Source: Bugula neritina (Eukaryota > Animalia > Bryozoa). From it: a stretch of DNA of 64,000 nucleotides. Each line of letters opens with the position of its first letter. Within the stretch, counting starts at the first letter, position 1. Where the stretch lies: positions 13,587,675 through 13,651,674 of the forward strand of contig OZ037768.1 of the NCBI GenBank assembly GCA_964035545.1, given 5' to 3'. Shown in pieces: positions 1 to 64,000 of the stretch. The notes below the pieces were generated by a model. It was not told the origin of the DNA. It made no database searches and was given only the letters and a program-made list of their open reading frames with translations. Position numbers and translations under genes: made by a program.

Positions 1-1409
1 ATGTATTCAGCGGTAGTGTGATAATCATGAACAATAATATAAAATATAGACTAAAAATTCAGTAATTTACACCATGTGACTAGAAAGCTTTGGAATTAAA
101 CTAACATACAATGGTGAAATTGAACTATATGAAGTATATAGAAGTTGCTACTGAAGCCGATTCTGTACTGCAGCAGTATAAGTAAAACTATGAAGATTAT
201 TCTAAACAGCATACCCTACTCAAGAGATTTATATTATATGATACTAAGTCACTTTGCTGGTTATAAGTAAGGCAACTCCAAATGATTGTATGTTGAATAT
301 TATGATTATATTTACATAATCACGTGCAATATAGAAGTAAGTGGTCTAATATTTGTTTTAGGAAGGAAATTACAGAATTGATAATTCAAGGATAGGAATA
401 CTATTTCGGGAATACTTTTATACGACAAAATATAGAAAAAAAGGCACACAGCTCCTTATTGTTCTGTTAAAAATAATAAATATCAGATCTATATTATGCT
501 CTACAATTTACAAGACATTGTGTACTCTACTAGTTAGCATAGCATTGCATTTCATCAACATTAGGAAATTCAACAAACATACTTTACTTTTTCAGTCATA
601 TGTAATTTTCTCTTTTGATTAAACATAACAAAACACAACTTTCCATTTAATATTTGAGTTTCATTTTACAGTTTTGAACCAAGCTTTCTAGCAGGATTAT
701 TCTGAAAAGAAATTAATGTATGATTTTCTAATGGTGAAAACACAAGCGAAAAACTTTTTACATGCTGAAATTGATTCACATGTTACTATTTGGACTTTTT
801 GTGAGCAAACAAAACTGGTGGTATTTTCTCCAACTTGTCAGTGACTTGGTTTCTGTTAAGTCTATTGCTTCAAACATAGCTACCAGCTATTCAGCTTTTT
901 GAATTCATTCAAAGAAATAGCTAATGGTAAATTATTAGCCAAGAAATATGGGCATATATTAAATTATACCATACTATTAACAACATGGCTACAAATTTTA
1001 AATTGATTATAATAAAATTAAACCACTACCAAGTTTTAGAGAATACCAAACACTGTGATTGTTAATTGGACTTAATATTAGTTTAACTAATAGTATTACT
1101 ATCAGTTCAAATATAAAATGTACGGAGACATTTGTTGGTATTACTAACACTAACAGTCAGAGTTAATTTTCTTATTATTATTAGCATAAAGATAAGTATT
1201 GGTTAAACCTAATCATCAAGTTGATTAATTCACTTTATAAGTATTGCTTTCACTTTAGGGTTTTACTCTAAAACTTTAAATTTCAATATACACTGCAAAG
1301 TTGGAGTAACAGTAACCAATACGGTGACAAATATGACATTAAATTATTCTGAACTTTTTATTAAACAGTAAGCAAGGCAGGAAAAATATGAATTTTATAA
1401 GATTTAAAA

Positions 1410-1577
1410 TTTTGAAGTAATTGTTATGTAATTATAAAGTAATTGTGAAATTCAATTACATTAGCAATGTAATTAATTACAATTACATTTTTATACATCA
1501 ATTATAAATTAAATTCAATCACTTGAAAAAATGTAATTAATTACAACCAATTACAAATTACAATTACCCCAACCCTG
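1410..1577. mobile_element. Terminal fragment of a hAT-like non-autonomous element
   Basis: An array of GTAATT/AATTAC subrepeats ends in CCCCAACCCTG (CAGGG-type terminus). The partner end was not found. Confidence 0.5.
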
Positions 1578-1589
1578 GTCGATAGTAAT

Positions 1590-2080
1590 CGTATACTTAT
1601 ACTTATAGCTAGTGCTACTGTTAGAAACCATTAGGCATTACAGTTGATAAAAAGTAAAAACAATACTGAATACTGTTACAAGTACAACTACTGCAGTGCC
1701 ATCGGCATTAGCCAATATGCAATAGTATTCACCAATAGTAATACTTACGTTTAATAATATAGGAGTTATAAAGTTCAAATATGAGTATAACTATAAGTAT
1801 AACTTATAGTGTAAGTATAACTGTATAAGTATAACTATTACTATAAGAGTATAACTATAAGACTAAGTTATAAGTAGTAAGTATAAGTATTAAATAGTAA
1901 ATTACTATTAGTATTTTTATTAGACCAACAAGTAATAGTCATAGTTTATGATTATGATGTTATTCATATTGTTAAAATTAATGTTGAGATTTAGATTTAC
2001 TTTTGGTCATACTCAGATTATCATACTCATACTGAGTTACTCATAGTGATAGTCATATTCATAGTGATAATGATTTGATT
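1590..2080. repeat. Degenerate hexamer-periodic (TAAGTA/TAGTCA-type) low-complexity tract at the start of CCT6 intron 1
   Basis: agtataactataagtataac.. and tcatactcatactgag.. arrays. Confidence 0.75.
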
Positions 2081-2087
2081 GATTTAC

Positions 2088-2224
2088 ATTTTTATAGTTC
2101 CTTTTGGACCAAGATTTGTCTTTAAGACATCTTGCAAACCTCTAGCTGCCGACGTATTAACAGCTAAAGCTTGCGCCGCTCGTGCAACTTCTGCTTTAGG
2201 ATTTAAACTCTTGATGGCTGACAT
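2088..2224 (-). CDS. CCT6: T-complex protein 1 subunit zeta (CCT6), first coding exon; the rest of the gene lies left of the window
   Basis: The minus strand reads [45 protein letters not shown](M), the conserved CCT-zeta N-terminus. It ends at an AT|GTAAAT donor (137 nt coding). No second exon was found in 1-2087. Confidence 0.95.
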
Positions 2225-2660
2225 AGTGACCCAATGTTGTGTGGCACGGTATAAAATCAATGAATTGTTCTAGAAGAAAAAACAGTTTGCACAAGGAGTA
2301 TAACAATCTCGTTTGTTCCCGTTCGAAAAACTTGTTTAATGCTTAGCATTTGGAGTCATCTTTTTAATTTTTTAAAACAAAGATGTTGATAGAAGACAAC
2401 TTCATTATAAAAGCTGTCGTTGAAGTTATCCAGATGACGTTGCAATAAGATCTCTTTAGCTAACAGACTAAATTTATTCAAAGCGTTGATAAAACGTGTA
2501 ATGTTGGGGCCAATAAATTCCTTTTCAATGGTATAAATATAGAAAGATGATATCTGGCTCTCAGTCTTTCAATTATCACAAGAGTCAGAACCGGTAGTGG
2601 TTCAGATTTTAGTTTCAGTTTGGTAGTTGACTTGCTCCAAGCTTTTGTCTAATACATTTA
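2225..2660. promoter_or_regulatory. Putative bidirectional promoter region for CCT6 and POR
   Basis: Head-to-head genes. A relatively CpG-containing island lies between AT-rich low-complexity tracts. The POR ATG exon is preceded by an acceptor (ttttag|g, 5148), implying an upstream non-coding exon. Confidence 0.55.
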
Positions 2661-3670
2661 GTTTTAGTTTTACTGTATGACTATTACTATTAGTATTAGT
2701 ATTAGTATTACTAATATGGTAATACTAATGGTAATACTAATAGTAATACTAATAGTCACACAGTAAAACTAAAACTACACGTTATACATTTACACATCTA
2801 TATTAAATTAAACTTAAAGAGTTCCAGCGCAATTTCAATTTGCCTCTGTTAACTGTTAAGACTAAGAAGTAAGAGGCGCTCAGCAGGAATAATATTTATA
2901 TCAACTAATCTGATCTGATCTGAAATGTGATTGCTAGACTCAATGAACTGGAAAATATTTCTAGTTCAGTGGTTTGGCTGTTTTAATATCACTATTAGTA
3001 TTACTATTACTATTAGTATTACTATTAGTAAATGTAATTTAGTACGACTATAATATTGATTATCATTATCATTATGTTTGAGTATATTGCCTTAAATTTT
3101 TTTTTACTTTTACTTTTAGTCATTTAGTTTTACAGTTGCTGTTAGTGTTACTTTTAGTTGTAGTCTAACTCTGACATAGTTACTCATAGAGCGATAGTCA
3201 TACTCACACTGTTATTGTATTTGTTGGTGTTGCCGTTGGTTCATTATTATGTTTGATTTTATTATTTTATAATAATTATAAAATATAATATTATTATTAA
3301 TAGTAATAATAAAAGTTATAATGATTGCCATTATGATAATGATTAATATAAATATTTATTAATCCTATTATATTTAATTTTATAATATGAATATTTAATT
3401 TTAATGTTGTAAAATGAAAATGATAAAGCAGATTTAATTAAATTTAAAAACTGAGAAATAAAAATATATTTAATAGAGTAATACCATTACTAATGGTAGT
3501 GGTAGTACTAGTACAGTACCAGTAGTAGTACTAGAGTAGTAGTAGTACTACTAGTTTTATTGCTACTCGTACTACTAATGCTTAAATTTATAATATAATA
3601 ATAATTATCATAAAATAAAATATATTTATAATATAGTAATCGTACTACACAAAATAATCATTATAATTAT
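2659..3670. repeat. Degenerate hexamer-periodic (TAGTAT/TACTAA) tracts on the POR side of the promoter
   Basis: ctattactattagtattagt.. and agtagtactac.. arrays, interrupted by a unique patch at 2810-2985. Confidence 0.75.
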
Positions 3671-5155
3671 CAGTGACAATGGCAGCAAGACCTCTTGAAT
3701 GTGAATTCAAAATCTGGAATAATCTAAAAAAGTATTAGCTTAATTGTTTTTCAATTTACTTTATAAAATGTCTTAGAGATTTTTTTATTCTAAAACAGTA
3801 ATATATATATGACCAGCATTTGCTATGATATATTATCGGATAGATTTAAATCTCAGCCTAGCTTATATTGTTCAGCTAAGTGATAATAGCTACAACTTTT
3901 TTTATACTTGTAGCTTAGGGGTGTTGCTCAACTAAAGCTTAAAAATCATTTGATTATGTTCTAGTTGAGCAACAAGAACTAATAGTATACTGTAAGAATG
4001 ATAGTAAATCTAAAGCATTTTGATAGCTGATAATTATTAGTTAGTTGATAATGTACCACCTAAATATTAAGTTATTAAATTAGGGCTCAGGCATATAAGT
4101 ATTGAGTAATTACAGATATTATCCATGGTACTGATAATGTTACATACTACTAAATGAAGTACTTAGAACTGGTGTATATATTTGTGTGTAGGATTGATTT
4201 AGTTCATGTTATATGTTACTAGTTTAGCTATTGACTCACTATTTTTAGGTTAGTTAATAAAGATACGACCATTTTACAAAGTAGCTTTTGTTATATTGAT
4301 AAATATGTTTGCCGTGATTATAATGAGACTTGAGACTTTACTTATTGTAAATAAGTTATCAACTATTTCATAAGCTGTTTTAGGGAATGAAAAGTTGTAT
4401 TTTAGTAATTTTGAATTCTATTCTCTATATTAAAGTTTACGTTTATCTGTTGCATTTCAGCTCATATCCTATCAGTGCAATTTTCATACATTTCTTTCAC
4501 TCTGCTTGCCTTAGTAATAAGCAATTATTTGTGCATAACTGTTTCACTTGCTGACGTGTAATTGAGTATTATATATGCAGCCTAGATTTTTCTCAAATTA
4601 AAAACTCAAGAGCCGGTTGTTTTAAGCGCATTGATTTGCAAACACACAACTTCAAACATTGTGAAACTGCGTATACTGCATTTTACTAATAAATGTATTT
4701 AGTAGAAGAAATTTATATGCTAACAATACTTCAATGACTGCTTCAGCATTAAACTGAAATGTCCTTGTGTTCAGTATATGGAATTCATAGTTTATTTTTC
4801 AAATTTGTTTGTTCTGTGTGCTGTTTAAATATCAGAGCATTAATATATTGGCCATTATTAACTTTGAAATATATTCATTGGAAGTAGTCTTAGTAGTAGC
4901 TGTTGCACATAGGTACTTTTATATAGCTGCCTTCTAACATAGTGACTGGCATGTGCCATTGACTCTATTTGTATTTGATGAAGTGCAATATAGACATTGC
5001 AAGTACATAAGTACTTGAAATTCACAGTCTAGCTTTCGACCTCCAGACAGCTTGAAACACTGTAGTATGGTGTCAGATCAACAACAAAATGTCAAAAATG
5101 TACATTAATAATGTCATAAGTCAGAAATATGTTAATTGAAGTTTTTAGGGTCAAA

Positions 5156-8100
5156 ATGGATGAAGTAGATGCAAAACAGCCAATGGTCAGCCTCCTTGAT
5201 GTATTTGTGATTGGAGGGGCCGTGGGATTTTGCATTTACTGGTTTTTTATTCGAACAAAAAAGAAACAAGAGTTTACAGAAATAAAACGCCTTGCACCTA
5301 TGTAAGTAGCACATCTTCATACGTTTTAGTTATACTTTTATACCAATTGTAGCATTGATATATTTCTTGCAAATCACCATTGTCCTATGGCCTATGCAGT
5401 CTTATTCTAGTATGATACTTTATTAAACAAAACTAATTAGATCGTTGAAAAGATTAAAACTGTGCTCATAAATGAAGGATAAAGTTTCTGGAATCATTCA
5501 CTTCATATTCCTGGTTATGTTAGATAGACTGCATTTATGTAGTCATATGGTGAGCTTAATAATTATTCGGTAAATTCATGGAATCTTTTTGTTGTGTCTG
5601 GCTTTTCTTGATAACTTGTACTTCTTTGCTTTTAAACAACACCAGGCCATAATAATAAGCACAGGTCAACATTTGTATTTGCTGTATCTCATGCTTTTTA
5701 TTCTTGTGTCTAAACCAACTTAGCAAATTTATGAATCTATTATTTACAGTGCCACAAAAGACATTGAAAGTACTCATAGCAAAAATTTCAACTTTGTGAT
5801 TTCTGAAAGATAATCAATTTGCATCATTTTATACCCACTTGTTAAGTTATTACTCTGCTTCATCTTTCTTCTCTATGGATGCCATAGTACTATATAGTAT
5901 ATACTGAATGCTGGTAGCTTTCTTATTATCTTACAGGACTGTTCAAAGAACTCAATCATATGATCCTTCGTTTATTGGCAAGATGAAGAAAACAGTGAGT
6001 TAATCCAACTTAAACTTTTTCAGTCTGTGACAACTTATGAAATAGGTACATAGTTTGGTGCCTGCTGGAATTATTGCATCATTACATGTCATAATTGGCT
6101 TATTTTGTAATATTTTTTATTAGAAATAGTAACACCAGCTGTTGATATAGTCCAACTGATAGTGTTGATATGACTAACAATAGTTTGCTTGGGTTTACCC
6201 AGCACGTGCATCAGCTGCATGAATGCGGTGGAGCTGCATCAAATAGACTTGCGTCATAGTTACTAACTATTAATCTGTAGGTGACTCTTGCATTATTACC
6301 ACATATCATCTTCTGCAATCTACAAGCATCAAAATTACATTACTCTGTGATAATCATATCCTTCTATAGACATAGTCACGTTTAACTCTTGTATTTAGGC
6401 TGATAACATTTATTTATATTGTAATGCTGATGAAAGTTGATAGTCAACATTTGTTGTACCATTTTATTAATTATTTATATGGAACTGACAAGTTGCATTC
6501 ATATAGTATATGGGGGATGTGGTCACTATAACTCAAATACATCTTTTGAGTTGTAAACCAAATTGAATTTTATCTTCAATTGTCACTATGTGGAGAAGGC
6601 AGTTAATAACTATGTAAGCTCCAGGAATATAGCTTTGTGTCTTTAGGCTTTTATTGTTAAGTCTCTTTCTGGTGTTTTTATTAAATGTTAGGTTATTGTA
6701 CAAAAATGACTAATTGTTGTTAGCTATTGGTGGCTTGTTGGTAATCAATCATAATAGCTATTGTAATAATTTTAATTACTAAATTAGATAATTAACTAAC
6801 AATTATTGTAATATAAATATTTATATTAATATTGGTCAGTTTGAAGTTTTGAAATTTAGCATGTTTTATACGGAGTATGTGTTATGATATCCTACGCAAG
6901 TTCTGGCTTCAAACAAAATAGAAGAGTTTTGTAAATTACAAGTCGAAAGTTCTACAATTTTGAGACGTAATTCAGGATCAGCTAAAGGTGTGACAAGTTC
7001 AGTGGCTGTCCCCACAGTGGCTGTCCCCACAGTGGCTGTCCCCACAGTGGCTGTCCCCACAGTGGCTGTCCCCACAATGGCTGTCCCTATGCATTAGATA
7101 TTGTCTGCAGTTGTTATAACCAGCTGCACCTTCTGCCACAACCAATAAGTTAAGGAGAAGTCCTAAAGTGTATGGGAGGTACCCAACAATATAATAGTTA
7201 TGGTTATACCAGTGTCACATAGACTAGGCAGTCTTATATCTAATCTCTGTCTTCCTGACTTGCAGGGAAGGAATGTGGTTATATTCTACGGCTCCCAGAC
7301 TGGCACAGCTGAAGAGTTTGCTGGTCGGCTGGCTAAAGATTGCAATAGATATGGTATGAAGGGAATGGCTGCAGATCCAGAAGAGTTTGACATGGTATGT
7401 CTAACAATAGCAGCCCTTTGATATACTTAAGTAGTCAATTCACTGTATTCAATACTCTTATTACTAGATTACCTTTTCAGTTGTGTCACTTTAGTATATG
7501 ACCTGCATGATGCGGTCAGTGAAATCTAATTAAGTATGCTGTCCAGGCTTGTGGAAATCAATGCAAAGGTTTTGTTCATAGTATGTTGCTAACCACACAG
7601 TGTAAGTATCTCTTGTACAACCCATGCTGCTTTCTGGGAAACTCGGTTCCAACTACCGCACTACAGCACAAGGAATTGCTGATGGTGAACTCGCCATTTG
7701 AAATGTGAAAATAGTACCGATCTGGCAAATTTTAGTTTTGGCTGTTGATTTTCATGAGTTGGCATGCAGGTTTAGCATATCACTGGGATCTATAATTTAT
7801 TAACTCACTGGAAGCTATTCAAAACAGCCTATTTTAGTTGAGTTATTTTAGTTACAGACACATGTTACAACATTCAGACGTGGTAACTAAAGTCTGTAGC
7901 AGACATATATATGCTAACTGTTCCAGTCTAGTACACTAGTACAAAACTGATGAAATATTCAAGGGCCAACTTTTTATCAATAAATGTGATGGATTTGCTG
8001 TAGCTTAACACCTAGTAGAGTATGACATGCGTTATCTAACCAGCTCATAGTTTATCTCACTGTTAGTATAGTTAAGGAGTTCTGCATTCACAATTCGCCA

Positions 8101-11100
8101 CTTACCAGGATGTTTGGACTTTGACATTTCTGAGATTTCACTTGCCTACCACAGCTTCAGCGGGTCCTGTTATGTACATGTGTGTTGTATGATGTGCAGG
8201 ATGATTTACCTCAGCTGAAAGACATAGAGAACAGTCTGGTTATATTTGTAATGGCTACATATGGTGAGGGTGACCCTACTGATAATGCACATGAGCTGCA
8301 TGAATGGTTACAGAATGACCAGGATTTGGAGGGTGTCACGTATGCAGTACGTCTAATAACTTGTTATTTCTATTTCCTCTTTTATATCTCTTCTGTTATA
8401 CTTGACTTCTATGTGACCCAAAGCTCACAAATCTATATTTTATAAGTCAAGTTAAGTCTATTTCTAGAATACTCTTCTGTGTGCTCCAAATTTAAGTTGT
8501 ATGAAATCATGTAAGGGCCAATACAATATACATGCATACAGCTCTAAAGTATATGGAGAGCATTAGTTCTTGGTGCCAAGTTTTATATGATCATGTGTGG
8601 TGTGTATTGAAGGTATTTGGGTTGGGAAACAAGACATATGAACATTATAATGCCATGGCAATATTTGTTGATGAAAGGATGAAGAAGTTGAATGCTACCA
8701 GAGTGCATGAAGTGGGTCTTGGAGATGATGATGCCAAGTAAGTTAACTTGTACATGCAAATGTATATAGTTGTATGTGTATATAGTTGTATGTGTATATA
8801 GTTGTATGTGTATATAGTTGTGTGTGTAAATAGTTGTGTGTGTATATAGTTGTGTGTGTAAATAGTTGTGTATGTGTATAGTTGTGTGTGTATATAGTTG
8901 TATATGTATATAGTTGTGTGTGTATATAGTTGTGTGTGTATATAGTTGTATGTGTATATAGTTGCATGTGTATATAGTTGTGTATGTATGTAGTTGTATG
9001 TGTAAATAGTTGTATATGTAAATAGTTGTATGTGTATATAGTTGTGTGTGTATATAGTTGTGTGTGTATATAGTTGTGTGTGTGTATAGTTGTGTATGTA
9101 TATAGTTGTGTGTGTGTATAGTTGTGTGTGTATATAGTTGTGTGTGTATAGTTGTGTGTGTATAGTTGTATGTGTATATAGTTGTATGTGTATATAGTTG
9201 TATGTGTATATAGTTGTAGATATATATATGTATGTAGTTTTAGATGTATATAGTTGGATGTGTATGTGTATATACCGTAGTAGTATGTGTATATAGTAGT
9301 AGATGTGTATAGTTGTGTGTGTATACAGCTGTATGTAATTGTAACTAAAGGTTGTCATTGATAAATAGAAGGTCATGATCTAGGACATACAATACCATCT
9401 ACCCATCACCTTATTGGTAACAAGTTAGTTGGTATAGTTTAGCTGACCAGACACTGCTTAGTAACCTGTGATAGTTATTTATTTGGTGTCAATTTGATGA
9501 GTTAGGACCAATAAATAATTCCAAATCAACACACTAATTATTGGCTATTTATACCATTGACTTCATAACTGCCAACTTCAATGACTAGATTTTGGAACAA
9601 GGTATTGGCAGTACAACATATAAACTCCCTTGTGTTTTTGCAAACGAAGTTTGTCTCTTGAGGTAAGCAGCCCTCAGGAAATTAATATAGATTTCATGTA
9701 AATCAGTGTTGCCGTAGTTTAGATAGGTAAGTATGTCTGCAACATCCTGTCAGTTAGTCTGCACATGCTCAGTGAGGCTTATAACCAAAAATAGCAAGTT
9801 ATGCAGTTCAATAATTGGTAAAATTGTTGTTTACTATTTTGAGAATTTACAAAGTTCTGCTTCACTTAATATTTGCTTATACTCTACTTGTTAACTTGGA
9901 CAACTTCACGCTGTGCTCTGTGAATCACTTTGCAAGGTCGCTGTGTGTATTCCAGTTAATGCAACATTTCAGTTGCCCAGGCATGCACAGCATATATTAT
10001 ATTGATATAACTTGCATGTATTGTGATGTAATTTCAGTATTGAAGATGATTTTGTTACTTGGAGAGAAGGGTTTTGGCCAGCTGTTTGTGAGAAGTTTGG
10101 TATAGAGGCCACTGGAGAGGATATTAGCATGAGGCAGTATACACTGACTGTGCACGACGATGAAATTTCTAAAGAAAAAACATTCCGTGGAGAACCAGCC
10201 CGTCTCAATTCTTTCAACACCCAGAAACCGTAATTATTACTCTCTACCTGGTGGCATTAGTGTTACTTGAATTCTTCAGTGTGATAATTAGATTTTACAC
10301 AAACTTTCTGTTGCAGGCCGTTTGACGCCAAGAACCCATTTATGGCGCCGGTGATAGTGAATAGAGAACTGACTAAGGGCGGGGACCGGTCTGTCATGCA
10401 CATTGAGCTGGACATCACCGGTTCCAAGATTCGTTACGAGGCCGGGGATCACGTGGCCATATATCCTATCAATGACTCTGAGCTGGTCGAGGGAATCGGC
10501 AAACGTCTCGGAGTGGATCTAGATGTTGTGTTCTCTCTCAACAACATTGATGGTTAGTAGAAAGGTTGTGATATACTGAGATACTTAGCTTACACAAATA
10601 CTCAACAGATTAAATACACATCCGTTTGTACTACTAAAACTATTATCTTAAATAAAAAAGGCATTTTTTACAAGTTGATCTACTGTTTGTAATGAAATAT
10701 CCTTTGCAAAATAGCTATAGTATAGCATTTATTTATAAGGTCTTTATGCAGTCCATTTATTGATTAGATGTTACATGAGTAAATTGTGTTGGTGTCATCC
10801 ATTAAAATCTGGTCATTTTGGTTCAACTGTGTTGCGTAACTTATTATCTTTGGAGAAGTTTATAGCTGGTCATTCATTTTGCTATTATTACAGTGTGTGG
10901 CTACTTGACCTTTACAAACAGTGTTAATATATTTAACTATTACATTATAGAGGAAGCCAGTAAGAAACATCCTTTTCCTAACCCGTGTTCCTACAGAACT
11001 GCACTCACTCATTACTTGGACATCACTAGTAGGCCCCGAACTCACATCCTCAAGGATTTGGCTGAGTATTGTACTGATACTGCTGACAAGGAGAAGCTTT

Positions 11101-13268
11101 TGGCCATGGCATCATCTACTGATGAGGGGAAGGTAGGCAGTTCACTGAGTATAGTAGTATGACTATCAGTTCACTGAGTATAGTAGTATGACTATCAGTT
11201 CACTGAGTGTAGTAGTATGACTATCAGTTCACTGAGTGTAGTAGTATGACTATCAGTTCACTGAGTGTAGTAGTATGACTATCAGTTCACTAAGTGTACT
11301 AAACATGCAACACAGACCAGAATCAACAGTGAGATATTGTCAACTTGTAGAGACTGTATAACGAGTATGTGTGGAAAGACCACAGGCATATTCTAGCTGT
11401 TCTAGAAGGCATTCCTAGTCTCAATCCACCAATAGACCACTTATGCGAATTGTTACCTAGACTCAACGTTAGATATTACTCTATTTCATCATCTCCGAAG
11501 GTATGTATATTCTATTATGCTGACCCTATGATACTCATACAATATGAATTACTATGCTTAGATAAAAAAATTGGGCTACAAGGTAAAACTATATTTTGCT
11601 TCATCACTTATACTTCAATGGTAACAAGTAAAAAGACATAGGCCTATAATTAACTTAGATTATTATACTTCAAATTACATGGAAAGTAGGCATGCTAAGA
11701 ATTATAAAGTTGCAGAATAATGCTAGTCCATATGCCCAGCCATTGTATCAAACTGGCTCCAGCACCAATTTGTAGTGTGAAATTTGCCTCATGACATTAC
11801 CAATGGCCTTATCAGGATTTGAACCCATAACATAGTGCTTACTCTATCCACTATACCATAACTACCCTCTTATATATAAAGCATATTTGCGAAATAAAAA
11901 ATTGCTTCCTTGGTGTCTTATTTTTTCTTAATGCATTGTTAATATTTTTAGGAGCATCCTACATCAATTCATGTCACTGCAGTGCTGGTGGAGTATGAAA
12001 CTAGGATAGGTGTTAAAATGAATGGAGTAGCTACCAGATACCTGTCCAACAAGTTACCTACAGACTCTCTAAAGCCCACTGTACCCATATATGTTAGTAT
12101 TGCCTGTGTCTTCAGCATCAACAGCAGCTGGGTTAATTGTTTTATCTCTTTTGGATGCTGTTTCAATAAATTGCTATGATTTTTTACATTCCAGGTGAGG
12201 AAATCACAATTTAGACTACCCTTCCGTTCCACCACCCCAGTAATTATGGTGGGTCCAGGCACAGGCCTTGCACCATTTAGAGGTTTTATTCAAAGTCGAG
12301 ACAATGAGCGAAAGCAGGGTAAGTTGTTGAATGATTTACCTCTGACAGCTGGTGTAGTAGATCACTATTCAGCATACATGATGTTTTTCTACCAGTTTTT
12401 ATGATCTTTCAATATGCACACTAAAATTATTTTTACTGCAGGAAAGAAAGTAGGACAAATGATTCTCTACTTTGGCTGCAGATACAAGGACCGTGATTTC
12501 ATTTATCAAGACGAGGTGAGACTTTTTAAGTCCATTCTATAACAAATTGTTAACTGGGCAAATTTTTAGCTACTTTCAAGTAATTTGTATGCTGCAAAAT
12601 AGTCATGCAGAGTATACGTTGCCTTTCCTCAATTATGAGTCTGGAACTTATGAACTGTACAAAGCCAAGAGCTATATATTACAATCATTTTAGATTGAAC
12701 AATTTGAATCAGAGGGAACATTATCCAAGGTGCATACAGCTTTCTCTCGAGATGGGCCCCAGAAGGTATATGTACAGCATCTGATGCAAAATAATAAGGA
12801 AGAGATATGGCAAGTTTTAGAAGAAGGTGGCCACATTTACGTGTGTGGGTAAGTAGTGAACCAGTCTGTTGTATATGTACTCTCCGCAACTTTTCATAAC
12901 ACATCATTTAGGAAACGAGCATTACACAAAGCAATGAGAATAATCCATATGAAAAGGTAAAAATATGAGCATTTTGTATAACAATATGTAGATATAGGAA
13001 CAATTTTGCATTTCTAGCCTGCTTACTAGTAGAATGTTTTACTAGGTCGTGTGATGAGAAATGTAAGTTTTTCTTTTGCTGCTGCCATTACTTGGTAATA
13101 TTTCTTTCTTATTTTGTTTGTAGAGATGCAAGGAATATGGCAAGAGATGTACATAAATGTTTGTTAGATGTAATTACTAGTCTAGGAGATAAGAGTACAA
13201 ATGAAGCTGAAGATTATATCAAGAAGCTGCAACAGAAAGGCAGATATGCTCAAGATGTTTGGAGTTGA
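5156..13268 (+). CDS. POR: NADPH-cytochrome P450 reductase, 15 coding exons (5156-5301, 5937-5994, 7266-7394, 8200-8346, 8613-8737, 10038-10229, 10317-10552, 10951-11132, 11351-11500, 11952-12092, 12195-12318, 12442-12515, 12694-12848, 13124-13268 are the 14 I delimited; the count should be read as 14-15)
   Basis: N-terminal membrane anchor ([19 protein letters not shown]). FMN domain motifs [26 protein letters not shown] and [16 protein letters not shown] motif [13 protein letters not shown] motif [16 protein letters not shown]-terminus [13 protein letters not shown] junctions keep frame. Confidence 0.97.
7000..7087. repeat. 15-bp tandem repeat (CAGTGGCTGTCCCCA), about 6 copies
   Basis: Directly visible; explains the spurious GTATV ORF. 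Confidence 0.95.
8760..9335. repeat. 16-18-bp minisatellite (TATATAGTTGTRTGTG), more than 30 copies, in a POR intron
   Basis: Directly visible; degenerates towards the right end. Confidence 0.95.
11138..11297. repeat. 29-bp tandem repeat (CAGTTCACTGAGTRTAGTAGTATGACTAT), about 5.5 copies
   Basis: Directly visible; fills most of a 218-bp POR intron. Confidence 0.95.
11785..11868 (-). mobile_element. Decayed copy of the same SINE family, in a POR intron
   Basis: gacattaccaatggcctt..ggatttgaacccataac..ctctatccactataccataactaccc aligns by eye with aacatcaccaatagcctt..gggttcgaacccatgac..ctctaacccccagaccacggctgctccc at 55742-55830. Confidence 0.6.
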
Positions 13269-13644
13269 AAACTTTCAGCTATCACCAATTTCCAACTGGT
13301 CATTTTTGATTTTATTTACAGAAAAAATCAAATGGTTATCTATGTCATTTTCTAGTGATGTCAGCATTAGATTCCCCATTATTTGCTAAGTATTATTTGA
13401 AAGTATTGATTTATGTCTTGTGTGCAAAAGTATTATCATAGTTTTTTCCTTTTTGTTCTGCTGCAAAAAACTGGGCGATTTTAACTGATAGTTGATACCA
13501 AAATATTATGTGCATTAGTTTACACAATGGATGGATGATAACACAGGAAAAATATTTTATTTTTAGCAATCAATAACTATTGTTAGTACTTTTATTGATA
13601 TATATTGAGAAGATTCCAAAATAACACTTGTATATTCTATAAAT

Positions 13645-13788
13645 TATGAGTAAAACTTATATAGTATTAAATTTATTGCTTAATGAAACTCGTCATGTGA
13701 TAAACAATTCACTATATGAGTAAAACTTATATAGTATTAAATTTATTGCTTAATGAAACTCGTCATGTGATAAACAATTCACTATATG
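13645..13788. repeat. Perfect 70-bp tandem duplication
   Basis: 13645-13714 is identical to 13715-13784. Confidence 0.95.
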
Positions 13789-16700
13789 CATAAGCATAAT
13801 TCATCAAGTCTTATAGCAAGAGAATGACACATCTCCTTTCTGGTTGTTAGTTCCTGAGACAATTCTGCTACTTCAGATGTCAACTGTAACACAGTGCAAA
13901 GACATAAAATAGTAACCTTAGTATTCTACATCTTTATTGTTAACAGTTACTAACCAGATAGAAAAAACTTTAGTTGGCAACAGAGTGTCAATTTACCACT
14001 AAATAGCACAACTGGGCATGCTATAATATTTAGGCTGAGAAATAATTAAGTATAAAAAAAGTAAATGATAACCTGGAATATTTCCTTGCAGATTTCTTCA
14101 CGGTCTACCTCACACACGGTCTCAGCACAGTTGGTTAGAACCAACAGTTGTGACTTCAACTTCTTCAACCTTTTCTTATCAGACTTGTATTGCATAAGAT
14201 AACATTTGATTTCTTCAATCTCGTGCAAATATGCATCATGTGTTGAACTGCAAAACAATAAAATTTGAAATAGCTTTAACAAATGTTCACAGTACTGCCT
14301 TTGAAACAAGAGTAAATTCTAATTTGAACCATATGTGCTCTACAATACATTGACAAATCAACCAACTGACCATAAAAAATAAATGAAGCATGCGTACTAA
14401 AATTTTCATTGGTTGTTGTGTTTAACTGCCAGCATATATGCAGAAACCTTGATCACCTTTGAGTACAACCATTCTCGAGATTGTGGACTGGTGGCTGTAA
14501 CTGAGTTGATTCGACGAATGCAGAGGGTGGCATAAGGTTAGTGCCGCTAGGTTTGCTGTCCGCACCAATACTAGCCTCAGTTGGTAAGGTAAGAAAGTGA
14601 CTTGGCTTTAGAAGACAATCTGATTGATGAGCAGGAGATATTTTAGCAAGATCTGTCGTTCCAGGGTGAGATACATCTATGGAAAGTGCATCTAGTCCCT
14701 CAAAGTGATTGTCTGTTTTGGTGGTCTATGCAATAATTATGAGCAAGTAATGTGATTGCCATCAGTTTCCAAATACTTTATACCATTAAACATCATAATT
14801 TTAAAAGATCACAACTTTTTCAAACAGTAACAGCCATTTAATTCCTTACCAAAGCCTCAGCAGTGGATGGGATGTTTTCTTTTGACTCCGTAACTCTGGT
14901 GTTCTCAAAATCCTCTACAATCAATAAATTTAATTCTATTGCATAGGAATTACAAGCATGAATCAGTTAGGAACCAAAAGCTGATGGCAAAATGAACTGC
15001 TTGCCAATTTTATTATATGCCTACTTTAATATATTTGTTTTACAGTGCAGAAGAAAACAAAGATTTTATTGCCTTACCAGGTCCATTTTCACTGTACAGT
15101 TTCCAAAGACCTTCTCTTTCCAGAGATTCCATAAGGTAAGAGGGTTGGATAGGAGGCAGTCTTTTCTTCTCCCGCTGCTCTGGCTTCTGTTTGAATATCT
15201 TCACCGGTCTGCAAAACAAGAAACATACAGCCACATGCCCACAACCTACATATCCACAACAATATACTCACAATCATACACGACATACTACACTGTATAC
15301 ATGATACGTCTATTGGTAAGTAAACTAAATTTAACTGTAGTTACATATTTAGTGCACTCTTGGCAATAGAGAGCAACATTAGCCTCAAATGACTAGGTTT
15401 GGAGATTTCGGTAAAAGATTTTTAAAATATTAAAACTAAAAAGATTGTGTAACAATTGATCTTAAAAACTATATTTCTGCTTTTGTATTTTGCCAGTCTA
15501 TTTGCTAGAATTTATTTACAAGCAAAAAAATAATATCACTGTCAGTATTGCTGACAGCATGTAAAATGACGTTGGGTCCAGAACTGAGCAGTCATGAAAT
15601 TCCCAAAATTATCTATTTGGTATGTGCACATATGCATACGTGAAAATAATGTTTTTGTATGGGAAAAATATGCGAATCGTTTAATGTCTGAGATTATAAA
15701 TGCTATTTATCCATGGAAACAAATATTTGAATCCAAGTAAAGTCTCACCTAGGAATATTCATGACCTCGGAGCATATAAATGTATCTTGTAATGTTTTAG
15801 GAGGAGGTCTTTGTTTGAGTGGAGAGCGAGCACTAGAATTACTCGCTGCTCTACGCTGTTGCAGATCAGACGGACTTATCTTTAATAATTTAGGAACTGC
15901 AGAGGCTCTGCTGTGCTTAGACCTCTGCACTTTGCATCTCCATATGTCGATACACTTTTGTACAATGAGCATGGTTCTGTGGTGATGCTAAATATTAATA
16001 TCATAATTTAGTTTACATCCCAGAAATACACTAATATTAGCTGTTAGCCATTAGTATCATTGTTTTAACTTTAAACCTTATTTATTTCCGAATCATCTTT
16101 GCAAAAATTATGTGTGTTAGTTTTATTGAAAGGCCATCTATAACTTAAATATAGAGAACTGGCAAAAGGAAAATGTATAAAACTAATTAAAACCACATTA
16201 ATGAACTAATATTGATTTATTATAATAAATAACTTTACATCTGATAAAGCTTATTGATGTCCAGGCACTGGTGATGATGATAACTTGAAATACAGCTAAT
16301 TCTCAAAAATATGTGTGTAAATACTTTGAGATGTCATATACTAATTAAACTTGTTTAAAAAATCTTAATAAAATTAAAATCTGCAGATGTCAAATGCCCA
16401 GAAGCTTATAAGTGGGCAAGAGAGGTGAAGAAAGTGTAAACAGCTAAAATCACCCTACTTCTCACCCCTTCTCAATAAATTAATGTTGTTCTTTTATAAT
16501 TAGGCTTTTATACTATCATCTGGTATGAAAACAAGAATAATGAGCTAACTAGCTCATTATTAGTGAAAAAGACTATGGTTGCCATAAAACTTCTATATTC
16601 CTGCTAAATACTTTTGAAGGTTAAATATTTTTCACCAAGAAAACCTTGTCTATTTTGGAAAAATAAAACACCGCGGTTATTTTCTCTCTTGAAAATAAAG

Positions 16701-19700
16701 GCTAATTCCAAAACTGACTGTTATAAAACTTTTGATAAGTACTTATTATCCAGAGAAAATTGTGTGTAGTCGATACGAGTCAATTTGTACTGAAAATGGT
16801 GCATGGAACTATTAATATAAACCAGCAAATAAAGTGAAGTAAAGACATTGTTTTATCCAAGAGTATATTATAATGTAGAGATAGAATTTAAAGTAGCTGA
16901 AACTTTTAGATTGCCATGGCCACATATAGTATTCCTGGTGCATCAGTGGTGAGTATATACAGTTACCTTAGAGTGAGTTTCCAATGCCAAATGCTGCCTG
17001 CGTTGCGCTACATGATCAGCTACAAGAATACACTGCCTCAGTCCATCTACCAACAACTTGTGTTTAAATTGTTTCATGGATTCTTCATACATTGCCCTTT
17101 TCTGCTTTCTTTTAGCAGCATAATGAAACCAAGCTGCCATGCACTGCAACCACAACAGCATGATAAAGCACAGCATATCCATAACTCTAAAGTTTGTTTA
17201 AACTACGTCATAATATAGCATACAATGTATAAAAGCATAAATGTCGATGTTGATTCACTTGAGATTTGCTATATTAACTTTTAGACATTTAAATGGCGTA
17301 CATAAATGTTGGCGCTCCATTTAGTCATTTAGCGTCTACCCTAAAAAAACTACTAAAATGTGGGAATGTAACGCCAGCTTGACATTTAGAGCAGTTTCGT
17401 GGCTTAAACAAATTTATTCGAAGAACATGCACATCTATGCTTTCTTTCCATATTTGGCAAACAAAGAAATTCCATTTTCAGTGCCATACTTTTGGATTTG
17501 TTTAAAATCAAGTATATCTAAATAAGTTGGTTTGACTTGGCTTTTTGCAATTACTACTACAAAGAAAATATAACATTATATTATAATTCTATTATAACAT
17601 AATATTATAGAATTTGAATTCGGGACTTTGTTAGAGACTAAAACAAATTTTCATGTTTTGTGGTAAAATTACAAATTAGAGTTTCCACTCAAATCTTTTG
17701 CAACTAAGTACATATTTCACAAGATTTTCTGAAACTTTTTAATAGAGAACAGAAAAGCATTTAACTGTAAGGAGTGGTGATTTTTACAATCTACTCTCTG
17801 CACTCTACTGCAACACAAATTCTATAACGTGACTACTAGCAAACAGCGAACTAAAATTACCACCCGGTGTAAACCTCGGGAAATGCAAAGCTCTACATTC
17901 CTAGTTCTTGAGAAGAAAAATTCCCAGATTGTCGTAACACATATCAGGAATTTGGTGCAAGACCGGTTCCACAATATTTTACAGAAAAGCTCACCTTCTG
18001 CTGTAAAACTAAGCTCCAGTGATACATAGCCAGTAGGGACTGTTGGTTAGCCTCCCTTGCTTGTTTCAACCGAAAACTCCACAACACGTAGAACTTAGCT
18101 CTCAGTCTATGATCACCGGCTAACTTTGCTTGCATCGCTAAAACCTTTATTGGAAATGAAACTACAGATTTGAATAAATTTTCTTGTAATGACTTATACA
18201 ATATGTACATAGTGACTATAATAGCAATGAATATCTAGTTACATATACATACAATAGTTGAGCACTCTGTAACCATAAAAAGTTATATCACAGATTTAAA
18301 GCTATTAGCCGTGGCATACTATCTCATACCTTCTTGTGTTGGTTAACTTGTTTAAATTGTTTCCAAGACTGTAAAGCAGCAGTCAGGAGTTTTCTTTCCC
18401 TGTGTATACAAGCCTGATTGTATTTCAGTCTGTGCAGCATTCTTTCATCACGAGCATCTCTCCATTTAGACAACAAGCTTCTCAATTGAACTGTAATTTA
18501 AGAAAACAGGCAACTCATAATACAGCAGTATGTGAAAAACGGTGTTGCAAAATTTTCAAGAATATCATTTTTAAACTTCACATCAAGATAGTGTTTTATG
18601 CTGTTAATAACTCACGTACTGAGTTGTTAACAGTGTGAGTGTTTCATGCTGTTAATACCTGTTTGAAACTTAGCACGGAGTTGTGCTACCTTCCCTTCAT
18701 CATCTTTCCTTTGGCCAACCTTCACATGTGTGTACGACTTCCATTGTCTTAACACCTACACCAAAATTAGTAGTCAACCAACTATGCATCTGCAGAAGAC
18801 TGAAAACTACAGCATAACTGAATGACTTTACTGGAAGTTGGAAAACAAGCCCCTTAATACGAAGTGATGCAACTTTTGAGAACCAGAAGCTATAACCAAA
18901 AGTTAAGACTTTTATGAGGAATGCAGATTCAATTTTTAAACTTACATGCATGGTTGCTACACTGTTTGTACATAGAGATCAACTGGTAAACAACTTTGAA
19001 CCCAAACAATGGAGATTATACAGATAACATATCTTATCTTTTTATCCATCAACCATACACTCATTAGTCATTATTATCTGAGATCAGGGCTGTTGGAACA
19101 TGGAAATATGAATCGGTGCTAAAAGATGAGCTACTTATTATGTACAACATTCATAGTCTCGACTCCATTTTATTCTGTTTATTGGATTTATGTTTCGTGA
19201 TTAAGAGCTCAGATTGGCCACCTGGTATTTCAGAACTACAACTACACTTCAATTTATCCCAAGTGCACATAACTCTAAACGTTCAATTTCCGCCTAAATT
19301 GAAGAAATTTTAGATGAGTAGAATTAATAAATAAATTACAATCTTGACTATTCTCATTAAAACCTACAGTATTGGCGCAAAACTCAAATCAATACTAACT
19401 CATACTTGTGTTGAATCTTGTGCAACATGCAAAGATGTAAGAGAAATGTAGTCTAGCAGAAAGTGATGAAGCGTTCAGTACCACAACACTCTCGCACATT
19501 TAAAATCATAAAACTTTGATCAGAAAGATCCCTTGTTAATTTAAATGCAAGTTGAAATTGCTTATCATAGGAAGATTGTGACAGACTTACTTTAATCAAC
19601 ATAATATGGTGTATACTATAGAGATAGATAGAAAAATATTTTGAGATTAAGACTTATAATGAAAAATGATTGATATGAAACTAATACCATATTAGTGAAC

Positions 19701-22700
19701 TTCTAACAAGAATTTGTTCTCTCTGCCCATCACTATTTCACTTTTATGGTGCAAAATATTTGTGTAAAATAAGCTCTGTATAGACTAAGCTCTACATAAA
19801 GTAAATCTAAAGCTATATGATAGTACTAAGAAGAATTAATTAAGAAAATATCTTAAAAATACACTGTAACATTTATATATTTTTAACCAATTATAAAAAA
19901 CAACTCCTTTATTTTATTTCATTAGTGGTCATGTCTTACTTTTTGTGAGTGTTCATCAAAAGACGGAGAGCTGAGCAAACAATTCATTGCCTAAACCAAA
20001 GTGCTTATTTTGAATGATTTCAGTGGGTAAAAATTTAATTGTTGATTCAAATGTTGAAACTGCAAAAAATTCAGCATTAATTGTAATCAAAATTATAATA
20101 TTTTATAAAAATAATTGACTAATAACAATTATCAAATTTTCCTTAACAGTTTTTATCAGTACATTTTTAATAAATTGCATACATTAATAGAAACAAGTTT
20201 ATTCATAGTTTTATGAACACTCATGTTGATAACATCTCTGCTGAACTATAAATTGCTAAAATGAAGGAGGAAACAAATCTAAAATAGGAATTGTGGTTAG
20301 ATTATTGGAGAGTTTTCTATTTTTACTGTAAAACTGTGAAATAAAGTGCATAAAGCACAACTGTAGCTAAAACTGTTTATGACTATGACAAAATGCTGTT
20401 GCTGTGCTGCTGCTAGCATGGGCTGTTAATAGGAAGGCAGATATAATCAATAGACTAGGTATCTCCTGTAGCAATATTTTCTAAGTATTAGAAAAATAAA
20501 CCCTTTGTTAAAGGAGGGCAAAGGTGTGCTATGAATGCTACCTTAGTGATTCAGTGTGTACAAACTACCCACTATAATGATTAGTAAGTGTCAAGGCTCT
20601 AACTAACATGGCTACCTTCAACACTAGATGATTGCCACTCATTTCTCGGAAATTCTCAACTTTTCTTCTATCTTTGGCAAGCCTTCTACTCACAATTCGC
20701 CACTCTTCAAGGCAGATTCTATTAAATTGATATAGTTTATTAACTAATTAAGTTAATTAATTAAACTATGAAAGAAAATACGGTTAGTGATCTGACAGCA
20801 TGTTCTCTCATATCTAGGTGGTGCGCCACTTACAATAATACAGCATAGCCATAAGACTATCGAGTACCACAGGAGCAAGTCAACATCAGTAGCAATTCAA
20901 CATTAGGAACAAATAGTATAGGCTAGGAGTATTGGCAAATCTACAACCTTATCTGTCAACAACCTTGCTTCAATAGCCAACCAATAATGGTCACACTACC
21001 TCTGAATTATTTCCATAGCAATGCTGACCAGGTAGTGGCAAACTCTACTCACAAAAACAGCTTTTTTAAATTCATAATTGTCAAAGCATAGCTACATTCC
21101 CCGTTTTTACAACATCCTTTAAAGTATCATGTTTTCAGTCACAGTACTCTCATTTCTATTCCGTAGATATATTCTTACATAAAACTATGAGTACTAACTT
21201 AAGCAAGCTTTTGTTGTTCAGCTGAATTTTCTCCTCGGCGACTTGTTTCCTGTGTGTCATATCTCGAGTCAAAGATAGCCACGCAGCAAACACTGGTATG
21301 AGCAGCTTCCTATTCGAAAAACCCTCAGCTTTGTTAAACTGGTCTTTTTCGACTTTAGCTGCTTTCACAAACTAAAGGAAAATATTAAATTTCATAAGCA
21401 AAAGGTGAAACTTATATTCAATATACTGACTGAGCCATATCCAACAACCTAAACTGTATACACAACATTGTTGTATATTACAAGATGAAACTACATTATT
21501 GAGCATTGCAAGACATAAAACTAATCAACTCATTACTTTGGCTCATTACCTTCTGCCATTTGGTGAATGCAGCTCGACTGACACGGGTGTTGTTGAACTC
21601 AGCAGCCAGCAGGTATTGGCTCTCCCTGAAAACAGATTAACCTGAGAGCATTTCAGATACAATAAAACAAGTGTTACAAAACCAGTAATTGAATAACCAA
21701 CAAACCAGTGTTAAAACATCCAGTATTAAGAGAGTGCTAGTTAATAGATTAATTATATTAATAGAGTTGAATGACTTCAAGACACTTTTCACAGGTAAAT
21801 TAATCTAGATGCTAGACTAACACATGGGATGTTAACACAAGCAATCTTCCTCTAATAATAGTAATAATACAATAAAATTAGTACAGTTTAACCCGACTAT
21901 CATAATGATTAAATTAATCATTGCTATCACGCTGATGGACTATATTAAAAGTATTCATATTTATATATATATAAAAATGAACATGGATATACTGATTACG
22001 AAGAAATTTCTATACCTAAAGATACTTTCATATCATCAGCAGCAATGTGACTTACTTAACCAGTCAATTGCCAATAATAATCATGACTAGTTCAATTAAT
22101 TAGATTTAAGTTTTCAGATTACGTCTAAAAACAACTTAATGTTAAACTTGAGCAGAAAGCCCATGAAAATATAACATGAGTGTTTATAGTAAATGGTACA
22201 AAATTAAAATTTCAACAATATATAATAGGATTTCAAATCAAGTTCAATTAGATTAGCTAATAGTCATATTTACAATTAAAACAGCGAATTTACTATAACT
22301 AGAGACAATAACTGTATATACTATAATTTCATAATCATGATTATGTCAGCAATTAGAATCTCCTTGCCCTGGAGGGGGGGAGGCTCATGGTCAATAATAA
22401 TTTCAACATTCTCATCTCAGTTTTAAATATTGCATGGAAATAATTATTGGCAAGCACCTAGCAGCTCCTATACAATTTTCCAAATTTATTTTATATTAGA
22501 TAATTGCTGTAATTATGCAAGAAACCCCATTGTAAGAATTTTTACTAAAAAAAATTATGCTTCACAAAACAAAACAATTTAAAATCTATTTTTAAAACCC
22601 ACTCCTTTGCAAAGTCTTTCACATGTTGACTCCACGTCTTAAAAGCTGATGTGAGTAGCCTTAGTCTGTAGTGGTCACTGGCCAGGGTCTGTAACACCAC

Positions 22701-25700
22701 ACCACATTATTATTTGATAAGCTTGCTAGAAACCTAGCTTACACCAACTACTGTACATACACAACATGCCAACACAGTCCGGGGCAATTGCTTTTTCAAA
22801 TATTTATATACTCTTTTTAACTAAAAGCAGCAAGATTTAAAACTATGACCTCACTTTTATAAAAAAATAAATAAGTATTGATATAAAGAGTTTTAAGTGA
22901 AGATTCCAACAGTTATCAACAGCTAAATCAAGCTATATATTATAACATGTTTAATAAAATATCAATGACTATACGATTTTAAAATAAAACCTTGGCGCTA
23001 TCAGGATGTGTGTGTAGTTCAGATATTTTATAAGGAAATTAGAAACACACCGTATTCTCATAGTCATCTAACACAGCTTCAGTCTTTAACCTCCATAATG
23101 TTAGAAATCGTTTCTTTAGTTTCTCATCGTGGTGAAGGGTGGCCTACAGTGATGGAGTTTTATTTCAAGTATGAACATTTTGAAAAGCTGTATAACACAG
23201 CTTACAAATAAACCAATGCACATATGTACTAAAATATCTTTGTGTTTTCTTTAAAAACTAAATAAATGTGCATTTGGACAACTTACCACACGATTTAGTG
23301 TCCTTATTTCCATGCTATGATCATACTGATTCTGCCAGAAATAAAAATATTTTGCTTCCATGTTTTGTCTATAAACATTAAATAAAAAAGTGAAAAAATA
23401 ACTCTAACTTCATATCAAAATTAGTAGCCCTAATATTTAACTACTACAAAATAAAATCAAAGAGCATTCTCGGCAGAGAATATTCTTCAATTTTAAAATA
23501 CTTGTTTAAATCGGCTACTCTTGTTCTCAGTAAATAAAATGGTACGAGATTAGCAAATAATGTAGCTAAATGCTTTAATGAGTCCAATTGCCTTACTTTT
23601 CTATTTCATACATATGAGCAACATTTAGGGCATATTTCATACATATGAGCAACATTTAGAGCATATTTTGAACTTGAAATGTTAGCGACATCTTCGGTTT
23701 CATATGCTAAATGTTTAAACGAAAGAGTAAATGTATTATAACTATATTTAAAATAAATAATATACTTCAAACAGAAAATGTGGACATTATAGAAAGAATA
23801 TAAAACTTCAGTATCATATCTAGCATATCTCAGAGATATACAAATTCACACATACTTGAAAAGAGAAGTAGCTTGCTGATAGGCTGAATGTTTCCATCTC
23901 CTATGCTCTACAAACTCACACCACTGAATAAAGTAGCTTTGAAGAACAGTAAATGAGTAATGAACTTCACATCTATCAGCCACCATCTTCTTCTCCCGGC
24001 GTAAACACACATATTCTTTCCACCGATCTATCGCGGAGGATGCAAGAGATGACCTGAAGTATGAGGTTTGTGTACTGAATGTATGTAATCTACGGCTTAT
24101 AAAAAATATATACTTTGTCAACAGACTTCTGGCATTAAAATATAATTTCTCAAATCTACTGCAGAATGTGCTGGAGCCTTCACTGTGCCAGCTTAGTAAA
24201 TAGTTTTATTATATGATAATGCAGTAACGTGATAAACTCTCTTTTATTGTCTCCACTTGACAAATTTTGTTAGCAATATTTTTGATATAGACACAATGAC
24301 TTATACACACCTAAAACTGATTATTAGAGATTATTAGAGTGACTTCTACCAACATATCTCAAACAAGTAGCACAAGCACTATACTTAGCAATAGACATAG
24401 TATAACATACTGATAGTGATCATATGCCTGCTGGGTTAAATGGGATATTCTCAGCTCTTCACACTCATTATAATGTTCTGCCCATCTCCTCCAAACTCTT
24501 CTCGTCAGATTATGATTATAAAACTGCTGAGCTTGAGAAGTATTCAGCTCCTTCAGCCTTCGTTGCAGCGCACAGAAACGTAGAGCATTGAAACAGTTCG
24601 ACTGTAAAAATAATTAGATTTCCATTATCATAATAGCAACATTATGCTTTCTTTTTTAATGCCGGCATATTTATAAATTAAAACGGAACCTAAAGCAAAT
24701 CATATCTCAAAATTCATGTGAACATGATAGCATCTTGGACAGTATAAAATCAGCCCGCTACGTAGACTATGTAGAGCTGAGAGCTGCATGCACAGCTTAC
24801 CACTACTCTGTTGTTAGAATGCTGTACAGCTATTTCTTCCTGCTGATGCTTTTGGTGATGCAATACTATATCTGAATATAACGGTAAGGAAATAACTCCA
24901 GATTCATATTTCAAGCTTTTAGTGTTGAGAAACACTAACAGCTTGGGAAGATAACTTCAAACACAACAAGGAATATTGCAATGAAACAAAGGCGACTTAA
25001 TGTTCAACAGTGCATAGCATATTAATTGAGAATTGTTAGCAATGTTTTCAAAGTAAGTATGACTTTTTCCAGTGTAGTTTTAGTTCTTTTACTATCAAGT
25101 TGCAAGGCAGACCATGAGCATGGGGAAACAAGGTAACTATCCCATATATGACAACTTGGTGAATAAGTATAGAATATATAATGAATACAGAATGTATATA
25201 ATGTGGGAAATGCATTATGGCACTTTTGTGACTGAACCTAGAGAGTGGGGGTAATAAAATGTGCAACCTCCTCTAACCAATCTGGCAGACACAGGCTTGG
25301 TCTAAGCTCTAAACATAGAGCTTCCACCCAACATAAATGCCAAAAAAAGTTTTCAAGACTTTACCAGATTATTTATAATTATGGCTATCCACTTTTGCCA
25401 ATGAGTTCTAAAAATAAAAAACATCAAATGCTAAAAAATACTCAACTTGCTTGATATTTACTTTTTTACAGTGTCATTAGCTAGATATATTTTATACTAA
25501 ACGACATAAAACTTGAGAAATTGTTATATTGTCAATATATTATTGTCAATTGTCAATATCATGTTAAAGCAAACAGCAATTTGAGACTAGACCAATTTTC
25601 CCGTCTAATGACCAACTTCAGATCCAATAACTCGGCCAAATACCATATTTTATAATAACCAACCAAATTGTTATGTATTCAACTATTTATAGTTTATACT

Positions 25701-28700
25701 ATAGTTTAGTCTGTAAATAATGTTAACTGCATAAATTTCATACATTTTGACTGACTAAAACCCAAAGCCACAGAATATAAGTGAAATTACAGAAACCACT
25801 CAATACATATGGACACGACGAGAGTGTCAAGATGGCATGTTCACAATAGAATGACAATCCCAGTAGGCAGCATGAGAGCTGACTGTATGGGTGGCAGCGT
25901 AAAAGTCCTTGAAATATCTATAATACAGACAGGAAGTGTTTGTCATATAAACAGAAGTAAACAGTACATCCAGCAGCTGAAGAGTCAGGTTGAAACATGC
26001 TCCACCAACAAACAGTGTGAAGAAGTAAGATATGGGTCATTAAAACAAATAAGTGCACTGATATATATTATATAGTTGAATAAAGGAATCTCCAGTAATT
26101 TTATAAAACTGCAGTCACAACTTTGAATTTGCAGAGAAATTATAACATAAAATGTCAATACGCCAACTAGCATGGTTCACAAAGCATTGATTTTGTTATT
26201 TTTAGGTGGAATGGAAAGCTGGTGAGCTGAATACATCTGACTGCTTCCAGATAGCAAAAATACATGATTACCGATACTTCTGTCACTTCTATTTAAGACA
26301 ATATTGGAGTCAGTGTGAGGAATTCTTTCGATTAGGTACGGTGTACCGCCACATTCTAAATAATTGGTAACCATAGTTTAATAAATTAAATCACAATGAT
26401 TAATCTTTCTGAAGAAATATTATCCCTAAAATTGTTTAACCTTAGAATCAACAAGGACTGACGAAGTGAGTGCCCTCGATGTTGAAATACAATGTCAAGG
26501 AATTGGAGAAGTAGATATAAAATACAGTTTGCTAACACTATATGAGAAGCAGCCTATAAATATAGGTAGGCAAACACAAGAAGTTACTATAATCTAAGAT
26601 TAGTCCATTTGGAGCAACAATATCTAAAAAGTTACAAATTTATCCCTTAGTATGTCAACTATCTAATTGTACAGTCTTTTGTAGGTCACCTAATAACAGA
26701 ATGCCAGTCACTGCAAGTCAACAAATATCTGCATATCGTAGGATTTGTGGAGGCAGCCGAGAAATGCCCTGCAGATAAAACCTCAGACTTCTACCCCTAC
26801 ACCCACCCCTTAGTTGAGACACTACAGCAGTATGCCAACAAAGGCAGGTCTCTCGTTGAATTTGATGTCTACCAGCACAACCTTTCAGTAGGTTTACATA
26901 AATATTTTATCTGTTCAGTCTAAATCTATTTTGAAACAATCTTTTTTAAGTTATTGTATTAAAAATTATTTCATTACTAATGTTTGTTTCAAACCTATTC
27001 TATACATTTTATATAAATAGTTTTTATATATAAGAAGTTAGAAAATCAATTATTAGTTTCGTTATCTTGCTACTTTTGAAGTTGAGACTAATCTGTGGAA
27101 ACGTGATCTTCCCAGTAGTGTATGATGAGCTGTTGACCTTGTCAAGGTCACATGGCTGGATATATTATAAATGTGGAGCAGTAAAAGACAAGGTGGATTT
27201 GTGGGACTGGAGTAATTTATGGAACAGAATGAACAGGTTTGAAGCCACCCACTAAAGTTATAAAGTCAGACCGTAGTTCATAGCCTAATAGTTGAGGTGT
27301 ATGACCAATATAAGTAGAAGAGAATTTGTTTTAGTGCCACACTGGCACAGCCATTACAATATAGATTCTCCAAAACAAAGAATTTAGTTACCCGATAATA
27401 GCTTATCAACAACAATTTCCGATAACACATGAGCTCTATAATTTTATAATTTTTCATGCCGCTTATAATTTGAAAAATGAAACTATTTTAGCTTAAATTT
27501 CTCACGAGAAAACATGTTGTAAAATTATCCACTGGTAAACCTAAATAAGTTAGATCAAATGACTTAGTTCTAATAAAAATAACCAATTTGACAAAATAAT
27601 GTGCCCATAAAGTGTTAATTCAAAAGGCATATACATTATATATGCATGTGTGTATGTGTATATATACAACCATAAACTTCAGGTTCAACTTTGAAAGGAA
27701 AGAAGGTGTGACAGTAGCTTTACACAGTCACTGCAGTTGGACCCACAAGCTCGTGGTCCTAATGTTGTTACTACTTCTTATAATGGCTGTGATGATGGAG
27801 ATCTTCACTATTTATAGAAGGGATGAGATTGTCAACTTTTTCAGTATGTAAATAAACAGGTTAAAAGAAATTATGGATTTTAAATGAAAGTATTTTCCAT
27901 CTGATGTATAAAATGCCATCAAGTTACATCCAAAATTTGGATTAACATAATCCAAACTCATTTCAACATCTTCCACATTCTAGCTCAATGAAAGCTCAAA
28001 CACCCTAAGTTGAAAAATATAAACCACTGAAAGATCTACTGTCAAACTTCTTGTTTTCTAGGAGAACAGAGACGGCAGCATAATAGAAATGTGCAGGTGA
28101 GGGCAACTCCAGTAACAGTAATGACTGACGTAGAGGGTAGTGTCAGTAACAGCACACAGTGGATGGTGGAAGGGATCGGCAGTGAAGGGGCTACGGGTGA
28201 TTCCAATAGATTAAACCTTAAAGCAAAAGAGGCTGTACCAACAAATGCTTAGTGCCAAAGAACTTTAGCTACAATCACTATAAGGATACAGTGTTTCCAG
28301 ATGGCAAAATATCTGCGAGATATACTCTGCTCAGCCATCAACTGTATAGTTTCTTCTTTCAGTTGGACCTCTTGTTTTACCAACAGTCTTCTACGCCATA
28401 ACCTCAAATATCGGAGCAGCATGTTGTGATGATGAATCTTCACAGCAGTGTCTACATCATTGAAACAGAAACTCCTTATACTATAACATATACACTGAAA
28501 CAATATTATTAGATGACTAAAAATAATATTATCATAAAATCAACTAAATGAATTAAAGTTGGCTATTAAATATCTCAAGAATTCTATCATAAAATAAAGT
28601 AATTAACACAACCTACCAGACTTCAAATGGCTAAACTTTCTCAGTTCTACAAAACATGACCATGCAGCCCAAGCCTTGGCTAACAACGTGGAGTTGTGGT

Positions 28701-31700
28701 GATTAATACTACAGCGCAGTTTCTCTTCGGTGTCTTTTCTACTTGATATTCTAAGTTGCCATATGTTCCAAACCTATTAACACAACACTAAGTTTCCTAG
28801 ATACCCTGATTTTGCTTTTTTATTCAAATTCAAGTTTAAAGCAAGACTGTCTAATTAGATTTATGCAGTAAGAAAATATCTACTGCATGCAGTTTTAGGG
28901 CTGTTTGCGCATACAAGTCACTTTAATAAGTTTTGTGTAAATATTTTTTCAAATATTTAACAAGTTCAGTTTACCCGCTGCCGCTGTTGCAGTCAGGTTC
29001 AATGCCGGCAGTACTATATAATTAATGTTAACACGTGTATTAGTATCAGCATTAGATAATTAAACTGATACTAATACTAAAATTCTTAGCTACTGAAATA
29101 CACGTAATTTAAAAATTGAAACACAAGCTACCCAAGATTCAAATTACAAAATGAAAAATCAAAACAAAATAGCATAATTTCAATACTTGCATTAACTACA
29201 AGTCGAAATAACATAACTTTAATAAAAACGAAGACTAATTTCAACGAGTGTAAAATAAACTTTTTTAAACAAGATTCATAATTTATTTTTGAGATACTAC
29301 ATTACAAGCTAATCTAATCACTTTGATGATCAAATATAATCATGATGCCAAAATAGATGACTTCAATTTCAAATTATGTTCATTTCAAGTTCCAACTCCA
29401 ACTGCTCAGTATCAGTATGAATATTTACATTACTATTATAATTTTATTAGTAAGGCATATAATCAGATGATCAAGCTGATAAATCAGTTGAAGACACACT
29501 AGCATAGAATGTACTATAAAATCATTTTACTTGGTTATGTAACTCCCAAGTTGTATTGGAAATATTTCTGCAGGTTTACTACTCCATAAATACAACTAGG
29601 CTGAAAGCATCTCAAATATAATGAATATCATAGTTTAGAAAAACAACTTACATTGTTTACTTAATTTTTGTAGAGTAGAATAAGTCACTAAGTTATATCA
29701 TTATCATTAATAAACACAACATATGTTAAATAAACCCAAAACTGATGTCAATATCATAACATACTATAAAACATACACCCAGTATTGCATACCATACCTT
29801 CAAGGTGCTGTTGAGGATGTACAGCTGCCTAGCTTTACACTCCTTCAAATTTTGTTCTTTTTTGAATAACAACTTAGTTTTCCAAGAATCGAATACCAAT
29901 CTAGAAAAAAATTAGAAGAGCAGAAAGTGTACAACTAAAAGACAAGCTTCTCTAGTACTGAAGGAGATGGATCAATTAACATCTAAAAACCATGAGAGCT
30001 AAAGAAAGTTTTTTTCTTTTTAAAAACTGTACCATTGCTACAATCATGGAAAACATGTTCAATTTTATCAGACATGGCATAGTCAATAAAATAAACAGGA
30101 TTCGACATTTTAAAGGGCTTCGTGGAACTGTTAAAAAACACTACATGATCATTCTCATTGTTTGTTTGGCATAACATTATTATATAAACCCTAATTTTGA
30201 CGTAAATTCCTGTTTTTATCTAGAAGACAAAATTTTGCATAATTATTCTTTAAGAACAATACTATAAAAGTTAGCAGAAACTCCTATTAACATAAGATAT
30301 GTATAAGTTATAAGATGAGTATATCTATCTGTAAATAACAACGTGTCTACATTTAATGTCTTACCCTAGAGATAGATTAAGTGGGTGACACAGTACTAAT
30401 GCACTAGAAGTAGGTACACCTAATATCTATCTTATTACACGTATTGCACATATATACACATATACCAGTGTATTATCCAGTTGGTGTATCACCCACAACA
30501 CGCAGCTAACCTCTTCATAGTAGTCTTGTAATGCTCATCAGCTGTACTTCTTCTCAATGATTTCTCTCTCTGGTTGGCTGTATGACTCTTCCATGAGACA
30601 AAGGCTTTCTTAAGAGAAGTTTTCCTGACTGAAAAAAAGAAATCGTACTTATTTATTTATGAAAAGTAGTAGGATTCTCTAATTATATGATATGCATGAC
30701 AGATTTATGCTCACACTCCGTAATTATCCAAATATGCAACTCTAACATAATGTTGACAGTAAAATCACAAAGTTAAAAAGATGACATAAAATGAATCAAC
30801 ATGGCAAAACAACCAATAGTCAAACTTTTTATATTAAGGAAGATATTTTATTTCAACACAACAGCATCCATAGAGCTTACAAATTTGATCAGCTTGGCTT
30901 AAGACCAGATTTTTCTCCCTTTGTTTTTGAACATAAGCTTTCCATCTTTTCCAGCAGCTATTCCAGAGCCTGTATCTAAACAAATCATCTAACAGGTATC
31001 ACATCTGCTAAACTAACCCAGCATAAATTCACAGACTGTCAGCATTAATATCAGATACTCCTGGATGCTATTTTCCAACAGGAAATGTTATACAACAGCT
31101 CAAAATAAAAACTATGAATAATATGTATTTTGAAAACATACTAAATAAAAACAACTGCGGTGTTGAACACATACAATATAAAAGCTTATATAATGTAACA
31201 TTTAAACTAGTTGAAAACAAACAAAATAACAGTGTTTTTTGTTACTATTTAAATACCACAATATAATGTGTTCGACAATATAATTGAAAAATAATTTTTT
31301 TTCATGGTCATATATAGGCAAGCAAACCTGTCATGACATGCTGCACGAACATTTAGTCTCCATTCTCTCCGATTTCTCCACCATTCCTCATGCAATGCAT
31401 CAAAAACACGCCTATACACCTTTCCGTCATAATGAGCCCTGAGTAAAATTAAATTATGTTCAGGACAACCAATAACAGCATATGGATCAATTGTTTATAT
31501 AGAGGCAAGCAACCAGCTACATACAAGAGCTTAGCAACTAAAACTTAATATATTGCAAACTCAAATGAAATTGAGCAGGTATAGCATAGTCTCCAGTATG
31601 GACAAATTTTAACTACTACTAATTACTTGATTTAAACAATAATTGACTATCATACACAAAACATACTTATTTATTCAAAGTGTAAATCTTTATTTACCTT

Positions 31701-32532
31701 GCAATAGAAATTGGCACTCGTCCAAAGACTTTATTCTTCCACAAGAACAAATACTTCCTAGCCATGCATCTGTAACAACAAAAATGTGAAATTAAAAATA
31801 ATTTTAAAAATTTAATCCTGCTGAATACTTTTTAAAGATGTGCTGCAAGCAAACCTAATTTTGAGTTCTTTCAATCTGCCTCCCCGGTTCCATGTGTAAC
31901 CAGGTTTGTAACTTTTCACAATATCTCTCGCCAGCCGTCTTTTTCTGGGAGAGGTCACATGACTATCGGCAGTGGAGTGGTTGGACACTGGAATTCTAAA
32001 CATTTGATATAAAAATATAAGTAGTGAGACATGCAAGTAATAATACGATCATACAAACTGAACACAGATCCTGAAAATTTCACTAATGCTACTCCTTGAT
32101 TAGAAACTTGAAAAATGCTCAGCCAATCAAATTGCAAATAAATCCTTATAAATTTATCTATATAAAAAAGTTGCCTGCATATTAAATATAAAATAAATAT
32201 GACCTACTTTTGTCATGATACTAATTCATGATGATAATTCATATTAGTTTTACAACTTCTTCTGTGCGAAATTATGAAGGTTATATAATATACCTGCTTT
32301 TAGCTGTTGCATTGTGATTATAAGTTGATGGAACCACATTTCTAGTCAACCCCAAGCCTGTAGCTTTTCTGTGAGTTGTTTCATTGGAAGTATTATTGGA
32401 ATTATCTGCCCGACTTGAAAGCTTTATTCTCTCAGCATGAAGCTGCAATGTGTTGTTTAGTTCTTTCAATACTAGCAGTTTTCTTTCTTTGGTATTCATA
32501 TTAGCAGTTTCCATATTGCATCTTAACAACAT
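13782..32532 (-). CDS. SFI1: SFI1 centrin-binding centrosomal protein, about 25 coding exons
   Basis: Conserved [25 protein letters not shown] and EEWW..REWRLNVRAACH motifs, followed by many exons of Trp-spaced Sfi1 repeats (e.g. RYLRLWRRR, RRYFAIWKHY, SYFIQWCEF). The last exon ends RLDELCLCI* at 13782. The start is ATG 32532 or 32514. Confidence 0.9.
24872..28289 (-). other. U12-type (minor spliceosome) GT-AG intron of SFI1
   Basis: The 5' splice site is |GTATCCTTA at 28289. A branch-site-like TTCCTTACCG (24891-24882) sits just upstream of the CAG acceptor, with no long polypyrimidine tract. Splicing restores W-K-H-Y-I-V (T|AT). Confidence 0.88.
25059..28252 (+). CDS. Uncharacterised type I single-pass membrane protein (421 aa), nested antisense in an SFI1 intron; exons 25059-25132, 25793-26024, 26206-26335, 26446-26565, 26685-26887, 27082-27236, 27683-27843, 28062-28252
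   Basis: Eight segments joined by GT-AG introns of phases 2,0,1,1,0,2,1 give a 1266-nt stop-free frame. It encodes a signal peptide MTFSSVVLVLLLSSCKA, a Cys-containing ectodomain, a TM helix LVVLMLLLLLIMAVMMEIFTIY followed by RR, and a polar cytoplasmic tail ending EAVPTNA*. Confidence 0.88.
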
Positions 32533-33289
32533 ATGAGAAGTGCGGTGAGATAGTGAAAGTCTATTGAGAATGGTTTAAAATAAGAACTGCAAACCTTAGT
32601 CTTAGAGACTTTCACGAACAGTCATTTTTACATTATTTCTTAAATGGAATACTCAAGCAGAGTTCTGAGTAAATAAAAACAGATCAAAAATTGAACAACC
32701 TACATGTAAAATTGACAGTACAAGTATAACTATAGTTCAAAAATTAATATATAAATTGTAGTTACCATTGTATTAGTTTTGAGATTTTTAATATATAAAC
32801 AACATGAATTTGGAAATTACAGCTAGAAGTTTAAAACTCAAATTCAGGCTTGGTAAATGTGAAGAATTTCTGTATTAGTAATTGTATGTATGTAATTGCA
32901 ATAGAAATTATAAAAGTAGCTGCATAATATTAGGATCAGTGAATCCTGTATTAATAAGAATATAAAATCTTGTGCAAATGTCTATGTAGTAGTAAACACC
33001 TTGTCAATATAACTAAGTCCAAACTTTGGGGTACATCTATTACCATGTTCAAATTATGTGTTGAGTATTTACAGCAAGATATATATCATTTTAATTTGAA
33101 AATAGTGACATTATGATTAGTTCCATAACTTTGATTATTTATAAAAAGTTTAATTATATATATTATTTCAATTAACAACCAAGATAACAACAAGAGCAAA
33201 AACAATAAATACATTAAATAATATCACCAAAATAAAACGTGAAGTGCAAAGAGTAAAATGGATATAATAAATTAATTTATTAAATTAAT

Positions 33290-33965
33290 AAATTAATACT
33301 AGTACTTTACTAATACTAGTACTCTGTACTATTAGTATGACAGTATCACTATCAATACTATTACTATTAGACTATAACTATTACAGTATTAGTATTACAG
33401 TATGAGTATTAGTATTAGTGTTACTGTTAGTATTACTGTCACTAGGAGTAGGACATCGCTATCTCTATGATTATCAGTATGAGTATGGCTATCACTATGA
33501 CTATGAGTATTAGTAATACTAATACTATTAGTACTAGTAATACTAATAGTAATAGTAATAGTAGTACTAATAGTAATGCTGTAAGTGTAATACAAGTTAC
33601 AACTAGTACTACTACTAGTAAAGTACTAGTGTTGCTATTAGTATTACTATTAGTATTAGTATTACTATTAGTATTAGCATCAGGCTCAGCATTAGATTAG
33701 TGTTACATCTATCAAGTTTGATACTCATAGTTATACTTATAGTTATACCAAAGCTAATACTAATAGTAATACTAATAGTAATAGTATTAATAATAGTAAA
33801 TGTAATACCAATACACTCACAGACAATATTATTATTAATACTAATACTAATAGTAATACTAATACTAATACTAATACTAATAGTAATAGTAATACTAATA
33901 GTAATACTAATAGTGATGAACTTAAAATTAAAATACAAAATTAACTTCAAGTTCAAGTACAAATG
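33290..33965. repeat. Degenerate hexamer-periodic (TAGTAA/TACTAA) tract in the presumed first intron of SFI1
   Basis: Produces the ITISITIS/ILIVILIV pseudo-ORFs on both strands. Confidence 0.85.
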
Positions 33966-33989
33966 TTATTATTAACATAAACAAAAAGA

Positions 33990-34340
33990 ACATGAATATG
34001 CTTCGTTGTGATATTCCATCATTGCTTAGACAGGTAAAAAGCAGTGTGGCCTTATAATTTACGTTTAAACTGCGAGGCTGGAATTGAATAGCATCGCAAA
34101 AAAACCATCAACCACCTGTACTTGCAGCAATAAGCGTTGATCAAATCTGCCGCAGTAGCGTATTTCCTAGACCACAAAGTAATGCATTTAACATAGTCGT
34201 ATGATACAAAGTGAGAGTTTAATGGATTGTTGAAAATATTAGAACACAGGCTTTAATCAAAGCGTCGTTGACTGCTCTAGCAGTTTTTGTGGAGCGAGGT
34301 TAATGTAATGCAAAGAGACCTGTACATGTAAGTTTTGGGC
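33990..34340. promoter_or_regulatory. Putative SFI1 promoter and non-coding first exon region
   Basis: CpG-containing patch about 1.5 kb upstream of the SFI1 ATG exon, which itself starts at an acceptor near 32561. Confidence 0.45.
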
Positions 34341-35653
34341 TAACAACTCCAACTTTTACAGAAAAGCACGTCATTTTATATAGAAAATGCTGCTTAAAAT
34401 ATAGATAATATGGTTGTTATTTTACGTTTTATTGTTTCAAAACATAGTATCTATTATTAGAGTAGGATTATGTACAAACAAATGTGTCACAATTGCAACT
34501 TTTTCACAATGCTAGATAGCTGAAAGTACGTACCTAACAGTTGAAAATCATGCCATACTAAGATCCCAAACTGATAGAGAACCAAAGTAGGGTTGATCAG
34601 ATTATATGCTATACTTTTCTCGATATGTATTTTTTAAACAAATTTGACTAAATATATTGTAACTTATCATGTAAAACTCAGCAATAAACAACTTTGATGA
34701 TAAAATTAACTTGTTAAGCTAAAGAGAAAGAACTTTTTAAGCATAATTATGTAACTATGTTTAACTTCCAGTCTCCTATTTGTTTTATGGCACACATGCA
34801 GTCAACAAGTATCAGTGCATGAGCTAGTGTGCATAACCTCTTTCTTGCCAGCCTAAATAAATTTTCAGTTTTTTCTTGCATTGATATTTTGTCATTTTAG
34901 GCCATCGTTGTTTTGGTAGAAAACCTGTGACCTGTTAAAGATGGTAATTCTGCACCTTCAAACACATTCACACGAGCAAGTGGTTTTTTTCAAAATTGGT
35001 GGACTTTATCTGGTCGCGCAATTTAGAATTTATGGCTTTATACTTGCAAGTTAGTACATTTTATTAACACAAATCTCACTGTACAAGCAATTTAGCAAGT
35101 GCTACAAACATATTCTTTATTTTAAACTGTATCTGCATGTCCATTTTTGTGATCAGAAATTACCAATGTAACGTGTTTTTTCACAGAAACCCAAAATTAA
35201 AAGCTTGTGAAGATACAATTGCAATTGCATAAAATATTGTAGTGGTTGAGAGAAGTATACCCCAACTTCTCATGTATTAAATACCTGCAACAGAAGACGT
35301 GATATTATATTATATTGTAAAAGTTCCAAGAGACAGGTTATGTTATAAAGTAAAATTATAAGTAAGCTTTTAAAAAGATTCTTTTCTCTAATGATTATGC
35401 TGAACACAAATATTTATTTTGTACTTTTTGCTCACCTGCCAAAAATATTTATTTGTTTTTTTATATTTATATGTTATGTTTATGTACTTTTGAAATTTGT
35501 TATTGTTTTGTAGTCTTGACGATGTGACGGGGTGTAATTTGTGAGCCACCAGTGTAGACTCACCATTAAAAAGTGGCCTAGTTTACTGTGCTGTTTGTCG
35601 CAATGATAGATTATTCATAGCATATTAGCAAATAAAATACCATACAGTTCACA

Positions 35654-35712
35654 ACACACACACACACACACGCACACACGCACACACGCACGCCTGCACG
35701 CACGAGTGCGAG
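35654..35712. repeat. Short compound (AC)n/(GCAC)n microsatellite
   Basis: Directly visible. Confidence 0.85.
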
Positions 35713-36997
35713 CGTGAACAAACATTCAACTACATAAGAGTGTCAAATATTAGTTTTGTCGAGATTCTTACAAAACAAATTGTAAACTAGTGGAAAGATA
35801 TAAAGGTGTAGCTAAAGGAGGGTGTTTTATTGTAGTATGAAATATTGATATTTTTCTGAGCAAGTTACTATGTTGCCAAATATGCTGGTGACTAGCACAT
35901 TAAATGCTTTCCAATTTCATTTCTCATGATGATGTTGCTAAATTTTATCTTCATATCAATAAAATAAATATTTGCTTAAAATTTCCTCCCATCCAAGAAA
36001 AATGATATTTATAGCAGTGACACTCTGCAGTCTGCACGTTTCATAAAGCATGCCACAATTATATGATTTTACGAGTATAACTGAATGACCATGTAAGCAT
36101 TATACTATGTTAATTCTAAAAGAATGTTTATAATGTAAAAGAATCGTTTTTAAAATCTTGAAGATTCTAATATATTTCCAAAAAACTTTTGAATATCTAT
36201 TTGTCAATAAACTATATGAAAAATATAGATAGATTGTTTTTAATCTATTTATACAAAAGAGAAGCTAGCAGTATACGAGACTACGGCTTACTAGATAATA
36301 TTGGCTTCATAATCACTTTCTATGCAGTATCTTGTCCAGCAAAAACCTGTAATAGAGACAGGAGAAGAAAGTATAACAACAAATTATTAGGTGAATTTAT
36401 TTAATATATTCATACTTTTCTGGACTAATTTATTATAGTTTATTAATTGCTTTCATGCCTGTCTATTATTTTGGATATTGAGTGATTTAAATTTTAATGA
36501 AGTCCTTATTCTTAGATTCGAAGTTAAGTTTATAGATCCATTAGACTTAGTTTGGAAAATTTTCGTTACAGATTTTAAGAGTTACATTTATTCTGATTAA
36601 TATAACATAATTGTGAAATTTTTATCCTATGTTTAAAATGAAAAAGCAGAAAATAGTTTTTTTACTCCACACATTATTTATCAGCATAAGCGCTCAAATG
36701 AGCTCCTATAGCTATCCATTTACTTTGTATATGAAGCCCTGCATCTGATACAATCTTTTAGAAGTAGTAGCTGAGTAGCTTTATCAGCCAGCTTTTGGCA
36801 GGTTTGAGTTCTGCTTTATATTATCACCTAGCTGTAGGCTATCAACATAAATGAAATATAATGGGGAGCACTTTCCACCTCCCTGAGGTTTTATTTTAAA
36901 GCAAATCGGTTCTCCTGGTAATACACTCTATCTTATCAAAAAGGCAATAATGCTCAAATCAAGGCTTAAAAGATAGACTATCGATATGTCAACGAGA

Positions 36998-37018
36998 TTG
37001 GTTATAAAACTATAAATC
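36998..37018 (+). promoter_or_regulatory. Candidate TATA boxes (TATAAAA, TATAAAT) upstream of the GH1 gene
   Basis: ttataaaactataaat lies about 60-75 bp upstream of ATG 37076 and is preceded by ATTGG (reverse CCAAT). Confidence 0.45.
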
Positions 37019-37075
37019 TTGGCACATGGAGGGGCATTGTTCACACTTCACACGCAGCATAAACGTATTGTAAAC

Positions 37076-46340
<9,265 letters not shown>

Positions 46341-46621
46341 CTGTCCTATAATGATGATGCATGCAATTATTGGTAGATTATAATAATAATTATGTGTACA
46401 GGAAAATGTCAAGTAATACAAAAATTACTATTTTAACATTTGCTACTTTACTTTAGCTAATTTATTTAAAAAAAAGTTTTATACAGTACAAGATACAAGA
46501 CTAAATTTTGAGAACACTTTCCAAAAGTAACAATACAATAAAAAATACACAATTACAATATATGCTACATTTCTCAAAATATTATTGCACAATAATAAAA
46601 CTAAGTACATGATAAAACAAG

Positions 46622-49600
46622 CTAAGTTTTATATAATTGAGAAAGCTCATTGACAAGTTTAGTAAGGTGTGGGTTGCCTCCTAGACTAGATATCTCAGCA
46701 TGTAATCTGAAAATAAAGCACAAATTGTAGCTTTAACTTTTCAAAGACAATTACAAGTTTCCCTATCTCTGTGATAAATCTTAGTATTTTAGGGCACTTC
46801 TAGATTCTCTCCGGAAAGCAGTTTCTTCATACATACAGCAGGCCAATTAACGGTCATGAATTCGTTTGGTAAATGATTAAAGAAAATCTTTAGGATGAGC
46901 GACGCTTAACGACTCAGTTGTTGAGCAGCGATTGCTCAAATCAATGACAATTCACTTTTACATTACAATGCTAAAACTTTTTAGTACATCTAATCAAAGC
47001 CTTTCCTGCAGGATTCATGAAAACATATTGATATAAACTAAATAACCCGATAAAATTAAATTTAAGAGTTACTATAACTTGCGATTAAAAAAAGAAAAGG
47101 CATACAACTCTCGTAAACTTTTAAATGAATTTATTTACGAGAGAACCTAAAAGTATTTTTAGAGTTGCTGTAGTAACTCACTTTTTAGCAACATATTTGT
47201 ATACTTACTGTGATTCGAGTTCTAACAGAACTTTCTTGGTATACTCAAAAGCACCGAGCTTCATCATGTGCTGAACGCAGTACTTTTTGACATCAGCATC
47301 TTTGGTTCGTTGGCGCACAATATCTACATACACATGGAACACTTTCTGATAATCAAGCTTGTAATGATAATGCACACTTATAAGAAACAATGTTAGTGAA
47401 AGAAAAACTAATAAACAAACATTTTTATCCAACTATGCAGAGTTTGCAAGAAATAATAACTCACTCATGATTTGATGGTCGTTTGGATGAGAGTTGATTG
47501 CATATATTATTGGAAACGAAAACTTTCCTTCTGTTAGATCTTCGCAATAACTTTTATTCTGCTCATACTAAAAGTAACAGTACGTGCAATGTCAAACAGC
47601 AAGCTGATCAAATAGCAGTTTACATTATATACAACACCATTGAGATACAATACATATTTATACATTTTAAGCAAGCTTTTCTGGTTGTTCATATAAATCA
47701 AAAGAACACCTCATAACTAATTATGCTTTGGAATTTGCAGAGCATATTAAAACAACAAATATCAAATTGCTTTTAATTTTTTTTACATGGTTGGACAAAA
47801 ATATCAAACCAATATACTACATCGAAGTGACATATATGTAGAAAGAATATTGCACTTGATAGAAAACTAACATTACATTGATGAAAGCTGTATCAGCTGA
47901 TCTATTGTGGTTCATATGTTCAACAGAAGATATGCACTTATAAAATGAACCTTATTCCACAAAATTATATATCAATTGAAAAGCTTTTACACATGTAAAT
48001 GGTGAAACACATACCTCAGTTGAGCAGAGGTTGGCATAGTCATCCCTGATTTGGAAGTAAAGTCCCAAGTACTCAGTGACCCGACTTAAATCGCTACAAG
48101 ATATACAACAGTGTCAGTGAAGTAAACAAGACATTACATCAACTTTAAAATTCTCTTAAAAGACCAAACCTGTAAGTACATTCATCTTGTGATCATCAAA
48201 ACAACGTCACAATGTCTGTATTTGCTACAATAACTTACATTTGACTTTCACTGAACAGCTGCATCAATCGAATTGCCAATCCAAACAACCCTCCAGTCTC
48301 TGAAAAAAACAATGATTTAAAAACATACATAAACAATATTTATTTTCAATTTATATGTCGTGAGGGAACTTTTTTTCAAGATTTGGTGCTTCAACAGCAA
48401 GAATAGCAAACGACAGTAACAGAAGACAACTACAAAACAACTGCAGCACTGCCTTGATACATTAAAAATGTTTATTGGCAAATCTAAGTATAAATATTTC
48501 TCTTTAGTTGATGAAAGACATACTTCTTTTAACCATTAACTTGTATTGTTCCTCAGAAGGGCAGATATACGAGTCTCTCCAGTATATATCCATTCCCTGA
48601 CCCTTATGTAACTCCAGCAATTGCTCGGTAAACACCTGCATTGAGTAAAAACATTCATCTTAAAATGTAGTTGTCACAAAACACTACATGCGTGATGAAC
48701 ATCAGCAGCACACCAACTCTACTGATGAAGTACCCAACAACCTACAACTTTGCGGTCAAACAGCTTTAAATACACAAACTTAGTTCAACCATGTATTTCA
48801 AATATAAAGAATCTTCACATAAAAAAGCAAAATGTTAACAAAAAAGCACACCTCGGCACATCCAGGTTTCCCTAAGGCCAACAATTTTTGTAGCCCTAAG
48901 AAGTAGACATAATTAGCAGAGTTTAGAGTAGTAGGTGTACCATATATATGATGAGCTACAGGCACCCCTCTTCTTAGAGTAGAACTATCTTCAATGTCAT
49001 CAATTCTATAAAAGCAAACGACAAAATAATCTTTTAAATAAAAAGTGGCCATAATGAGATTCTGAAATATTATTGAATGTGACAAAGTCAAATTGGCAAA
49101 AAGCTAATTGCATTGTAATACAAAATACAAACGACTACCTTTTCATTACAATAAATTGATAGCTATAGTTTGCAGACGCAACAATTGAACAAAGTCCCAA
49201 AATGAGTATATATATTATATAAAACTACGTGCTATCTGCATTGTTTACAAGTTTCAACAACAAAGCTGCATACATTACATAACAAAATAACTACAAGATA
49301 ATGCTTGCCAGCTTTACTACCACTTCATTACTACAGCATAAATGGCAACACAATGTTTAATTGTTGTTGTCACATATAACAAAAATACACAAGAATATGT
49401 GATATGAACTGTGTAGTTAGCAATACTCATACACACAAGCCACACACACACACAAGCTTAATCAATGCAGCCTTAAGACCATTAAAAAGTATGCACTAGT
49501 TTGCAGGGTGCTTCAAGATGATGCTGCATAATTTAAAAACATTCACTTATGACTGCCAATAGCAATAAGTGTCATGAAGGCTGTGTAATGTATTTTTTAT

Positions 49601-52161
49601 TCAAACAACTCTAATACCAAAACATCCATCTTTCTGCATTGCACATTCTAGCAACTTTTAAAGAGTAATTTTATATATGCAATGAAATTAAAAAAATATC
49701 AACTAGGGATAAATATGAATAGTGAAACTAATTTAAATTAGTTCTAATTTTCTTTAACTTCAACATCAAGCACCATATGTAAAAGGCAACACTTACAACA
49801 AACTGGCATTATGTAGCATCTGAGTAACTTCTCCTATTTTTGAAATTATATCTTCTGGGATTTTTAACCAATAGTTGAACGCCTATAAACAAAAAAAGAC
49901 TGCATTAATGTAACAAACCAGACATTAAATGGGCGATCACACCAACTACTTTTCAGACAAATTTTGCTAAATTAATAAAAACAATGAAAATAATCAATCT
50001 TGAGTAAACCGTTTCTATCTAGTATAAAAATAAACTAAAAAAAAGTATTTAGCTATGAGTAAAACATAAAGAATGTGCTTGGTATGTAGATGACTATAGC
50101 CATAACTTTACAAACTTTTGATACCAACATCCCGAAAAAACTATTACTCACTTTTGGTTGGAGATTCTAATAAATACAGTGACTCACCCACTAGTGCTAA
50201 ACTTGCTGCATTCCATTAACTGATTCAAACTATTATGCTTTAAATAAACTAAATTTCTCATTGATTGGTAACTTTGAAAAACACAATTTAAACTTGAAAT
50301 TCAACTTAAAAAAGTTTATTTGAAGTTGAACAAAGACTTAGTGCACAAATTGAAAAACACAAAAAACACAGCAAACAAAAGTTATCAATTCAAAGCCCTC
50401 ACAACGTTAGCATATGATCCGTAATGGAGAGGTAGCTAATCTTATCTAAGTTATTTACCATCAACATGAAATGACATTGACTATCATTATTTTAGCTCGC
50501 TTGGCTATAAAAACTACAAAATAATTAAAACAGTAAAATGGCGGTTTTAATATTTTAAAATGATTTCTTGCGAACTTTATATATTTCTATTAATATCAAC
50601 TCGTTGTTTCCTTTTCTCAAGCTTGCCAATTTGAAATAATTCTACTGTGTTGAAAAGTAAAGAAGATATTACATAATCAAGACATCTATATATAATACTT
50701 TATATGTGTATCAATGTAAAATAATGCCAAAAATGACACCCCTTTAAAAAGTAAATTTTAATAATAAGTAAAATTATGCTAAAATTTTAAAGCAACAACA
50801 ATAAGTATTTAGGGAAATGTTGATATATGAGTTACACTTATTAAACCTTATCATAAATTAGACAACAGTTTCATATAAGTCTTACAATTTTTTCTCATGT
50901 TTTCAGTTTTGATTTAACAATTATATTTTTATGCTTGGTGCTAAATGTATCAGAAAGAAGCCCACAATTTCCTGACTAAATTTTAAAATGTTAATTTTAT
51001 TGAAGTTAGACAAGATGAAAGATGACTTCAACCTAACAGTGAGCATTGTTTTCTCTTTTAAGTCTTATTAAATTTAATGCCCTGCATATAATCGCATTCA
51101 TTTTAGGCTTTGAAATTTACTCAAAACTATATAACTTTTAAATATACATTTAATAACATAATATTCACTTACCACAGCAAGTTTTGTTCTTATCTGTTTG
51201 CCAGGAATCTGGGTAATATAATTATATGGACCCAGAAGAACCTGAAACCCAATCATGATTAACATGACTAGAACACATGATTTACAGAATAATTGATAAA
51301 AAATATGTCTGTTATAAACATGATCAATTAATAATTTCAATATATTTATTTTAATCAAAACAATAATCATAATATTAAGTAGAGCCAGTCCAATTTGCAA
51401 AGACATAGGTATATTTAGTTGCTTAATATAAATTCATTGACATTAACCAATGCAAATTATTTGGGTAGATGTAACCTTTTCTAAGAAAGTTGCAAATGAG
51501 TTAGAGGCTGCAAATAGGTCACAGACATTATAATTATTACATGGCTATGTGCAACCACAATATTTTAAAACCATTTTCCATTAGTAAATATTGGTGCTGT
51601 TTAATAAAACCACAAAATTTGATTTTATTTCACAAAAAAATTAAAAGCACATGGTTGAGCATTTTTTCTGAATTCAGAGTTTATTTTAAAAACTAACAAA
51701 ATACTTTTAATTTATCAATCTGGTATAATTAAAAGATTTTAAAAAGCTAAGTTTGTCTTTTTCAACTAAAATCACAAAAAGAAATTTTAATATAAGCTTG
51801 GTATATCCCAATGATGTTGAATATATGCTTATTAAATCAAATACTAAATTTTTGACTCTAAATCCATTACATGGATTTGTGTGTGTAGAATATCAACATA
51901 CAAAAAAAGACAGAAAAGTGAGTTAGAAACTAATTGCTTGTTTTGTTAAAATGTTTAACAACCAGCATTAATCAAAGAAACATCAAGATAAAAATGCTTC
52001 AGCTTACATTTAGACTTTAGTTTTAGCTGACTATAATATTAACAATTGTGATAATCAAAAATCCATACTTTTAATTTAATTTGCAATTTAAATCTAACCT
52101 GGTCTTCGAGCTGAAGCTCAAGCTTATTGGTTGTTTGCTCTATATCAGACTTAGTCTCCAT
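46622..52161 (-). CDS. GGPS1: Geranylgeranyl diphosphate synthase
   Basis: [29 protein letters not shown]|[13 protein letters not shown] (FARM), [25 protein letters not shown] (SARM), [14 protein letters not shown], ending [19 protein letters not shown]. Confidence 0.95.
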
Positions 52162-52209
52162 CGTTCTTCAAAACAGTGAGTGTGACTGGAAAAATAAAAA
52201 TGGCTGTAA

Positions 52210-52500
52210 CATAATAACTAATATTCATTATAATGAATATAACAAATATGACTATTAGTATTACTATTACTATCACTATTAGTATTAGTATTAGTATAAC
52301 ATTAACTATAAGATTAAGTATAAAACTTAATATTATTATTATAAACATAATTATAAACAAATCCAAATATACTTATACGACTATTACTATAATATACTAT
52401 TAGATTATAGATAAACTATAGTTACAAGTAATAATTATTATTCAATTAGTTTAAATTATATTACAATTATTAATAGTGAATTATATTCAATTTTAATAAT
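52210..52500. repeat. Degenerate hexamer-periodic tract in the GGPS1 5' intron
   Basis: actattagtattactattactatcactattagtattagta.. array. Confidence 0.75.
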
Positions 52501-52799
52501 TTTAACTTGTGACAATTTTCACGTTCACTTTCAGTATGAGTATAAAGAGATTCAGATGCCTAATTAATAAGAGTCAATTTTTTAATTTTAATCAATAAAT
52601 AATCAAAAAACTTCAATACAAAAAAGTGTGTTTTGTACTTCTGCTTGGAAATAATTGATACTACACCAATACAAACTCTTAGCAAAGAATGACTCATGAC
52701 ATTTTAATTCATTTCCTAGAAACATTTTCAGAAAGGGTGTGAAAGAAAGTGTTATATTCGAGTAGTTAAAAGTTTTGGGAACCAATCAATCGCAGCTTA

Positions 52800-53000
52800 T
52801 GCTTACATTTTACAAATGTACCCTTTATTATGGAATAAATACTACTTTCAACGGACAGCGAATTAGATTACAAAAATTATCAACAAATCCATGTGCAAGG
52901 CAAGATCTACGACCTTGACCGTGCATACGATAGCTGATAGCTGTCAGAAAACCAAGAAATTAAATAAATCCTGTTCGTCTATACTCTATTTAGTATTGCT
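52800..53000. promoter_or_regulatory. Putative bidirectional promoter region for GGPS1 and FBXL15
   Basis: CpG-containing patch between divergent genes. There is a minus-strand GTAAGC donor at 52806, and both ATG exons are preceded by acceptors. Confidence 0.55.
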
Positions 53001-53279
53001 CATTAGATTCACTTTCAGTGCATTGGTATAATATAAATATACTAATACCAGCATAATGATAATGATCATAGCAATATCTCAATGAACAATCCTTGCGTAA
53101 AATTGCCAATTGTCTGAAAGTGAAGAATTTAAAGTTTAGTTTTTTTATTTTACTTTGAATATCAATATCAAGATGAATATGAATATTCAATTTTATTAGG
53201 CCAGGTTATAAAACATTTCGAATAAATGAAAATATTAATTTTAAATAGCAATTTAAAGTTCATGTAAACTGTAGAGCGA

Positions 53280-53640
53280 AAGCTTAGACTCAAAGACTAA
53301 AACTAAAAGCCTAAAGTAATAACAAAATAACTATTGCTATGCCTATAGTATAAGTATAAGTACAGCAGTTATACTTATACTTGTACAGTATCATTATGAG
53401 TATGGTTATGAGTATAACATTATCACTATGATCAACTTTAACTTATAGTTTAAGTTATTAACTCTAAGTATCAGTATTACAGTGACTTTAATGTTAAGAT
53501 TAACTTATTTGTTATCGCTTATAGTTATTAGTTATTAGTGTTAGTATAACTATTACTATTAGTATTAGCCTGCAAGACTCGAGTAAATTTCACTTATACC
53601 TACCAATATCTCTAGTATTACATTATTAGTACAGATATAA
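53280..53640. repeat. Degenerate hexamer-periodic tract in the FBXL15 5' intron
   Basis: agtataagtataagtac.. and tagttattagttattagtgttagtataactattactattagt.. arrays. Confidence 0.75.
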
Positions 53641-53994
53641 AGACTTAATATGACTCAATATGAATTGTTTTATCAGAATCATAAGAATTATTTGGTAACA
53701 CACCAAATTTAATATTGCGTGTTTATACCTGTATAGTATATATTGTGATAGTTTTTGGGTTTGTCAATGAAATCAAGCTGATGGGAACATATACCTCTTT
53801 GTTATGAAAGATAAGACAGGTTGCTGGTTACTAATGATTTATTATAGCGCCTGCTATAAACAGAACCCAGACCTGGTTCCGCACAGTTGATCAGTAAGAG
53901 TGATGAATAATAGTAGTAGTTGATAAGAGCTCCCAGTCTTATATTGACTAGAGACTGGAGATGTCTTACTTATATGCTAAAAAATTCTCTAAGC

Positions 53995-54140
53995 GGAGGC
54001 CCGACTTCGAGCCAAATTTGGACTCACACTCCGGTGCCTGAATCGGACGTCCGATTTAGAATCGGCGTTCGAATCGGTTAGAACGGGCACCCCGAACTCA
54101 GTCGGGTGTCCGAATCCTCCAAATCAGATATCCCGAATAA
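53995..54140. repeat. CpG-rich CCGAAT/ATCGG subrepeat element (probable transposon fragment)
   Basis: Repeated gaatcgg/ccgaat motifs and the palindrome AATCGGACGTCCGATT, standing out from the AT-rich background. Confidence 0.5.
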
Positions 54141-54417
54141 TTTAATTATTTGGGGGGAGGGGGTGTGGGGGTAGTTGAGGTCTGACTTACAAACTTACAA
54201 AAGAAACTAATTTACAAAAGAGATTATGCAATGAGTATATGGGTTAAATAGTAAATAACAGCAATGATATAATGATAACACAAGTTCTATCCCCAGATTT
54301 GATAGAGGATTATATACATACATATGCATACATACATCATACATGTATATATACACGTTGTGTATATGTGTTTATGTACCTATATAATAAGTTTATGCTA
54401 ATTTTATTTAGAATATA

Positions 54418-56961
54418 ATGGAAGATGACATTACTTTGGCGGACTTACCATGGGAGGATGTCATTTTCAAACATATATTTCCTAGCCTCGACCTCAAAGC
54501 TCTTTTTAACATAGGTAGTACAGCTTTGACATACCGGGAGATGACCAAAGAATATTTCAAAATGAACAAAACCATTAATATTGGGAAGCACGGTGCAAAG
54601 GTCACAGAAAAAGCACTGAGTTTCTTATTGAAAGAAAATAAATGTTGTCAAAAACTTATACTTAAAAATTGCAAATCGTCACTCAATTGTAAAATCCTAG
54701 AACCAATGCTAGAAAGAAACAGACAGTTAGTTCACTTGGATCTTACTCAGTGTACCAGTTTGACAAATAACAGTCTGCAAACTCTTGCAGTCAACTGTAG
54801 GAAGATACGTCACCTAATACTCCGAGACTGCGTCTGGGCATCATCTCCTGCTGTTACTAATATTGGTTTGCAGTGTCGAGAACTAATATACTTGGATTTG
54901 TCAGGGTGTTGGAATATCAATGATGAAGCAGTCTCTGTCATTAGCCAGGCTTGTAACGGGTGAGAATAGTTTAATTAGTTTATTATAAAAAATAATATAT
55001 GATGTCAAGGCAAAATATAAATTGTTAGGTTAATTGCCGTTGACAACTAGCAAGTTGATAATCCAGTTATGCTGATCTTGTTGATTTTTTTATTTAGCAT
55101 TTATTGTGTTAATAGTACAAGACTTTGAGCTGTGAAAATTTTCAAGTTGTAAACATGTTTCATAAAATTGTAAAAGATGGCTCTTACGTATTCGTCGGAG
55201 AGTTACAGAAAATGGAATGTTGAATTTATTAATTTGCAATTGTTTGTAATCTTGAACAATCTAAAAATGATTTGGCATATTAAAAAACTAAACTGTGTAT
55301 CAATTTAAATACATATTTAATATATACTGTATTTTCTATTTCTAAAAAGTTTATTTTTATGCCCCTAGGTTGGTGGATTTAAATATCTCTAGAATATACG
55401 GTATTACAGATAGCAGTGTTAAGTCTGTTGCAAGAAACTGTAGAAATTTAACGAAATTAAATGTAAGAGAGTGTTGGAGACTCAGTGATAACAGTATGAA
55501 AATGTTGTTGGAATATTGCAAAAGTTTGAAGGTTAGTAGTAAATACAAGCAGGTTTTCTTTTGTCTTCACAAAATCTGTAGTGTAAATGTTTTTTATTTT
55601 ATATATGAAAACTTGAAACTCTCACACAAGTTTATAGTCGCTACCCCTGTGAGACGCCCCTGATGGAAAGGGTTTTGTTAAAGCGGGCCAAAAACTTATT
55701 TAAATGAGGCACAGGAGCAATTATGACTGGATGCTCTTCCTAACATCACCAATAGCCTTTGTCTGGGTTCGAACCCATGACCTTGTGTTTACTAGGCAAA
55801 CGCTCTAACCCCCAGACCACGGCTGCTCCCATATAAAAACTTGAAACTGTTTTTTCTTAAATTATATTTTTGCTCAAATAACTACTATGTATGATTATTG
55901 CTACTAGCACTTTGGACTGTGCTGTAATTCATTTTTAAGACACATTGCAATTGTTAATCCACAGAACTATCTGTAGGGTTCTAACTTAGTGTCTACAATA
56001 CTATACGTCGATAATTATCAATAACTTTTAACTAATCCACATATATACTTTGTTTTCAGATGATTAATGTAAAATGCACTGTTTCAATGTAGTTATTTTG
56101 CATTTGATCATTTTGTTACTCTGCTCTGAATTATTGGAGAAGTTGTAAATCAAGTAACAATTTTCTGACTTCTTCCATATACTCTAATCATACTGTTTTA
56201 CAAATATTGTTGTATATACAATATTATTCAGAGTCAAAGCTGTTTTATACGATTTGTTTTGGAAGTAATGGTGTCAAATAGTTTTAGTAACTGTAAATGG
56301 TATTAGGCTGGCACATTGGCTGCTTTAGATGAAACTTGAGAGTAGGCTTTTGTCGAAATGAGTCCTCAAAATTTTTGCACAACCGAGTTATTTTAATATA
56401 GAAATAATATGAACAAAAAAAAAATAAGTTCTGTTAAATAACAATGATTTTTGATGAATTGTACTTTTAATAGTTAATATACATATTAGTTGAGCTAAAA
56501 TGGTAAACGATGTATCTATACTTGAAATCCCCATATTCCTGTTTCATCACCTTGGTATTTTAGAATAGTTTACATATATTGTCCTGTGCTACAAATGGAC
56601 TAGTACTTCATTTGATGAAATGGTTTCAGCAGTCTAATTTCTTCTATTTTGATGATTAGATTGCACTTCGAGAATATTAATTCTTTGGTTTGAATTTTGC
56701 TTATAAAAATTTTCTAAATTTATTTGGATATTGCACCCATTAAACTTGAAATTTTTTTGCAATCAATTGTTCTTCGGTCTATTTGTTACATTATAAAATA
56801 ATTATTGCTTTCTGTATTTTTAGCTATTACAAATAAAAGGATGTAAATCCATAACATGGAGGGTTTTTACAGAGTTTAGAAACAGAGGAGTTATACTGGA
56901 TCAAAGCACAGACTTCTCACGACTTCAGGTGGTTCGGCCTGAACCACCAATACAAATCTAG
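54418..56961 (+). CDS. FBXL15: F-box/LRR protein 15; exons 54418-54959, 55369-55531, 56824-56961
   Basis: The F-box start LADLPWEDVIFKHIFP matches the LDLPWEDV signature of FBXL15. Cys-containing LRRs follow (LDLTQCTSLTN, LDLSGCWNIND, LNVRECWRLSD), and the protein ends PPIQI*. Confidence 0.88.
55621..55830 (-). mobile_element. tRNA-derived SINE with an 18-bp target-site duplication, in FBXL15 intron 2
   Basis: The minus strand starts GGGAGCAGCCGTGGTCTGGGGGTTAGAGCG (A box) and has GGTTCGAACCC (B box). It is flanked by atatgaaaacttgaaact (55603-55620) and atataaaaacttgaaact (55831-55848). Confidence 0.88.
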
Positions 56962-57570
56962 CCTCAACATCTGTATATTTTTGTTCATCATATAAATTGA
57001 GATTGCTATTAAAAATTTGTGAATACTATTTTCCTATCTTAAATTTACTATATTTTATTGATTTTAAAAAATGTTTTACAATACATAAGATGTATGGAAA
57101 CGAACCAATGAACGCATTTATTTTTGTTGAAAAAACCTGTAAAACTATGTTTCATCAATAAAAATATTAAAAACTGAAATCACATGATAACTGTATAATA
57201 GTTGTATGATATGTAAAACTGTATGTTACATGGAATGAACTACGATTGATCGCATTAGATTGAGTTTATGAGCACATGAATTACCTGAATGTAGCAAAAT
57301 TGTGTTACTAAATAGCAAGAATTACTATTATAATAATATATAGAAAACTGTAATAAAAGAACTGCTCATAAAAAATTGAGCAGTTGCTGCACATCAAATT
57401 CACAAAAATAATTTCAATTGGCTTTTGAAAAATGCTCTATTTGATCTAACGCCCTGTTAAAAAATAAACACAAATATACAAAAATACAACAGCACCAATT
57501 TTAAAAACTAAAAAAATATTTACAAAGTAAATACTGTATTATTATTCAAAGGAAGTTGAAGCAATCCGAA

Positions 57571-62434
<4,864 letters not shown>

Positions 62435-64000
62435 ATTTTTAATTTCTTACTGCTCTAAAATGTGATATAAAATGATTAATAGTGGAGATGATAGTTATCT
62501 TTAGATGATGAACCAATTGTGACAAACGGATATCTTCATATCAAGCTAGTTAAAGCTTCACCAATAAAAACTAAGTTTCAGTTTTCAACTTATTGGCACA
62601 TAATTTTGACACTTATTGGCAACATGTTTTCAGTGTTTTAAACTCAGAAAAATTGTGTATTAGCTGCAGCCCAATGAAGCAACCATGTGAATCCAGTTTC
62701 AATTAAATTCAGTGTGGATAGTGTGGCAGTGTGTCTTATATTGGCATTAGATTTGTTTAAATAACAATTTATGTGTGTGTGGTTAGAACCAGAAAATTTA
62801 TATAATTTAAAAAAACTACGGAGAAAAAATTTAAGATTTTATGAAATCCACTTTGATACCAAAACTTTCTAAACAACATTTTATTTTCTAACCTAATTTT
62901 GCATGTGTTTTTGTAGCATCCCAATGCATATTTAACTTTCTCATAATCAAAACTATTTGATTTGCTAATTACTTAGACTTTATGAACTATTATCTTACAG
63001 AATTTTGACTTTGGCCCATGCCCTATAGCAGAAAGTTTCACAAGTAATTATTTTATTTTACTGGTCATACTTGTCAAGTTATTCAATAAAGTAAAATAAA
63101 AGAGAAACTATAGAAAGTGCAAAAAGAGGTGGTCGAGCACTATTTCACTGTACTATGAAAATGCAAGATTTTTTTAGAGTGTGGGCAAAATACTTTAGCT
63201 TTAAACTCAGCAATTGGGCACCCACTTAATATGAAACTTGCAATGTTTAAACATATTGTTCTTCTGATTAGCTGGGTGTAATATAATTGGCAAATCTAGC
63301 AATTTAGATTCAACTTGGCATATTTCTTTTAGAATTGACTTCACATGTTACATAGCGTCTCCAACAATAGGATTTATTACATTTTTATATGACAACTACT
63401 AAAGGGTTATATCAAGTGTATTATAACGTTGTTAACTTGCTGAGCTATTTATATACCAAACATCAAATGCTATAAATATTATGCACAAGATATGTGATTC
63501 ATCCCCATGTTATATATACAATGATGCTTTATAGTTGTGATTAGAGTTAGTTCTCCCTATGCTGTCAATCTGTACACTTTATACTTTACAATAACAAACC
63601 TTAGACAGTCTCATCTTGATTATTAACCACGCAATAATACAAAAACAAAACATTACAATATTCGTGTTTGCCTTGAAGAATCTTAAAGCTTTTAACATTA
63701 CCCAGTCAATTTGTAACAATTAAAAACTTGTTGAATTGCATTAAAAATACATAAGGTAAGTAAAATAGTTTAAATAATGAATAGCAATTGATGGTTTAGT
63801 TTTATTTGAATGCCACCAAAAATGGCGTTGTGCAAAATTGGTATTACTTTGATCCTTTTTAAATGAAATTTTCTATCACATTGGGTACTAAATAAAATTA
63901 ATTTCCAATACTTGAATTATTCCAGACATCTTCAAAATAAATGTAATAGTCATTTTTTTCTGGGTTTAAATATTTCACCAATCAACTAGCATTAAAAAAG

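Follow-up and report, generated by a model that had tools for sequence, protein, structure and literature searches.

The locus examined here, which lies in a window of 64,000 nt (the whole stretch of Bugula neritina DNA analyzed), raises the question of whether a chain of open reading frames inside a minor intron of an opposite-strand, SFI1-like gene is a gene in its own right, what it would encode, and what the arrangement signifies. The host intron (24872..28289, minus strand, 3,418 nt) is a GT-AG intron with an RTATCCTT-type 5′ splice site, GTATCCTT (28282..28289, minus strand), located 37 nt past the nested stop codon, and a CCTTAAC-like branch-site sequence, TTCCTTACC (24883..24891, minus strand), near the acceptor AG and without a pyrimidine tract. 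Its splicing was observed in run X1, a probable RNA run available as unstranded contigs: the host exon before the intron (28290..28451, minus strand) is joined to the exon after it (24801..24871, minus strand) at 24871/28290 with a depth of 48, and neighboring host introns are joined likewise. The U12-type assignment made in the initial annotation is thus upheld by donor, branch-like sequence, AG, and splicing. The downstream host exon also has homologues in three distant lineages (L013, L017, and L022). The host protein contains 33-residue repeats ending in L/F-x2-W-K/R, with tryptophan spacings of 33, 33, 63+3, 33, 9+24, and 33 over 317 aa; it was named SFI1 because of these tryptophan repeats, with no database match behind the name, and nine short single-exon host ORFs gave no match in Pfam. 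At the level of the gene, there is a likeness to human SFI1, which has a U12 intron as well; it belongs to a cilia-related group of minor introns that stay unspliced when DDX59 is lost (PMC12095793). The passage of that source describing the human intron does not mention a nested gene.

All coordinates proposed for the nested gene were confirmed in the sequence: eight plus-strand exons are separated by seven introns, each with GT-AG ends, and join into a 1,266-nt CDS encoding 421 aa followed by a stop codon. The CDS (25059-28252, plus strand) lies wholly within the spliced host intron, takes up ~93% of it, and corresponds to about 13,612,733-13,615,926 on contig OZ037768.1 of assembly GCA_964035545.1. 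Exon 1 (25059..25132) contains the ATG, a predicted signal peptide (~residues 1-17), and a conserved x-HEHGE[ST]R motif; five lineages, some distant and some sister, share the motif and the phase-2 donor, and in all of them a hydrophobic leader and an in-frame Met are present. Exon 2 (25793..26024, 232 nt) encodes a His-rich segment, an RWH motif, four Cys, and the N-glycosylation sequon N78, exon 3 (26206..26335) has three invariant Cys together with invariant W, H, and YL-QY, and exon 4 (26446..26565, 120 nt) contributes one conserved Cys. Exon 5 (26685..26887) and exon 6 (27082..27236) supply the donor and acceptor, respectively, of a joint seen in X1, whereas the TM helix (~27750-27806) is encoded by exon 7 (27683..27843) and the cytoplasmic tail and stop codon by exon 8 (28062..28252). 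The X1 contig covers exon 7 and is free of indels in both of these last exons, exon 8 being the least supported of the eight. Regarding the predicted splice junctions, 26887/27082 (nested intron 5, with GT..AG on the plus strand) is joined in X1 at a depth of 8, while the remaining six of seven appear in this one RNA run without a spliced form. A full plus-strand transcript, spliced at ordinary GT-AG sites, is inferred.

Comparison with a sister lineage points to purifying selection on the reading frame across exons 1-6, where dN/dS is 0.075 (19 synonymous and 6 replacement changes; Fisher p 1.6e-9) and exonic indels number zero. For exons 2-6, the ratio is 0.027, and for the host exons, 0.38. 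Introns 1-5 diverge by 8.5-13% vs 0.6-6.8% for the exons; exons 5 and 6 retain 100% amino acid identity, the former despite four base changes. Among the differences listed, six of six exonic substitutions are synonymous (p about 5e-4) and every indel falls outside the nested exons. For exons 7-8, encoding the TM segment and tail, the comparison comes from a single sister contig and gives weaker support than for the rest of the gene. Genome searches with exons 2, 3, 5, 6, and 7 and with two profiles return this locus alone; L002 and L026-L029, considered as paralogues, were rejected as noise. Taken with the distant conservation described below, the low dN/dS bears out the earlier judgment that the exon chain did not arise by chance, and we regard the existence of an independent, single-copy protein-coding gene as practically certain.

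Homologues of exons 1-4 were found in five distant lineages at 39-54% identity, with splice sites and phases matching wherever testable. Exon 2 spans this same identity range and keeps its length of 232 nt in three distant lineages, and exon 4 is of equal length in L013 at 44-47% identity. In L013/L014, L017, and L022-L025, the region upstream of the homologues contains SFI1 exons in opposite orientation, and U12-like branch sites likewise lie upstream: TTCCTTAAC in L013, TGCCTTAAC in L017, and ATCCTTCAC in L022. Nesting was assessed on this upstream, branch-site side in the three distant lineages with enough flank. In all three, a U12-like branch site accompanies the SFI1 exons, so nesting in the SFI1 U12-type intron is almost certainly a feature that B. 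neritina shares with three or more distant species. A homologue search of 1.84 billion representatives yielded matches on probable bryozoan contigs only, in agreement with the restricted distribution originally claimed; so far, the family has been seen only in probable bryozoans. Weak single matches in a fish (P0006) and to a phage tail (P0007) were treated as chance. The homologue searches returned no annotated full-length protein. Word-index searches with exons 5 and 7 gave zero candidates, exact look-ups for contigs carrying exons 6-8 gave none, and no distant homologue of exons 5-8 was found.

Nesting as such is ordinary, as nested antisense genes make up about 10% of all genes in Drosophila and 1% in humans (PMC4394429). 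A narrow literature search turned up no description of a protein-coding gene lying within a U12 intron, which is not proof of rarity. A close parallel is 2mit, a transmembrane receptor-like gene antisense in intron 11 of Drosophila timeless2, whose nesting is also conserved over a clade although no functional connection with timeless2 has been demonstrated; it differs in encoding a leucine-rich-repeat protein of known fold, and a description of its host intron as U12-type was not found (PMC3786989). In a comparable manner, OMG, EVI2A, and EVI2B are opposite-strand protein-coding genes in one intron of the large conserved gene NF1 (PMC4394429). No sequence relation between these three and the nested protein was found. 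EVI2A and EVI2B encode type I membrane glycoproteins, and all three genes have few exons and occupy a small share of a very long NF1 intron. Because nested genes are common, the interest of the present locus lies in a new protein family and a stable arrangement, and the latter provides a compact natural experiment on how far the splicing of a minor intron is affected, if at all, by an antisense gene that fills it.

Such an effect, in which the nested transcript regulates SFI1 either through an antisense 3′ UTR masking the U12 donor or through polymerase collision, with minor-intron retention tuning SFI1 output, would be compatible with the explanation of the gene favored below. Along with conservation of the nesting and the 37-nt distance from nested stop to U12 donor, it draws on the plus-strand poly(A) hexamers, the earliest of which follow the nested stop only at 28552-28593, past the host exon that precedes the intron; no AATAAA or ATTAAA is present before 28552, so that the nested 3′ UTR probably overlaps this host exon. 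X1 depth is also 4-8 across the U12 intron vs ~0-3 over host U2 introns. However, minor introns are commonly retained in any case, and many host-nested pairs are maintained even though the two genes are functionally unconnected, as with 2mit and timeless2 (PMC3786989), so regulation of this kind is considered unlikely. No convincing shared promoter words were found between the SFI1 acceptor and the nested ATG.

The product is very probably a type I single-pass membrane protein, as first proposed, judging from features of its sequence: a hydrophobic N-terminal leader, read as a signal peptide, occurs in six lineages, and the Kyte-Doolittle profile has a single TM peak, at residues 328-346, with basic RR after it, although a glutamate (E344) lies inside this stretch. 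Invariant residues include eight Cys in exons 2-4 and His, sequon N78 is present in five of the six lineages, and the ectodomain has only four sequons. Exons 2, 3, and 5 encode helical, Cys-linked segments. The absence of a named family was also supported, family and fold searches having been run exon by exon. Pfam searches with the eight exons singly and with the homologue alignment gave nothing above cut-off, PDB sequence searches with exon 2 and an exon-2 profile gave nothing, and no usable ESM Atlas match was obtained for exons 2 and 5. AlphaFold models of exon 2 (pLDDT 67.5; two strands plus a long, 23-residue helix) and exon 5 (67 residues; pLDDT 61.3) retrieved only background in Foldseek, VIA-align, and Atlas shape searches, with best Z values of 4.3 and 4.6; a shape match to ApbE/Ftp was set aside as a generic pairing of hairpin and helix. 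When the ectodomain was checked for internal duplication, hhalign gave under 1%. This well-supported, single-copy, strongly constrained membrane protein of no known family, from a little-studied phylum, invites structure prediction and research into bryozoan-specific biology.

The explanation considered probable as a whole is that of a nested gene of a bryozoan family encoding a type I receptor or accessory subunit with a His cluster, topology alone suggesting the label of receptor. Transcription would use the plus strand within the SFI1 U12-type intron, with splicing at ordinary GT-AG sites; the product, to judge by sequence, would enter the secretory pathway, lose a signal peptide of 17-25 residues, and become a glycosylated, disulfide-bonded type I membrane protein, most likely serving at the cell surface or in endomembranes as a receptor or as an accessory subunit with a fixed partner. 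A conserved N-terminal cluster of six His within the first 25 mature residues may bind a divalent metal (Zn or Cu) or sense pH, and a metal- or pH-sensing receptor role is put forward only tentatively. The exon-by-exon searches gave no structure or family match in support of a biochemical role. His clusters can also be structural or incidental. A more elaborate version is very improbable: the gene would found a bryozoan-specific family of metal- or pH-sensing membrane receptors whose ectodomain has a fold not yet described, and it would stay in the SFI1 minor intron because its 3′ UTR lies over the U12 donor and governs SFI1 splicing, so that a signal at the surface is linked to the assembly of centrioles or cilia.

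Among other identities for the protein, an OSTM1-like endosomal or lysosomal accessory glycoprotein, with a helical, disulfide-bonded luminal domain that shields or regulates a transporter and a His cluster that reads luminal pH, would accommodate the helical Cys-linked segments and a constraint fitting an obligate partner, and an OSTM1-CLCN7 entry ranked seventh for the exon-5 model. That match (Z 4.0, 7% identity) is nevertheless background for a 67-residue model of pLDDT 61, and its range, 184-278, leaves the matched subunit ambiguous. With no OSTM1 match in Pfam, few sequons, and a tail in which inspection by eye reveals no clear sorting motif of the tyrosine or dileucine type, this identity is unlikely.

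The lectin label of the initial annotation was not sustained, and with it a highly divergent SUEL/rhamnose-binding module acting in the manner of the EVA-1/EVA1C co-receptor becomes very unlikely. EVA-1/EVA1C is a type I co-receptor with a SUEL lectin domain, similar in length and topology to the nested protein, and Cys spacing at residues 56-128 resembles the SUEL pattern. In contrast to EVA-1/EVA1C, the nested protein gives no SUEL signal in any exon-wise test: Pfam returns no lectin match for any exon or homologue, the PF02140 profile finds six other loci in the genome and misses this one, and hhalign to a SUEL exon of the same genome gives 0.1%. The exon-2 model, with its long helix, found no SUEL match in fold searches, these tests covering part of a domain that would span exons 2-3.

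Gamete-recognition and allorecognition proteins typically combine type I topology, a helical Cys-rich domain, and a narrow distribution, and such a surface protein might be expressed together with the centriole gene SFI1 in cells that form sperm or bear cilia; they are usually fast-evolving or polymorphic, however, whereas this gene is single-copy with a strongly constrained ectodomain (dN/dS 0.027), making that role quite improbable here. Finally, a chance reading or pseudogene, to which the six unspliced junctions and the lack of a returned full-length annotated protein could be ascribed, is scarcely credible in view of the dN/dS, the placement of the indels, the conservation of splice sites, and one RNA joint, and is already refuted for exons 1-6.

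Local splicing and translation of the plus-strand nested gene (25059-28252) gave a CDS of 1,266 nt encoding 421 aa and a stop codon, with eight exons and seven GT-AG introns, as proposed in the initial annotation. Its antisense placement inside a U12-type intron was likewise confirmed: in X1, probably an RNA run and from a sister lineage, a joint at 24871/28290 (depth 48) precisely removes the host intron. This intron (28289 to 24872, minus strand; 3,418 nt) starts with GTATCCTT, carries TTCCTTACC shortly ahead of its AG, and is 93% occupied by the nested CDS; five further host introns observed in RNA measure 143-487 nt. Since transcripts average 8.23 exons in the Bugula neritina assembly tzBugNeri2.1 (PMC11480708), an eight-exon gene is ordinary for this species. 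A perfect donor-like GTAAGT overlaps the nested start codon (25054-25059, plus strand); the sister lineage has GCAAGT there, suggesting that this word is probably not a functional splice site.

The RNA-joined host exons form a 317-aa open frame with tryptophans every 33 residues, the repeat pattern of SFI1. Taken singly, these exons have no Pfam match, and the name SFI1 therefore stands on the repeat pattern. A U12 intron is likewise present in the human SFI1 gene (PMC12095793).

Comparisons across lineages establish the nested gene as a selected coding gene with conserved exon structure. Among the differences listed from the X1 comparison, all six exonic substitutions are synonymous (p ~5e-4) and all eight indels fall in introns or 3′ of the stop. 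Against sister-lineage DNA (L018 and L019), exons 1-6 show 19 synonymous and 6 replacement substitutions (dN/dS 0.075; Fisher p 1.6e-9), with four of the replacements in the signal peptide; exons 2-6 alone give 0.027. The SFI1-like host exons have a dN/dS of 0.38, so constraint is stronger on the nested protein than on its host.

A search of 1.84 billion representatives with exon 2 returned five real matches (contigs L013-L021), and a metagenome scan added further homologue contigs (L022-L025). The five distant lineages, which we infer to be bryozoans, share 39-54% identity with the window and 39-68% with one another. All four lineages whose contigs cover exon 1 have HEHGE[ST]R at its end, followed by a phase-2 donor. 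Three lineages have a 232-nt exon 2, exon 3 measures 124 nt versus 130 nt in the window with identical phase, and L013 has an exon 4 of 120 nt. Nesting was compared in L013/L014, L017, and L022-L025 (L015 and L016 were too short), all distant contigs ending short of exons 5-8 and of the U12 donor; upstream opposite-strand SFI1 exons (the longer ones at 40-73%) and a U12-like branch site ahead of the host acceptor were found in each. In sister-lineage contig L018, ~25 nt including the branch site are missing (~7670-7700, corresponding to window 24876-24900), probably an assembly slip and possibly a real allele; L019 and L020 retain the site in the degenerate form TTTCCTTAG.

Transcript support for the seven predicted nested junctions was partial: X1 joins 26887/27082 (plus strand, GT..AG, depth 8) and has no joint at the other six. 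Its remaining contigs inside the host intron are unspliced (depth 4-8), two extending 30 nt into flanking host exons, and depth over the host U2 introns is ~0-3. This pattern fits a retained U12 intron plus some nested mRNA, in contigs that carry neither strand nor level and may include DNA. A gap of 37 nt separates the nested stop from the U12 donor, and the earliest poly(A) hexamers beyond the stop are at 28552-28593, suggesting that the nested 3′ UTR probably reaches across this donor and over the SFI1 exon upstream of it.

For translation, hydropathy, and codon counts the exons were read as one joined frame; homology searches and structure models were made per exon. The predicted protein has a signal peptide of ~17 residues, an ectodomain with 13 Cys and four sequons, and one hydrophobic stretch (328-346) with two arginines after it, then a ~70-residue tail, pointing to a type I membrane glycoprotein. 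Eight Cys in exons 2-4 are conserved across lineages, as are His 19, 21, 27, 30, 40, and 122 wherever contigs cover them; the N78 sequon and His 42 and 76 are each kept in five of six lineages. In line with the initial view, which recognized no named gene in this protein, exon-by-exon family, structure, and Atlas searches returned no match; because the single-exon queries were short and the models of low confidence, these blanks do not show a new fold.

More tentatively, the protein may act as a receptor or as an accessory subunit, with a cluster of His near its N-terminus that would bind a metal or read pH; the earlier proposal of a lineage-restricted cell-surface receptor or lectin is supported in part. 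Immune, allorecognition, or gamete recognition is argued against by the low dN/dS and by the single-copy state of the gene in exon and profile searches of the genome. The lectin reading failed every test run at the single-exon level (SUEL profile, Pfam, and hhalign comparison). The genome does contain true SUEL lectin exons at other places (C4:10591870-10592931 and C3:21465120-21469100; L007-L010), which served only for comparison.

Some 10% of genes in Drosophila and 1% in humans are nested; two-thirds of these are antisense, and their functions are mostly unrelated to that of the host (PMC4394429). A close parallel is 2mit in timeless2 (PMC3786989). The present case is set apart by its U12-type host intron, 93% filled by an eight-exon CDS, and by a protein without known family; the titles, abstracts, and one review consulted held no report of a coding gene inside a U12 intron.

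Elsewhere in the window, exons or ORF pieces were recognized by eye for NADPH-cytochrome P450 reductase (7200-12262, plus; convergent with the SFI1-like 3′ end), a lactase/myrosinase-like glycoside hydrolase family 1 gene (37019-45740, plus), geranylgeranyl diphosphate synthase-like (47205-49091, minus), FBXL15-like (54418-55663, plus), and ZAK/MAP3K20-like kinase (57571-62434, minus) sequences. Candidate U12-donor-like words occur in the reductase region (10697, plus; ATATCCTT), as the same word in the hydrolase region (41441), and at 45897 (minus; GTATCCTC). Spurious ORFs arise in long low-complexity tandem tracts of TACAC/TATA type (8645-9376) and TAG/TAT type (33300-33975), and in a ~450-nt CA repeat (39500-39960).
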